Positions 1 through 63,973 of a DNA stretch of 63,973 nucleotides are shown here, in pieces. The notes under the pieces were generated by a model that was not told where the DNA came from, did no database searches, and saw only the letters and a list, made by a program, of their open reading frames with translations. The DNA is from Candidatus Latescibacterota bacterium (GTDB taxonomy: Bacteria > Latescibacterota > UBA2968 > UBA8231): the NCBI GenBank assembly GCA_965205655.1, contig CBDBIJ010000137.1:1-63973 (forward strand). The letters are read 5' to 3'. Position numbers and translations under genes: made by a program. How positions within the stretch are numbered: the stretch's first letter is position 1; every line of letters starts with the position of its first letter.

Positions 1-308
1 ATTTGGCGACACAGAGATAGTCGAAATCCTATCGAGGAGGCGCATCGTGGAGAGCAATCTGAGCCTGCAAGACAAGGTAGCTATCGTCACCGGCGCTGCA
101 CAGGGGATCGGCAAGAAGATCGCCATCGATTTCATCACCCGGGGCGCGACGGTCGTCATCGGAGACATTCTGGACGATGTAGGTAACGACACGGCCGTGG
201 AGCTAGGTCCGTCAGCTTCGTTCGTGCACTGCGATATCAGCGCGCTCGACGAGGTTCTGGCAATGGTGAACGGCACCGTCTCGAATGCAGGGCGCATTGA
301 CATACTAG

Positions 309-1471
309 TGTGTCCAGTTTCGGAATGGTGTTGACACTTCAGTCTCCCTGTTTGAGGATGCCGTCAGTGGCTCCCCAGAAGATGTCAGATGGTATCCGGC
401 CTCGTGTTCGGTACCCCTGATGCGGCCGTTCGTCGTTATAGAAAGCCAGGTACCGTTTCAGACATCTGTCGAGCTGCGGACGAGCAGTGAAGTATCTCCT
501 GCGAAAGGCCACACGCCAGTGCTCGTGAAGGATCGTGCCCTGCAGGCGTTCGACGAAGCCGTTGGTCCATGCGTGACGGGGTTTCGTACGTGTGTGACGG
601 ATACCCAGGCTCTGACAGGCTTCATCGAACTCTCCTTTGAACTCGCTTCCCCGGTCGGTCAGGACTCGCCGAAGCGACCATCCAGCGGCTTCGTAGAGCG
701 GCAGGAGGATTTCCACCAGGAAACGGACGGCGTGCTCAGCGGTGTTGGCCGGAATGATGCGTGCAGCCGCGTACGAGCAGGCCGCATCGCAGGCCGTGAT
801 CTGCCAAACCTTCCCCACTCCTTTGAGTCGGCCGATGTAGAAGGTGTCCAGACAGACGAGCTCACCCGGCTTGTTGGCCTCCACATGCCGCCTCTGGCGA
901 CGGGCGCGCTGCAGTTCCCGTCGCGTGCGCTCCGTGAGCAGACCTGCTCGCTGGGCACTGTGTCGTTCCAGGACGACGAGTCGCTGCTGCCGAGTTCCCA
1001 GATCCATGCGTCGCAGCGCTCGATAGATCGTGCTGGGCGACAAGGATCGGTGCTGTCGAGCCAGTTGCAGCGAATAGAAGCGGGGTCCGCAGGTGGGATG
1101 AGACAGTGCCATCGCCAGAATCACCTGCTCGTCCTGGACCGACAGGCTGTGGGGACGTCCTCTGCGCGTCGTCCGACGTCGAGGGTGAAGCCCATCCCGA
1201 CCGTAGCGCTCATATCGATTTTTCCAGCGGTAGAACAGGGAGCGGGAAATCCCCAGCTCCCGGCAGGCTGCCGAGACATTACCGAGCTCTCCAGCTCGCT
1301 GTAGCGCCAGGAGACGTGTCGCATGTACTTTGTCCTCGAGGGTCATCGGGACACCTTCCCTGAGAGATGTTGTTTGGCGATAACTCTCCCAGAAAGGTAC
1401 CCCTGGTGGCCTTCACTTGTTATACCACCCCAAACTCTAAAACTGTCAACAGTATTACGACATCGCTCATA
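309..1471 (-). mobile_element. IS481-family insertion sequence, 4-bp target duplication CTAG
   Basis: Imperfect terminal IRs TGTGTCCAGTTTCGGAATGGTGTTGACA / TATGAGCGATGTCGTAATACTGTTGACA. CTAG at 305-308 and 1472-1475. Confidence 0.92.
339..1346 (-). CDS. IS481-family DDE transposase
   Basis: N-terminal HTH (NVSAACRELGISRSLFYRW) plus rve core (CLDT, TDRGSEF, TNGFVER); 335 aa intact. Confidence 0.93.
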   Translation of the reverse strand: MTLEDKVHATRLLALQRAGELGNVSAACRELGISRSLFYRWKNRYERYGRDGLHPRRRTTRRGRPHSLSVQDEQVILAMALSHPTCGPRFYSLQLARQHRSLSPSTIYRALRRMDLGTRQQRLVVLERHSAQRAGLLTERTRRELQRARRQRRHVEANKPGELVCLDTFYIGRLKGVGKVWQITACDAACSYAAARIIPANTAEHAVRFLVEILLPLYEAAGWSLRRVLTDRGSEFKGEFDEACQSLGIRHTRTKPRHAWTNGFVERLQGTILHEHWRVAFRRRYFTARPQLDRCLKRYLAFYNDERPHQGYRTRGRIPSDIFWGATDGILKQGD

Positions 1472-2162
1472 CTAGTGAACAACGCCGCCTACAATCCCTC
1501 CAATCAGGATGAGCGGACGACCGTCGACGACTATTCCGACGACGTATTCGCCCGGGTGATGGACGTGGACATAGACGGCACATACTACTGTTCGAAGTAC
1601 GCCGCAAGGCAGATGATGAAGCAGAAGTCCGGGTCCATCATCAACATTGCCTCGGTGGCGGGGATAGTGCCAATACGGAACCAGATCAGCCACGTGGTAG
1701 GCAAAGCCGCCATTATTCGCATGACTGAGGCCATGGCGCTCGAGCTCGGAGGCCACGGTATTCGAGTCAACGCGATTTCGCCCGGTTCCACAGTGACCGA
1801 CGCGACGCGCGGGTTGTTCTACGAACAGGATGGCAGCTACAACGAGCAGGGGAAGGTGCTCATGTCATTCGTCCCGTCCGGCCGTCCCGGGCAGATCGAC
1901 GACATCGCCAACGCCGCGCTCTACCTCGCCTCCGATATGTCCTCCTACGTGAACGGACACAACATCGTCGTCGACGGCGGCTGGACGTGTGGTTTCATGA
2001 GAGATTTCTGAGCGAAGTCTCGAGACTCACCGGGGATCCAGAGTTGAGCGGCGCACGTTGCTTCACGAGGGGTCGTTATGTAGAATATAGGTGTCGAAAA
2101 AAAGCAAACTGCGCGAAAGCGGGATAAAAGGAACGGGTTCTCGTCTGAGCGATACTATACCT

Positions 2163-2189
2163 TAAGCTGGTGTTGCGTGACGCCGATAA
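2163..2189 (+). promoter_or_regulatory. sigma28 (FliA)-type promoter
   Basis: TAAG-N15-GCCGATAA upstream of fliG; the established consensus is TAAA-N15-GCCGATAA. Confidence 0.75.
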
Positions 2190-2197
2190 CCTAGATA

Positions 2198-2238
2198 GCC
2201 GCACTTCCCCGGCGGGCGGATGCGGCGTTTTTTGTTTT
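2198..2238 (+). terminator. terminator/attenuator-like hairpin in fliG leader
   Basis: GCCGCA...TGCGGC stem followed by GTTTTTTGTTTT. Confidence 0.45.
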
Positions 2239-2260
2239 AAGTCGGGAGATCAGCTGGCGG

Positions 2261-3349
2261 GTGATGGCTACTTCCCCTGTCCAGACCTCGAAAGGTGCTC
2301 GGATGGCTCAATACGAATCACGAAATGAAGAAGAGGGCGCGGCGGAAGAGGACGAACAAGAGATTCCGACCATGCAGAAGGTGGCTGTCCTGTTCGTGGC
2401 CCTCGGACAGGAGACGGCCGGCGAGGTGATGAAATTCCTCACCGACTACGAGATCGAAGAGATCACCCAAGCCGTCGCCGCGCTCAAGAACATCACCGTT
2501 GAGAGGCAGGACAAGGTTATGGAGGAGTTCGAGACGCACCTGCTGGCCGGGGAATGGGTCAGCCAGGGCGGTATGGACTTTGCCCGCGGTGCTCTGGAAC
2601 GAGCCGTGGGACCGCGCAAGGCGCAGGAGATCCTGGACCGGGTCTCCAGCACCCAATCCTCCGGCTTCTACATGCTCAAGAATGTGGCTCCCGAGCAGAT
2701 AGCCCCGTTCATCTCCCACGAGCACCCGCAGACCGTCGGTCTCATTCTCTCTCAGCTCGACCCAGCGCAAGCCTCTGGAATTCTGTCGAATCTGCCTGAG
2801 CGCATGCAGTCGGACGTGGCCTACCGCATCGCCACTATGGAGAACATCACCCCGGCCACTCTCAAGGAGATCGAGGAAGCCCTGGAGACCTCATTGAGGG
2901 ATATTCTCGGCGGCAACCAGGATGTGGGTGGTCCCAAGGTCGTGGCGGACATCCTCAACCTGACGGGCTCGTCTGTGGAGAAGAACGTTCTGGATTTGAT
3001 GGACGCGCAGGATCCGGAAGTGGCCGAGGCGGTGCGAAACCTCATGTTCGTCTTCGCTGACATCTCCAAGCTCACTGATCGGGAGCTGCAGATACTGCTC
3101 CGGGAGGTGGATCAGAAGGACCTCGTCATCGCATTGAAGGCAGCTGAGGAGGAGCTCAAGGACAAGATTCTCGGCAATATGTCCGAGCGCGTACGCACCT
3201 TCATTACCGAGGAGATGGAGTTTTTGGGTCCCATGCGCCTCAGCGAAGTAGAGGAGGTGCAGCTCCGCATCGTTCAGCAAGTGCGCCAGCTCGAGGAGCA
3301 GGGCCAGGTTACCATCGTCAAAGGCGACGCCGACGACAGCTTCGTATAG
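2261..3349 (+). CDS. fliG: flagellar motor switch protein FliG (start may be ATG 2303)
   Basis: GGMDFA, EHPQT, GG linker, MFVF and NMSER motifs of the FliG N/M/C domains. Confidence 0.95.
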   Translation: MMATSPVQTSKGARMAQYESRNEEEGAAEEDEQEIPTMQKVAVLFVALGQETAGEVMKFLTDYEIEEITQAVAALKNITVERQDKVMEEFETHLLAGEWVSQGGMDFARGALERAVGPRKAQEILDRVSSTQSSGFYMLKNVAPEQIAPFISHEHPQTVGLILSQLDPAQASGILSNLPERMQSDVAYRIATMENITPATLKEIEEALETSLRDILGGNQDVGGPKVVADILNLTGSSVEKNVLDLMDAQDPEVAEAVRNLMFVFADISKLTDRELQILLREVDQKDLVIALKAAEEELKDKILGNMSERVRTFITEEMEFLGPMRLSEVEEVQLRIVQQVRQLEEQGQVTIVKGDADDSFV

Positions 3350-3429
3350 TTATTCTTCTACTCGAAAAGTGCTCCCCGCTCGTAGGAATCCGTCCTAATC
3401 GCGAAGGCCGGTCAGGATTCATCGGCAGC

Positions 3430-4338
3430 TCAGTCTTCAGCCTGAACCTGCTTGATCATAGCCCGCAACTCGGCAGCATTGCGGTGCATCGCATCTACAT
3501 GGGAGCCGCCAGGGGGGCGAAAATGCGTGGCCAGCGCGAGCACCGCGTCAACGCGGTAGTCCCGCAAATTGCGAAGGACAGTCACGTAGTCAACGTCTCC
3601 ATCGGATAGGGATCGGTACTCAAAGTCAAGATTCACACCATCGATGACGTGCAGGTTCTTGAGGTGGAGCGAATGCAGATAAGGTCGCACATTGTGAAAG
3701 CCAATCGTCTCGACGTGACACTCGCCGCAGTTGAGGTTGTCGGAAGGGGTCCACATCACTTTGACCCTCTGCGAGCCGAGGCGTTCAGCTACACGACGAA
3801 AATTGGTGGTCGTGTTGGTGTAGATCCAGGGCTCCTGTGAGAAAACGAGGTCAACCCCGTGTTGCTCCGCAGCCTCCACCGCCTGTGACAAAGTCTTGAC
3901 CAGCTTCTCCATGTCGATGTCAGCGATCACGCCTCCTCCGGTAAGCCAGCGCATCGGCCACGTGGGTTTGCCCGCCGAGTACTCGCCGGGCCAGGCAAAA
4001 GAGTGCAGGTTCACGGCGCCTATCCCCAGCCGAGCGGCGATCTGCATCGTCCGGATCGTGTCACCGAGATGTTCCCGGTAGACGGGGTGGTCCTGGAAAG
4101 TCTCCAGCCCAAGCTCGGTCAAGTGCAGCTTCTTGAAAGGTACCTCCGGACTGATGACCGAAATCTTCAGCCCGTAGCGGTCGACCTGCGCGGCGACCTC
4201 GTCCCATTTCCCGTCTGTCATCTCAGCAACGCGCGGCACGCCGGGCAGCCGATTGAACCAGACGGATTCGACACCGATGTCCCTGGCGGTGGCTAGCATC
4301 TCGTCAAAGGAGTCCAGCCCCAGTTCCATCAGCCGCAT
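3430..4338 (-). CDS. sugar phosphate isomerase/epimerase (xylose isomerase-like TIM barrel)
   Basis: AP_endonuc_2-type pattern (LHLKN, GDVDY). True start is probably about 4399, with an indel. Confidence 0.75.
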   Translation of the reverse strand: MRLMELGLDSFDEMLATARDIGVESVWFNRLPGVPRVAEMTDGKWDEVAAQVDRYGLKISVISPEVPFKKLHLTELGLETFQDHPVYREHLGDTIRTMQIAARLGIGAVNLHSFAWPGEYSAGKPTWPMRWLTGGGVIADIDMEKLVKTLSQAVEAAEQHGVDLVFSQEPWIYTNTTTNFRRVAERLGSQRVKVMWTPSDNLNCGECHVETIGFHNVRPYLHSLHLKNLHVIDGVNLDFEYRSLSDGDVDYVTVLRNLRDYRVDAVLALATHFRPPGGSHVDAMHRNAAELRAMIKQVQAED

Positions 4339-4411
4339 ACCGTTTTGAAGCGATACTCCGCCTTTGAGCTTTTGGTCATGGAAGGGGAATGTTCATCCAT
4401 ACATCATCTGC

Positions 4412-5404
4412 TCAAAAAACATCTACGAGGGCCACAAATCCAACGACGGCGCCCACCGTGAGAATCCAGTAGAGGATGACGATGACGGCTGATTTGAGCA
4501 TGCGGAACCCGTACAGTCGTTGCACACCGACGATCGTAAGCATCAGGGACCAGAGTCCGAACAGTTCGACCTCCTCCAGTAGATGACGCAACGGGTCGCT
4601 TGCCGCAGCCAAGGCCGGAAATATCCCTGCCATGCTTGTCGGCATAAGGACCGACGACGTGCCGGACATCGAGATCTGGACGAGGCCAAAGCTGAGCGCA
4701 CCGGCCATGACCAAGCTTCCTAGCACCATCTCTGGCAAGTAGGCGTAGCCCACGACGGAAAGCAGCGGATAGAGCTGGGTCCGCTCCCCAGATATCCGAG
4801 CGAGTATCCATATCACGCCGACCCGGATGAACCAGGCGATGAAACTGCCAACGAGCAGGGACACCAACATGAAAAGTGGGATGCCGATCATCATCACTAT
4901 TTTCATCGGGCCGGGCATCCCGCCTCCGAGATCGCCTCCCATCTGGGCGAGCATCGTCCCAATCATGGCGACTGAGAGGATCAGCACAGAGACCAGGATC
5001 AGGAAGAAGGGCCCTACCCACTCTGGCTGCTCGGCTACTTGCTGGAAGGCCCGTCCTGGAGAAACAAGGATTCCTCCGAGTCGTCCGCGACGCCGACTCA
5101 ATGGCATCAGACATGCCAAGGCTCCTATGCCGAGAGCTCCCAATGCCGTGGTGAAGGGCCGTGTGGGAATAGTGGGTCCGACCGCTATCGGGGCGAAGTC
5201 GATGTCCTCTATCTGCTCGCCGGCTTCGAGGGGTGCGTCAAGGGGCTCCACCCCTTCAGCATCGACGACGATGACTCGGTATGAGCCTGGCGTGACCCAG
5301 CGCTGGTCGCTTTCCTGCTGAGCGTAGGACACCCGGAGGACGAGGAGCAGTAGAGCGAGAGGGGGAACGGAGGCTCTCATCGTACATCGCCAATGGCCAT
5401 CCAA
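4412..5404 (-). CDS. YIP1-family membrane protein with N-terminal extension
   Basis: ILVSPGRAFQQV motif and five TM segments typical of Yip1; signal-like N-terminus from ATG about 5380. Confidence 0.75.
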   Translation of the reverse strand: MDGHWRCTMRASVPPLALLLLVLRVSYAQQESDQRWVTPGSYRVIVVDAEGVEPLDAPLEAGEQIEDIDFAPIAVGPTIPTRPFTTALGALGIGALACLMPLSRRRGRLGGILVSPGRAFQQVAEQPEWVGPFFLILVSVLILSVAMIGTMLAQMGGDLGGGMPGPMKIVMMIGIPLFMLVSLLVGSFIAWFIRVGVIWILARISGERTQLYPLLSVVGYAYLPEMVLGSLVMAGALSFGLVQISMSGTSSVLMPTSMAGIFPALAAASDPLRHLLEEVELFGLWSLMLTIVGVQRLYGFRMLKSAVIVILYWILTVGAVVGFVALVDVF

Positions 5405-5425
5405 CAGGCCTCCGTTCTTGTCGGG

Positions 5426-5938
5426 TCATTCCCCTCCACAGTCTGATTCTTCGACCGATCTTCCAATCATCTCCCGGATGGTGATACGCAGTTCGTCGGG
5501 AGTCGGCCGGCCGACAAAATACCAGCCATTGAAAATCTGGTGAATCGTGAGGTCGGGCAGAAGTGCGAAGGTGAAGGGAACAGGGAGGGGGCCGTGAAGC
5601 TTGTCTGTCGTCTCCCCTATACCGAGCTCGTCCGTGAGCTCCAGCTTGGCGTCACTCAGGAAAGGGAATCGTGCCCCCAGACCCGCCTTGAAGGCTGCCT
5701 GAACTCGCGGCGGATCAACCGAAACGACCGCCACTCGGCAATAGGAAACTTCTGCACGTTGATGGAACTGGACCAGTTCCCGCAGTTGAACCTGACACTT
5801 CGGTCACCATGGCCCACGATAGAAAGCAAGGATCAGCGGCTCACTCCCCGCCAGCTCCGCAATCGATAATTCCCTCTCCCGGTCATCGATCAATCTCATC
5901 AGAGGGAACTTCTGTCCAACCGTGTATTTGAGCGACAT
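5426..5938 (-). CDS. AhpC/TSA (peroxiredoxin-like) selenoprotein, UxxC motif, 170 aa
   Basis: ATG 5938 is in frame with the track ORF 5426-5734. A single in-frame TGA at 5806-5804 lies in FYRGPW-U-PKC, with a downstream SECIS-like hairpin. Confidence 0.85.
5764..5780 (-). promoter_or_regulatory. putative bacterial SECIS hairpin
   Basis: GGAACTG-GTC-CAGTTCC; the loop begins with G, 30 nt after the UGA. Confidence 0.7.
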
Positions 5939-6070
5939 TCCGGCCCCCTTCGATGCAGATGAGGTTGAAAACGGGCGACGCCTGATCTGCCCTCAAGTTA
6001 GAGACATCAGTGGTGATATGCCAGGTAGGGCGGGCAGCCGGGTCCGGACCATGCCCAACAACGGGCTGAG

Positions 6071-6671
6071 CTACACGACCAGATCCAGTTGCTGCACCGT
6101 GCCGGTGCCGCCCCCCTCCATGAGATAGATCCCGGAACTGCGCACCACCCCCTGGAGCTGGTTGGCCTCACCCTTCACCTGAAAGGGGGTGTCGTGGTAG
6201 CCGAGGTAGATGGCACCGACGCCGCTCTGGCCCAGGGCCAAGAGGCGGTCGTTTCCGGCCCCGTCCTTTTGCCAGATGCGCAGCCCCTCGTACACGCTGT
6301 CGGCTTCGTCGATGAACCGATTGCCGTCCTCGTCGTAGGCGGCCAGCTCGGCGAAGCCGTTGCCGGTGCGGGCCCCGAAGAGCTCGGAGCCATCGTCGAT
6401 GGTGCCGCTGCCGTCGCGGTCCAGAGCGAGGAAGCCGCTGCTGGGGCCGACGAAGTGGATTCGCTCGGCCTGGCCGTCGGTGTCCAGGTCGAAGTGATAG
6501 GTGCGTTCGGTCAGGTCCGCGGCCGGGCCCTCGAAGTTGACCACCAGAGGGTCCTGCAGGGCGCCGCCTATCCTCACCTCCAGGCTCTCCTCGCTGGCGA
6601 ACCGACGCTCCATAGTCAAGCTGACGTCGACGTCGATTTCCTCGCCATCGGCAGTGCGCACCACCCCCTCG
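6071..6671 (-). pseudogene. 3' remnant of a DxDxDG-repeat (Ca-binding-like) protein truncated by IS256
   Basis: DPLVVNF, FDLDTDG, LDRDGSG, YDEDGN motifs; the reading frame begins abruptly at the IS256 end. Confidence 0.7.
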
Positions 6672-7645
6672 GGTCAAGTCCCATTTTCAGTTGAAACAGA
6701 GCACAGGCTCGGGTGATGTTCTCAGCCCGTCATCGCGAGCTGTTTGATGCCGAGCTCGGTTTGAAGAGCTTGACGGAGCGTTGACAGGTGGTGGTAGCCC
6801 TTGACTCTGCGCAGTCGGTCCTCGATGTCGAGCAGCGCCGTGGCTGCCCAGCGGTGACGCTGCGAGGAGTTCGTCCAGTGCCGCACGTTGCGCGTGAGCT
6901 GGCCCAGGAGGCTGTTGACGTTCTCGATGCAGTTGGTGGTGCGGAAGGAATCCTTCAGCATCGGCATCAGTCCCAGGCGATGGAGCGTCAGGGTTTCTCC
7001 AGTCCAGGCCTTCCTCGAGGCTCTTCAGAGCAGATTGGTTCATCAGTTTCAGACCGGGCTTGAGCGCTTTCAGGGTCGCCTTCGCCTCTTCGTAGGTGGG
7101 CTTATTGTAGGCCGCCTCAATCTTGCGACGGACTCGGGCCTGTTCACTTTTCGGCAGGTACGACACGACGTTCTTGCGCTTGTGATACTGGCAGCGCTGC
7201 ACACAGGCATGGCCCTTCAGCACCGACATTACCGCCTTGTAGAGGCCCTTGGCGCCGTCGATCAACACCAGCAACCCGGCCTCGTATTGCAGGCCCCTGT
7301 CGACCAAGTCGGCCAGGAAGCGGCGACAGACGCGCTCGTTCTCGGTGGCGGCCTCCACGAAACCCAGCGGGATCTTGTGCCCGTCAAGGGTGACGCCCAG
7401 AGCGATGATGAGCTCTTCGTCCGCGAAGCTCTTGCCGTCGAGAAACAGCGCCACCAGGTCGTAGCCTTCCAGGGAGCGCTCCTGGAATTCGGCCAGCTTG
7501 CGAGCCGTGCCCTTCACGTAGCGACGGGAGACCGACGAGCGTGACAGGCCGAACGTCTCCGGTACGGTCTCGGCGCAGTCCTCGTAGTTGCGAGTGGCGA
7601 TACCCTGTAAAGCCCTGGGTTTCTGGACACTGATTTGGCGGATGG

Positions 7646-8554
7646 TCAGGCCGCCTTGGACAACTCCTGCTGGAAGCTCCGGCGCACCTGGTTTGGCGTC
7701 TGATAGTTGTGTCGCTCGAGGAGCCACTTCTCGTTGTAGACTCTCTTGAATTCGAGCAGGGCAAGACGGAGCTCTTCGACCGTGGCAAAGTATCGGACCC
7801 ACAGGAGATTCTCCTTGAGGGTGCGGATGAATCGCTCGGAGCAGCCATTGCCCTCCGGGGCACGCACGAAGCTGGGCGACGACTCGATGCCCAGGAAGTC
7901 GATCTGTTTCTGGAAGTGGTCGGACATGTACGCAGAGCCATGATCGTGGCGCAGCTGCAGCCCCCCGGCGATACCCTTGTCGCCGCCGCCGAAGTGTTCG
8001 CGGACTCCCTGGTGGATCGGCTCCAGGGCCTCGAAACGGTCGCCTGTGGCCGCTGCATGAATGCCGATGCACTCCGAGCTGCAGTGGTCGACAGCCACGA
8101 AGACCGTAGCTGTGCCTTCGCCGGTGGTCACGGTGGTGGTCAAGTCGGTTCCCCACATCTGGTCTGGTCGCTCGGTGGTGATCGTCCCGTCGTGTGCTTG
8201 CGGGCCCCTTGGCTGGCCGGCGCGTTGCGGCACCTGCAGGCCGTGCTCGCGCATCACACGGCGTACGCGTTCCTTCGAGGTGCGGATGTCCTGCGCCCGC
8301 AGCTGGGCCCACATCTTGCGGTAGCCTTCCCCGTGAAAGGGGGACGCCTTCAGCAACTCGCGAATCTTCTCAGCTAGCTCATCGTCGGTACACGGCCCTT
8401 GGGGACCTCGTTTCTTCCGCTCAAGACGCTCCTCCGGACGCAGAGCCGCCCGACGCCGATGCTCGTGGACGGTGGAGCGAGGAAACTGCCAGACCCGACA
8501 CACACGCTGCAGCCTGTACGGCCGCTTCCTGGAGGGCGACTGGGTCTGGCTCAT
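7646..8554 (-). CDS. IS3-family transposase OrfB (HTH + rve DDE)
   Basis: GYRKMW, WGTD, DHGSAY, NGCSERF; start overlaps the orfA stop (ATGA). Confidence 0.9.
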   Translation of the reverse strand: MSQTQSPSRKRPYRLQRVCRVWQFPRSTVHEHRRRAALRPEERLERKKRGPQGPCTDDELAEKIRELLKASPFHGEGYRKMWAQLRAQDIRTSKERVRRVMREHGLQVPQRAGQPRGPQAHDGTITTERPDQMWGTDLTTTVTTGEGTATVFVAVDHCSSECIGIHAAATGDRFEALEPIHQGVREHFGGGDKGIAGGLQLRHDHGSAYMSDHFQKQIDFLGIESSPSFVRAPEGNGCSERFIRTLKENLLWVRYFATVEELRLALLEFKRVYNEKWLLERHNYQTPNQVRRSFQQELSKAA

Positions 8555-8881
8555 CGCTTCGACCTCCGGGATGCCAAAGGGAGTCCATCCTCCAGGCGAT
8601 GGATCTTGGACTCCAGCAACTCGTTGTCCATCGTCAGATCCCCCACCTTCGCTTTCAGGCGGGCGATCTGTTCATCCCGCTCATCACGGGTACGGCTGTG
8701 CAGAGCTGACTCACCCCCACCCAGGAACTGCTCGCGCCACTCACTCAGCGTGGCTGCCATCACACCCAACATCCCGGGACAGGACCTCCAGGTCCTCCCC
8801 ACGCAGCAGGCGCAACACCGCCTCCTGCTTTCGACGAGCGGAGAATCGGCCGACCCGAACACCCTTCTTCTGCTTAGTCAT
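8551..8881 (-). CDS. IS3-family transposase OrfA (one extra base in this copy)
   Basis: HTH plus leucine zipper (LKAKVGDLTMDNELL); comparing the two copies gives a 109-aa consensus. Confidence 0.8.
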
Positions 8882-9449
8882 CTCAAACACTCCTTTCAGG
8901 TCCATGTGGACCCTCTAATGTGTCCAAGAAAACCCTGGGGCGCTGGAACCCTTCAACACCTTCTGCAGCAGTCCTTCGTCCATTTTCCGGGGCGTCTGCA
9001 GGGCTTGGTAGGCGTCCAGCGCGACCTCCGTGTCGCTGTCGACGTTGCGTACCCGGGGCACCTCTACGGGTACCTTCTGATCACCCAGATATACCGATCC
9101 CCGCTGAGAGCCCCAGCGACGGTACGGCTGATCTGACTCCTTGCGTTGATACCGGCGCCCGGCCAATTCCATGACCGCCCTCTGCAGCTCTTCGGCCACC
9201 GCCTCCAGTCCGAGAGGGACCAGCAGCTGGATCGCCTCGATTCTAGCATCCAGATCCTCTGCCACAGCTCCTGCCGCTGGATCCACGGTGCCGATTTCAA
9301 CCGTGCGTTTGACGCGCTTCTTCCGTGCTGATAGCTTGCCCATTGCAGGCTCCTTTCTTGTTACCCACACGAGATTCTTTCCAGGATTTCTCGTAAGAAG
9401 GTAACGATGGGGAGCCTGTGCTGTTTCAACTAAAATCGGGACCATGCCA

Positions 9450-9596
9450 CGGGGCGAACTTCCACCGCCTTGTCGCATGTTTGGTGGTAACGTGTGGACG
9501 GCCGGAGTCGTGCTCACCCACATTGAGGCCAGGCTCGCAGAGGCCGCGAAAGAAGCGGAAGCCCTGCAACGTAAGATACGCGAACTTAGTCATTGA
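9450..9596 (+). pseudogene. 3' remnant of AlpA/excisionase-like DNA-binding gene
   Basis: Frame not in the track reads RGELPPPCRMFGGNVWTAGVVLTHIEARLAEAAKEAEALQRKIRELSH*; cut by the IS256 end, upstream of the integrase. Confidence 0.55.
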
Positions 9597-9621
9597 CTTG
9601 AAGATTGTCTGAAAGTAATTT
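9593..9621 (+). promoter_or_regulatory. sigma70-type promoter, probably giving a leaderless mRNA
   Basis: TTGACT-N17-TAATTT, 6 nt before ATG 9628, with no SD sequence. Confidence 0.55.
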
Positions 9622-9627
9622 GACTGC

Positions 9628-9843
9628 ATGGCACAACGGAACCGTAAGCGCACACCGGCGGAAATTCGCGCAGATCGACTTCGTACGGGCAGGCCTCCAA
9701 AACCGGCACGTGACAAGCTGTCCGAGAAGGTTATGGTTTACCTGACAAAAGCTGAACGCGCCAAACTGCAGGCCCAGGCGCAAGAAGAGGGTATGACACT
9801 GGCAGCGTTGATTATGAGCCCGTGGCGCCAGAAGGGAGCGTGA
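9628..9843 (+). CDS. small basic ribbon-helix-helix-like DNA-binding protein
   Basis: GRPPK...KVMVYLTKAERAKLQAQAQEEGMTLAALI pattern; directly upstream of the integrase. Confidence 0.6.
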   Translation: MAQRNRKRTPAEIRADRLRTGRPPKPARDKLSEKVMVYLTKAERAKLQAQAQEEGMTLAALIMSPWRQKGA

Positions 9844-9846
9844 CAG

Positions 9847-11169
9847 ATGGCTGGAGTCAAAAAGAAACCTACCAAGGGCGGGATGTATCAGGCCTGGTTT
9901 ACCGACTACACGGGACAGCGGCGGTACTTCACGACCACAACCAGAACCGAAGCAAAGCGCGAAGCCAAGCGACTTGAGGCTGAGCATCGCCTGGTTCGAC
10001 AGGGCATTCGTCCCGCGCCCTCGTCAGCCGACAAGCATGCGAGGCGACCTTTCGAGGAGGTGATGCAGGAATACCTCGCTTGGGGTGAGGCACAGGGGGG
10101 GCGCGGTGGTAGAGCGTGGGGGAAGACTCACGCGCGCATGCGCCGTACTCACCTGGCGTGGTGGCAGGACCGTCTGGGTCTGAAATTCCAGGCCGATCTG
10201 CATCGCATTCTTCCGCGAGTCGAAAAGGAGTTACAATCACTGCAGCAACGCGGGCGGGCGGGCAAGACCATGGCCAATTATGCGGAGGCGATAGGAGCTT
10301 TCTGTGATTGGTGCGTCCAGCGTGGGTATCTCGCCGAGGATCCCTTGAAAGCCATGGTCCAATTTGACGCCACCCCTCGAACTCACCGTCGTGCCATGAC
10401 GGCGGACGAGATTGCTCGGCTTCTCGAGGCTTGTCCCCCTCATCGGCGGCTGCTCTACGAAACAGCATTCGCGACGGGACTGCGGGCAAACGAACTCCGC
10501 AGCCTGAGGGTAGAACACCTGGATGTAGAGCACGGCGGGTTGCATCTCGACGCGGCGTGGACAAAGAACCGGAAAGCCGGCGTCCAGCCCGTGCCCGAAG
10601 GTCTGGTGGCACGGTTGGCGGCCTCTGCCGATTCTGGCGAGGCCGCTCGTCTCTATCAACGATTCAGCCGCAAAAAAGCCACGGCTCAAGCGCCCGTGGA
10701 TCCCCTTCTCTATGTGCCCTCTCACACTGCCCGGGCTTTGGACAAGGATCTCAAGGCGGCAGGGATTCCGAAGCAAAGTCCGGGTGGCAAAATCGACTTC
10801 CACGCTTGCCGTGTGGCCTATATCAACCTCGTGATTCAAAGTGGAGTCACCGTCAAGGAGGCTCAGGAACTGGCCCGACACGCTTCGCCAGAGCTTACGA
10901 TGAACACCTACGGTCGGGTACAGAAAGAGCGACTGGCCAAGGCGGTGGAGCACGTAGGCCATGCGATATTGCAGCCAAAAAGAGTACCAGTGGAGTACCG
11001 GCGGGTCGTCGGGTCAGAACATGGAAACGCAACCCACGTAGATACAATGGGTTGCGCTGATGAAAATTGGTGGAGGCGGCGGGAGTCGAACCCGCGTCCG
11101 GAAACGGTCCGCTGCGATCCCTACGTGCGTAGTCAGTCAATTGATCTCGCCCCCTCCGGCTCCGACTGA
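9847..11169 (+). CDS. tyrosine recombinase/integrase
   Basis: Catalytic set R (TGLRANEL), K (TKNRK), HxxR (FHACR), H (ARH), Y (NTYG); abuts and overlaps the tmRNA 3' end. Confidence 0.93.
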   Translation: MAGVKKKPTKGGMYQAWFTDYTGQRRYFTTTTRTEAKREAKRLEAEHRLVRQGIRPAPSSADKHARRPFEEVMQEYLAWGEAQGGRGGRAWGKTHARMRRTHLAWWQDRLGLKFQADLHRILPRVEKELQSLQQRGRAGKTMANYAEAIGAFCDWCVQRGYLAEDPLKAMVQFDATPRTHRRAMTADEIARLLEACPPHRRLLYETAFATGLRANELRSLRVEHLDVEHGGLHLDAAWTKNRKAGVQPVPEGLVARLAASADSGEAARLYQRFSRKKATAQAPVDPLLYVPSHTARALDKDLKAAGIPKQSPGGKIDFHACRVAYINLVIQSGVTVKEAQELARHASPELTMNTYGRVQKERLAKAVEHVGHAILQPKRVPVEYRRVVGSEHGNATHVDTMGCADENWWRRRESNPRPETVRCDPYVRSQSIDLAPSGSD

Positions 11170-11426
11170 CAGGATCCGCAAAGGACCAGTTCATAAGATT
11201 CGCCACACGCCCTTGAACGGGAGCGTGCAGCTAGCCTGCTCAAGTCGACACCGAGTGCAGCAGCGCAGGCTCCGCCGCACCCGATGGGCCGCTTAGGTTG
11301 CCCTATGCAGCCAGCGCGTACGAGTTATCGTTGGCGTTTGAAATTGTTCCCGATGATTAACGAGGGTTCGGGACCTCGGCACGCGATCATCAGCCTCTCC
11401 ATCCCCGTCGAAGCCATTGCGCCCCC
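11068..11426 (-). ncRNA. ssrA: tmRNA; tag peptide (A)ANDNSYALAA at 11335-11303
   Basis: 5' GGGGGCG pairs with 3' CGCCTCC-ACCA including the G3-U wobble; T arm GCGGGTTCGACTCCCGC; tag ORF ends YALAA*; 359 nt. Confidence 0.97.
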
Positions 11427-11460
11427 ACGAAAGCGGTTTCGACTGATCGTTCGAAACTTC

Positions 11461-11489
11461 AATATACTCGGACACTTAGAGAGTGTCAA
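11461..11489 (-). promoter_or_regulatory. sigma70 promoter of ssrA
   Basis: TTGACA-N17-TATATT about 35 nt upstream of the mature 5' end. Confidence 0.8.
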
Positions 11490-11504
11490 CGCAAGCCGGC
11501 TCAG

Positions 11505-13719
11505 CTAGAACGCCTGGCCGATGGAAAAGTAAATCTTCGCCTCGTTCAGCCTCGTGGTGCTCGTCTCCTCACTCCATCCCAGATCGAGCCTGAACGGAAT
11601 ACCCATATCGTATCGCAGTCCGACTCCGTAGCCGTCGGTCATACTGGACCACGTGGCTTTGTTTGCGTGTCTCCAGACACCGGCGCGGTCCCAGAAAAAA
11701 ACCAATCCGACGGCACCGGCGCGCAACCGCAATTCGCTTCTCAGATTGAGCCCCGCCCGACCACCGCCTATGGCCTGAATGCTGTTGCGTTCGACTCCCC
11801 GAACACTTCCCTCGCCTCCGAGCTCTTGCCAGTATGACTGGGGAAGTGCGCGGTCCTGCCGCATCGAGGCAGTGAACACGACCCGCGACGCATTCGCCCA
11901 CACGAAGTGATCGCCGAGCGGCAGATAGGCTCGGGCCTCGAATTCGCCGTCCAGAACGCGCGTCGATTGCCCACCTATCTGGAGCGCGTACAGGCCACCC
12001 AGTCGCACGAACGTGCCGCGCCTCGGGGCGATCGGGTTGTCCCTCGAATCGCGCTGAAAGGCGAGGTTCAAGTTCAGTGTCCTGGCCCGGTCGGTGAGAA
12101 TGCGCCGCCATACCGGGTCGGTCGGAATCTCGCCGTCGGCGTAGTCGACGAATGCGTCAGCACCATCGGCGTCGTCGATCTGTGCGATTGCCTTCTCCCC
12201 GACGGCATCCTCCTCGGCGAACGGGTCGCCACCAAAGGGATCGCCTCCCTCTTCGCCCGCGCCCCCGTCCGGCACGTTTGGATCGTCAGCTGAAGCTTCA
12301 TCGATCGGCGCGTTGAACCGAATCGCTCCCGTCGCCACGGGCCGGTTCCTCGATTCCGTCCAGGTAAGCCCCAATACTCCTTGGTAGGCTTCCCCACCTG
12401 CACCTTCCTCCCACCTTCTCGTCAGCGAGCCCGTTGAACTGCCACAGCCGCTCGATCGATCGATAGTCGTAGACCGAAGAAGCAATGAACTCAGTGGGTG
12501 CGAGCGCGATGAGATCTCCCAAGCCGAGTTCCTGTGCCGTCAGCAGATCATTCAGCACGCTGTGGTTCGCCGTCAGCAGCGCCAACTGCAGTGAATCGGA
12601 AGGGTCCGCAAAGACCTGTCGGTTCCCCCACTCGTCGGTGAGGCCGGCCGACACCGTCAGATCTGCTCCCGTCTTCAACATGTTCGGCTCCGTCCAGTAG
12701 ACCGTCCCTCCCTGCAGCGGGCGACCGAGGTTTGCGTCGAGCCCGATGTGTGTGCCCCGGCCCAGCCAGTTGCTGTGCTGGACGTTTGCCGACAGACCCG
12801 GCTCAGTATTGTTGAAGAATACCTGACCCTCCAGGTGAATGAACTTCGCTCCTGCAATCGGATCACAACAGGTTGGAGGCTGTCGCCCTCCACTCCCGCC
12901 GCCGGCGTGCTCAGGGTCACCGAGCGGAACAGATTCGTGCGCGCCAGATTATTGCGAGTGCGCCTCAGTTGCTCCGGATCGTAGAGACCGCCCTTGCGAA
13001 AGGTGAGATTGTCTTTCACAAGACGGGAGCGCGTCTGCAACCTGGCCGCGTCTGAGGCACCGCTTACGATGCGAACATCGCCGAAGTACATTCGCATCCC
13101 GGAGTCAACTCTGTATGTCACCCGTGCCGTTCGAGTCTTCGGTTCCAGCTCCAGAACGTTTCGCACTTTGGCGTGGGGATATCCGGCTCTGTTCAGATAG
13201 CCCAACAACTCCCTTTCATCGGCCAGGATGCGGCTGTACCTGAACACCTCGCCGGCATCGAGTGTCAGTCTCTCAGTCAGGTCGGCGACATCGGCGCCTG
13301 TTTCTCCGGCTTCGACCTCCACCCCTCTCCACGTGCCAGGGCTCGCCGCTGTCGATCTTGATGCCGATGTAAAGCTTGCCGTCCTCGTCCAGCTCGAAGC
13401 TCTTGCCAGTGATGTCGACATCCATGAAGCCGCGGTCGCGGTACACGTTCATCAGCGTCGCCGTGTCATTGCGGAAGAAACGCCGTTGGAACCGTTCACC
13501 GGCTCTCGTCGTCATGGCGGCGCGGTGTTTTGCCGTGTTGAAGGGTTTGTGGCGCACGTAGCGGAACCAGATCTCCTTCACCGTGACTTCGTTGTTCGGG
13601 ATATCCCTCACCGACACCGAACGCCGTCCTTCGGCCCACAGCGCTCCTGTGCAACCGCCTTCTGACAATTGCGTCGCCGCAACGGTCCATGCCAGTGCGA
13701 TGATGGGGAGGCGGCGCAT
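11505..13719 (-). CDS. Omp85 (BamA/TamA) family outer membrane protein, several frameshifts
   Basis: POTRA-like segments, RDSRDNPIAP, LGGEGSVRG, C-terminal YFSIGQAF; four overlapping ORF pieces. Confidence 0.85.
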
Positions 13720-16700
13720 CAGAAACTTTTCTTCAGACTCACGCCGATGCCGTAGACTTCAAGCGCCGAATGGGCTGCACCGTTCACCGTCAGGTAGGAG
13801 GTCATTTTGTACTCCAGTTGCAACTCCCCGAACGAAGGCTCCCGCCTCAGCGCCTCGTAACGCGCCCAAACCGGCACCGGAAACGAGATGTGCTTGCCGA
13901 GTCGAAGAGTTGGTTCGCCGACGGTGCCCAACACCGTTCCCGATGGCATGATCTGGAATTCGTCGAGGCCAATCTTCTGAACCTGACGGCTCAGCAGGAG
14001 CTGTCCCGCCGCGACCCGCGGCGGCCTCGTAGAGATAGTCCCGGCTGTAGTTTCCCATCGAGGTCGAACCGAAAGCCAGCAGGGTGATCACTTCCGTATC
14101 GCCCATGCCGGGTGAGGCAAAAGCGTGGCACCACGTTGAGAGCTGGGCCCTGCAAGCTCATCGTGACCTCCCGGTCCTCGTCCTCGTCGATCGGCCTGAC
14201 CGTCGCCACCGCCTCGATGTCGAGCTCCGGATTCAGCAACAGCGGATCGTAGGCCAGATCCAGGATGGAGTAGGTCGGCACGAGCTGGTCGAGAATGATG
14301 CGCCCTTTCGTGAATGAGAATTCTCGATTGAGGGCTATCACTTTTCCCTCTGGAATGCGAACCTCTCCCTGAAATCTCGGTTTGTAGAAACTGCCGTAGA
14401 CCTGCGCCTGGCCTTCCAGATCGATGTCGATGAGCTCGTTCTTTACCTCCAGATCGCTCAGCTCGACCGACACATTCAACCGCGTGTTTTCGAGAAACGG
14501 ACTCTGCAGCGCTGGTGGTGGGGGCGGCACCGGCGCCGCTGTCAGGTCGACGAGTGGCGGCTCTGCGAGAGCGCGCCCGAGCCGCACATTTCCCTCCAGC
14601 AGTGCCCCTGGGTCGGAGCGCTTGAAGGTGACGACGCCGCTGATTTCCTCGACCGCGAAGATGTCGTCGTAGGCATATGGCAGATCCTTGGCCTCGACGC
14701 GGAAGGCGTAGTCGATGGCGGCCGCCGAGTCGAGACCGACGAAGCCGCTCAGCTCGATGCTGCCCCTTTCCCCCGCTCTCGGCGCTCCGTGAAATCCCTG
14801 TAACTCTCCCCGTTTTCCGTCGAAGGCGATCTGTCCGGCTGGAAATACGTAGCCAGGTTTGACGTCGGGAATGGAGAACCGCAAGTCCTCCACCTCGATG
14901 CGACCTCGGAGCTCGAGATTGTCACCCAGACCCTCAACTGCCAGATCGGCGGTCATCAGTCCGTCGATGTCCTGTAGCTGTGGCAGCTGCTCGAGAAAGA
15001 CGAACAGATTGAGACCGTTGCTGCGGATTTCTGCCTTGCCCGCCTGCCAGTCGACGGTGCCGTTCGTCAGGTCCCACGGCATCTGCACCTCCACGCTCAC
15101 GACATCGGCGACATAGGTCATCCACTCGACCTGAATCCGCATTTCTGTTTCCGAGCCGTGGAACTCGCCAGTGACGTCGCCGTACTCCTCGAGCGAAATC
15201 TCCGCAGTAGCCTCGAGGCTCCTATCTCCCCCCCCGTCGACGAAGCGGGCTTCCGCCGTCACGAGCCCCTCGGGAAGGCTGCCTTCGTCGACACCCGCCT
15301 GCTCGAGGGCGAGCAGGTCCAGATCGACAAGGCTGAGCACGACCTCGAGATCATCGGCGCCATCGAGACCGCCTCTCAGTCCCACTTCCCCAGCCGGTCC
15401 GAACCCACCCTGTTCCTTGCGGTAGATCTCGACGGCCATGGAGAAGCCTTCGAGCTCCAGCGAACGCTGTGAGGATTCACCGAACAGGACGGCAGCCCCC
15501 GCCTCTGGCAGATGCATGCGCAGTCCTGCTTTCTCGATTTCGAAATGACTGAGTCGGATAAGACCGCGAAGCTGATCCCACTCGACTCCTTGCCTGAGGT
15601 GGCCGGCGGGAAACGTGACCAGCCCCCTCAGATCGAGTCGACCATCCACTGAGTCTTGCAGCGCCTCACTCAGCGTTGCTCCGAGCTCCAGCCTCTCGGC
15701 GGTGACCTGCAGCTCGGCCTCGCCCTCGATCGAGTCGGCGGTCGCGAGAAGGACGCTTGCCGGCGCTGCCAGTCGCACCCTCGCGCCAGCTGCGGTCTTG
15801 TCCGAACCGGCCGCGCTATCGGTTTGCGCCCCGGAACGATCGGCTACGAAGCTCTGGTCCAGCGACGCCTCCACGACGAGACTGTCGCCCAACTGAAGCC
15901 CTATCCTCACGTCCCCGAGCGCTCTGCCGTTGAGAGCCATCTGTTCGGCCGCGAGCTCAGCGGTGGCGGTTGGTCGAGAGGGACTCCCGCCCACCTCTAA
16001 CCGGGCCCATCCGCTTCCGGACAGCTGCGGCTGAAGCGCGCCCGGCTCCAGCGAGTCGATCGACGCGGACAGATCGAGACTGTCCACACCGACGTGTCCG
16101 GAGGCCGTCAGAATTCCCAGCGGCGAGCGCAGGCTGAGCCGCTCGACGGTAAGATTCTCGTTGCCGTAGCGGACGATTTGAGGACCTCTTGCCGCCACCG
16201 AGTCACCGCCGACGCGCCCGTTCAGTTTGTGGATAGACAGCTGTGCGCGCAGTCCTTCCGGCTCGTGCAGGTCAGCGGACCAGGCCAGGTCGCCGGAGAG
16301 GACGATCTGATCGCCCGACGCCTCGTCGCCCGTCACTGAAGACGGCGAATCGTTCTCCTGGAGAGCGCGTTCGAAATTCGCCTCCGCGAATTCGATGTTG
16401 CCCGTGAGCTGCATCGTGGAGTCGATCGATGCCCTAGCCGATAGTCCCCTGCCCGTTGCCGTCACCCGGGCTACTCCCGCAGCGTGATGCAACTGCATTT
16501 CTACCATGCCCAGATCCCACCCCGCGTATGAAAGCTCGCTCAGCTGAAGGCGGCCTCGCGCCCTCGAGCCGGCAAAGTCGAGCCCGCCGCCACCGGCGAT
16601 CCTCGCCGTCAGGGATCCGTCCAGCCCGGGCACCAGTCCGACTGAGCGCCACATCTGAAATCTCGAGCTGCAGTGTGTCGAGCTCGCCCTGCTGCAGATC

Positions 16701-18213
16701 GATGGCGGCGATCGCGCGCGCCAGGTCCTCCTCCAGCTCCAGCTCGGCATCGAGCCGACGCCGTTGCGTCAGCGTCGCTTCGAGCCGCAGCGGTCCGAAC
16801 CGTCCGTCCAGAGCCGGCAGCTCGGGGCGTGCGCAGCTCGAGACTGATGGTATCGGGTGCTGCGTGGCCACTGAGCTCCACCGGTGCCGCATCGTATCCC
16901 AGAAGCCGAGCCGGATGCAGTGTACCCGTGATAGCGATGTCGTAGAGGGCGCTGCCGACGTCGACTGTTCCAGACCCCCGCAGCGAACCCAGCTCTGAGC
17001 GAAGCTGGGCCTCGAGCTTTCCATCCGCTGCCAGAGCGGCGTTCAAGTCGACTGCCACCGGTTTGCCCGCCAGCACCTCACTCTGCAGATGGGCGTCGAG
17101 TTTGGCTGCATAGCGCGCCGCTCCGGGTCGCGCCCTGACCGCGAAGGTTCCCTCGAGGCGACCGAGGCCGGTCACTCCAGTTACCTTGGCAAGGTCCAGT
17201 CCCTCCCTTACTTCCAGCTTGGCGCTGAGGCTGTCCGTGCCGGCATCGTAGAGAGATTGGATGAACGCCTCGCCGTCGGCGACCGTGAGTCGCGCCGAAT
17301 CCACCGCTGCCACCGCGCCCCGCAGCGAGCAGTGGCTCTCCAGTGCGATCTCGCCCAATGATGCGTGCGATCCGACTGCCCGGACCGCCACAAATATATT
17401 TGTCGGCTGCGTATCGCCCGAGAGCTCTATCTTCACCGTGCCGGCGAGGCCGTCGCCGAAGACAGCTTGCACGCGGGCCTGCGCCACGGCGGGCAAGCCG
17501 GGAGCAAGTTTCAAGCTGCCGGATCCGATCGTCTCGACAGAAACGGAACCTGCTCGCGCGCCGACCGCGAGGGATTCCACGTCGATCTCTCGCGCCGCCA
17601 GGCGCACGCGTGCTTCGAGTTCGGCGTGAGCGAGCTCGACGCCCTTCTCCTGTACGGAGATGCTGCCGGCGGTGAGAGTGAGTCGTCTGTCTGGAGATCT
17701 GTCGCCATCACCTGCCGCAATAGGGAAGGGTCCGTAGCGCAGGTCAAGTGCTTCGACCAGGACGTGGATGCTGTCGGCGGGACGACTCAGCTCGACTCGC
17801 CCATCCGAGATGGACAGCTCGGGCAGCATCCGGATGGGAAGCGCGTCGATCTCGCCTTCCGGAATGCCGCGGATCGAATCGGATTCCGCCTCGGATTGGT
17901 TTGTCGAGTCAGGACTACCGTCGAGTACGAGGCGCAGTCGCGGTGCGGTTACCCCAACGCGGTTCGACCACAATGATAGCGACAGCGCCGGCACCGACAG
18001 CGACCAGCTCCTGTCGGCATCATGCGCCTCGATGCGCTCGAACGTCGCCGTCGACGACAGCCATCCGCTGGTCGATTCGATGTCGACTCGTAGATCGAAC
18101 CGGGGCGCTGCATGAGTGAGTAGCCTCGCCACCAGCCAGGTTCCGACCGGCGAGGCCACCAGGAGAAGGGCGACGGCGATTGCCGCTACAGCGTAAGTGA
18201 GACGGCGTTTCAC
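13719..18213 (-). CDS. TamB-like translocation/assembly module protein, several frameshifts
   Basis: N-terminal anchor, long beta-strand-rich body, C-terminal TamB-like region (NPELDIEA, LRLGKHIS, LQLEYKM); adjacent to the Omp85 gene. Confidence 0.8.
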
Positions 18214-18264
18214 GACGGACGGTGGGCTCGATTGATCGGGGGCGCGTCCGGGAGAGGTGGGTGA

Positions 18265-19104
18265 TTACTTCGCGGCTCGGCGCAGACCCTTGGACAACTC
18301 GAACAGAGAATCAGGGAGGGGACTGTATGAAAGTGAATTGACTTTGCGCGACAGCTTGAGCAACTGCTTCTGCTTGCCGCCCGCTTTTTTCGTGAAAACC
18401 TTCAACTCCGATTGCATCGGGAAACCTTTCAGCGCCGACAGCTCCTCCTCGAGCTTGTCGTAGTCGTCCACCGACTTGGCCAATTGATCCAGCCCGCCAC
18501 CCATGGGAGAGGGGTATGACGTTTTCTTCCTGTGTCTTTCCAGAAAGTCCTCGATCTCGCCCGATCCCGGGAAGTCGGTGGCCATCCACGCCTGGTAGAG
18601 ATAGCGGTTCTCCCGGCGGAGTTCTTTCGTTCCCGGCTTGAAATGGCGCGCTTTCAGCTCTGCTGCGACCCGTCGACACAGAATCCCCTCGATACGGGAC
18701 GTATCGGGCATGATCTTGGTGCGGAAGGATACTTCCGGGCTCTGATCGTTCCGCTTCTGCCCGGCGACCCTTTTGCCCGCCGCTGGCGGCAGGCGTTGCT
18801 GCAGGTAGGTCTGCTGGGCGTGGTCTATTTCGAACACATTCGCCCTGTCGAGTTGCAGAATCGTGCTCTCCTCGAGTGGCGTTCCCTGTTTGCGCAGCTT
18901 CTTTCGGTCTTTCTTGTTCGCCTTGATCTCGCTGTGCACTCTCTGTCGCTGTCCCTTGATGTAGATCCGGTTCACTGTTTTTCGAGCCCCCACCTTCTTC
19001 GATCCCATCCCCGAGTTCACCACCTCTTCCTCGTAAAACACATCTGGCCGCCCCGATCCCGCGGCGACGACAGCGATCGTCAGCGACAGTAGAAGGATTC
19101 TCAA
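18265..19104 (-). CDS. exported hypothetical protein (DUF4412-like)
   Basis: Signal peptide; IEGILCRRV, GFPMQSE and LPDSLFEL motifs. Confidence 0.55.
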   Translation of the reverse strand: MRILLLSLTIAVVAAGSGRPDVFYEEEVVNSGMGSKKVGARKTVNRIYIKGQRQRVHSEIKANKKDRKKLRKQGTPLEESTILQLDRANVFEIDHAQQTYLQQRLPPAAGKRVAGQKRNDQSPEVSFRTKIMPDTSRIEGILCRRVAAELKARHFKPGTKELRRENRYLYQAWMATDFPGSGEIEDFLERHRKKTSYPSPMGGGLDQLAKSVDDYDKLEEELSALKGFPMQSELKVFTKKAGGKQKQLLKLSRKVNSLSYSPLPDSLFELSKGLRRAAK

Positions 19105-19392
19105 GATTTGTTTCTCCCTACGAAAAGGACTCAGTTGTGTACCGAGAAATCTGGACGCTTTCCGACCAGTAGTCGGCGCTCAAACCCGCCTTCAGTTTCA
19201 ACTCCCGCAGGAAAGCCTCCGGTGCCGGAAGCGTTTCCCAGACCGATGGCAACAGCGTTCCCCGATGATGTTTTTCCTGCAACAGCAGCCCGTCCACTCC
19301 CGGCCGCACCTGGGCCAGAAAATCGTCCTGCGAAGTGAACGACATGGCCTCGACACAGCCTAGTACTGAAATCTGGATGTGGAGGTCGACGA

Positions 19393-20820
19393 CGCTTTGT
19401 CCCGATCTTAGTTGAAACAGCACAGGCTCCAATCGTTACGTTTTGATACGAGAAGCCCGTTGGAAGAAGTCTCGCATCGGTAACAAAAGGAGCCTGCAAT
19501 GAGCAAGCTAGTAGCACGGAAGAAGGGCGTCAAACGAACGGTGAGCATCGGCAAGGTAGCACCCGAGACTGCAGAGCAAGTAGAGGACCTGGATGGCCGG
19601 ATCGAGGCGATCCAATGGCTGATTCCCTTGGGGCTGCAGGCGGTCGCGGAGGAGCTGCAAAGAGCGGTCGTTGAGTTGGCTGGGCCGCGGTATCAGCGCA
19701 AGGGGTCGGATCAGCCGTTACGCCGCTGGGGGTCTCAGCTCGGGTCGGTGTACCTGGCCGACCAGAAACTACCCGTCGATGTGCCGCGGGTGCGCAACGT
19801 GGCCAACCATACCGAGGTCCCGCTGGATGTTTACCAGGCACTGCAGACGCCTCGACAGATGGACGAAGGTCTGCTGTTGCGGATGCTGAAGGGCATCGCC
19901 ACGCGCAACTACGAGGCCTGCGCTGAGGCCGTACCCGAGGCCTTTGGTCTGTCATCCTCATCGGTGTCCTGTCGTTACGTGAAAGGCACGGCTCGAAAGC
20001 TGGCTGAATTCCAGGAGCGATCCCTGGAAGGATATGATCTGGTGGCGCTATTCCTCGACGGCAAGAGCTTCGCGGACGAGGAGATCATCATCGCCCTGGG
20101 CGTCACCCTCGACGGACAGAAGATTCCTCTTGGCTTCGTGCAGGCGGCCACGGAAAACGAGCGCGTCTGCCGTCGCTTCCTGTCCGATCTGGTCGAACGC
20201 GGTATGCAGTACGAAGCCGGACTGTTGGTCGTCATCGACGGCGCCAAGGGGCTTTACAAGGCGGTGATGTCGGTGCTCGAAGGACATGCCTGCGTGCAGC
20301 GCTGCCAGTATCACAAGCGCCAGAACGTCGTGTCGTATCTGTCCAAGAGCGAGCAGTCCGGTATGGGTCGCAAGATGGAGGCGGCCTACGGCAAACCGAG
20401 ATACGAGGCGGCCAAGGCGGCACTGGACGCGCTCAAACCGGGCTTGAAGTTGATGAATCAGTCCGCCCTACACAGCCTCGAGGAAGGCATGGAAGAGACC
20501 CTCACACTCCATCGGTTGGGACTGACGCCGATGCTCAAGGATTCCTTCCGCACCACCAACTGCATCGAGAACGTCAACAGTCTCCTGGAGCAGCTCACAC
20601 ACAACGTGCGACGCTGGACCAACTCATCACAGCGTCACCGTTGGGTAGCCACGGCACTGCTCGACATCGAACCACGTCTGCGCAGGGTCAAGGGCTATCG
20701 CCATCTGCCGATGCTCCGGCAAGCCATACAAGCCGAACTCGGCATCAAACAGCTCGCGATGATGGGCTGACACACTCACCCGAGCCTGTGATTTGTTTCA
20801 ACTGAAACTGGGCCTTGACC
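19393..20820 (+). mobile_element. IS256-family element (copy 2, intact), 8-bp TSD GTCGACGA
   Basis: TSD at 19385-19392 and 20821-20828; IRs contain GTTGAAACA. Confidence 0.95.
19499..20770 (+). CDS. IS256-family (mutator-type) transposase
   Basis: 423 aa; LFLDG, DGAKGL, QRCQYHK, TTNCIE. Confidence 0.93.
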   Translation: MSKLVARKKGVKRTVSIGKVAPETAEQVEDLDGRIEAIQWLIPLGLQAVAEELQRAVVELAGPRYQRKGSDQPLRRWGSQLGSVYLADQKLPVDVPRVRNVANHTEVPLDVYQALQTPRQMDEGLLLRMLKGIATRNYEACAEAVPEAFGLSSSSVSCRYVKGTARKLAEFQERSLEGYDLVALFLDGKSFADEEIIIALGVTLDGQKIPLGFVQAATENERVCRRFLSDLVERGMQYEAGLLVVIDGAKGLYKAVMSVLEGHACVQRCQYHKRQNVVSYLSKSEQSGMGRKMEAAYGKPRYEAAKAALDALKPGLKLMNQSALHSLEEGMEETLTLHRLGLTPMLKDSFRTTNCIENVNSLLEQLTHNVRRWTNSSQRHRWVATALLDIEPRLRRVKGYRHLPMLRQAIQAELGIKQLAMMG

Positions 20821-21159
20821 GTCGACGAGCTCATCCCGCGCTAGTGGAAAGAAGCGCGGATCGAGGAATCCGGCCGAATAGGCGTTGTGGGCAATATCCT
20901 CAATGAGGGACCGGACCGGCGCCGACGACCCCATGCAGCCACGCAGGTCGCCGGCCTTCCTCAAGGTGACGAATGCCGCCCCCTGACTCCGCAGAGATTC
21001 ATCGTAGTCTTCGAGATCTACCGGCAAGGGCCCGCCATGCTCGACACCATGCTCGATCGAGGTGCGGGCCGTGCGCAACAAGAGCTCCCGGATTTTCCCC
21101 TCCATCTGTCATCTCTCCGCCGGATGTGAGAGGTTTGCGACGCGTCAGTGTCGCGAATC

Positions 21160-21963
21160 TCAGTAAAAGGCGTAGGCTCCGTAGCCGACGACCTCGCCGC
21201 GATTGCCGGCCGTGTCTCCCGAATTGCGCACATCGATGACGTGCGCTCTCATTTCCCGCTTGCTCGCCGCCATCAGCAGACCCTGGATCGGAATGCGGCC
21301 GCACGCCTGCTCGCGTCCGATCACCTCGTGGTCGAGCGCCTCGATGGCGCTGGAGGTCTTGCCGCCGAGTTGCACCGCCGTGTCGTAGTCGTGAAAATGG
21401 CTCAGATCGGAGCTGATCACGATGACGGTTTCGGCGCCTCCCCAAAGGGTGTCGAGCACTTCGTTCATCTGGGCCGCCGTGGCGTCGCCGCCGACGAGCG
21501 GCACGATCGAAAACGCCTCGAGGACCTCCTGCAGGAAGGGCAGGTGCACTTCCACCGTGTGCTCGAAGTCGTGCGCCGCCTCCATGAGCTCCACGCACTC
21601 CAGACCGGCGATTGAGTCGGCGGCAGCCGCATCGACCGGCACCTCACCGAGGGGGGTGGCGAAGGCAGTCGATTGAGGCAGCGCCAGCCCCTCGACAGCG
21701 ACACGGTGAGCCGGCCCGATGATGATGACGCGGCGAACCGTCTCTCGCCCGGAGCGCAGACGCGCGTAGACGGAGGCGGCGATTGGCGCCGAATAGACGT
21801 AGCCGGCGTGCGGTGCGATGATGGCTTTCGGGAAGGAGGCGTGTGTCGGTTCGCCGGCCGCAGTTTCAGCGGCTCGCAGGTACTCCTGTACGGCCGCTGA
21901 CAATTCTTCGGGATCTGCTGGATAGAAGCGGCCCGCCACCGCGGGCTCGCGGACCGTCGTCAA
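21160..21963 (-). CDS. amrB: AmmeMemoRadiSam protein B (MEMO1 family)
   Basis: REPAVAGRFYP, PHAGYVYS, EHTVEV, SSDLSH, VVGYGA. Confidence 0.95.
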   Translation of the reverse strand: MTTVREPAVAGRFYPADPEELSAAVQEYLRAAETAAGEPTHASFPKAIIAPHAGYVYSAPIAASVYARLRSGRETVRRVIIIGPAHRVAVEGLALPQSTAFATPLGEVPVDAAAADSIAGLECVELMEAAHDFEHTVEVHLPFLQEVLEAFSIVPLVGGDATAAQMNEVLDTLWGGAETVIVISSDLSHFHDYDTAVQLGGKTSSAIEALDHEVIGREQACGRIPIQGLLMAASKREMRAHVIDVRNSGDTAGNRGEVVGYGAYAFY

Positions 21964-22078
21964 TCCTCCTACTCCTTCACTCGCGCTCGCGAGGTCGGTA
22001 TATTCATTATGTGATCAAGCCTGGCAAATCCGCATCGGATACTATACTGGCTACGCCATCGGGCGGCAAGCGGGCGCA

Positions 22079-23140
22079 ATGAACCCCCACGTCGTCCCAG
22101 GTCGATACTGGCACCGTCTCGACGATGGCCGCATTCAGTGTGACCTGTGCCCGCGGTTCTGCCGGCTCCGCGACGCTCAGCGCGGGCTCTGTTTCGTCCG
22201 CGCCCGCGAGGGCGACGAGATGGTGCTCACCACCTATGGACGCTCGAGCGGCTTCTGCGTCGACCCCATCGAAAAGAAACCGCTCAATCACTTTCTCCCG
22301 GGCACACCCATCCTCTCTTTCGGAACGGCGGGCTGCAACCTGGCGTGCAAGTTCTGTCAGAACTGGGACATCAGTAAATCGCGCGAGACCGACGCCCTCG
22401 CCGATGCCGCCAGCCCCGAGACCATCGCCCGCGCCGCCCAGCAACTTGGTTGCAGCAGCGTCGCTTTCACCTACAACGACCCCGTCATCTTTCTCGAGTA
22501 CGCCGTGGACGTGGCTCAGGCCTGTCACGAAGTCGGCTTGAAAGCGGTCGCAGTGACCGCCGGCGCGATCTGTCCCGATCCGCGAGTCGAGTTCTACCAG
22601 CACATGGATGCTGCCAATGTGGACTTGAAGGCATTTACCGAGCGCTTCTACAAGCAGATCTGCGCGGCCGAGCTGCAGCCGGTGCTCGAAACACTTGAAT
22701 ACGTCAAGCACGAGACCGACGTCTGGTTTGAGATCACGAACCTGCTCATCCCCGACGAGAACGACTCGGACGCGGAGATCGACGCCATGACACAGTGGGT
22801 GGTGGAGAAACTGGGACCGGATGTTCCCATGCACTTTACCGCCTTTCACCCCGACTGGAAGATGCTGGACAAGAGCCGCACCCCGAGCTCGACCTTGAGC
22901 CGCGCTCGACGGATCGCCGTCGACAATGGTGTTCGCCACGCCTACACCGGAAACGTCCACGACGAGGATGGCGGCAGCAGCTATTGCCACCAGTGCGGCC
23001 ACAAGCTCATCGGGCGCGACTGGTACGTCCTCACCGAGTGGAACCTGACGGCAGACGGCCAGTGCCCGGACTGCGGCGCGCCCGGCACCTGGGGATCCCG
23101 CCGACTGCCGGTGCGCCTCAAGGACTTCGAAGCCGCGTAG
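22079..23140 (+). CDS. amrS: AmmeMemoRadiSam radical SAM enzyme
   Basis: DPIEKKPLNHF, CNLACKFC motif, N- and C-terminal Cys clusters. Confidence 0.95.
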   Translation: MNPHVVPGRYWHRLDDGRIQCDLCPRFCRLRDAQRGLCFVRAREGDEMVLTTYGRSSGFCVDPIEKKPLNHFLPGTPILSFGTAGCNLACKFCQNWDISKSRETDALADAASPETIARAAQQLGCSSVAFTYNDPVIFLEYAVDVAQACHEVGLKAVAVTAGAICPDPRVEFYQHMDAANVDLKAFTERFYKQICAAELQPVLETLEYVKHETDVWFEITNLLIPDENDSDAEIDAMTQWVVEKLGPDVPMHFTAFHPDWKMLDKSRTPSSTLSRARRIAVDNGVRHAYTGNVHDEDGGSSYCHQCGHKLIGRDWYVLTEWNLTADGQCPDCGAPGTWGSRRLPVRLKDFEAA

Positions 23141-23161
23141 AGCTCCGCGATCACCAAATGA

Positions 23162-23193
23162 AAGGCCCTCCACCTTGCTCGGCGGAGGGCCTT
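23162..23193. terminator. hairpin between convergent genes
   Basis: AAGGCCCTCC...GGAGGGCCTT 10-bp stem. Confidence 0.65.
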
Positions 23194-23216
23194 ATTGTGT
23201 TGCGGTTTTCAGTGGC

Positions 23217-23921
23217 TCAGTCCCTCATCCCCCCGCGCAGGATCAGCAGACGGACGAGATGCATGAGCGCCGTCGCCGTGGCAGCGACGTAGGTCAGAGC
23301 AGCGGCGTTCAAAACCTTGCGCGCCAGTACCCCCTCCTGCGGTGCCAGGTAGCGGCCGTCGACGAGCTGAGTCATCGCCCTCGAGCTGGCGTTGAACTCG
23401 ACCGGCAGCGTGATGACCTGGAAGGTGACAACTGCGGCGTAAAACGCGATGCCGATGTCAATGAGACCGGGCATGCTGAAGATGAACCCGACGATAAGCA
23501 GCGGGAAGGCCGCCTTCGAACCGATATTCGCCACCGGCAGAAATGCGTGCCTGAAGTTCAGCGGGAAGTAGCCGTTCGCGTGCTGAACGGCGTGTCCCAC
23601 TTCATGGGCAGCGACCGCCAGGCCGGCGAGATGATGGCCTCTGAAGATCTCGGACGAGAGTCTCACCACCTTGTCCCGCGGATCGTAGTGATCGTTCAAG
23701 ACACCGTCCACTTCTTCGACAGCCACGTCGACGACGCCATTCTCTCTGAGCAGCCGCCTCGCGGTTTCTGCTCCCGACAAACCGGCCGACGAGGCCACCT
23801 TACTGTATTTGGAATAGGTGCGCCGCACCCTGCCCTGGGCGTAGAGAGCCAGGATGATGCAGGGAATCAGGAGCAGCATTGTTTGATCGAAGAAAAAAGG
23901 CACCTCAGTTACCTCCTTCAC
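23217..23921 (-). CDS. neutral zinc metallopeptidase (YugP-like)
   Basis: DHYDP, AAHEVGHAVQH, TLPVEFNAS, AAALTYVA. Confidence 0.92.
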   Translation of the reverse strand: MKEVTEVPFFFDQTMLLLIPCIILALYAQGRVRRTYSKYSKVASSAGLSGAETARRLLRENGVVDVAVEEVDGVLNDHYDPRDKVVRLSSEIFRGHHLAGLAVAAHEVGHAVQHANGYFPLNFRHAFLPVANIGSKAAFPLLIVGFIFSMPGLIDIGIAFYAAVVTFQVITLPVEFNASSRAMTQLVDGRYLAPQEGVLARKVLNAAALTYVAATATALMHLVRLLILRGGMRD

Positions 23922-24057
23922 TATAGAGCATCAACTCTGGATTAATATACGGGCGGGGCCGAAAACGTCACCCCCCCTGCCCGAGAAACTCGATTGACAG
24001 CCGTGTTGACCGTGCGTAATCTGGCAGATCCACGCCGAACCCCGAAAGCCTTCGCCA

Positions 24058-25635
24058 ATGCGCAGCGCCCTGCAGAGACACGGTCTATCAGATCTCGGTC
24101 AGATCTACGAAAACCTGACCGTCGCCCGGCTCTACGAAGAGATTGCCCGCCGCGATGAAGCTGCCATTTCCGCAGACGGATCGGTCGTCGCTCGCACGGG
24201 CGCCTACACCGGGCGCTCGCCCAACGACAAGTTCGTTGTCCGCGAGCCGTCATCGGAGTCGGATGTGTGGTGGGGCGATGTGAACGTACCGTTCGAGCCC
24301 GATCACTTCGATGCGCTCTTCGATCGGGTCGCTTCGCATCTCGAAAATCGCGACGTCTTCGTCCAGGATCTCTACGCCGGCGCCGACCGGGAGTTTCGCC
24401 TCCCGGTGCGAGTGGTCACCGAGCTGGCGTGGCACAGCCTGTTCGCCCGCAACATGTTCATCTGCGAACCCGATCCGGAGCAACGCGCCGCCTTCGAGCC
24501 GGAGTGGCACCTCGTTTATGCCCCCGGGTTCAGCGCTGTGCCCGAACGCGACCACACCCGCTCGGAGGCATTCGTCGTCCTCCATTTCGGCAGGAAGCGC
24601 ATCCTCATCGGCGGCACCAGATACGCCGGCGAGCTCAAGAAGTCCGTCTTCACGCTGTTGAACTACCTGCTGCCGAAGCGGGGCGTCATGAGCATGCACT
24701 GCTCGGCCAACAAGAATGACCGTGGCGAAACCGCCCTCTTCTTCGGCCTCTCCGGCACCGGTAAAACCACCCTGTCCGCGAGTTCTGATTATCAGCTCAT
24801 CGGCGATGATGAACACGGCTGGACGGAGCGGGGCATCTTCAACTTCGAGGGTGGCTGCTATGCCAAGGTGATTCGCCTGAGCCCCGAGGCCGAGCCCGAG
24901 ATCTACGCCGCCTCTCGTCGCTTCGGCAGTATTCTCGAGAACGTCGTCATCGATCCGGAGAGCCGTCAGATCGACCTCGACGACGATGGGCTCACCGAGA
25001 ACACGCGCTCTTCCTATCCCCTCGAGTTTATCCCGAACGCCAGCCCCGACGGTCTCGGAGGCCATCCGACCAACATCGTCATGCTCACCTGCGACGCCTT
25101 CGGCGTCCTTCCACCGGTGGCCAGGCTCACCCCGGAGCAGGCGATGTATCATTTCATATCGGGCTACACCGCCAAGGTAGCCGGCACCGAGCGCGGCGTG
25201 AGCGAACCGACAGCCACGTTCTCACCCTGCTTCGGGGCACCCTTCATGGTGCTCCACCCATCGGCCTACGCCCGTCTTCTCGGAGAGAAAATTCGCCAGC
25301 ACGGCAGCCAATGCTGGCTCGTCAACACCGGCTGGAGCGGTGGCCCCTACGGCGAAGGGGAGCGCATCTCCATCGGCCACACCCGCGCTATCGTCTCGGC
25401 CATCGTCGAAAGACGCTTCGAGGGAGTGTCGTTCGACAGAGACTCTACGTTCGGTTTGGATGTTCCGCGCGAATGCCCGGGGGTTCCGGCTGGCGTGTTG
25501 CAGCCGAGGAGTACGTGGCGCGATCCGGCCGCCTACGACGACAAAGCGCGGGACCTCGTGCGTCGCTTCACCGAGCACTTTGCCGCCTACGAGGATGTGG
25601 CGCCCGAGTTGAAGGCGGCGGGGCCGGCGGTGTAA
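24058..25635 (+). CDS. pckA: phosphoenolpyruvate carboxykinase (ATP)
   Basis: TGRSPNDK, GLSGTGKTT, LIGDDEHGW, NFEGGCYAK. Confidence 0.97.
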   Translation: MRSALQRHGLSDLGQIYENLTVARLYEEIARRDEAAISADGSVVARTGAYTGRSPNDKFVVREPSSESDVWWGDVNVPFEPDHFDALFDRVASHLENRDVFVQDLYAGADREFRLPVRVVTELAWHSLFARNMFICEPDPEQRAAFEPEWHLVYAPGFSAVPERDHTRSEAFVVLHFGRKRILIGGTRYAGELKKSVFTLLNYLLPKRGVMSMHCSANKNDRGETALFFGLSGTGKTTLSASSDYQLIGDDEHGWTERGIFNFEGGCYAKVIRLSPEAEPEIYAASRRFGSILENVVIDPESRQIDLDDDGLTENTRSSYPLEFIPNASPDGLGGHPTNIVMLTCDAFGVLPPVARLTPEQAMYHFISGYTAKVAGTERGVSEPTATFSPCFGAPFMVLHPSAYARLLGEKIRQHGSQCWLVNTGWSGGPYGEGERISIGHTRAIVSAIVERRFEGVSFDRDSTFGLDVPRECPGVPAGVLQPRSTWRDPAAYDDKARDLVRRFTEHFAAYEDVAPELKAAGPAV

Positions 25636-25643
25636 AGGGGTCG

Positions 25644-26408
25644 TCAGCTCCGTGCTTGCCGGGCAGATGGGGTGGCGCGCTCGTCGATCACCTGTACATC
25701 GATCGGACGGTCAGATGACTCTGCCACGCCGGGGGGCAGCTTGAGCGATGCCGGGACCGCCACTCCTGCTGACACGATCATCTGAAACGCCTCCTCAATA
25801 CTGAGCGTCGTGTGTCGCAACTCGTCTCGGGGCACGATGAGCATGAACCCCGTCGTCGGGTTCGGTGCCGTGGGTACGAAGATACTGTGAGCGGGCGTGC
25901 CGCCTTTCTGCATAGGCACGTCGCCGGCGAGGAACCCGAGGGTCCATAGCTCCCTTCGCGGATATTCGAAGAGCACGACTTTTTGGAACCCCGAACCCGA
26001 CTCTGCCGAGGTAAACGTCTCCATCAATTGCCGCACCGGCATGTAGATCGTGCGCACGACGGGAAGCCGCTCGATGGCCTTGCGCGCCTCGGTCAGCACT
26101 CGCCGGCCGACGACATTCGTCGTGATGATGCCTACCAGCCAGACGATCGACACCGTCACGAGGAATCCTGCCCACCAACGATACCAGTCTGGACTGCCGA
26201 GCATGGTGGCGAAGGGCTTGATGAGAGGCCTGGCCACGAGACCGGCGCCCCAGTTGAACAGATTCCACAGCACCCACGCCGTGATTCCGATCGGCGCGAT
26301 GACGGAAATTCCCGCCATCATCGTCCTGCGAAACCGCCGCACTCTGCCCGGCTTTAGGGGGTCTTCGGGAGACGCGATCGAATCCTCTGTATGATGCTCT
26401 TCAGACAT
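25644..26408 (-). CDS. DUF502 membrane protein
   Basis: EYPR and FVPTAPNPTTG motifs. Confidence 0.9.
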   Translation of the reverse strand: MSEEHHTEDSIASPEDPLKPGRVRRFRRTMMAGISVIAPIGITAWVLWNLFNWGAGLVARPLIKPFATMLGSPDWYRWWAGFLVTVSIVWLVGIITTNVVGRRVLTEARKAIERLPVVRTIYMPVRQLMETFTSAESGSGFQKVVLFEYPRRELWTLGFLAGDVPMQKGGTPAHSIFVPTAPNPTTGFMLIVPRDELRHTTLSIEEAFQMIVSAGVAVPASLKLPPGVAESSDRPIDVQVIDERATPSARQARS

Positions 26409-26547
26409 GGTCCTTCAGATGTCTCGACATCGGCGTTTTGCTCTCTTTCGTGGCAGCCGCAACCTACACAGCGGCCTGGACACCTGTCAAGACGACGGTC
26501 GCAACGTCGTTGACACCTCCATGCGCGGGGCTAGTCTGTAAACCTTC

Positions 26548-27261
26548 GTGGCTGACTCCCCTCCCATCGCACTCCTTCTCAGCGGCGGCATGGACTCCGC
26601 CACGTGCTTGTGGTGGGTCCGCTCACAGGGCTCGAGCGAGATCCATACAATCAGCATCGACTATCACCAGCGACATCGCCTCGAGCTCGAGTACGCCGCC
26701 AGGCTTGCCGCCCAAGCCGGGGTTGCGAGCCACAGGCAACTCGAGTTCGACCTCTCCCAGCTCGGCGGATCCCCACTTACCGATGACGCGCTCGCCATAC
26801 CCGACTCCAGTGAAGACCGACAGGCCACTACAGTCGTTCCCTTCCGCAACCTCCTCTTCGTCACCGCTGCGGCGGCCTACGCCGCTACCCGGAATATCGG
26901 CGACATCTACATCGCCCCGGTGCGTGACGATTTTCGCGCCTACCGCGATTGTCGTCGTGAATTCTACGACAGCCTGGAACGGACCCTCAGGCTCGGAGGC
27001 GTCGGCGACGAGTCGATTCACATCCACACCCCTTTCGTCGACAAGTGGAAACGGGAAGTAATCGCCCTCGGGCTCGAGCTCGGCGTTCCGTACGAGAGCA
27101 CGCACACCTGCTACACCGGCCGGCGACCCGGCTGCGTCAGGTGCGACGCGTGTGTCGAGCGCATCGAGGCCTTTCGGGCGAACGGCGCCATCGACCCGCT
27201 CGCCTACGAGATCCCCATCGACTGGAGCCGATCCGCCCGAGCCGGAAAGGCTGCCGAGTGA
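26548..27261 (+). CDS. queC: 7-cyano-7-deazaguanine synthase
   Basis: SGGMDS, YHQRH, VPFRN, YRDCR, TCY..CxxCxxC. Confidence 0.93.
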   Translation: MADSPPIALLLSGGMDSATCLWWVRSQGSSEIHTISIDYHQRHRLELEYAARLAAQAGVASHRQLEFDLSQLGGSPLTDDALAIPDSSEDRQATTVVPFRNLLFVTAAAAYAATRNIGDIYIAPVRDDFRAYRDCRREFYDSLERTLRLGGVGDESIHIHTPFVDKWKREVIALGLELGVPYESTHTCYTGRRPGCVRCDACVERIEAFRANGAIDPLAYEIPIDWSRSARAGKAAE

Positions 27262-27301
27262 TGATCACCCAACAGCAACTCCCCTCAGGAGAACGGATAC
27301 C

Positions 27302-28165
27302 ATGACTTCAGTGCGAGACACCTACAAGTTCGACGAGCTCACCTGGCCGGAGGTGAACGAAGCGGTCGCCATGGGCAAGATCCCGATTCTTCCCACCGGC
27401 TCCGTAGAGCAGCACGGTCACCATCTGCCGCTCAAGGTCGATCACCTCTGCGCCAACGCCGTCGCCACCGAGGCGGCGCGGCTGCGACCCGAGCACAGCC
27501 TCGTGCTGCCGCCGGTGACCTACGGCTACGTCCATCATGTCATGGACTTCCCGGGCTCCATAAACATCCACCACGAGCACTTCGTCCAGTACTGTCTCGA
27601 CATCTGCAAGAGCCTGGCCTATCACGGTTTCAAGAAGATTGTGCTCGTCAACGGCCACGGTTCGAACCACAATCTCGTCGACATGGTGGCGCGGCGGACG
27701 ATCGTGGAGACGGACGCCAGTTGCGTGTTCTGCAGCTGGTGGAAGCTGCTGCAGGTGAACCCCGACTTCAACAGTCAGTGGCGAGAGAGCGTATTCCCAG
27801 GCGGGGTGTCGCACGCCGGGGAGCCGGAGACCTCCATGATCATGCACCTGGCGCCCGAGAGTGTGCGCGAGGAATTGATCAAGACCGAAATTGCCAAGAC
27901 GAACAAGCTCGGCTCCAAATTCGTGTGGTCCGATCTACTCGGCTCCAGCCCCATCGGCCTCATCGAGTGGACGAGCCAGTACAGCGACAGCGGCGTGATG
28001 GGAGAGGCGGAAAAAGCGACGGCGAAGAAGGGACGGATCGTCTTCGAGGAGGCCAGCCGCAACCTGTCGGAGTTTGTCGGCGAATACCACGCCATGAAGA
28101 TCGAGCCACGCACCCGGCATCAGGCGAGCGAACCGACGTTTCCGCTGTCGTTTCCGACAGCTTAG
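27302..28165 (+). CDS. creatininase family amidohydrolase
   Basis: GSVEQHGHHLP, NGHGSN, HAGEPETS. Confidence 0.92.
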   Translation: MTSVRDTYKFDELTWPEVNEAVAMGKIPILPTGSVEQHGHHLPLKVDHLCANAVATEAARLRPEHSLVLPPVTYGYVHHVMDFPGSINIHHEHFVQYCLDICKSLAYHGFKKIVLVNGHGSNHNLVDMVARRTIVETDASCVFCSWWKLLQVNPDFNSQWRESVFPGGVSHAGEPETSMIMHLAPESVREELIKTEIAKTNKLGSKFVWSDLLGSSPIGLIEWTSQYSDSGVMGEAEKATAKKGRIVFEEASRNLSEFVGEYHAMKIEPRTRHQASEPTFPLSFPTA

Positions 28166-28731
28166 GCTGGGGTGAGTTCGTCGGCCTCGAGACGGTAGCG
28201 CTTGCCGCAGGCCTGGCAGGTCAGTTGCTCGTTATCCCGAGGCATTACGACCCCGCACTCACACACCCACCCCTGGAGTCTTCCGGGAACTCCGTAGACG
28301 ACGCCATAGGCTGGCACATCTCGGGTGACGACCGATCCGGCGCCGACAAGGGCGTAGGCCCCGATGGTCACACCGCAAACGATGGTGCAGTTGGCGCCGA
28401 GGCTGACGCCGGTTTGCACGAGCGTCTGCCGGAACTCATCCTTGCGCTCGATGAGGGCCCTCGGATTGATTACATTCGTGAACACCATGGAGGGGCCGCA
28501 GAACACGCCCTCTTCAAGCACCACCCCTTTGTACACGGAAACGTTGTTTTGCAGCTTGCATCCGTCGCCGATCTCCACGTCCCGATCGACGTAGACGTTC
28601 TGGCCCAGGATGCAGCGCTGGCCGATCCGCGAGCCGGCCATGATGTGGGAGAAGTGCCATATCCTGGTGCCAGCGCCGATCTGGCATGGCTCGTCAACGA
28701 CAGCTGTTTCATGGACGAAGTAGTCGCTCAT
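28162..28731 (-). CDS. hexapeptide-repeat N-acetyltransferase (WbpD/WlbB-like)
   Basis: IWHFSH, GPSMVFTNVINPR, C-terminal Cys ribbon. Confidence 0.9.
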   Translation of the reverse strand: MSDYFVHETAVVDEPCQIGAGTRIWHFSHIMAGSRIGQRCILGQNVYVDRDVEIGDGCKLQNNVSVYKGVVLEEGVFCGPSMVFTNVINPRALIERKDEFRQTLVQTGVSLGANCTIVCGVTIGAYALVGAGSVVTRDVPAYGVVYGVPGRLQGWVCECGVVMPRDNEQLTCQACGKRYRLEADELTPA

Positions 28732-28794
28732 TGTCTGGCGGAAATATAGCTTCGCCCCGCTGGGACTTCCACCAACGCAGTGAATGAAAGGTAG

Positions 28795-29766
28795 ATGGAA
28801 ATGAAACTCGTCACGTTTGCGGTAAAGAACGAAGAGAGCATCGGAGCCGTCATCGCCGGCGACAAAATCGTCGTCGATCTCGCCGCGGCCGACAAGGCTC
28901 TGGCCCGCAGTGAAAGGCGCAAGGCGAACGACTTTTTCGACGACATGCTGGCGCTGCTGGAAGCGGGCGGCAAGGGCATGTCAGCTGCCCGCAATGCCGT
29001 GAATGCGGCCGAGAAGAAACTCACCAAGGCGGACGGCAAGGTGACCCACAACCTGAGTCGCGTCAGCCTGCTCGCCCCCAACCCACGCCCGCGCAAGCTC
29101 TTCTGTCTTGCCGGCAACTATCAGGACCACCTCGAGGAAGGCGGCGGCAAGATGGTGGCCCAGGACTACGAGACCCCCTACATATTCATGAAGCCGCCCA
29201 GCACCACCGTCATCGCGCCCGGGGCGAGCATCCTCATCAACCCCATCGCCCAGTCAGTCGACTGGGAGGGTGAGCTCTGTGTCGTCATGGGCCGCAAGGC
29301 CAAAGGTGTCAAAGCGGGCGAGGCGCTGCGTTACGCCGCCGGCTACACCTGCATGAACGACGTGTCCGAGCGCAAGCTCGAGGTCAAGAAGCGGAGCGAT
29401 CCGCGTCCCAAGGACAACTGGTTCGACTGGCTCAACGGCAAGTGGCTCGACACCTTCGCCCCCCACGGACCCTGGATTGTCACTACGGACGATATCCCGA
29501 ACCCGCAGACCCTCGACATCTCCACCTACATCAACGGCGAGCGCAAGCAGCACAACAACACGTCCCAGATGCTGACCCCGGTGGCCAACATCATCGAGTA
29601 CGTCTCCGCCTTCATCACCCTCGAGCCGGCTGACATGATCAGCACCGGCACCATCTCCGGCGTCGGGGCGACGACGGGGACCTACATGAAAAAGGGTGAT
29701 CTCGTGGAGGTGGCGATCTCGCAGATCGGCGTTCTGCGCAACAAAGTTGGCACAAGCCGGAAGTAG
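28795..29766 (+). CDS. fumarylacetoacetate hydrolase family protein
   Basis: FMKP, DWEGEL, NDVSER, GKWLDTF, TGT. Confidence 0.93.
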   Translation: MEMKLVTFAVKNEESIGAVIAGDKIVVDLAAADKALARSERRKANDFFDDMLALLEAGGKGMSAARNAVNAAEKKLTKADGKVTHNLSRVSLLAPNPRPRKLFCLAGNYQDHLEEGGGKMVAQDYETPYIFMKPPSTTVIAPGASILINPIAQSVDWEGELCVVMGRKAKGVKAGEALRYAAGYTCMNDVSERKLEVKKRSDPRPKDNWFDWLNGKWLDTFAPHGPWIVTTDDIPNPQTLDISTYINGERKQHNNTSQMLTPVANIIEYVSAFITLEPADMISTGTISGVGATTGTYMKKGDLVEVAISQIGVLRNKVGTSRK

Positions 29767-29835
29767 GCGGGCCTGCGAAAAGCCAGTCTCTTCTTCGTCA
29801 CGGTCGCCCACTTCCTCGTAGACAGCTACGCGACG

Positions 29836-30927
29836 ATGCTGGCGCCCGTGCTGCCACTCATCGTCGACCGACTCGGAATCGGACTCGCGTCCGCCGCCTT
29901 TTTCGGCACCGCCTTTTCGCTGGCCAACCTGACGCAGCCGCTGCTGGGACTATGGGCCGACCGCCAGGCACGCCGCTGGCTCGTTCCGGCGGGCCTGGCG
30001 TTGACGGCTTTGTCCATGCCGCTGTTGGGAATCGCCTCCGGCTACTGGTCTCTCGTCTTGATTGTCACGGCCTGTGGTCTCGGCGTCGCCGCATTCCATC
30101 CGCAGGTCGCCTCCCTCGTCGGTGACTTGAGCGGCGCTCGCCGTTCCTTCGGCATTTCCATCTTCATCTTCGGGGGGACGCTCGGACTGGGTACCACCCC
30201 GTTCTGGATTCCCGCCTTCGCCGAGGAGATCGGACTGGGGCTGCTGCCGCTGATGACCGCGCCGGGGCTCGTCCTCTGCGCGGTGCTGCTGCGCTTCGTG
30301 CCTCTGAACAACCCCCACCACTCGAGCCGCATTGGCATGACGTTCAGGGCAAGTTTCGACGGGAGAGGATGGGCCCTTGCCTACCTCGCTTTCGTCGTAA
30401 CCCTGCGGTCGATCAGCACGTTCGGCATCGGCTACTTCCTCACCCTACTCTACAGGGACAGGGGCTTTGGACTCGTAGAGGGAGCCGTTCCCCTCGGCAT
30501 CTACAATATCTCCGGCGTTGTGGGCGGCCTCATTCTCGGCTACTGTGCCGACCGGGTGAACCCCAAACCACTTGTCTGGGGATCCATTCTACTCTCCGGT
30601 CCGGCCCTGTTCGGTTTTCTTCACACGGACGGTGTGACCAGCTACGTCCTGCTCGCGCTCGGCGGCGCCCTCCTCATCGGGTCCAATCCGCTCACCGTCG
30701 CCATGGCTCAGGAGATCGCCCCGAAGAACGCCGCCCTCGCTTCCGCCCTTCCTCTCGGGTTCAGTTGGGGAATCGCCGGACTCATCCTCTTGCCCATCGG
30801 GTATGTCGCGGACCGCATAGGACTCCCCAACACCCTGACCTATCTCGCCATTCTGCCGCTGCTGACCGGCCTGCTCGCTCTGCGATTGCCTTCCCCCACG
30901 CCACGCCGTCCTGAGCCGCTGACATAA
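29836..30927 (+). CDS. MFS transporter (Fsr-like); frame is open upstream to about 29773
   Basis: HFLVDSY just upstream in frame; QPLLGLWADR, AAFHP; multiple TM helices. Confidence 0.88.
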   Translation: MLAPVLPLIVDRLGIGLASAAFFGTAFSLANLTQPLLGLWADRQARRWLVPAGLALTALSMPLLGIASGYWSLVLIVTACGLGVAAFHPQVASLVGDLSGARRSFGISIFIFGGTLGLGTTPFWIPAFAEEIGLGLLPLMTAPGLVLCAVLLRFVPLNNPHHSSRIGMTFRASFDGRGWALAYLAFVVTLRSISTFGIGYFLTLLYRDRGFGLVEGAVPLGIYNISGVVGGLILGYCADRVNPKPLVWGSILLSGPALFGFLHTDGVTSYVLLALGGALLIGSNPLTVAMAQEIAPKNAALASALPLGFSWGIAGLILLPIGYVADRIGLPNTLTYLAILPLLTGLLALRLPSPTPRRPEPLT

Positions 30928-30972
30928 AAAAAACCCCCTGCCGTAGGCCGTTGCCGGACTACAGGCGGGGGG
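30926..30972 (-). terminator. intrinsic terminator
   Basis: CCCCCCGCCTGTAGTCCG-GCAA-CGGCCTACGGCAGGGGG followed by T8. Confidence 0.85.
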
Positions 30973-31040
30973 CTGCCCTAAGGAGGATTAGGAGGTTTTG
31001 CAAGCTCGGTACGGATCAGCGTGTTCCGCGCCGAGCCTAT
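30926..31040 (-). ncRNA. candidate sigma28-dependent sRNA with two anti-SD CCUCCU motifs
   Basis: Own promoter, 5' hairpin, single-stranded AAAACCUCCUAAUCCUCCUU, terminator with U8. Confidence 0.6.
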
Positions 31041-31046
31041 CTATAG

Positions 31047-31073
31047 TTTTCGGCACGCCGGAGCCGAGGTTGA
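31047..31073 (-). promoter_or_regulatory. sigma28-type promoter
   Basis: TCAA-N15-GCCGAAAA. Confidence 0.6.
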
Positions 31074-31098
31074 GATAATTGTGCTCCGAGTTCATAAC

Positions 31099-33237
31099 TT
31101 ACTGATTTTTCATGTATTTACGCAACAGAGATTCATAGATCTTGACGAAGTCCTCGCGGCCGTTGCTGCGGTTGTAGAAGTAGCAGAACGGATTCGGATT
31201 CAGCTCGAGAATCGAGAGCCCATCCTGCCCGCCGATCAGATCGACGGCGTAGAAGCCCAGATCGATGACTCGAGCGATCCTGCACGTCAGCTCCGCCATG
31301 GCCTCGAGCAGGTCGGGATCCTCGACTCTGACCGCCCGCCCCGAGGACTCGTGCAGGGGATTCGGATCCTCGACGGTTCCCTCGACCCGGTCGCTCTGTT
31401 TTTCGTAGGCCAGCAACAGGTCGGCCTGACTGGCCACCGCTCTGAACTCCCGACCGGCCACGAAGGTCTGTGCGAGCACGGTGTTGTCGACGAATCCGCT
31501 GTTCTCGAACAGGGACTGGAGTCGGGACTTCACCGCACTTCCGCTGCGCTCGACGTAGACCCCCTGCGACACGGAGCTGCGGTACTTCTTGATGAGAATG
31601 GGATACTCCATGTGACGATCGACATCTTCGACGATCTCGTCGACCGTGCGATGGCGTTTGTAGCGGTTGAAGCGATCGTCGGCATAGGGATTGAAAACCT
31701 GCATCGTGAACGGCACCGGCAGTCCCTCGCGGGCGAACAGTTCGTACTGGTAGCCCTTGTCCTCGGCCAGCCGCGCCGCCACGTAATCGTTGAACGGATG
31801 CTTGTTGCGCAGGAAATAGACGTGACTGCGGCCGGACCTCACCTTGAGAACATTGTCGTTCTCGGACACCCGTTCGCATTCCACCTGGGCCCGATCGCAC
31901 GCTTTCTCGACGCATGCCAGTGACTCGAGGGCGACATCCTCGCTGATCCCCTCCCGCTGGAAGGGCAACCCGAAATACTCTCGCGCCCTGGCCACCAGCG
32001 CCAGTGAGCCGGTGACGCATATATGGTCCGTTGACGTGGCGCACTCTGATGTGGCGGACTCTGATGTGGCGCACTCTAGTGTAGCGACGAAAGCCTGCTC
32101 ACACGAGGCGAACGTCGTCGTCGCGATGCCGCGGGGAGCGACCTGCTCCAGATGATGCGGTTCCATCGCCTTCGGATGATCGGAGCTGGTGAGTGCAAGA
32201 TTTCGTGCCAGCGGGCGCAGAGCCTCGAGGATACCGGCCGCGTCGTGCCCGCCGTTCACGCCGATGATGAATGTCCACCTGTTCGCGATCGCTCGCAGAT
32301 CCTCGGCCAGGGCGTGCGCCGCCGCCGGATTGTGGGCGCCGTCCAGAATGACGCATGGCTCGCGGCTCGCGTGCTCGAAGCGTCCCGGCCACTGGCAGCT
32401 CTCGACGATATCCCGGGCTACATCGATCGCCAGCCGGTCCCCGAAAAGATGCTGCGCCGTCCTCAGCGCGAGCTGGGCGTTCTCGACAAACGTGCAGGCG
32501 ACGTTTGTGCCGCGCGGCCGCGGCGACCATTGGCTTTGGGTTGGATCGGCGACGTGAAGCGGTATGCCCAGCGATTCACAGCGACTGCGCACATACGCCA
32601 GCACTTCGGCCGGCTGCCCGGACGTTGTGAAAAGCGGCCTGCCGCGGCGCCCGATGGCCAGCTTTTCCTCGGCGATGCCGATCAGGTCTTCGCCGAGCGC
32701 TTCGGTGTGATCGAGACCGATCGATGTCAGCACGGCCAGCTCCGAATCCCAGGCGTTCGTGGCGTCGTAGGTGCCACCGAGGCCAACCTCGAAGACGGCG
32801 CACTCCACCTCTGCCTCGGCGAACAGAAGCGCGGCCAGGGCGGTGAGGGCTTCGAATTTCGAGAATGGACCGTACCCCTCGTTTTCGAAGCCGCGGCTGC
32901 AGTCGAACAGGTGCGTGATCCCCTGCGCCCAGTGGTCCTTGCTGAGACTGTGCCCTCCCACCTGAATGCGCTCCCGCAGCGAGTGCAGGTGGGGCGATGT
33001 GTAGAGGCCGGTGCAGAATCCGGCTCCCAGCGCCAACCCCGCGAGCAGACTGCTCACCGTTCCCTTGCCGTTCGTGCCGCCGACTACAACCGACCGAAAC
33101 CGGCGCTGCGGATCGCCGAGTCTTCGCAGCAGGGCCTGCATCCGGGGCAGGTAGTCGTCGAGTGGGCCCGCATGCGGTCGGCCGCTTTCCCAGTCGGGAA
33201 GCGTGTCGAGGAATTGCCTGGCTCGCATGTAGTCCAT
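31099..33237 (-). CDS. folC: FolC-like Mur-family ligase fused to a C-terminal RimK-like ATP-grasp domain
   Basis: GTNGKG, TSPHL, EVGLGG, DATN, WPGR, LDGAHNP; then EDK, YPILIK, REFR, AVDL, LELNPNP. Confidence 0.85.
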   Translation of the reverse strand: MDYMRARQFLDTLPDWESGRPHAGPLDDYLPRMQALLRRLGDPQRRFRSVVVGGTNGKGTVSSLLAGLALGAGFCTGLYTSPHLHSLRERIQVGGHSLSKDHWAQGITHLFDCSRGFENEGYGPFSKFEALTALAALLFAEAEVECAVFEVGLGGTYDATNAWDSELAVLTSIGLDHTEALGEDLIGIAEEKLAIGRRGRPLFTTSGQPAEVLAYVRSRCESLGIPLHVADPTQSQWSPRPRGTNVACTFVENAQLALRTAQHLFGDRLAIDVARDIVESCQWPGRFEHASREPCVILDGAHNPAAAHALAEDLRAIANRWTFIIGVNGGHDAAGILEALRPLARNLALTSSDHPKAMEPHHLEQVAPRGIATTTFASCEQAFVATLECATSESATSECATSTDHICVTGSLALVARAREYFGLPFQREGISEDVALESLACVEKACDRAQVECERVSENDNVLKVRSGRSHVYFLRNKHPFNDYVAARLAEDKGYQYELFAREGLPVPFTMQVFNPYADDRFNRYKRHRTVDEIVEDVDRHMEYPILIKKYRSSVSQGVYVERSGSAVKSRLQSLFENSGFVDNTVLAQTFVAGREFRAVASQADLLLAYEKQSDRVEGTVEDPNPLHESSGRAVRVEDPDLLEAMAELTCRIARVIDLGFYAVDLIGGQDGLSILELNPNPFCYFYNRSNGREDFVKIYESLLRKYMKNQ
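32036..32080. repeat. 3 x 15-bp in-frame tandem repeat
   Basis: GTGGCGCACTCTGAT / GTGGCGGACTCTGAT / GTGGCGCACTCTAGT, encoding LECAT-SESAT-SECAT. Confidence 0.85.
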
Positions 33238-33252
33238 GGTTTGACGAACCCC

Positions 33253-34302
33253 TCAACCGCCGCGGGTGTGCATCTCCCGATGCGGGTCCAGCTTCAACTC
33301 TTCCACCTGGTAGAGCGCGCCGCGACCTGGGGCGGAGAGACGATCCTCGGCGCCGCGATCGACACGGCTCTCCCACAAGCGTCGAATAGTCGCCGTGAGC
33401 TCCCCGTTCGAGCTCCCGTTGCGAATCATTTCACGCAGGTTGATCCCCTCCTGGGCGTAGAGACACTGGTACCACCAGCCGTCCGCCGTGAGGCGGCTGC
33501 GGTCGCAGGCTCCGCAGAAGGGCTCTGTCGTGGAGGCGATCACCCCGAAGCGGGTGCCGTCCTCGAGGCGAAAGCTCTCTGCCGGCGCCGAACCTCTCCC
33601 TCCGACCGGCTCGACAGGGCCCAGGTTCGCCACGATACGTTCGAGAATTTCGCCCTTCGAAAGGACGCGCTCCGGCGACCACAGAGTCGCCCCTCCCACA
33701 TCCATGTACTCGATGAAACGGATCTCCGCCCCCGTCCTCTTGCCGAAGGCGATCAGATCTGCGAGCTCGTCGTCGTTGAAATTCCTCATGACGACGGTGT
33801 TGATCTTGAGCTCGCGAAAACCCGCCTCGGCAGCTACCTCAATTCCCTCGATGACCCGATCGAGATGGGCGCGACGGGTCAGCATCTCGAAACGGGCCGA
33901 CTTCAGCGAATCGAGACTCACCGTCACCCGATGAAGACCGGCCCGCCGCAGCGACTCCGCGTAGCGCGACAGCTGCGTCCCGTTCGTCGTCATGGCCAGA
34001 TCTTCGATCCTCTCGATCGTCGCCAGCCGGCCCACGAGCTCGACGACGCCGGTGCGGAGCAGCGGCTCACCGCCGGTGAGGCGGACCTTCCTGACGCCGA
34101 CCATGGTGAAGGCTTCGACGACCGTGCCGATCTCCCCCAGGGTCAGTATGTCCGTTTTCGGCAGCCACACGTACTCCTCTTCGGGCATGCAGTAGCCGCA
34201 GCGCAGATCGCAGCGATCGATGACGGAGATTCGCAGACTCTGCAGCGGCCTGTCGTAGACATCGGTGGCGACGGAACTGGCGCCGTCGCTAGGACTGCCC
34301 AT
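33253..34302 (-). CDS. moaA: GTP 3',8-cyclase
   Basis: CDLRCGYC, LTGGEP, FCGACDRSR, C-terminal GG; AGGAGG before ATG 34302. Confidence 0.95.
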   Translation of the reverse strand: MGSPSDGASSVATDVYDRPLQSLRISVIDRCDLRCGYCMPEEEYVWLPKTDILTLGEIGTVVEAFTMVGVRKVRLTGGEPLLRTGVVELVGRLATIERIEDLAMTTNGTQLSRYAESLRRAGLHRVTVSLDSLKSARFEMLTRRAHLDRVIEGIEVAAEAGFRELKINTVVMRNFNDDELADLIAFGKRTGAEIRFIEYMDVGGATLWSPERVLSKGEILERIVANLGPVEPVGGRGSAPAESFRLEDGTRFGVIASTTEPFCGACDRSRLTADGWWYQCLYAQEGINLREMIRNGSSNGELTATIRRLWESRVDRGAEDRLSAPGRGALYQVEELKLDPHREMHTRGG

Positions 34303-34304
34303 TT

Positions 34305-34523
34305 TCAACCTCCTGAGGCGTTCCAGACCCACCACACAGAGATGAACATGAAGACGAATGTCAGCGCCCCGTGAATGCTGATGTCGGCGGCGAGATTGTG
34401 TGCCAGTCGAGCGATGACGACGAACACCAGATCGAAGAACAACTCGAGCCAGGTCACCGCCCGGTGAAGCTCGAACTCTTCGTCAGCTCTGAGCGCCGGC
34501 TTTTGCCACCAGGATCGTTTCAT
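34305..34523 (-). pseudogene. ltrA: N-terminal fragment of low temperature requirement protein A
   Basis: VTWLELFFDLVFV and VWWVW motifs; only 72 aa remain. Confidence 0.8.
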
Positions 34524-34661
34524 GGGGGCCTAAGATAACATCTCGAGGCGGTCAATGCGGCGGCGCGTGGCTGGCGTCGCTCCGGGTCCCGCCCGATCTT
34601 CTCCGCACGACTGCAAAGCCGCTTTTCTCAACCGTGGACGTAAGAGTAGGGTAAACGACAC

Positions 34662-34945
34662 ATGAGCCAGGCCGAGACGAATCAGATCGGCAAGCTGCTC
34701 GAAGGCCAGGACTACGTCGCCGGCGACGACATCGCCATGTCACTCCATCTGGCGCGCGCCCTCGACAAACCGCTTCTGGTGGAGGGGCCGGCGGGGGTTG
34801 GCAAGACGGAAATCGCCAAGGTCATGGCCCGTGCCCTCGATACGGAGCTCATCCGCCTCCAGTGCTACGAGGGGCTCGACATGTCCACCTCCCTCTACGA
34901 GTGGAACTATCAGCGTCAGCTCCTCCAGATCAGGATGGAGGAGTC
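34662..34945 (+). pseudogene. N-terminal fragment of MoxR/CoxD AAA+ ATPase
   Basis: EGPAGVGKT, RLQCYEGLD, YEWNYQRQLL; no Walker B follows. Confidence 0.85.
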
Positions 34946-35128
34946 GAAGCCATCGAAGCCGCTCTCATCGGCCAGTCTCTCGACGAGGCATCCGTTGCCA
35001 CTGTTTGCGAAAAAGCAGCCGACGGTGTGGAGCTGCTCGGCGACGCCTTTGCGGGAGAGGACTATCGGCGCCATCTGGCGAAGGTATTCGCCAGGAGGGC
35101 AATCCTGGCTGCTGCCGAAGCGGCGTAG
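34943..35128 (+). pseudogene. C-terminal fragment of CoxM/XdhB-type FAD subunit
   Basis: VEAIEAALIG...DAFAGEDYRRHLAKVFARRA. Confidence 0.75.
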
Positions 35129-35388
35129 AGACGTGACATTGTCGCCATGCGTTGACAGGTCAGTTCACGCGATTGTATCAAAAGACCCGAAATTTCGATC
35201 CTTTCATCGTGCGACGTTGATAGAGAATCTTCCGAAAAAACAGTATGTTATGTTATATGTATGGCAGCCCGATCTGAATAGATAGGCGATGGCACATGCA
35301 TTGCTCAACTAACTTGTGAACGTTGATCTCAGCGCCGTTGACGATCGACCTCAGGTCGATGACGCTCGACGTCACAGGGAGGTGGGCC

Positions 35389-35577
35389 ATGAACAGCTTC
35401 CAGCTCGGCGACACCGTGAGATTTACCAGCAGCAGAGATCTGGTTGTTGGACGAGTGGAGGAGATTCGGGAGGGGTTCGACGGGAATAACCTGCTCGTCG
35501 TCAGGCAAGGACTTCCGATGTTCGGACCGCGCTTCGTCGTCCTTTCCAGCTACGCCGAAAAGCTGCAACCCGCCTAA
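35389..35577 (+). CDS. 62-aa hypothetical protein, SH3/KOW-like beta pattern
   Basis: GGAGG before the ATG; FQLGDTVRF..VVGRVEEI. Confidence 0.55.
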   Translation: MNSFQLGDTVRFTSSRDLVVGRVEEIREGFDGNNLLVVRQGLPMFGPRFVVLSSYAEKLQPA

Positions 35578-35647
35578 AGACACGCCGCTTCGCCACGCTC
35601 TTACACCGCTGTTGCCTAGCCGCGTCCGACTGCGGCAGCTCCACATG

Positions 35648-35693
35648 TAGTAGCTCCGTCTTGTCCCCTCTAGTAGCTCCGTCTTGTCCCCTC
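35648..35693. repeat. perfect 2 x 23-bp tandem repeat
   Basis: TAGTAGCTCCGTCTTGTCCCCTC twice. Confidence 0.9.
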
Positions 35694-35801
35694 CGAGATA
35701 ATTTCGTACCGTCCTCCTGCGTGCAAGTAGGCCGAGCCATCGCGCTCGGACAACTCAATCCCCGGAAGTCGGGTTTCCGGCTTCGAGAAGGAGGAAGCAA
35801 C

Positions 35802-36239
35802 ATGGCACTCATTCCCCTCATCAGTTCCGACATCGCCGGTCCCCTCGGCGCCATCCATCTGCCGCGGCTGTGGTCGAAGTGTCTCCTGAGCGCCACCGGC
35901 CAGCTCGAAGACGGCTACGATGAGTGCGGCCAGGGTTTCGACCAGATGACCCTCGATGGCCTGAAGGTCGATCGAGACGCCGCCGTCGATTTCATAAAGT
36001 CCAACAAACCGACCTACGCCAAGTTCGAGCAGTGGGTGCTCGAGCAGAGAGGCCGCAGCATCCCCTCCAGTGAGATCGAGGCTTCCAACGCCGCCATCCG
36101 CGGTTACAACCACGCCGACGACACCCGCAAGGAAATCCTCTCGGCAGCCGGGGTCGACGACGACGGCTCGATCCTTGATGCGGTGAACCTGAACAATCTG
36201 GATGACTGGACCGAGCTCCACTCAGCTGTGACTGGTTGA
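35802..36239 (+). CDS. DUF5069-like protein
   Basis: AAGGAGG RBS; GPLGAIHLPRLWSK...Y...G.D motif; C-terminal LDD. Confidence 0.7.
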   Translation: MALIPLISSDIAGPLGAIHLPRLWSKCLLSATGQLEDGYDECGQGFDQMTLDGLKVDRDAAVDFIKSNKPTYAKFEQWVLEQRGRSIPSSEIEASNAAIRGYNHADDTRKEILSAAGVDDDGSILDAVNLNNLDDWTELHSAVTG

Positions 36240-36252
36240 GTGACCTCAGACG

Positions 36253-37182
36253 ATGGCAAAGCGCGACTTCAAAATCGGAGTGGTCGGCGTCGGCCGCATG
36301 GGGGCCAACATCGCCCGTCATCTCAAAGATGTGGGCTTCCCCGTCACCGTCGTTTACGACTCGCAGCGGCAACTCGCTCGCAAGGTCGCCGGTGAGCTCG
36401 GCGCCCAGGCGGCCGACAAGCTCGCCGATGTGACGGCGGCGGCGGACTACATTATCACGGTGGTCACCGACGACAGGTCCATGCGGTCCATCTTCGCCCA
36501 GCGCGGAGACAGCCTCCTCGTGGGCGCCAGGAGAAAGACGTTCATCAACTGCGCCACCGTCACTCCGGACGTTCATGTGGAGACTGAAAAGCGCGCGGCG
36601 AAGGTAGGCGCTTCGACGCTCGAGGGCTGCATGGCCAGCAGCATCACCCAGGCGCGCGAGGGCACCCTCTACCTCATGATCGGCGGCAAGAAGCGGGTCT
36701 TCGACAAAGTGCTGCCGCTTCTGAAGGCGATGAGCGTCAACCTGCGCTATGTCGGCCCCACCGGAAAGGCCGCCCAGGTCAAGGCGCTCGTCAACATGGT
36801 GATGAACATCAACACCGCCGCCCTCGCCGAAGGGCTCGGCATCGGCAAAGCTCTCCGTCTCGACCTCAAGATGCTGATGGAGGTCTTCTCGCAGACGGGG
36901 GCCAACTCGCGAGTGCTGGAAACCGACGGCGAGGACATGGTCGCCCGCGATCACGAATGCTACTTCTCGGCGGCTCACGCCGCCAAGGACTCCGGCATTG
37001 CCATGAAGCTCGGACAGGATAAGGGTCTGAACCTGCCGCTGGCCAGAGCGACGAAAGCCCAGTTCAGCAAGATGATTCAGATCGGCAAGGGTGAGCTAGA
37101 CAAATCCGGCGTCGCCGAACTCACGTTTCCGGGTCGGTCGGGCGCTCGCAAGGCACAAAAGAAAGCGAAGAGGAAGAGGTAG
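36253..37182 (+). CDS. 3-hydroxyisobutyrate/6-phosphogluconate dehydrogenase family oxidoreductase
   Basis: GVGRMG, KALVN, AAKDS. Confidence 0.9.
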   Translation: MAKRDFKIGVVGVGRMGANIARHLKDVGFPVTVVYDSQRQLARKVAGELGAQAADKLADVTAAADYIITVVTDDRSMRSIFAQRGDSLLVGARRKTFINCATVTPDVHVETEKRAAKVGASTLEGCMASSITQAREGTLYLMIGGKKRVFDKVLPLLKAMSVNLRYVGPTGKAAQVKALVNMVMNINTAALAEGLGIGKALRLDLKMLMEVFSQTGANSRVLETDGEDMVARDHECYFSAAHAAKDSGIAMKLGQDKGLNLPLARATKAQFSKMIQIGKGELDKSGVAELTFPGRSGARKAQKKAKRKR

Positions 37183-37247
37183 CGGCTCCGCTTCGCGCCC
37201 CAAATGTGTGACGCCATCCCCGTCGGCTCCGCCGGCGGGGATGTTTA

Positions 37248-37628
37248 TTATCCGCCCTCGATCGGATAGCCCGCCTCGGTCCAGCCTCGATAGCCGCCGT
37301 CCATTGAGATGATGTTCGTGTAGCCCATCTTCTGCAGACTGTCAGCCGTCAGGGCGGAACGGTAGCCGCCGCCGCAGTAGAGGACGATTTCAGCGTCGTA
37401 GTCGGGGTAGTGCTCTTCGATGTCCCGTTCGATGATGCCGCGCCCGAGCTGAAAGGCGTCCGGCAGGTGTCCCTCCGCCCACTCACTCTCCTCCCTCACG
37501 TCAATAAGGGCAAACTCCTCTCCGCTCCGCAAACGCTCCATGACATCGTCAATCGTCGTCTCCTGAATGCGGCTCCGCGCATCTTCTGCGAGTTTGATGA
37601 ACCGATCGGTGTGCTCTTTGTGCTGCAT
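37248..37628 (-). CDS. single-domain rhodanese
   Basis: DVRE..EW..GHLP, YCGGGYRS, MDGG. Confidence 0.93.
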   Translation of the reverse strand: MQHKEHTDRFIKLAEDARSRIQETTIDDVMERLRSGEEFALIDVREESEWAEGHLPDAFQLGRGIIERDIEEHYPDYDAEIVLYCGGGYRSALTADSLQKMGYTNIISMDGGYRGWTEAGYPIEGG

Positions 37629-37640
37629 TCCTCCCTCCTC

Positions 37641-38654
37641 CTACTTACTTCCGTCGTTGTGATGGCCGGCGCTGTACGCCTCGAAGACGATCTTCAGGTC
37701 GCGGTTGGCCCGCTCGAAGTTGGAGTACGGTTGCCGGCCTCCTTCGAGACATGACAGAAAATCCGACGTCATCGTCTTGTACCCCATGAGGTCGCTGAAC
37801 CCGGGAAATGTCAGGCGGCGTCGCCTGCCGTGCCACAGGTAGATCCCGTTGCTTTCGAACGCCAACTTCCCCTCCTCACCGATGACGCGCGAATGCTGAA
37901 AAGTTCCCTTCAGCATGGCCGGGACGTCCCAGCCGTAGTGCAACGTGGCGCTGAGGGTCTCGTCGTAGGACAGCCTTGCCCGCACCTGGCGCTCCGGCTC
38001 GTCCCCCGTTTGGGTCGGAAACTCCGCCGCTGCCGAACGCGGTGCCTGAACCGCCACCGGCGCCGAACTCTTCTTCTCCTTGTCCGTCTGCCGCAATGCC
38101 AGGGCGCTGTCTGCCAGATCCGCGACGAGAGCGACGAAGTGAATCCCTCCTTCCAACAGAGATCCGAACGACTCCCGCCACCCCGTCAGTCTCCCGTGTT
38201 TCGTGAGCTTGCGGGCTTCCACTGAGTGAATTCGCCCGAGCGCTCCGGCCTCGATCATCGCCTTCATCAGCATCAGTGACGGCTTGTAGTAGTAGTTCTC
38301 CGCGATCATCAGAATCGGAGACCCGTTGTCCCGCACCGCGGCGCCGATCTGATCGAGCTCGGTTTGGGAAACGCACAGCGGCTTCTCGACGAGCGTGGGT
38401 TTGCCGGCCTGCAGCGCCGCCACGACTTGATCCTTGTGCACTCCTGCGGGTGTCGCCAGCACGATGGCATCGACATCGTCTCGACTCAGCAACTCGTCGT
38501 AGCCGTCGCATACGCCGATCCCGCCGTGGCGTTCGTTAAATCGTTCCGCGCTCGTGCGAGTACGGCTGCAGAAAAGGAGCTCGGCGCGGCCGCTCAGATT
38601 CCTGGCGTGGAGCTGGCCGATCGAACCGCATCCCACCAGGCCGATTCGATTCAT
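37641..38654 (-). CDS. Gfo/Idh/MocA oxidoreductase
   Basis: GCGSIG, VEKP, EGGIH. Confidence 0.9.
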   Translation of the reverse strand: MNRIGLVGCGSIGQLHARNLSGRAELLFCSRTRTSAERFNERHGGIGVCDGYDELLSRDDVDAIVLATPAGVHKDQVVAALQAGKPTLVEKPLCVSQTELDQIGAAVRDNGSPILMIAENYYYKPSLMLMKAMIEAGALGRIHSVEARKLTKHGRLTGWRESFGSLLEGGIHFVALVADLADSALALRQTDKEKKSSAPVAVQAPRSAAAEFPTQTGDEPERQVRARLSYDETLSATLHYGWDVPAMLKGTFQHSRVIGEEGKLAFESNGIYLWHGRRRRLTFPGFSDLMGYKTMTSDFLSCLEGGRQPYSNFERANRDLKIVFEAYSAGHHNDGSK

Positions 38655-38688
38655 TTGGATTCCACCACGGCCTTCATTCCCAATTCCC

Positions 38689-40173
38689 TCACTGGCTCGC
38701 CAGCATGCGGTCTGCCACCCGCAGGGCGTTGGCGGTGATTGTCAGGCTCGGATTCACAGCCCCGGAGGTGGGCATGAAGCTGCCGTCCACCACCCGAAGA
38801 TTGTCCAGGCCGAGGAAGCGGCAGTCGCTGTCGAGGACGCTGCCGCCGCCGTCGCCGAATGGCACCGAACCGACAGCATGCGAAAACGTGTCGACTTCGT
38901 ATACCCGTGTCACCAGCGCCCCGGCGGCCTTGAGGATGCGGCGGGCTCTTGCGACCAAGTAGTCTCGACGCCGATAGTCTGCCTCGCTGTAGGCGTGATC
39001 GACCATCGTTATCGGCAGGCCGTACTCGTCGGACTCCTGCGCCGACATCCGGATCCTATTCTCGCGTTGCGCTTCGTCTTCGGCGATGCAGAGCAGATTC
39101 TGCATGTATTTGGTCAGCGAGCCAGCGACTCGTTTTACTCCTGCCGGAGCGAAGTGGCGGATGACGTCATGGGATGGCGTGTAGATGTCCTGGATGATCC
39201 CTGTCGCGCGTCCGCTCGTCGAGCGGTCGTCTTCGTAGAAATCGCTAAAACACAGCTGCTTGTGGAACACCTCGGTTGGGTTGGTCCGGCGTGCGAAGAG
39301 GCCCGTAACCACCGCGTTGCAGTGGCGCATGAGTCCGCGCCCGAGTAGCTGCGAGAAGCGCTCGAAACCGGAGCGCAGCAGTAGGGCAGCGCTCTGGATG
39401 GCGCCGGCGCTCAGGATGAACGTGTCCGCTTCCAGTCGCATCACCCGCTTCGAGGCGGCGTCAACACACTCGAGCCCTGTGATGCGTCCCGCCTCTTCCT
39501 CGAACTTGCTTCCCACGACGTTCGTCATCACTTCCACGCCCAGCTCCTGGGCCTCGCTCAGCAACGTCGTGGTGACATCGTTTTTCGCCTCGATCTTGCA
39601 CGGAAAGCCGTCGCAGGTGATGCACTTGATGCAGACGGGGCGCGCCTGATTCCGGAAGTTGATCGCCAGAGGTATCTTGAAGGGCTGGTAGCCGAGTTTC
39701 CTCCCTGCTTCCAGGACGCGCCGTGCCGGTCCAGTCAGCTCCGCAGCCTCGAAGGGATACTCCTCCGACCGTGGCGGCTCGCCGGCGTGGGGCTCTCGTT
39801 GGCCATGAACCCCCAGCAGTCTCTCTGCCTGGCAATAATACGGCTCGAAATCCTCGTATCCCACCGGCCACTCGGCGAAGTCCGTCTGCCGCAGCCGCAG
39901 AGAAGCGCCACCGTAGAACACGGAGTTGCCTCCCAGAACCTCGTTCAAGTAGAGCTTGATGTGCCCCCTGGCGCCGTGGCGGCGGACGACCATCGGTGAG
40001 TGCGATCGGTAGCGTTGCTCGATCAGAATCCGACGCTGGTTCCAGTCGTCATCATCGCGCTTGGGCCGGCCGCCCCGCTCGATCAGGAGCACTCTGCGAC
40101 CTGCTTTCGCCATGGCGTGAGCCGAAGCGGCGCCGCCAAAACCCGATCCCACGATGACGACGTCGTAGCCCAT
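38689..40173 (-). CDS. GMC family flavoprotein oxidoreductase
   Basis: GSGFGG, LGGNS, CxxCxxC...C, VVDGS, NPSLTI. Confidence 0.92.
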   Translation of the reverse strand: MGYDVVIVGSGFGGAASAHAMAKAGRRVLLIERGGRPKRDDDDWNQRRILIEQRYRSHSPMVVRRHGARGHIKLYLNEVLGGNSVFYGGASLRLRQTDFAEWPVGYEDFEPYYCQAERLLGVHGQREPHAGEPPRSEEYPFEAAELTGPARRVLEAGRKLGYQPFKIPLAINFRNQARPVCIKCITCDGFPCKIEAKNDVTTTLLSEAQELGVEVMTNVVGSKFEEEAGRITGLECVDAASKRVMRLEADTFILSAGAIQSAALLLRSGFERFSQLLGRGLMRHCNAVVTGLFARRTNPTEVFHKQLCFSDFYEDDRSTSGRATGIIQDIYTPSHDVIRHFAPAGVKRVAGSLTKYMQNLLCIAEDEAQRENRIRMSAQESDEYGLPITMVDHAYSEADYRRRDYLVARARRILKAAGALVTRVYEVDTFSHAVGSVPFGDGGGSVLDSDCRFLGLDNLRVVDGSFMPTSGAVNPSLTITANALRVADRMLASQ

Positions 40174-40174
40174 T

Positions 40175-41005
40175 CTACCCATCGGCTTTGGGAATGAGGA
40201 CGTGCAGCTCGCGGTACTCGACGACATACAGGGCGAAAAGGGAGGCGATTATGACGAGAGCGAGGTAGTGGAATTTCTCGCGCCCCGCGGCGAGGTCCTT
40301 CTGCGGTTCGAGGTCGGACCTGAACTTGCCGGACATATTCCGCTGGATGTAGGTCTTGTAGTATTCGATGACGAATCGATCCAGACCACCGTTCATGAAG
40401 ATGAGAAACCCGAGGGCTGCCCCCGCTTCTGCATCAGTGATGAAATAGAGCAGCGGACTCGCCAGCGCCAGAACTACCCCCGATCGTTGAAACTTGGCCG
40501 CCTTGAATCCCTCGAAGGGCGCGTCCTTGTAGGCTCCCCCAAGTGACACGAGCAGCCCTGTTCCGTATCCGACGACGGCAAACGACAGCAGGCCCTTCAC
40601 GGGCATACTGACGAACAGCGTGGCGAGCACGGTGGCGACGAGTATCGATCCCATTGAGCGCCGCAGCCAATCGCTGGCTACGTGGCGGCCGAAGAATGTG
40701 ATCCGTGAGGGCACAAAGTATTTGGACTGATCCTCGGTGCGAAAAAATCCCTTGTACAACTCCGCCAGAAAACGCTCGATCCCCATGACGACGAAGAACA
40801 GCTGAAAGAGCCCGAGGCCAGTGATCTGCTCGCCCAGTGCCGGCAGGCACAAGAGCGCTGCGAAGATGACGACGTTGAAGTAGATGCTGCGCGGAAATGT
40901 CCTGCCCTTGAAGCCCTCGTACGGTGAGTCCTTGAAGGCCCCCCAGAGAGATGTGTAAAGGCCGGAGATGATGGTGACGAGGAGCGGTATGGCGAATGAT
41001 GTCAT
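40175..41005 (-). CDS. hypothetical membrane protein with internal duplication
   Basis: GAFKDSPYEGFK..FPRS / GAYKDAPFEGFK..FQRS repeats; multiple TM segments. Confidence 0.75.
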   Translation of the reverse strand: MTSFAIPLLVTIISGLYTSLWGAFKDSPYEGFKGRTFPRSIYFNVVIFAALLCLPALGEQITGLGLFQLFFVVMGIERFLAELYKGFFRTEDQSKYFVPSRITFFGRHVASDWLRRSMGSILVATVLATLFVSMPVKGLLSFAVVGYGTGLLVSLGGAYKDAPFEGFKAAKFQRSGVVLALASPLLYFITDAEAGAALGFLIFMNGGLDRFVIEYYKTYIQRNMSGKFRSDLEPQKDLAAGREKFHYLALVIIASLFALYVVEYRELHVLIPKADG

Positions 41006-41165
41006 TTCTGTGGCGTGGGCCGCTTGCAGATGGCGAGATCGGAGCCGAATACTCTATCACACGATTGACGGGCTGGCAAGACGGTTCCACTCTGTGTTTT
41101 CGCGAAGTGCCGCTAGCCACTATCTTCTTGGCCCTCAAAATACCACCACCACACCCGGAGCACCC

Positions 41166-42029
41166 GTGCGGTTAGGCATCGTAGGAATGTGCCCTGGCGA
41201 CATGCGGCAACTTGAGGCCCGCCACCTCGAAGAGATCGCGGCCCTTGGATTGACGGGTGCTTCCCTGGGCGGTTCCACCGAGATTCTGCCCGAAATCACC
41301 TCCGCGGACTGCACTGCAGTGCGGGCCGTGTTCGAGTCGACCGGTGTGGACCTCGTGCAGTTTTCCATCCGCTACCCCGAGTGCCTCTTCGACCCCGATG
41401 ACTCGGTGCGGGAGCGAGTGGTCGAGACCATCCACCGGGGTATCGAGGTGGGCGGCGAGCTCGATGCCGACGTGACCCTCATACGGCCCGGCAGCCTCAG
41501 CCCGACCGGCAGTTACAGTCCCAGCCCGGACAATCATCGCCCGGAGTGCAAGCAGCGTCTGGTCGAGACATTGCGGATCATCGCTGACAAAGCCGAGGCG
41601 ACAGGCATGACCGTGGTAGTGGAGACGCATCTGCTGACACTCATGGACTCACCTGAGGCCAATGTCGAATTCCTGTCCGCTGTCGGTTCGGACCACCTCA
41701 AGGTTGTCATGGACTACGTCAACCACTTGCAGACCGTGCGTCAGGTCTTCGAGAGCAAGGCGCGTATCGATCATATCTTCGATATCATGGGGCCGATCTC
41801 GGCGGTCGGACACTACAAGGATGTCGTCGTCAGCGACGGCCTCGTCGTGCACATCGACGAGGCGATTCCCGGCGAGGGCGAGCTCGATCTGTCGACGGTG
41901 TTGCGGCGCTGGGATGGCATGCACCCTGACGGATACATGCTCATCGAGCATCTGCGGGACGAGCAGTACCCCTTGGCCGCCGCGAACGCACACCGGCAGA
42001 TCGCCGAGGCCGGCGTCGAGCTGCGCTGA
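41166..42029 (+). CDS. sugar phosphate isomerase/epimerase (TIM barrel)
   Basis: VETH, MDYVN, HYKD, GEGELD, IEH metal-ligand pattern; start uncertain. Confidence 0.85.
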   Translation: MRLGIVGMCPGDMRQLEARHLEEIAALGLTGASLGGSTEILPEITSADCTAVRAVFESTGVDLVQFSIRYPECLFDPDDSVRERVVETIHRGIEVGGELDADVTLIRPGSLSPTGSYSPSPDNHRPECKQRLVETLRIIADKAEATGMTVVVETHLLTLMDSPEANVEFLSAVGSDHLKVVMDYVNHLQTVRQVFESKARIDHIFDIMGPISAVGHYKDVVVSDGLVVHIDEAIPGEGELDLSTVLRRWDGMHPDGYMLIEHLRDEQYPLAAANAHRQIAEAGVELR

Positions 42030-42068
42030 CGTCCGTCCTCCTTCGCCACACATTTCCGGGAGGTTTTC

Positions 42069-43265
42069 GTGATTGCCCCACCCTACGGTTCCGGCGCGCT
42101 CAACGCCCTCATCGTCGATGGCGAACGGCGAGAGACGCTCCTGGCCGAGGCCGAGACGCTGCCCGGTGTAGAGGTTTCATCTGGTGCAGCCGCGTCGGCG
42201 GTCATGCTCGCGTCCGGGTACTTCACACCTTTGACGGGGTACATGAACCTGGCAGACACCCTGAGCGTGGCCGCTGACATGACGACGTCTGATGGCCTCA
42301 TGTGGCCGACACCGGTCGTCAACATCCTGCCTTCGGCAAGCCTGCCTTCCGGAGTAGAAGCGGGGAGCCGCCTCGCCCTGCGCGACCCGAACGTCGACGG
42401 CAATCCTGCTCTGGCCGTCCAGACAGTCGAATCGATCGAATCCCTCTCCGATACGGATCGCAGCCGCATTGTCGAGCAAGTCTTCGGCACCTCGGATGAC
42501 AATCACCCCGGCGTGGGGGCCTTTGTCGCGATGGGGGACACTCTCTTGTCCGGGCCGATCGAGGCTCTCAACTACTCCTACTTCCGCACGGATTTTCCGG
42601 ACACCTTTCGCACCGCCGGAGAGATCCGGGAGGAGTTCGAGCGGCGCGGCTGGTCGAAGATCGTCGCCTTCCAGACTCGCAATCCCATGCACCGCGCTCA
42701 CGAGGAACTCTGCCATATGGCGCAGAAGGCTCTCGGCGCCGACGGCATCCTCATCCACATGCTGCTCGGAAAGCTGAAACCCGGCGACATTCCCGCCGAC
42801 GTGCGCGATGGCGCCATCCGCAAGATGGTGGAGCTCTACTTCCCGGAGAACACGGTCATGATCGCCGGCTACGGATTCGACATGCTCTACGCCGGACCCA
42901 GGGAGGCGGTGCTGCACGCCATCTTTCGCCAGAACGCCGGCTGCACCCACCTCATCGTAGGACGGGATCACGCCGGTGTCGGCGACTACTACGGCGCCTT
43001 CGACGCCCAGACAATCTTCGACGAGATCCCCTCAGGGTCCCTCGAGATCGAGATTTTCCGCGGCGACCACACGGTGTGGTGCCGCAAGTGCGGTGAGGTG
43101 GTCATGATGCGTGACTGCCCCCACGATGCGGAGGATTACCTCATGCTCTCCGGCACGAAGGTTCGCGATATGCTCGCTGCCGGCGAGTCCCTGCCCCCCG
43201 AGTTCGCCCGTCCCGAGGTGGCCCAGATCCTGATGGACTACTATCAGCGAGAGGGCGACGGCTGA
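42069..43265 (+). CDS. sat: sulfate adenylyltransferase
   Basis: QTRNPMHRAHE, YAGPREA, GRDHAG, SGTKVR. Confidence 0.96.
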   Translation: MIAPPYGSGALNALIVDGERRETLLAEAETLPGVEVSSGAAASAVMLASGYFTPLTGYMNLADTLSVAADMTTSDGLMWPTPVVNILPSASLPSGVEAGSRLALRDPNVDGNPALAVQTVESIESLSDTDRSRIVEQVFGTSDDNHPGVGAFVAMGDTLLSGPIEALNYSYFRTDFPDTFRTAGEIREEFERRGWSKIVAFQTRNPMHRAHEELCHMAQKALGADGILIHMLLGKLKPGDIPADVRDGAIRKMVELYFPENTVMIAGYGFDMLYAGPREAVLHAIFRQNAGCTHLIVGRDHAGVGDYYGAFDAQTIFDEIPSGSLEIEIFRGDHTVWCRKCGEVVMMRDCPHDAEDYLMLSGTKVRDMLAAGESLPPEFARPEVAQILMDYYQREGDG

Positions 43266-43292
43266 GGGCGAAGCGAGCCCGCTCGGACATTC

Positions 43293-44645
43293 GTGGCCGA
43301 ACCGACCGTGGAGTTGCTGAGCACGTGCGAGCTGCACGTCCATGTCGGGGGTTGCTTCTTCGTCGAGGATCTCACCGATCTGGCGCGGGACCTTTATGAG
43401 AACGTCGACTGGTCTCCGTTCGAAGAGAACTTCGAGCGCGCCTTCGGACGGCGTCCCGATGCCGTCGACCTGTTCAGGCGGGCGCTCTCTCGTGATGAGG
43501 AGGGGCTCACCGATCTGCGGCGTCATTACATCCTCGGCCGCGCCGACGGCGGCGACTTCCACAAATTCATCGCCAAGTTCTCTCTGCTCGCCTGTCTCTA
43601 TCGACACTTCATCAAAATGGGGCGGGATGCGGAACTCGTCCGCCGAGTTGCCGAGCGACATCGGGCGGAAGGCTTGGACTACGTCGAGTACCGCGCGCTC
43701 TACCCCCGCGGCACGGAGGACGCCGAGGATTTTCTCGCCTTCCACCACCAGAACGCCAGCGTCCTGAGACAGTCGTCCGTCGCAGGTTTCACGGCTCGCT
43801 ACATCATCTCTCTGCCGCGGCGCCAGCCTCTGCAGTGCTTCGAGCTCGTGGAGCGATTGCTCCGAGATAGTCCGGAGCTCGTCGAGACTGTTGTGGGCAT
43901 CGACCTCTGCGACGTCGAAGAAGGCTTCCCACCGAAAGCCGTCCGACCTCTTTTCGAGCATCTGGAGCGGTTCAATTCGACCAATCCGGAGCTGGCGCTC
44001 GAGGTCGTCTACCACGTGGGAGAAAGCTTTTTCGATAAATCGCTCGAGTCAGCCGTGCGCTGGTGTCACGAAGCGGCCGAGCTCGGTGTGCGCCGCCTCG
44101 GTCACGTCATCGCTCTGGGCCTCGATCCGGAGATCGCCGTGGCGCGCCGACCGCGGGCTCACGAAACGGAGCTCGTCTCAGAGCGGCTCGACCAGATCGC
44201 CTACGATCTGAGCCACGCCGATGGATTGAGCGGCGCTGGAGTAAACATCGAAACTGATGCCCTTGAGGAGGAGAGATGCGGGTTGCAGAAACGCCCTGAC
44301 GGCGCTGACGTCGAGCGCGCCTACTCCCCGGAGCGGCTCGAGGAGGTCCGGCAGCGCCAGGAGTTCGTGCTGACGAAGCTCGACGAGCTGGGAGCCGTCG
44401 TCGAATGCTGCCCCACCTCGAACGCGCTGATCGGCGCGGTCGGTGACCCCGGGGATCACCCCGTCCATCGGCTTCTCGATTCGCAGGTCGGGCTCGTCAT
44501 CGGGGCGGACGACCCGGGAATCTTCGACTCACCCCTCGCGGCTGAGATCGACTGGGTGGAGAATCACTCGACGATGAATCGCGAAACCCTGTGCCGACGG
44601 CTCGGAGACCCTCACCGGTTTCGACTCGGAGCGCTACGACCCTAA
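43293..44645 (+). CDS. adenosine deaminase-like amidohydrolase
   Basis: ELHVH, HVGE, RLGH, CPTSN, DDPG. Confidence 0.8.
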   Translation: MAEPTVELLSTCELHVHVGGCFFVEDLTDLARDLYENVDWSPFEENFERAFGRRPDAVDLFRRALSRDEEGLTDLRRHYILGRADGGDFHKFIAKFSLLACLYRHFIKMGRDAELVRRVAERHRAEGLDYVEYRALYPRGTEDAEDFLAFHHQNASVLRQSSVAGFTARYIISLPRRQPLQCFELVERLLRDSPELVETVVGIDLCDVEEGFPPKAVRPLFEHLERFNSTNPELALEVVYHVGESFFDKSLESAVRWCHEAAELGVRRLGHVIALGLDPEIAVARRPRAHETELVSERLDQIAYDLSHADGLSGAGVNIETDALEEERCGLQKRPDGADVERAYSPERLEEVRQRQEFVLTKLDELGAVVECCPTSNALIGAVGDPGDHPVHRLLDSQVGLVIGADDPGIFDSPLAAEIDWVENHSTMNRETLCRRLGDPHRFRLGALRP

Positions 44646-45239
44646 GCGAATCTCTCCATTCGCGATCTTCTGTAGCGTTTCGGCATACAGGACATGCTCC
44701 TGCTCGAGCACGCGAGCCGCCAGGCTGTCCGGCGTGTCGTCGGGCAGCACGGGCACCGTCACCTGAGCGAGAGCTGGGCCGTGGTCGTAAACATCGTCCA
44801 CGAGGTGCACGGTGACACCGCTTTCCTTTTCGCCGGCTGCCAGAACCGCCTCGTGTACGGCCCGACCGTAGAACCCCTGACCCCCGAATTTCGGCAGCAA
44901 TGCGGGATGAATGTTGAGAATGCGTCCCCTGAAGCTCGCCAGCGTCCTGGGACCGAGCAGCTTCATGTAGCCGGCCAGACAGACGACGGTCACGTCGTGT
45001 GATACGAACGCCGACTCGATGGCTTCGTCGAGCGCGGCCGGTTCGGGATGCGTGTGGCTGCTGAGATGGTGCGTGGGAATCTTTTCTGCCAGGGCTCGCC
45101 GGAGTGCTCCCGACGTCGAGTTGTTGCCGATTACCACGCGCGGCTCAGCATTCAGCTCACCCGAGCCACACGCATCGATGATGGCCTGCATGTTCGTCCC
45201 GGAACCCGAGGCGAGAAATCCGAGCCTGAGCCGTTCCAT
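44634..45239 (-). CDS. purN: phosphoribosylglycinamide formyltransferase
   Basis: SGSGTN, LAGYM, NIHPALLP, D.GP. Confidence 0.96.
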   Translation of the reverse strand: MERLRLGFLASGSGTNMQAIIDACGSGELNAEPRVVIGNNSTSGALRRALAEKIPTHHLSSHTHPEPAALDEAIESAFVSHDVTVVCLAGYMKLLGPRTLASFRGRILNIHPALLPKFGGQGFYGRAVHEAVLAAGEKESGVTVHLVDDVYDHGPALAQVTVPVLPDDTPDSLAARVLEQEHVLYAETLQKIANGEIRLGS

Positions 45240-45256
45240 TGCCCTTGTCCGCGGGC

Positions 45257-45622
45257 CTACAGGATCTCCAACACGTTTTCCGGCGGGCGGCCCACTCTCG
45301 CGTACGCCTGCGCACCGTTTCCCGACACGACGATGGGGCGCTCGATGAGGATCGGGGTCTCAACCATGGCTTTGATCAGTGCAGACCGATCGCACAGCTT
45401 CGCTTCCAGCCCGAGCTGTTCGAATTCATCCTCTTTGCTTCTGATGAGCTCAGCCGGCTCCATTCCCAACAGTTGCAGGATCTCGTCGAATCGCTCTTCA
45501 TCGGGAGGCGTCCTCAGATACTCCACGATCTCGGGCTCAATCCCCTTCTCCCTGATCAGCTCGAGGGTTTGCCTGCTCTTGCTGCACCCGGGATTGTGGT
45601 AGATGGTCACCTCCTCCGGCAT
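45257..45622 (-). CDS. arsC: arsenate reductase (glutaredoxin) family protein
   Basis: YHNPGCSKSR, IERP, GRPPE. Confidence 0.9.
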   Translation of the reverse strand: MPEEVTIYHNPGCSKSRQTLELIREKGIEPEIVEYLRTPPDEERFDEILQLLGMEPAELIRSKEDEFEQLGLEAKLCDRSALIKAMVETPILIERPIVVSGNGAQAYARVGRPPENVLEIL

Positions 45623-45771
45623 GAGTCCGTCTCCTTGCTCTCGTGTAAGCATTACGGTAAGACATCAGATCGATCTTCGCACGAGCCCGCGTCAGCGTGG
45701 CCGACCGGTGATTGCGGACCTATCTTATCGGACCTCGTCAACCATCAATCTCACCGCGAGACCGACAACCC

Positions 45772-46741
45772 ATGTCCTTCAAGTTCGTCTTTTCCCCACC
45801 GCCCAACTCGCTGTTCCCGGAATGGAAGGCCGCTATCGAAGCGGCGGTTGCCGGCGTCGAGGTCGTCATCGCCGAGTCCCGCGAGCAGGCGCTCGTTGAG
45901 CTCGCCGATACTCCGGCCGCTTTTGGCTTCCTCGACCAGGAGCTGCTCGCTGCGGCGCCGAAGCTCGAATGGCTTTGCGCTCCGCAGGCGGGACCCGATC
46001 CCAGCTTCTACTTCCGCGAGCTCGTCGAGAGCGACGTCACGGTGACCAACCTCCGCGGCATCTTCAATGACCACATCTCCGCCCACATCATGTCTTTCGT
46101 CCTCGCCTTCGCCCGCGGCCTGCACATCTACCTGCCCAACCAGTTTCGCGGCCTCTGGGCGGGGGGGAGCGAACGGAGAGAGGCGACCTATCTGCCGCAC
46201 AGCACTGCCGTCATCATCGGCGTCGGCGGCATCGGCGGCGAGACCGCCAGACACTGCAGCTACTTTGGCATGAGCGTAATCGGCATCGACCCCCGGGTCG
46301 AGGAGCCCCCGGAGGGGGTGGCTGAGCTCTACCCCCCCGCGGAGCTGGACGACCATATTGGACGCGCCGATTTCGTCATCATGACAGCTCCTCAGACGCC
46401 TCAAATGCAGCGGATGATGAATCTGGAGCGTATGCGGAGGATGAAGCGGACTGCCATACTCATCAACATCGGTCGCGGCGCCAATCTCGTGCTCGACGAC
46501 CTCGCAACAGCGCTCTACGAGGGCATCATCGGCGGCGGGCGCCTTGGACGTCTTCGAGATCGAGCCGTTGCCGCCCGATCATCGCCTCTGGAAAGCGCCC
46601 AATTTTCTCATGACGCCGCACACAGCCGCGGCCGGCGGCTTCATCAAGGAGCGTCGTCGCGACCTCATCGTTGAGAACTGTCGCCGCTTCTCGCGCGGAG
46701 AGGAACTGCTGAATGTCGTGGATAAGGAGAACTGGTTTTAG
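45772..46741 (+). CDS. D-2-hydroxyacid dehydrogenase, frameshift near 46540
   Basis: GVGGIG, NIGRG, then LDVFEIEP and TPH in a shifted frame. Confidence 0.88.
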
Positions 46742-46762
46742 GAGACTCTCGGCGCGCCTGAA

Positions 46763-47413
46763 TCACACCTTGCCGTTGCCACTCGGAAGGCTGCCCACTA
46801 TGAGCAGCCAACCGTGGGCTTTGACCGGCTTTTTCACCTCCCACTCCTTCACCTCCCCTCCCAGCTTCTTCTCGGCTTTCGCGCACACATCGTCGAAGGG
46901 TGGCCGACCCGGATCGGCCACGATAACCTGCTGCACCCCGGCGTTGACCGCCTTCTTTATCAGTTTGTACAACGGATCGACCATGTTGTCCCAAAAGCAG
47001 ATGTCCGCCCCCAGCAGGATGTTCTGCTCCGCGAGGTGCTTCTTCTTCAGATTCTCGAAGCGCGATTTCCGCGTGTTGACGACGACGCCGTTGAGCTCGG
47101 CGTGCACGTGGAGATAGGGGAAGACCTTCGAGTCGGCATCCACCCCCACAACGCTGGCGCCGTGATTCTTGGCGCAGTAGATGGAGGCGAGGCCCCAGCC
47201 GCAGCCCACCTCCATGACGCGCGACTGCTCCGGCAGCCCCTGGTGTTCCAGGTAATCCATGATGAGCCAGCTGGAGGTCCAGAATTTGTGGCCGTGGATA
47301 TCCGGTTCGTGATCCTGCTTCAGTCCTCGGATTCGCTCGTGGGAAGCCTTGAGAATCGTCACCCCGAAGGCCTCGCGTTTGTCTGTCTTCGCTTGTTTCC
47401 TTTTCTTGCCCAT
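46763..47413 (-). CDS. class I SAM-dependent methyltransferase
   Basis: EVGCGWG, GADI, ADPGR. Confidence 0.85.
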   Translation of the reverse strand: MGKKRKQAKTDKREAFGVTILKASHERIRGLKQDHEPDIHGHKFWTSSWLIMDYLEHQGLPEQSRVMEVGCGWGLASIYCAKNHGASVVGVDADSKVFPYLHVHAELNGVVVNTRKSRFENLKKKHLAEQNILLGADICFWDNMVDPLYKLIKKAVNAGVQQVIVADPGRPPFDDVCAKAEKKLGGEVKEWEVKKPVKAHGWLLIVGSLPSGNGKV

Positions 47414-47492
47414 GTCAGATCCGGAATCCGCTCGTTTGTGTGTGCAGAATTTGAAAGGTACGCGATGGCCGTGTCTCGGCAAGAAACTACCC

Positions 47493-50276
47493 GTTGATTC
47501 GCTACGTCAAAGCCAGTGGAGCGCGAAGGACGGCTACCGCGACTTCCTCGTCATCGCCTTCCCGCTAATTCTCAGTACGGCGACTGGTCCGTCCTCCAGC
47601 GCCCCAGGGTTTTCTTGGACACATTAGAGGGTCCACATGGACCTGAAAGGAGTGTTCGAGATGACTAAGCAGAAGAAGGGTGTTCGGGTCGGGCCGATTC
47701 TCCGCTCGTCGAAAGCAGGAGGCGGTGTTGCGCCTGCTGCGTGGGGAGGACCTGGAGGTCCTGTCCCGGGAGTTGGGTGTGATGGCAGCCACGCTGAGTG
47801 AGTGGCGCGAGCAGTTCCTGGGTGGGGGTGAGTCAGCTCTGCACAGCCGTACCCGTGATGAGCGGGATGAACAGATCGCCCGCCTGAAAGCGAAGGTGGG
47901 GGATCTGACGATGGACAACGAGTTGCTGGAGTCCAAGATCCATCGCCTGGAGGATGGACTCCCTTTGGCATCCCGGAGGTCGAAGCGATGAGCCAGACCC
48001 AGTCGCCCTCCAGGAAGCGGCCGTACAGGCTGCAGCGTGTGTGTCGGGTCTGGCAGTTTCCTCGCTCCACCGTCCACGAGCATCGGCGTCGGGCGGCTCT
48101 GCGTCCGGAGAGCGTCTTGAGCGGAAGAAACGAGGTCCCCAAGGGCCGTGTACCGACGATGAGCTAGCTGAGAAGATTCGCGAGTTGCTGAAGGCGTCCC
48201 CCTTTCACGGGGAAGGCTACCGCAAGATGTGGGCCCAGCTGCGGGCGCAGGACATCCGCACCTCGAAGGAACGCGTACGCCGTGTGGTGCGCGAGCACGG
48301 CCTGCAGGTGCCGCAACGCGCCGCGCCAAGAGGGCCCGCAAGCACACGACGGGACGATCACCCACCGAGCGACCAGACCAGATGTGGGGAACCGACTTGA
48401 CCACCACCGTGACCACCGGCGAAGGCACAGCTACGGTCTTCGTGGCTGTCGACCACTGCAGCTCGGAGTGCATCGGCATTCATGCAGCGGCCACAGGCGA
48501 CCGTTTCGAGGCCCTGGAGCCGATCCACCAGGGAGTCCGCGAACACTTCGGCGGCGGCGACAAGGGTATCGCCGGGGGGCTGCAGCTGCGCCACGATCAT
48601 GGCTCTGCGTACATGTCCGACCACTTCCAGAAACAGATCGACTTCCTGGGCATCGAGTCGTCGCCCAGCTTCGTGCGTGCCCCGGAGGGCAATGGCTGCT
48701 CCGAGCGATTCATCCGCACCCTCAAGGAGAATCTCCTGTGGGTCCGATACTTTGCCACGGTCGAAGAGCTCCGTCTTGCCCTGCTCGAATTCAAGAGAGT
48801 CTACAACGAGAAGTGGCTCCTCGAGCGACACAACTATCAGACACCAAACCAGGTGCGCCGGAGCTTCCAGCAGGAGTTGTCCAAGGCGGCCTGACCATCC
48901 GCCAAATCAGTGTCCAGAAACCCAGGGCTTTACAGTCCAGCACTTCGTCGACAGAGTGTTCCTCACGTGGTACTCCACCGAGGCACTGGCGGCTGCCCTT
49001 CCCGCCGGCATGACGAGTTTCGTCATCACTGCCCTGTTTCTCGGCACTGCGGGATACGTCAATACCTTCGTTGCCCCAGTACACCGGCGCCGGAAGACCG
49101 CATCGAGTGGGGCCCTCGCTGTGGCAGGGAGGGTACCTGTCGGTCATGAGCGGCGTTGCGGGATTGGGATGCGCTGCCGTGTCCGACCCGCTCTTCGATT
49201 TCGTCGGCCCACGATCCGGCCATCCGGGCGGACGAAGTCGCCTATTTCCGGATCCTGTGCTACGGCCTGTTCCCGATCGTCCTGTCCAGTGCGCTGTCCT
49301 GCTTCTACAGCGGTCGCGGAAAGACCTGGACAGTGCTCGCGGTCAGCACCGCCACCATGCTGGCGAATGTTCTCCTCGACTACAGCCTCATCTTCGGAAA
49401 CTGGGGATTCCCGAGGTGGGGCATCGAAGGAGCCGCGTGGGCCACGAACAGAGCCAACCTGTTCGGCGCCATCCTCTATGGACTCCTGCTCATTCAACGC
49501 CGCTACCGGACAGAGTTCGCCACCCTCAGTGGCTGGCGCCTCGATCAGAGCTGTTCTCCCGACTGTTGCGGTACGGCGTCCCCAACGGCATCAACTTCAT
49601 GCTCGATCTTCTGGCCCTGTCCCTGTTCGTCCTCGTCATGGGGCGGGTGGGCACCCTCGAGCTGACCGCCACAAACCTCGCTTTCAACATCAACAGCCTC
49701 GCCTTCATGCCCCTCATCGGTTGCGGCATCGCAGTGTCGACGATGGTGGGGCAGCGTCTGGGTCAAGATCGACCGGACGCGGCCGAGACCGCTACCTGGT
49801 CGGGCGTCCAGCTCGCCCTGGTCTACATGGGAACGATGTCATTGGCCTATCTCTTTCTGCCCCGACTCTTCCTATCGCCTTACGGTGTGGGCGCGCAGGG
49901 CCCTGAGTTCGAGGCCGCTCGCGATCTCGCCGCTTTGCTGCTGCGCTTCGTAGCTGCCTACTGCGTCTTCGACGCTTTGTTCATCGTTTTCACGGCCACT
50001 CTGAAAAGAGCTGGAGACACCCGCTATGTCATGTACCTATCCGTTTTTCTCGGCTTTGTGATCATGGCAATCCCTTCCTACGTGGCCCATCACTATTTCG
50101 ACGCCGGCGTCTATGTCATGTGGGCGTTCATGTGCGCTTACATCATGATCGGCGGCATCGCCTTCTATTTTCGCTTCCGGGGCGGCAAGTGGAAGAGCAT
50201 GCGGGTGATAGAGGAGCACCCCGCACCCAAGGTGGAGGAACCCAGGATGATGGGCGAGGCGACTGGAGGTATCTGA
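47493..50276 (+). pseudogene. MATE efflux transporter interrupted by IS3, with further indels
   Basis: IAFPLILS before the IS, QHFVDRVF after; GIEGAAWAT, VGQRLG, GDT; start approximate. Confidence 0.88.
47595..48934 (+). mobile_element. IS3-family insertion sequence (copy 2), 4-bp TSD GTCC; orfA 47661-47991, orfB 47988-48894
   Basis: GTCC at 47591-47594 and 48935-48938; near-identical to 7606-8947. Confidence 0.93.
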
Positions 50277-50279
50277 ACT

Positions 50280-51179
50280 ATGCCCGATTTCGTGTGGGGA
50301 ATAGATCTAGGGGGCACGAAAACCGAGGGCATCGTCCTGCCCGCCACCGACTCGGCGGAGCCCGTATGCCGCATTCGGGTTCCCACCGAAGCAGAGAAAG
50401 GCTACGGCCATATCCGTGCTCAAATCCGTGGACTCGTGGAGTCGATGAGGGCGGAAGTGGGAGACGAACCCGACGCCATCGGCATCGGCACCCCGGGGGT
50501 GCTCGACCCCCAGACCCTGCGCCTCAAGAACAGCAACACCACCTGCCTCATCGGTGAACCCCTGATGGCCGACCTGCGCAGCGACCTCGGCGCAGAAATC
50601 GTGCTCGCCAACGACGCCAACTGCTTTGCGCTGGCAGAAGCCAGGCTCGGTGCGGCGCGCGGGGCCCAGAGCTGCTTTGGCATCATCCTGGGCACGGGGG
50701 TCGGCGGCGGTGTCGTCATCGGCGACAAAGCCCTGTTCGGATGTCAGGGAATCGCCGGAGAATGGGGCCACAACGTCCTGGATGCCACCGGACCCGACTG
50801 CTACTGCGGCAGGAAAGGCTGTGTCGAGACCTTCCTGGCCGGCCCCCATCTCCAGAGGTTCTACAAAGAGCTCAGCGGCTCCAGCCTGTCACTGCCGGAA
50901 ATCTCCGCGCTGGCGCAATCCGGATCGGACGCCAACGCCGAAGCCACAATCTATCGCCTTGTCACCTATTTCGGCCGGGCCGTCGCCTCTGTCGTCAACA
51001 TCCTCGATCCCCACGTCGTCGTCCTCGGGGGCGGCGTCAGCAACGTCGACATACTCTACAGCAGGGGGCTGGAGGAGTTGAAGCGCTGGGTCTTCAACGA
51101 TCAGGTCCACACAAAGCTCGTTAAGAACGAGCTCGGTGACAGCGCCGGCGTCTTCGGCGCCGCCATGCTCGTCGCCTGA
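50280..51179 (+). CDS. ROK family sugar kinase
   Basis: IDLGGTK, NDANC, GTGVGGG, GEWGH, CYCG..GC. Confidence 0.93.
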   Translation: MPDFVWGIDLGGTKTEGIVLPATDSAEPVCRIRVPTEAEKGYGHIRAQIRGLVESMRAEVGDEPDAIGIGTPGVLDPQTLRLKNSNTTCLIGEPLMADLRSDLGAEIVLANDANCFALAEARLGAARGAQSCFGIILGTGVGGGVVIGDKALFGCQGIAGEWGHNVLDATGPDCYCGRKGCVETFLAGPHLQRFYKELSGSSLSLPEISALAQSGSDANAEATIYRLVTYFGRAVASVVNILDPHVVVLGGGVSNVDILYSRGLEELKRWVFNDQVHTKLVKNELGDSAGVFGAAMLVA

Positions 51180-51184
51180 CTTAC

Positions 51185-51718
51185 ATGCCCCTCGACATCC
51201 GGGAAACTCAGCGGGCCGCCGTCATCTGCGCAGTCATGGCAACTGGAGCGGAGGTCCTCGCCGATGCTGTGGAGCAGCTGCACCGAATGTTCGGAGGCGT
51301 GAAAGAGCGAAGTCCGTCCTACGATTTCGACTATTCATCTTATTACGAGGAGGAAATGGGAACCGGCTTGGTCAAGCAGCTCATCCGGTTCGAAGGCCTT
51401 GCTCCCCTCGACAAGCTCCCGGAAATCAAGCGGCGCACCATACAGCTGGAAACCGATCTCGCCACGGCGAAAGGCGGCGAGCCATGCCGCACGGCGAACA
51501 TCGATCCGGGAATGGTTAGCGCCCAGAGCCTCATCCTCGCCTCAACCAAATACAGCGGCCATCGCATCTGCATCGCGCCGGGGCTGTACGCCGAAGCAAC
51601 GCTGCTGTTCCAGCGCGGCGAATGCAGCCCCTTCGAATGGACCTACCCGGACTACCGGAGCAAGCTCGTGCAGGAGTTTCTGTTGAAAGTGCGGGAAGAA
51701 GTGCTGGAGGGTAGGTAG
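51185..51718 (+). CDS. DUF4416 family protein
   Basis: YYEEEMG, NIDPG, LASTK..HRI, WTYPDY. Confidence 0.85.
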   Translation: MPLDIRETQRAAVICAVMATGAEVLADAVEQLHRMFGGVKERSPSYDFDYSSYYEEEMGTGLVKQLIRFEGLAPLDKLPEIKRRTIQLETDLATAKGGEPCRTANIDPGMVSAQSLILASTKYSGHRICIAPGLYAEATLLFQRGECSPFEWTYPDYRSKLVQEFLLKVREEVLEGR

Positions 51719-51752
51719 CGACACGGAGATTGGTGTCGCAGGCGCTCGGATC

Positions 51753-52100
51753 TCAGATCTTCAGATACGCGACGAAAACACCGGCCGTAGCCACCAGGAC
51801 CCCGGCAACGGCAACCATCGTTGTTGTCAGGTGACGGAATCGTGTGTCCATTTTCTCCGCCAGCGCGTCGAGCTTGGTGTCCATCTTGAAATTCAGGCCG
51901 TCAATCCTCGTGTCCAGCGCGTCGAGCTTCGTGTCCATCTTGGAATTCAGGGCGTCAATCCTCGTGTCCAGCGCGTCGAACCTGGCATCGAACTTGGAAT
52001 CCAGTTTTCGCAGGTCAGTCTCGACGAGGTCGATACGGCGGTCCACCTGCGAGAGCACGTCGCGGGTGGTCAGTTCGGGAGAGGTTTGGTCGGCTGGCAT
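51753..52100 (-). CDS. coiled-coil repeat protein with C-terminal TM anchor (DUF1640-like)
   Basis: Heptad-type LDTRIDAL repeats and hydrophobic C-terminus. Confidence 0.7.
   Translation of the reverse strand: MPADQTSPELTTRDVLSQVDRRIDLVETDLRKLDSKFDARFDALDTRIDALNSKMDTKLDALDTRIDGLNFKMDTKLDALAEKMDTRFRHLTTTMVAVAGVLVATAGVFVAYLKI
51860..51979. repeat. 54-bp in-frame tandem repeat (about 2.2 copies)
   Basis: CCAGCGCGTCGA recurs at 51860, 51914 and 51968. Confidence 0.9.
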
Positions 52101-52266
52101 TGAAGACGAATCTCCGCCGGAGTTGGAGTTAATATACGCAGATCCGTATGCAATTTCCGACGTATGCAATTTCGAGGCCCGTCCACTCACCCAAGCAAGA
52201 ATCTACCGCATTGTGATCGCCTGTTTCGCTGTGGTGACACTTGTGTGAAGAAGTGGCTCCAGGCCG

Positions 52267-53151
52267 TCAATGTGCAGCTTTTCTTGCCAGACTGACTCTC
52301 GTCCACTTCTCAACCGGGTCGAAATCTGGACGCGAGGGACCGCCGCGACCCCCGGCAAAGCCACCACCTCGACCACTGCCGAATCCACCGGGACCGCCGA
52401 AACCGCCGCCTCCCCCCCGTCGACCGCCGAATTCTCCGCGGCTCTGCATGGCGTAACGGTCGAACTCGATCTCTCGAGTTCGGAAACCGATGGCGATGTC
52501 TCTACCGTCTTTGGCCGGCAATCGCGGCAGCGGGTCCGGGCCCCGGAGGGGGAACCGGGCCTCATAAACCAGTCGCCCGTCAGCGTAGGCAACCATGACG
52601 CGCACGTCGTTTTCTGATGACATGTTCAACGAACGGATCTTCTCTTCACCTTTGCCGAGCAGGATCGGTTGTTGCGAGCTGAGCAGGCGCTCGAAGGCCT
52701 CCTGGAGTTGATCGGGCCGTGAGAAGTCGTCACCCCGATCACCCTGGGACCGACCGCCGCCGAATCCACGACGCTGCCCCCGCCCCATGCCCCCGAATTC
52801 TCCGCGACCCTGACCCCGTCTCACGCCGGCCCTTCCGACGGGATAGCGGACACCCAGGATTCTGTCCCTGCCGCCGTTGGGATCGATCCACACTTCGAAC
52901 CCTCGCATGATGGCCTGCCGCTGGAGGGAGCGGTCGACGGTGCTCAGCGTCAAATAGAGGAAATCGGCATCATTGGCGACGCCGATGTCGACGGGCCAGT
53001 CCTCGACGTACAGCTTCAGATCCTGCCAGTCTGCGTCGTCGCCGTCCACGACGATGTCGCGGTCGGGCCAGCGGCTGTCGATTCTGAGGCCTCCGCAAGA
53101 GAGCAAACTGATCGAGAGAGCAGTGATGATGTAGGTTGCGATGCGCGTCAT
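52267..53151 (-). CDS. hypothetical lipoprotein with Gly/Arg-rich low-complexity loops
   Basis: LLSC lipobox; VDGDDADW; GGRRGGGGGFGG tracts. Confidence 0.7.
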   Translation of the reverse strand: MTRIATYIITALSISLLSCGGLRIDSRWPDRDIVVDGDDADWQDLKLYVEDWPVDIGVANDADFLYLTLSTVDRSLQRQAIMRGFEVWIDPNGGRDRILGVRYPVGRAGVRRGQGRGEFGGMGRGQRRGFGGGRSQGDRGDDFSRPDQLQEAFERLLSSQQPILLGKGEEKIRSLNMSSENDVRVMVAYADGRLVYEARFPLRGPDPLPRLPAKDGRDIAIGFRTREIEFDRYAMQSRGEFGGRRGGGGGFGGPGGFGSGRGGGFAGGRGGPSRPDFDPVEKWTRVSLARKAAH

Positions 53152-53271
53152 CGATAGCTCCTTACAGCGTCTCTCCTTAATCCCGCGAAGAAGTGCTGGT
53201 GACAGGCGTCCGAAAATTCGACACGCAGGGTGGGGGGTTCGTTTAGCCTGACGTCGGCGCCGAGCCGGCCG

Positions 53272-55320
53272 TCAATCCCTCACGGCGTAGCGCATCAGCC
53301 GGCCGTCCCACGCGGGCACGCAGAAGCCGTCTGCCAGCACGCAGGGAGCAGCCGTTATCGGCGCGCCGACGAACAGCTGCGCGGCGCACTCACCCGAGGC
53401 GGCGTCCAGGACATAGAGCACGCCGTCGTTGCCGCCGATCAGCGCGTAGCTTTCCCAGCAGGCAGGTGCGGCCATCAAGGTCGCGGCTGATCTCTGGTAC
53501 GGGTACGCATCCATCAGATCGGGCCCGGTCTCGTAGCGCCACACCTGCTCGCCCGTGTCGGCATCGATGCACTGGGCTCCGTCCGACTCGGTACTCAGCA
53601 GAATGCGGTCAGCGCAGACTGTCAGTCCCAAAACCACACCCTTTTCCGGCTCTATATGCCAGATCTCCTCGCCGGTATCCGCACGCAAGCACAAAAGCTG
53701 CCTCTCCTTGCCTGGCAGAATCACACGATCTCCGTCCACCAGCGCGGGGCTGGCTGCCGTGTAGTTGACGCTCTGCTCTTGGCGGCGCCAGACGATCTCC
53801 CCGGTGTCCCGTCGCAGCGCGATTGCCCCGCTCGTCTGAACGACGTTGATCAGCAGTTCGTCCGTGATTACCGGGACGGCGTAGCAGGTGTGTGAATCCG
53901 TCCTCTCCAGCTGCGTGTACCAGACCTGCTCGCCGGTTTCGACACGCCACGCTCCGTAGCCTCCGCGGGCGCCGCCGTAGACGTGGCCCCGGTCGATCAC
54001 CGGGGAGCCGAAGAGCCAGCGCTGCGGATACTGCGGCAGATCACAGCGCCAGCGAATCTGGCCGCTGTCGGCATCGAGCAGGAGCAGTTGTCCGGCGACG
54101 CCGAACACAGCGCAGTGACCATCCTCATCAACAGCGACCCGGTTCTTTACGGCGGCTTCGGTGGAGGTCTCCCACTGGCTCTGGCCGGTGGCGACGTCGA
54201 GGCATACGACGCCGGGACCACCGGTCAGATCCTCATCGCGCTGGCTCACGTAGATGCGGTCCCCGGCGACGACCGGGGATGCTCGGTGAAGGTTCCCTGC
54301 CAGCCCCGCGCTCCACACGAGATCGAGTCTGCGACTCCCGAGGCGCAAGGCGTCGGGCTCACACGGCTTCAGACGCCGCGACTGAGAGGCCCGCAAGCGG
54401 CTCGCGATCGTTTTGTTGGCGACATGCAGGACGCGGTAGCTGCTCGGCGATGTGTCGACGCCGCCAAAGCAGAATGGCGATGTGGCGAGTACGGCGGTCC
54501 CCTTGTAGCTGTATCCTTTGTTCGCATGCAGGTGCCCACAGAGGATCACGGCCACACCGAGTAGGTTCATGTCGGCGACGAACTCGTCCGATGGCGGCTG
54601 GTGGACGACGAGGACACTGACGCGGCCGGCAGGCTGTGCCTCCAGATCGGCCCGCAGCCAATCGGGACGGCGCTTGCGGTCGGCCTCGGAGAAGTAGGTA
54701 TTGAAGTCGGCGTAGAGGCAGACGTGGATGGGTCCCCAGTCGAAGCTGAAGTAGGCGGGGCCGATGACCTGGTTGAAGTTTGTGGTGTTCGTGATGTCCT
54801 TCCCGTCGGCATCGACGCGATTGGCTTCGCCGTCGTGGTTGCCGAACAGCGGGAAGATCGGCGTCTGGATGCCCTGGATCGCGAGCTGGTAGCTCTCGAA
54901 CTCAGCTATCGTGCCGCGGTTGGTCAGATCGCCGCCGTGAACGATGAACGCCGGCTCGGTCTGCTCGACCACGTCGTAGATGGCCTCCCGGTAGACTCCC
55001 GGCGGCGTCCTGTGCTCGCAAACGTGGGTGTCGGTGACGTGAACGAACCGGAAGGAGGAAACGCTGCGCTCCGGTGCCGGCGCGAGCTGGAAGTCGACGT
55101 CGCCATCGACGGTGGGGACCGGATTGTACCACGGGCCATCGGCGCGGTAGCCGGCCGGTTGCGATAGCCAGACGAAACGATGCACGCCAGCCTCGGCAGT
55201 GAGATGGTAAGACCCGTCCTGACCCGTCTTCCCGACCTGCTCGCCATTGGACACCAGCACTTCGGACAGACCGCGGCCAGTTTCCCTGCACGTCACCATG
55301 CCCTGAAGACGCACGCTCAT
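53272..55320 (-). CDS. calcineurin-like metallophosphoesterase fused to PQQ-like beta-propeller
   Basis: DTH, GGD, GNHD, GHLH; repeated D..TG...W blades. Confidence 0.88.
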   Translation of the reverse strand: MSVRLQGMVTCRETGRGLSEVLVSNGEQVGKTGQDGSYHLTAEAGVHRFVWLSQPAGYRADGPWYNPVPTVDGDVDFQLAPAPERSVSSFRFVHVTDTHVCEHRTPPGVYREAIYDVVEQTEPAFIVHGGDLTNRGTIAEFESYQLAIQGIQTPIFPLFGNHDGEANRVDADGKDITNTTNFNQVIGPAYFSFDWGPIHVCLYADFNTYFSEADRKRRPDWLRADLEAQPAGRVSVLVVHQPPSDEFVADMNLLGVAVILCGHLHANKGYSYKGTAVLATSPFCFGGVDTSPSSYRVLHVANKTIASRLRASQSRRLKPCEPDALRLGSRRLDLVWSAGLAGNLHRASPVVAGDRIYVSQRDEDLTGGPGVVCLDVATGQSQWETSTEAAVKNRVAVDEDGHCAVFGVAGQLLLLDADSGQIRWRCDLPQYPQRWLFGSPVIDRGHVYGGARGGYGAWRVETGEQVWYTQLERTDSHTCYAVPVITDELLINVVQTSGAIALRRDTGEIVWRRQEQSVNYTAASPALVDGDRVILPGKERQLLCLRADTGEEIWHIEPEKGVVLGLTVCADRILLSTESDGAQCIDADTGEQVWRYETGPDLMDAYPYQRSAATLMAAPACWESYALIGGNDGVLYVLDAASGECAAQLFVGAPITAAPCVLADGFCVPAWDGRLMRYAVRD

Positions 55321-55329
55321 CCCCTCACT

Positions 55330-56196
55330 TCACCTTTCCCTTTTTCCCCTTTCCGATCTCCTCTCACCCCCTGGTTGTTTCAGATTGAGGTAGTCAATTG
55401 AATCGTCTGTGAATCCTACACTATGATTCAGACCACAATCGTCCGGAAAGGCGTCTTCACAACCGGCGTTGAACATCAAGCGCGAACCATACCGGAGCCA
55501 GTGGATAATGTGAACCATCGCAATCATGTGTCGTGGATGATCCGAATGATTGGGCACCCCACGATGCCAGAGTCGCACATCCCGGATAAGCGCGCTTCCC
55601 TTTTTGGCGCACGCCCTTATGGGCGGCGAGGCCTGCCGCTGCGCCCGTTCCATGTCTCTGCCAAACTGTTTTTTCGGGGAGGTGTGCAGATGCGTGCCCG
55701 GCCACAACTCCACCGCTCCATTCTCCTCCGTCGTGTCGAGTGGAGAGATATTCACCACTACGCTTGCGGTCGGGTGAGCTGGCTCGTTACCAGGCCATAG
55801 AACGGAGCCGTCGCGGTGCAACGGCTGGGTCTGACTGCCGGGACAATTGGTATTCCCCGTGTAGAGGCCGTTGGAGATGCCCCCGCCGAGGAGTGCCGTG
55901 TTGACCTGAATGACGAACGGATTGGCTACGATTTCGGGAAAAACAAAGGGAGCAAACGGCGGTGGCGCCTGTTGGAGATGTCCTTTGAGATGCCCTGCGC
56001 CGCCCCACTTCTTCAAGTCGATCATGACCTGCGAATCTTCATTCATTTTCTCCCTGAGAATATCGAGGGGCTCATGCGGCACCACGTTCTCGATGACCAC
56101 GAAACCATCGCGTCTGATTGCCTCCACCGCCTGATTGACGTGTCTGCCACTCATACGCCGTGAAGTCTGCTCTCGCCTGGTAATCGTGATAGCCAT
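55330..56196 (-). CDS. phytanoyl-CoA dioxygenase (PhyH) family
   Basis: QPLHRD, NGAVELWPGTH, WHRG..N. Confidence 0.9.
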   Translation of the reverse strand: MAITITRREQTSRRMSGRHVNQAVEAIRRDGFVVIENVVPHEPLDILREKMNEDSQVMIDLKKWGGAGHLKGHLQQAPPPFAPFVFPEIVANPFVIQVNTALLGGGISNGLYTGNTNCPGSQTQPLHRDGSVLWPGNEPAHPTASVVVNISPLDTTEENGAVELWPGTHLHTSPKKQFGRDMERAQRQASPPIRACAKKGSALIRDVRLWHRGVPNHSDHPRHMIAMVHIIHWLRYGSRLMFNAGCEDAFPDDCGLNHSVGFTDDSIDYLNLKQPGGERRSERGKRER

Positions 56197-56209
56197 CGAT
56201 ACGTCCTGG

Positions 56210-56530
56210 TCAATCGGCCGTGAACATGCCGAAGGCGAAGGCCTCGGTCAGGCTCTCGAAGATGATCTCACCTTCCTCGTTGGTCTCCAGGAGCTTGGCC
56301 ATGTACTCGAACCATTTCTCCATGATCGGTACTTGGGTGCTCTTGTTCCAGGCCTCCTCGGTGGGGGCGACGCCGTGTAGGATGAGGTTTTCGCCGAAGC
56401 GGTAGATGGCCATGCTCACATCGTTGTCGCTCATTCCTGTGGCGACTTCGGGCCAGAGGTCGTCGTGGGCCTTTTTGTACTCGGCGTAGGCTCCGGGGCG
56501 GAGCGTCGTGGCCAGACCGATCGAATACAT
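56210..56530 (-). CDS. L-rhamnose mutarotase family
   Basis: EYKKAHDDLWPE; W..YM. Confidence 0.85.
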   Translation of the reverse strand: MYSIGLATTLRPGAYAEYKKAHDDLWPEVATGMSDNDVSMAIYRFGENLILHGVAPTEEAWNKSTQVPIMEKWFEYMAKLLETNEEGEIIFESLTEAFAFGMFTAD

Positions 56531-56887
56531 GGGGCAGTCTCCTCGATGGGGTTGGTTGCGCCTCGTCGCACACGAGGGCTCTCAAGCAGGCCTTCGCTGC
56601 CTTGGCCGCTCTGCTGCTGCTTCCTCATGTGATTGTCCTTGACCGGAAAGCTGATAGCACACTTTATCCGTTGCAGACATCGGACGCAAGTACCCTGAAC
56701 GGGGATCGACAGGCTCATCAGCCATCCCGGAATCATGCCGCTGGCGGATCGCGTTTCCGGCCCTTGACCGATGACGTCGGCCATTGCGAGATTCCTGCTC
56801 TGCTTTCTATGATAAGAGCCGGCGAAGAGTTTCGAAGCGCGCATCATCAGCGTCACCCACGGGCATGGATAGGATGGAATAGCTAGC

Positions 56888-57474
56888 ATGAAGCGCATTG
56901 TCTGCATCGGCGATTCAATTCACGGTGGATATGTTTCGACAGTGATCGGTGAACTCGCGGGTTGGGGCGAGGTTGTGGGCATCGGTGGCGCGCAGGGGGG
57001 CACACTCGAAACGTTCTCGAGCACCTGCGCGAATGGGCAATCGATCCCGATCCCGATATCGTGCACATCAACGCCGGTTTGCACGACATGGCTCGTGATG
57101 GCGGGCCGGGTCCGGAGCACAGGGTGTCCCTGGAGGAGTACGGCGCCAACCTGAAGCAGATCTTCTCGATTCTTCGCAGCGAGACGAAAGCCCGGGTGCT
57201 TTTCGCGTTGACGACTCCGGTAGATCTTGCCCGTCAGCGTGCTGTCGATTACGAGTGCGAAAGGACTGAAGATGATGTAAGTGCCTACAACGCGGCCGCT
57301 CGTGCCGTTGCGGCGAAGAGCGACATCCCCTTCGTCGACCTCTACCAGGTGATCGCGGACCAAGGTGTCGCGGAGATGTTGGGGGAGGACGGCGTTCATT
57401 TCACGGAAGACGGCTCGCAGATCCTCGGCAAGGCGGTGGCCGACTTCATAAAGACCGAAGGAGAGAGAGCGTGA
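56888..57474 (+). CDS. SGNH/GDSL hydrolase, frameshifted near the 5' end
   Basis: GDSI block I; NAGLHD; DGVHF. Confidence 0.85.
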
Positions 57475-58490
57475 GAATTGGAGCCTTTCTACACGGCGCT
57501 GGCGACGATTTTCTTCATTTCTTGCAGCAGTACGGCGTTTCTGATGTAATCTGTGGTTTTTACACCATGCCCGACTACACCCGCAAGTTTCCGCCGGACG
57601 CCGGGGACAGGCCTGGGTGCCACTGGGACTATCTGGAGCTAGTGCAGCTGCGCGAGCGCGTCGAGGCTTTTGGTCTGACGCTGGCGAGCATGGAGAACCC
57701 CCACCCTAGCTGGTGTTTCGATCACATAATGCTGGGTCTGCCGGGACGGGACCAGCAACTCGAGAATCTATCCGTCACGATTCGCAACATGGGGCGCGCC
57801 GGCATCCCGTATTACGGATACAACTGGATGGTCAACCCTGCCCGGCTGTGGCGCTTTTCCACACGCACCTCAACCAACTATCCGGCCAGAGGCGGTGCTC
57901 ACAGCGACCTTCTCGACATGGCGGAGGTAGACAAGGCACCGCTGTTTCGCGACCGGGAGTACGGCGCCGAGGAGATGTGGGAGAACTACGAATATTTCGT
58001 GCGCGCCATCGTGCCGGTCCTGGAGGAATCCGGCGTGCGCATGGGACTTCATCCCGACGACCCACCGACACCGAGGGTCGGAGGCATAGCGCGGATCTTC
58101 CACAGCCCTCAAGGGTACCAGCGCGCCATGGACCTGGCCGCTAGCCCGGCAAGCGCGGTGAACTTCTGTCTGGGCAACTGGACCGCCATGGGGACTGATA
58201 TCCCGGCGTCGATCCGGCAGTTCGGCGAGCGCGACCAGATCCTCTACGGACACGCCCAGGGCGTCCAGGGAACGGTGCCCCGGTTCAACGAATGTTTTCT
58301 CGACGAGGCCGACTGCGATTTCTTCGAAGTCGTACGCACCTTCGACGAGATCGGCGTAGACACCTTCCTCGCGGTGGCCCACCTGCCCCGCACTGTGACC
58401 GACGCCGGTCCCCAGTTTCAGGGTCACGCCTTTGCCATCGGATTCATGGCTGGTATCATCAAGGCGGCAAGAAACGGCAAAGGCAGCTAG
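57471..58490 (+). CDS. mannonate dehydratase (UxuA) family, divergent
   Basis: YNWM, HPDDPP, FC.G. Confidence 0.85.
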   Translation: MRIGAFLHGAGDDFLHFLQQYGVSDVICGFYTMPDYTRKFPPDAGDRPGCHWDYLELVQLRERVEAFGLTLASMENPHPSWCFDHIMLGLPGRDQQLENLSVTIRNMGRAGIPYYGYNWMVNPARLWRFSTRTSTNYPARGGAHSDLLDMAEVDKAPLFRDREYGAEEMWENYEYFVRAIVPVLEESGVRMGLHPDDPPTPRVGGIARIFHSPQGYQRAMDLAASPASAVNFCLGNWTAMGTDIPASIRQFGERDQILYGHAQGVQGTVPRFNECFLDEADCDFFEVVRTFDEIGVDTFLAVAHLPRTVTDAGPQFQGHAFAIGFMAGIIKAARNGKGS

Positions 58491-58535
58491 GCCGCCGCGG
58501 CCAACACGAACGACGCCACCCATCGGAGATTAGTC

Positions 58536-60031
58536 ATGATCGTGGAAAACGGGGGTCCCCCACCGACCTGGACGAAGCGGTCCTCTTTCCCTTCGACAGT
58601 CGCACCATTCCCCTGCGGTATCTGCTGCAGCCAGGTCTGGTCCCGGCGACCAATCCGTACAAACCGCATCCTGTGGTGCTCGAGCCGGGCGGCCCCGAAG
58701 CGCCCGATCATCTGCATGTAAAATTCTATGGCACCGTCATCCGCATCGGCGACGAGCTGCGCATGTGGTATATCGGCACCGGCGAGGAGAACGGAGAGGA
58801 GCGGGGACCGCACATCTGCTATGCCGTCAGCCAGGATGGAATTCACTGGGAGAAGCCCGAGCTTGGCCTGGTGGAATTCAATGGCAATACCCGAAACAAC
58901 CTGGTGGAGTTCGACAGTCCCCATCGCGAAGCGATCGGCGCCCTGCTCGTTCTATACGAGCCGGAAGACCCCGATCCCGGCCGCCGCTTCAAACTGATCA
59001 ACGAGGTCCACCCATTCCTCAACATCGCCGGCTACAGCCCTGACGGGTTGAGCTGGGTTGAGTCTCCCAACAACCCGATCCTCAAACACAACGCCATCGA
59101 GCCGGGCGGCCTGATGAAATTCAATGGCTGCTACTACATGACCGGCCAGGGCGGAAACGTCGGATCCAAGCGGGCGCTCGTGACCTACATGTCCTACGAC
59201 TTCGACCACTGGACCGATGCGGTGGCCGTCGGCTTGCGGCGCGATGTACCTCCCTACAAACAGCTGCCGGGCTGCCATGCGGGTGAGCAGGTTCATTTGG
59301 GAGCGAGCCTGTGGAACAGAGGCAACGTGGTGATCGGTTTTTACGGAGCCTGGCATGGGGAAAGCAACGACCGCTCCTTCGTCTCCATGGATCTGGGGCT
59401 CGTGGTCAGCAACGACGGCCTGCAGTTCGTGGAACCGATACCCGACTTCCACATCGTTGATGCCTATGAGGTCGACCGTCGAACGCCGGCGCGCCCCCTA
59501 CCCTGCCTCGAGCAGGGGCAGGGTTTCGAAAATATCGGTGACGAGACCTTGATCTGGTATGCGCCGTGGCACGGCGGATTCATCTGCGTGGCTCGCTGGC
59601 CGCGGGACCGGCTCGGATATTTCGAGGTGGTCGCCGATCCCAAACCGCGGCTGCTGATGGCGGAAGATACCCACACCCTATTCTGGCGCGAACACGTCGG
59701 AGAGATGGTGCCGCTGAAGACGGAACCGCACTTCATCACCTGCCCCGTTCGCTTGGGCGGCAAGGCGGCGCGCGTGTTTTTGAACGCCGACGGGTTGTCA
59801 GACGAAGCGCAGCTCCGAGTGGAACTCGTCGATCTGAAGTTTGTGCAGATCGACGGCTATTCGGGAGCTGATTGCGTGCCCGTGACGGAATCCGGGTTGC
59901 GTCGTGAAGTGGTGTGGAGAAACGCAGACCGGCTGCACGATCTGGACGGACCAGTCCGCCTCAAGGTCAGCTGGGAAGGACGCCGGTTAGAGGACGCCCA
60001 TTTCTACGCCGCTTACCTGGAGACGGCCTGA
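58536..60031 (+). CDS. hypothetical glycoside hydrolase-like beta-propeller protein (indel near start)
   Basis: MWY, YAVSQDGIHWEKP, SPDGLSW, SYDFDHW, SNDG (Asp-box-like) motifs. Confidence 0.65.
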
Positions 60032-60121
60032 TCTCGTGTCGCGATCGAGCTGAAGGGCATTGCCTGCAAAGCTGAATGAGCTGTACGGTCACTCACTCGA
60101 CATGAAAGTTCGAGCCGCATA

Positions 60122-60952
60122 ATGACAGCGCCCCATGCGTGGACGCCCGCCGAGGGCAGTGTAGCAGACATATTGAAGAAGCATCCGCGGCCTCTCGATG
60201 CGCTGGCAGCGGGTGAAACCCCCGGTATTGTCCTGCGCCAGGCGTTCGATCCCGATCACTGTGCGGGCCTCGTGAACCGTCTCTACGAACGCGGCCTGGC
60301 ACACGACCAACGTCAGGACGGGGACGGAGGGGGACCCGTGTATGTCGGTCCTCATTTAGCGGGGCACAGTGCTGACCCCGAAAAATTCTTCGCCGATGCG
60401 GCCGACACCCACGAACTTTTCAAGACATTATTCGATGGATACGATGATCCGGTGAAGACGTTCTACGAGAGATTGTCAGGTCTGGCGCCGGACAAGAAGG
60501 TGATGACCGCCCGCGAGCCGGATGGACGGCTCTACGGACCGGCCGTCTTCCGCACCTACCATGCCGGCACGGGACACGGACCCCACTTCGACTCCGTCGT
60601 CAAGCGGCAGAGGTTGTTCAATTTTGAGGTGTCGAGGTTCCAGCATCAGTTTGCCGGAGTGATGTGCTTCCAGAACTCCGTGGAGGGAGGCGAGAGTGGG
60701 GAACCCTTCCTCTACAACTGCCCCTGGACACCCGTCGTGCAGGAGTATATCACCGCCGGCACGTTCAGGCAGTACGCTGCCGGGCGAGGCATCCCCCGGA
60801 TTCAGATCCAGCTCGAGCCTGGCGACCTTTACTTTTTCTTTTCCGAAAACATTCATGAAGTACCTCCGGTGGCAGGCGCAAGGGCGCGTATTGTGCTGGC
60901 GGCTTTCGTCGGCATGTCCCCGGACGATGAGGAGATTTACGTCTGGTCGTGA
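60122..60952 (+). CDS. 2OG-Fe(II) oxygenase superfamily protein
   Basis: HFD...PGDLYFF...H.V...R facial triad pattern. Confidence 0.75.
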   Translation: MTAPHAWTPAEGSVADILKKHPRPLDALAAGETPGIVLRQAFDPDHCAGLVNRLYERGLAHDQRQDGDGGGPVYVGPHLAGHSADPEKFFADAADTHELFKTLFDGYDDPVKTFYERLSGLAPDKKVMTAREPDGRLYGPAVFRTYHAGTGHGPHFDSVVKRQRLFNFEVSRFQHQFAGVMCFQNSVEGGESGEPFLYNCPWTPVVQEYITAGTFRQYAAGRGIPRIQIQLEPGDLYFFFSENIHEVPPVAGARARIVLAAFVGMSPDDEEIYVWS

Positions 60953-60989
60953 TAATGCGGCCGTCAAACCTGCCACTGAGGAAACAAGA

Positions 60990-62090
60990 ATGAAAATCAC
61001 GAAAGTCGAGACATTCCAGATTCTGACCGCGCGCTATTACCAGGAACACCCCGTTAAGACGGGCGAACCACCGAGCGGCCACGTCATCGTCAAGCTCCAT
61101 GTGGATGGCGGGCTTGTGGGCCTGGGGGAGGCTTCAGACAGCATGGCGGATGACCTGGGTGCGATAACCAAGCGCTACAGCGAACTGCTGGTCGGACGCG
61201 ATGCCACCCGGATCACTGAGATCAATGAACTCCTGCGGACGCAGGACTTCGGCAGCACGGTTTTCAACTCGCACCTGACGGCTGCCATCGACCTCGCGCT
61301 GTACGACCTCAACGGCAAAGCGCAGGGCGTGCCGGCCTACAATTTGATGGGCGGCAAAGTGCGGGACAGCGTGTACTTCTGTTATCCGATTATCGGGGAA
61401 CACCTACAGGACGGCTTCGAGCGCAATGCCAGCTACCTGCAGCGGCTGGTGGATTTGGGGCATCATCTCTTCCGCTACTACATCTCGGGTGACGCCGATC
61501 TGGATAACCGGTTCATAACCGAGATGAAAGCCCGTTTTGGTGAGGCAATTCGGCTCAAAGCCTTCGATCTTATCGGTGATTTCCCGGATTGGGAGAGCGC
61601 CCTGCGCTACGCCGACGTGCTCCGTCACCACGATCCATACAATTTCGAGCAACCATCGAATGACTTGCGGGTGTCCGCCGAGTTCGTCAAGCGGATGGAT
61701 GTGCCGGTGAGTATGCATATCAGAAGCCTGGAAAACGGTTACGAGGCGATCGAGCGAGGAGCGTGTACCGTCCTCAACCTGGCGTGGGTCTGGTTTGGGC
61801 CCACCTACGTCCGCCGCATGTTCGCGCTGGCGGAAGCCGCAGGTTTCAAGACCTTGCTTTCAACCGATCAGGATTCGACCGTAGGCACAGCAGGGGCGGT
61901 TCATCTCGGGGTTTCGGTTCCCAACCTGGATCTTCCTTCCGATCCTGCTGGCCCCCTGCTCTATACCGTTTCGCCTGCGAAAGAGCGCATCCGGGCCGAG
62001 GAGAGTCACCTGTTTCCACCGGAAGGCCCCGGGCTGGGAGTCGAGTTGGATGAGGACAAGATGAGAGAGCTGACAGTGGCCTCTGCGTAA
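60990..62090 (+). CDS. enolase superfamily (MR/MLE) enzyme, galactarate dehydratase II-like
   Basis: GLGE, IDLALYDL, CYPI, RxY motif, SDPAGP, PGLGVELD. Confidence 0.85.
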   Translation: MKITKVETFQILTARYYQEHPVKTGEPPSGHVIVKLHVDGGLVGLGEASDSMADDLGAITKRYSELLVGRDATRITEINELLRTQDFGSTVFNSHLTAAIDLALYDLNGKAQGVPAYNLMGGKVRDSVYFCYPIIGEHLQDGFERNASYLQRLVDLGHHLFRYYISGDADLDNRFITEMKARFGEAIRLKAFDLIGDFPDWESALRYADVLRHHDPYNFEQPSNDLRVSAEFVKRMDVPVSMHIRSLENGYEAIERGACTVLNLAWVWFGPTYVRRMFALAEAAGFKTLLSTDQDSTVGTAGAVHLGVSVPNLDLPSDPAGPLLYTVSPAKERIRAEESHLFPPEGPGLGVELDEDKMRELTVASA

Positions 62091-62133
62091 ATATCTCGCA
62101 GGCGAACGCCTCGGTGCTCGGTCATATTTCTCC

Positions 62134-63275
62134 TCACGTCCAGTTGCGGGGATCGGGCACCGCTGACCAGTTCGATCCCTGGGCGATCGATTGCTGGCTC
62201 ATCAGGCCCGGCAGGGTCATGTCCATGGCGGCGTCGATACCTATCGGTGGCTCGGCCTGCTCCCGGATGGCGGCGATGAAATCCTGCACTACCCAGTAGT
62301 CGCCGCCGCCGTGACCGGCCTGCAGCGCCGCTTCGGGCGGGCTCTTCCAGAACGCCGGCAGGAACTCCTCCTCCAGCGCCGACAGTGGCTCCCACTTCGG
62401 CGCCGGGCCGCGCGCACGCAGCCACACCTTCGGTTCCGCTCCGTACCCGTCTCCGGACTCGTAGGCACCGTCCGTCCCCTGCAGGGCGTAGTGCACCATG
62501 TGATGAGGCCGGTCGGACAGCATGTCGACTCGGATCTGCACCAGCCCCCCGGACGCCATGCGGCACATCATCGTCACCGAATCCTCCATCTCGTACTCGT
62601 CGCCCCGCGGGTCGCGGTAGTGATGGCCGCTGCCGACGGCGCACACCGAGACGACACGGTCGGAACGACCGCCAGTGTTGAACCACTGATACACCGGACC
62701 CAGGCTGTGGGTCGGGTAGGTGCTGCCGTTGACGCCCGTCTGCCAGCGGCGACGCCACTGCGTCTTCTCGTTGAGCGCCTTCAGCTCGTGGATGTAGGCG
62801 CCCTCGCCGTAGTAGGCCTCGCCGAACAGGCCTCGCCGAACAGGCCTCGCCGGGCCAGCTCGAGGACGAGCACGTTCGGCTTCGTGTAGGTGAAGTTCTC
62901 GGCCATCATGTACTTCGCGCCGCTGCGCCGGGCGGCGCGCACGAGATCGCGGCACTCCGCCACCGAGACCCCGGCCGTGACCTCGCTGAGGACGTGGATG
63001 TCGCGCTCGAGCGCCAGGATCGCGTGCGGCGCGTGCAACGGCATCGGCGTCCCGAGGATGACTGCGTCGACGCTGCCGGAATCGAGCAGGGCTTCGGCGT
63101 CGGTGAAGGTGTGCGCGACCCCCAGCTCGGCGGCGTGCGCCCGCAGCTGCTCGGTGCGCACGTCGCACAGCGCCGTCAGCTCGGTCGCGGGGTTGGCCTG
63201 CAGGGCACGCACGGAGCTGTTGCCCCTGCCGGCGGCGCCGACGATACCGAAACGGATCGTCTCTCCCGCCATCAC
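62134..63275 (-). pseudogene. Gfo/Idh/MocA oxidoreductase frameshifted by a 14-bp duplication
   Basis: N-terminal part (GAAGRG, SEV, AEN) and C-terminal part (YPTHSLGP, GHGGGD) lie in different frames that switch at 62814-62852. Confidence 0.85.
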
Positions 63276-63300
63276 GGGTTAGTCCGCGTCCACATACCAT

Positions 63301-63973
63301 TTAGCTGTCATAAAGCTCGGCCAGACGGCCCTCGACCTCTGGCAGGCTGGGAATGCTATCCATTCCCATTTTGCGGACTGACAGTGAAGCGCAGGCGTTG
63401 GCAAATTGCGCCGCTTTGATAGAATCGCCCGTTTGGTGGTAGCGGACGAAAAAGGCAGCAGCGAAGATATCACCGCGCGCCGGTCGGATCGACCTCGGTC
63501 TCAGGCTTAACCGGAATATGCGTGACCTGGCCCTGGTGATAGACATTGCAGCCCTTCGGCCCCACGGTCTCAACCCCCAGCCTGGCCGAGGTCAGCAGAT
63601 GATTGACCGCGTCCTGGTCTCCAAATACATCGGCCAGGCTCAGGTACCATGACATCGATCTTCGACAACCATGCCTCCAACTCGGGATGGGGTCGGTAGA
63701 TGACCCTCCATTCATCATCTTGAGCTCGAAGCCACCCCTGCATGGTGACACAGACCAGGCTATCCTTCAAATCGCCACACATCGCTGGAGACATTTCTTG
63801 TGCGAGGGGGGGCGAGATGGACAATGGGCGTTTTACGCCAGGCCAGGGGTACATCTTCTATCGAAATGGAACGAGCGCTCGCAGTCCATTCCTGGGTCCG
63901 TTTGCCATCCTTGTAGATATTTTGAAACGTGGTGCTGCAGCTATGAGGCACATTCGAAATTCGTAACCGTTCA
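63301..63973 (-). pseudogene. PfkB-family carbohydrate kinase fragments, 5' end outside window
   Basis: DPTGA/GDIFAAAF and ANACAS motifs in shifted frames; QGWLR; several indels. Confidence 0.7.

What the first reader, a model, noticed from the sequence alone, without database searches (positions are those of the whole stretch)
30926..31073. Candidate sigma28-dependent small RNA with tandem anti-Shine-Dalgarno seed
Seen: the 170-bp gap between the convergent MFS and folC-fusion genes holds, on the minus strand, a complete transcription unit with no ORF. It has TCAA-N15-GCCGAAAA, then a 5' hairpin (AGGCUCGG..GCGGA/UCCGU..CCGAGCUU), an unpaired linker AAAACCUCCUAAUCCUCCUUAG with two CCUCCU motifs, and a GC stem with a GCAA loop plus U8 (about 115 nt). 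The TAGATAG after the -10 box is shared with the fliG sigma28 promoter at 2163-2198. Known: anti-SD seeds occur in AbcR and cuckoo sRNAs, and sigma28 sRNAs regulate flagellar timing in enterics. Inference: a flagellar-regulon translational repressor I cannot assign to any family.
Basis: partly seen in the sequence, partly recalled or inferred. Interest (0 to 1): 0.8.

Follow-up and report, generated by a model that had tools for sequence, protein, structure and literature searches.

The report
Flagellar small RNA of Latescibacterota
A conserved, three-hairpin non-coding gene in flagellated members of an uncultured bacterial family is likely switched on by the flagellar sigma factor and is predicted to dampen translation of two small flagella-linked genes by pairing over their ribosome-binding sites.

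Summary
A real, conserved non-coding gene with no Rfam match. Homologues occur in 17 of 132 class genomes, all in one Latescibacterota family. All 17 keep a CT[CA]AA-N15-GCCGA[TA] promoter, a variable 5' hairpin, a central hairpin and a terminator. Sixteen carry fliA; the seventeenth has decayed flagellar genes.

No hfq was found in 5 of 5 genomes searched.

Comparative search gives two predicted targets. One is a sigma28-promoter, fliA-linked DUF5610 gene (RBS pairing in the top 1% in 9 of 14 genomes, poor in 2). The other is a Gln-rich 112-aa gene whose leader pairs with both motifs in this genome and two other genera. A shorter paralogous sigma28 RNA matches the DUF5610 leader where this RNA is missing.

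Transcription and pairing are untested (no RNA run listed), and target ranks depend on the method. Verdict: a new family of a known kind. The scan earlier noted analogous sigma28 anti-SD RNAs in spirochaetes, but not this sequence.

The parts
31070..31074 (-). sigma28-type -35 element CTCAA
   Evidence: CT[CA]AA in 17 of 17 homologues with a variable 15-nt spacer; like the sites before two flagellins and two fliG paralogues of this genome
31047..31054 (-). sigma28-type -10 element GCCGAAAA (GCCGAT in the other 16 genomes)
30926..31040 (-). predicted small RNA, about 115 nt (start inferred from the promoter)
   Evidence: fold z = -4.45; model R1 scores it 89.7 bits, by construction; no conserved ORF on either strand
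31001..31039 (-). P1, 5' hairpin; sequence and length vary, structure kept
   Evidence: 6 of 6 modelled pairs show two-sided changes in the fitted alignment A3
30990..30998 (-). upstream motif AAACCUCCU; its last three bases form part of the P2 stem
   Evidence: CCUCCU intact in 8 of 17 genomes; predicted to pair with the SD of the Gln-rich gene
30976..30993 (-). P2, conserved hairpin UCCUAA-UCCUCC-UUAGGG; anti-SD loop at 30987-30982
   Evidence: exact in 9 genomes; variants keep the stem by G-U and two-sided changes, 98.4% of cells paired
30926..30974 (-). P3, intrinsic terminator (GC stem, GCAA loop, U8)
   Evidence: kept in homologues with two-sided changes; missed by the simple scan
29836..30927 (+). 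convergent MFS transporter gene (neighbour in some homologous loci only)
   Evidence: Pfam MFS_1
31099..33237 (-). FolC/Mur-ligase plus ATP-grasp fusion; syntenic upstream anchor, often with a cystathionine gamma-synthase-like gene in between

Best explanation
This is a conserved three-hairpin non-coding gene, likely transcribed by sigma28 (FliA) late in flagellar assembly, whose central hairpin loop copies the anti-Shine-Dalgarno sequence and is predicted to repress translation of a few mRNAs by pairing over their ribosome-binding sites. Shown: conservation of promoter, three hairpins and seed; co-occurrence with fliA; no conserved ORF. Inferred: the UCCUCC loop first pairs with a GGAGGA, the weak 6-bp stem then opens, and pairing extends either through the 3' strand (UUAGGG with CCCCAA or CCCUCAA just upstream of the SD of the DUF5610 gene, 12-16 bp) or through the 5' motif (ACCUCCU with the SD of the Gln-rich 112-aa gene while the loop holds a second site upstream, up to 20 bp here). 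The stem bases would thus be conserved because they give target specificity, and pairing would not need Hfq. Because the DUF5610 gene also has a sigma28-type promoter, the RNA would form an incoherent feed-forward loop that caps this late flagella-linked protein. Odds by step: real sigma28 RNA gene about 0.9; acts by base pairing about 0.7; DUF5610 a target about 0.55; Gln-rich gene a target about 0.45.
For: 17 of 132 class genomes carry it: 9 by exact core, 5 more by model R1, 3 more by synteny. For 16 of them the promoter was not needed to find the RNA, yet 17 of 17 have it; 20 of 22 metagenome loci have it, one being cut short and one a variant. 16 of 35 fliA+ against 1 of 41 fliA- genomes of the family (kin are not independent). 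The exception, G027, has a broken fliA, broken flagellins and a split DUF5610 gene. 0 of 16 syntenic regions of fliA- genomes hold it. G-U pairs in P2 favour the minus strand. DUF5610 was the only gene group with AAGGAGGAT before its start in 3 or more carrier genomes among 60 of 69 sites fetched. It then proved to lie in 41 of 132 genomes, 39 of them fliA+, with a sigma28-type -10 box in 22 of 26 leaders printed. Its RBS ranks in the top 1% for pairing in 9 of 14 genomes (median percentile 0.0065; best of 59 control gene groups 0.078), including 4 of the 9 genomes not used to find it. In 12 fliA+ genomes without this RNA the percentile is 0.03-0.37. With the cost of opening P2 included it stays within the best 6 of 120 in 9 of 14. 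The tandem site AGGAGGATT-N0-12-AGGAGG occurs twice in this 4-Mb genome: opposite the RNA itself and in the leader of the Gln-rich gene. That leader beats all 120 random leaders in G000, G013 and G019.
Against: No transcript data. Any strong SD pairs with an anti-SD loop, and DUF5610 genes have strong SDs also where the RNA is absent (G014 percentile 0.029). The CCCCAA extension is found in genera that may form one clade, so shared descent could explain it; no tree was built. DUF5610 pairing fails in G097 and G012 (0.375, 0.671) and is modest in G008 and G021. The apparent compensatory match in G004 vanishes once the RNA's own fold is counted (108 of 120). Three carriers (G016, G003, G028) have no DUF5610 hit, and the Gln-rich gene was found in only 8 of 17 carriers; in G127 it does not pair (110 of 120). 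Ranks depend on the method: with a 38-nt fragment that exposes the terminator's C-run, DUF5610 falls to 225 of 818 in this genome, and 18 of 734 strong-SD leaders do as well. All backgrounds are this genome's leaders from a home-made gene caller. 19 of 35 fliA+ family genomes show no copy. The two-sided changes in P2 come from two genomes and may be one event. The RNA model search scored only 29 candidates per genome and missed three true members, so absences are soft.
Confidence: 0.62

Rival explanations
1. The RNA pairs with the same GGA-containing sites but acts mainly as a competitor of CsrA on shared leaders (or as a sponge for GGA-rich RNAs), so its net effect could be relief of CsrA repression rather than repression.
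For: csrA sits in the flagellar cluster of 3 of 5 genomes searched. The Gln-rich gene's leader has an upstream CAAGGA site plus the SD in 15 of 16 orthologues printed, the layout of CsrA targets (recalled; the consensus term appears in the listings). The short paralogue's seed ACAUCCUUG is the exact complement of CAAGGAUGU.
Against: For this RNA the predicted duplexes cover the SD itself, which blocks ribosomes whether or not CsrA is displaced. csrA was not found in this 84%-complete assembly (its flgL contig ends where csrA would follow).
Confidence: 0.15
2. The RNA is a broad, low-specificity dampener of any mRNA with an exposed strong SD, or a ligand for a protein that reads the C-rich loop; the two predicted targets are coincidences.
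For: The loop with its two 3' bases matches the CCUCCUU of this genome's 16S tail. Dozens of leaders pair about as well in single-genome ranking.
Against: DUF5610 recurs across genera and belongs to the same regulon. Where this RNA is missing, the paralogue matches a different site in the same leader with 11 contiguous pairs (5 of 5 genus g15 genomes, top 0.1%).
Confidence: 0.14
3. It is only the 3' UTR and terminator of the upstream folC-fusion operon, or a cis-antisense RNA to the convergent MFS gene.
For: It always lies downstream of the folC-fusion operon on the same strand; here its U-run overlaps the MFS stop codon.
Against: The folC fusion is in 123 of 132 genomes, yet this element was found only with flagellar genes. 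It has its own promoter. The downstream neighbour varies (MFS, RraA-like, others).
Confidence: 0.06
4. It encodes a small peptide, or is the antitoxin of an antisense small ORF read from the AAGGAGG on the plus strand.
For: The plus strand has a perfect SD followed here by a 26-codon TTG frame.
Against: An antisense start after that SD exists in only 5 of 17 genomes and the peptides are unrelated; sense ORFs are not conserved either.
Confidence: 0.03

Closest known systems
CJnc170/FlmR and CJnc230/FlmE of Campylobacter jejuni (PMC11187230; 12 passages read)
   Same: CJnc170 is an unprocessed, non-coding FliA-dependent RNA with a paralogue. CJnc230 has a conserved anti-SD stretch between two stem-loops and represses translation of flagellar-cascade mRNAs.
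   Different: CJnc170 is 47 nt and is suggested to act on class II structural genes. CJnc230 is RpoN-dependent, processed from flgE, and its seed is single-stranded. Here the seed is a hairpin loop in a 115-nt RNA, and the predicted targets are unknown accessory genes. Sequence similarity was not tested directly.
E. coli sigma28-dependent sRNAs UhpU, MotR, FliX, FlgO (PMC10578931; abstract and outline only)
   Same: sigma28 control; regulation by base pairing
   Different: Those are UTR-derived (Hfq is among the paper's keywords). This one has its own promoter and terminator, and no hfq was found in 5 of 5 genomes searched.
Cuckoo RNA family, RSs0680/CcsR (PMC4615179; 9 passages read)
   Same: anti-SD sequence presented in a hairpin loop; variable stems with compensatory changes
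   Different: Cuckoo has 2-4 hairpins, each with CCUCCUCCC, occurs in Alphaproteobacteria and is under RpoH control. Here there is one UCCUCC loop with a sequence-conserved stem and a sigma28 promoter; no Rfam hit.
C-rich-loop sRNAs such as RsaE/RoxS and AbcR1/2 (recalled; not read)
   Same: C-rich or anti-SD loop seeds that occlude ribosome-binding sites
   Different: No Rfam match at gathering score or at E up to 10; other phyla and other regulons.

Membership tests
Cuckoo RNA family | 2-4 adjacent hairpins, each with loop CCUCCUCCC | tested here: not met
   one hairpin with loop UCCUCC; definition
Cuckoo RNA family | Rfam model match; alphaproteobacterial host | tested here: not met
   no hit; relatives are labelled Latescibacterota or Gemmatimonadetes MAGs
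AbcR and other Rfam sRNA families | covariance-model score at or above gathering | tested here: not met
   best hit rdlD 21.9 bits against 50 needed, on the terminator only; 7 further loci gave nothing near threshold
C. jejuni CJnc170/FlmR type | stand-alone FliA-type promoter and co-occurrence with fliA | tested here: met
   (sequence level only)
C. jejuni CJnc170/FlmR type | 47-nt length; class II flagellar structural genes as suggested targets | tested here: not met
   homologues are about 90-120 nt; no conserved strong pairing among 59 flagellar-cluster gene groups
C. jejuni CJnc170/FlmR type | sequence homology to CJnc170 | not tested
   sequence not fetched
E. coli sigma28 sRNAs (UhpU, MotR, FliX, FlgO) | UTR-derived, Hfq-associated | tested here: not met
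   own promoter and terminator; no hfq in 5 of 5 genomes, two of them single-contig
Trans-acting base-pairing sRNA (general kind) | own promoter and terminator, no conserved ORF, conserved exposed seed | tested here: met
Trans-acting base-pairing sRNA (general kind) | conserved complementarity to a target in trans | tested here: inconclusive
   DUF5610 in the top 1% in 9 of 14 genomes, fails in 2, method-sensitive
Trans-acting base-pairing sRNA (general kind) | discrete transcript and demonstrated regulation | not testable with these tools
   no RNA holder listed
CsrB/RsmZ-type CsrA decoy | several GGA motifs in loops of the transcribed strand (recalled) | tested here: not met
   GGAGGA lies on the opposite strand; promoter, U-run and G-U pairs fix the minus strand

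The most novel reading that the evidence does not exclude
A pair of paralogous, Hfq-free sigma28 RNAs forms a co-evolving circuit with CsrA. Their seeds are complements of CsrA sites, and they contend with CsrA for the leaders of two unknown flagella-linked proteins (DUF5610 and a Gln-rich protein, possibly flagellar export substrates). The target site moves within the DUF5610 leader according to which paralogue a lineage keeps. The circuit would expose an unrecognised late-flagellar module and give DUF5610, a family also found in Proteobacteria, its first functional handle.
Probability: 0.2. Interest if true: 0.72.

Novelty: new member of a known kind. Interest (0 to 1): 0.5.

Why it matters
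It extends sigma28-controlled RNA regulation, described in E. coli and Campylobacter, to an uncultured phylum for which my one search found no small-RNA study. It supplies a testable pairing model in which a hairpin's stem bases would give specificity to an otherwise promiscuous anti-SD loop without Hfq. It ties DUF5610, which had no hit in the paper library, to the flagellar regulon by promoter and by distribution. Every step can be tested with reporters in a laboratory strain.

Tried and rejected
Rfam: only tmRNA in the window; weak terminator hits. No second copy of this RNA in the genome by blastn or nhmmer. RNA runs: no RNA holder listed; the DNA contigs laid cover the locus but cannot show expression. 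Dropped as chance matches without promoter or terminator: G108; two genome-contig hits in Paenibacillus and Aquificaceae; one viral hit; model hits in G026, G099, G063, G044, G055, G061 and G161, which look like plain terminators or noise. A loose promoter-plus-CCTCC pattern matched 76 of 132 genomes and was uninformative, as was a one-mismatch pattern for the paralogue apart from its exact hits. Single-genome duplex ranking is dominated by G-rich leaders. The PilZ/YcgR-like gene (10-11 bp at its RBS, top 2.4%) did not recur among the fetched sites, and its orthologues were not searched. Flagellins pair through only 7 bp; the core used omits the first bases of the upstream motif and may underrate them. 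The G004 'compensatory insertion' was rejected after cofolding. I first judged the tandem site of the Gln-rich gene unconserved; cofolding showed a looser two-site form in G013 and G019. No family or structure was found for the Gln-rich protein; no solved relative for DUF5610. No structure-aware aligner or IntaRNA was available; alignment A3 is fitted to the model, and 15 of its 31 rows were retrieved by the exact core. Alignment A4 of the paralogue was too poor to model. Eight paper searches found no description of this RNA; supplements were not read, and most subscription papers are outside the library.

Full report
Observation. The window is contig C137 of genome G000; relatives are labelled Latescibacterota or Gemmatimonadetes MAGs. 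The 171-bp gap between an MFS gene and a FolC/ATP-grasp fusion holds on the minus strand CTCAA-N15-GCCGAAAA, a 5' hairpin, a C-rich segment and a GC terminator with U8. The 117-nt strand folds at -55 kcal/mol, z = -4.45. Rfam has no match, and the genome has no second copy.

Family. A DNA search of 61 genomes hit the core in relatives. The 16-base core with one mismatch matched 10 of 132 class genomes; 9 are exact and have promoter and terminator, and G108 was dropped as the antisense of an ordinary RBS. A model built from the RNA part alone hit 19 of 132 genomes. I kept 14, set aside G025 and two extra G008 hits as a paralogue, and dropped 4. Scanning 48 regions downstream of the folC fusion (32 fliA+, 16 fliA-; 8 of the latter only about 1.5 kb long) added G003, G012 and the divergent G004, and nothing in fliA- genomes. 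Total: 17 genomes in 9 genera, all in family f1. A phylum sample of 151 genomes added no member. The exact core occurs in 10 places in the GTDB contigs, 8 of them members, and in 22 metagenome loci, 20 with the promoter pattern.

Sigma28 link. All 17 have CT[CA]AA-N15-GCCGA[TA] with a variable spacer. Similar sites precede two flagellins, two fliG paralogues and a MinD-like gene in this genome. fliA is found in 50 of 132 class genomes and 35 of 76 family genomes; the RNA is in 16 of those 35 and in 1 of the other 41. Within genus g13 it is in 2 of 4 fliA+ and 0 of 27 fliA- genomes. The exception, G027, has fliA in pieces, flagellins with stops and a split DUF5610 gene, and its P2 has drifted. 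This genome's own fliA has a 1-base frameshift that is present in the near-identical low-depth run X1 and absent from X3 and X4, so it is strain-specific or an error.

Structure. In the fitted 31-row alignment, 95.4% of cells pair and 13 of 20 pairs change on both sides, above all 500 shuffles and all slid controls. This alignment leans towards the model, and 15 rows carry the core by construction. P1 and P3 vary freely in sequence. P2 is almost fixed; its variants keep the stem through G-U pairs, or through two two-sided changes in G003 and G016. The loop is predicted open in 28 of 31 rows. The upstream CCUCCU is intact in 8 of 17 genomes, and no ORF is conserved on either strand. The loop region matches the CCUCCUU of this genome's 16S tail. 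hfq was not found in 5 of 5 genomes, csrA in 3 of 5, flgM in 5 of 5.

Targets. Single-genome ranking is noisy, so I asked which genes keep AAGGAGGAT before their start across carriers. Among 60 of 69 sites from 10 carrier genomes, only the DUF5610 gene recurred in three or more (G013, G127, G128, G033, plus G000); it was not among the 30 of 44 sites fetched from 5 non-carriers. That gene lies in 41 of 132 genomes, 39 of them fliA+, and shows a sigma28-type -10 box in 22 of 26 leaders printed. Its RBS context, CCCCAAGGAGG or CCCUCAAGGAGG, pairs with loop plus 3' stem strand; in this genome only 2 of 259 leaders with AAGGA have such a C-run in front. Against 3704 leaders of this genome it ranks in the top 1% in 9 of 14 carriers, 2.5-6.5% in 3, and poorly in G097 and G012; the best of 59 control groups from flagellar clusters had a median of 7.8%. 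Twelve fliA+ non-carriers rank at 2.9-37%; G126, whose contig ends before the syntenic site, ranks at the top. With full-length cofolding it is within the best 6 of 120 random leaders in 9 of 14, and G004 fails. With a fragment that exposes the terminator's C-run it drops to 225 of 818 in this genome, so the rank is method-sensitive.

The second candidate is a 112-aa Gln/Glu/Arg-rich gene (G000:C127:12219-12557, minus), found in 18 of 76 family genomes, nearly all fliA+. Its leader holds the only other tandem site in the genome. Cofolding gives 20 bp here and two-site duplexes in G013 and G019, each better than 120 of 120 random leaders; G128 and G033 are moderate and G127 fails. amrB is only about top 5%.

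Paralogue. A shorter RNA of about 70-90 nt has the same promoter, a GGAC/GUCC hairpin, the seed AUCCUUGGGG or AUCUUCUUGGGG and a similar terminator. It occurs in 14 of the 21 genomes matched (one match was this family, six lacked the architecture), in four copies each in G008 and G021, and once in this genome (C60). It pairs with the DUF5610 leader through 11 contiguous pairs in 5 of 5 g15 genomes tested, at a site upstream of the SD, and ranks in the top 2% in G004 and in 3 of 4 g13 genomes, but not in G029 or G000 (12 scored). The g15 genomes lack the long RNA by my searches, and g13 is where the long RNA pairs poorly with the RBS. The site thus appears to follow whichever paralogue is kept. 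This is the best argument against mere shared descent, though it is post hoc.

Mechanism. Most likely sigma28 makes the RNA late in assembly; the loop seeds on a GGAGGA, the stem opens, and the duplex covers the SD of the DUF5610 and Gln-rich mRNAs without Hfq. Conservation and co-occurrence are shown; transcription, pairing and the sign of regulation are inferred. The main rivals are competition with CsrA at the same sites and broad non-specific dampening.

Known kinds. It works like C. jejuni FlmR/FlmE (passages read) and like anti-SD loop RNAs such as cuckoo (passages read), but fails their defining features. It differs from the UTR-derived E. coli sigma28 RNAs (abstract only). Eight paper searches found no description of it. 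The scan has no look-alike by sequence but has noted analogous sigma28 anti-SD RNAs in spirochaetes and in one other uncultured group; I did not test these. Verdict: a real, undescribed family of a known kind, with unusually concrete target predictions. Interest 0.5.

Noticed in passing
G000:C60 about 9640-9740 minus (L433); L370-L391, L059, L063: Short paralogous sigma28 RNA family (seed AUCCUUGGGG or AUCUUCUUGGGG), in at least 15 genomes, four copies each in G008 and G021, often convergent with an HD-domain-like gene near serS; no Rfam hit.
   Followed up: partly
window 2163-2240 (+): The sigma28-type promoter before the orphan fliG is followed at once by a GCCGCA/TGCGGC hairpin and a T-run: a possible attenuator or a tiny sigma28 RNA of about 45 nt.
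   Followed up: no
G000:C23:14434-15104 (L001, break near 1916): fliA has a 1-base frameshift in this assembly and in run X1, but not in X3 and X4.
   Followed up: yes
G000:C42:45992-46516 minus (L101): DUF5610 gene has a sigma28-type promoter and tracks fliA (39 of 41 genomes); here its frame runs about 80 residues longer than in relatives, perhaps through a lost stop.
   Followed up: partly
G000:C127:12219-12557 minus (L099): Unannotated Gln/Glu/Arg-rich protein family ending in G-x-G-x-x-V-D-T, between folB and purD, nearly confined to flagellated genomes; sigma70-like promoter and a two-site CAAGGA leader that looks like a CsrA target.
   Followed up: partly
G027 (L050, L091, L096, L392): A genome in the course of losing flagella: broken fliA, flagellins and DUF5610, with drifted P2 in the RNA.
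   Followed up: partly
G000 contigs C9, C42, C66, C76, C133: Six scattered flagellin-like genes; the C76 flagellin has its SD in the loop of a perfect hairpin, as expected of a CsrA site.
   Followed up: no
G000:C97 near 478 minus; C29 near 93279 minus; C79 near 11513 plus: sigma28-type promoters precede a DksA/TraR-like gene, a MerR-HTH plus receiver gene and a MinD/FlhG-like gene.
   Followed up: no
window 9847-11169 and 11068-11426: An integrase-like gene ends inside the 3' end of the tmRNA gene, suggesting an integrated element.
   Followed up: no
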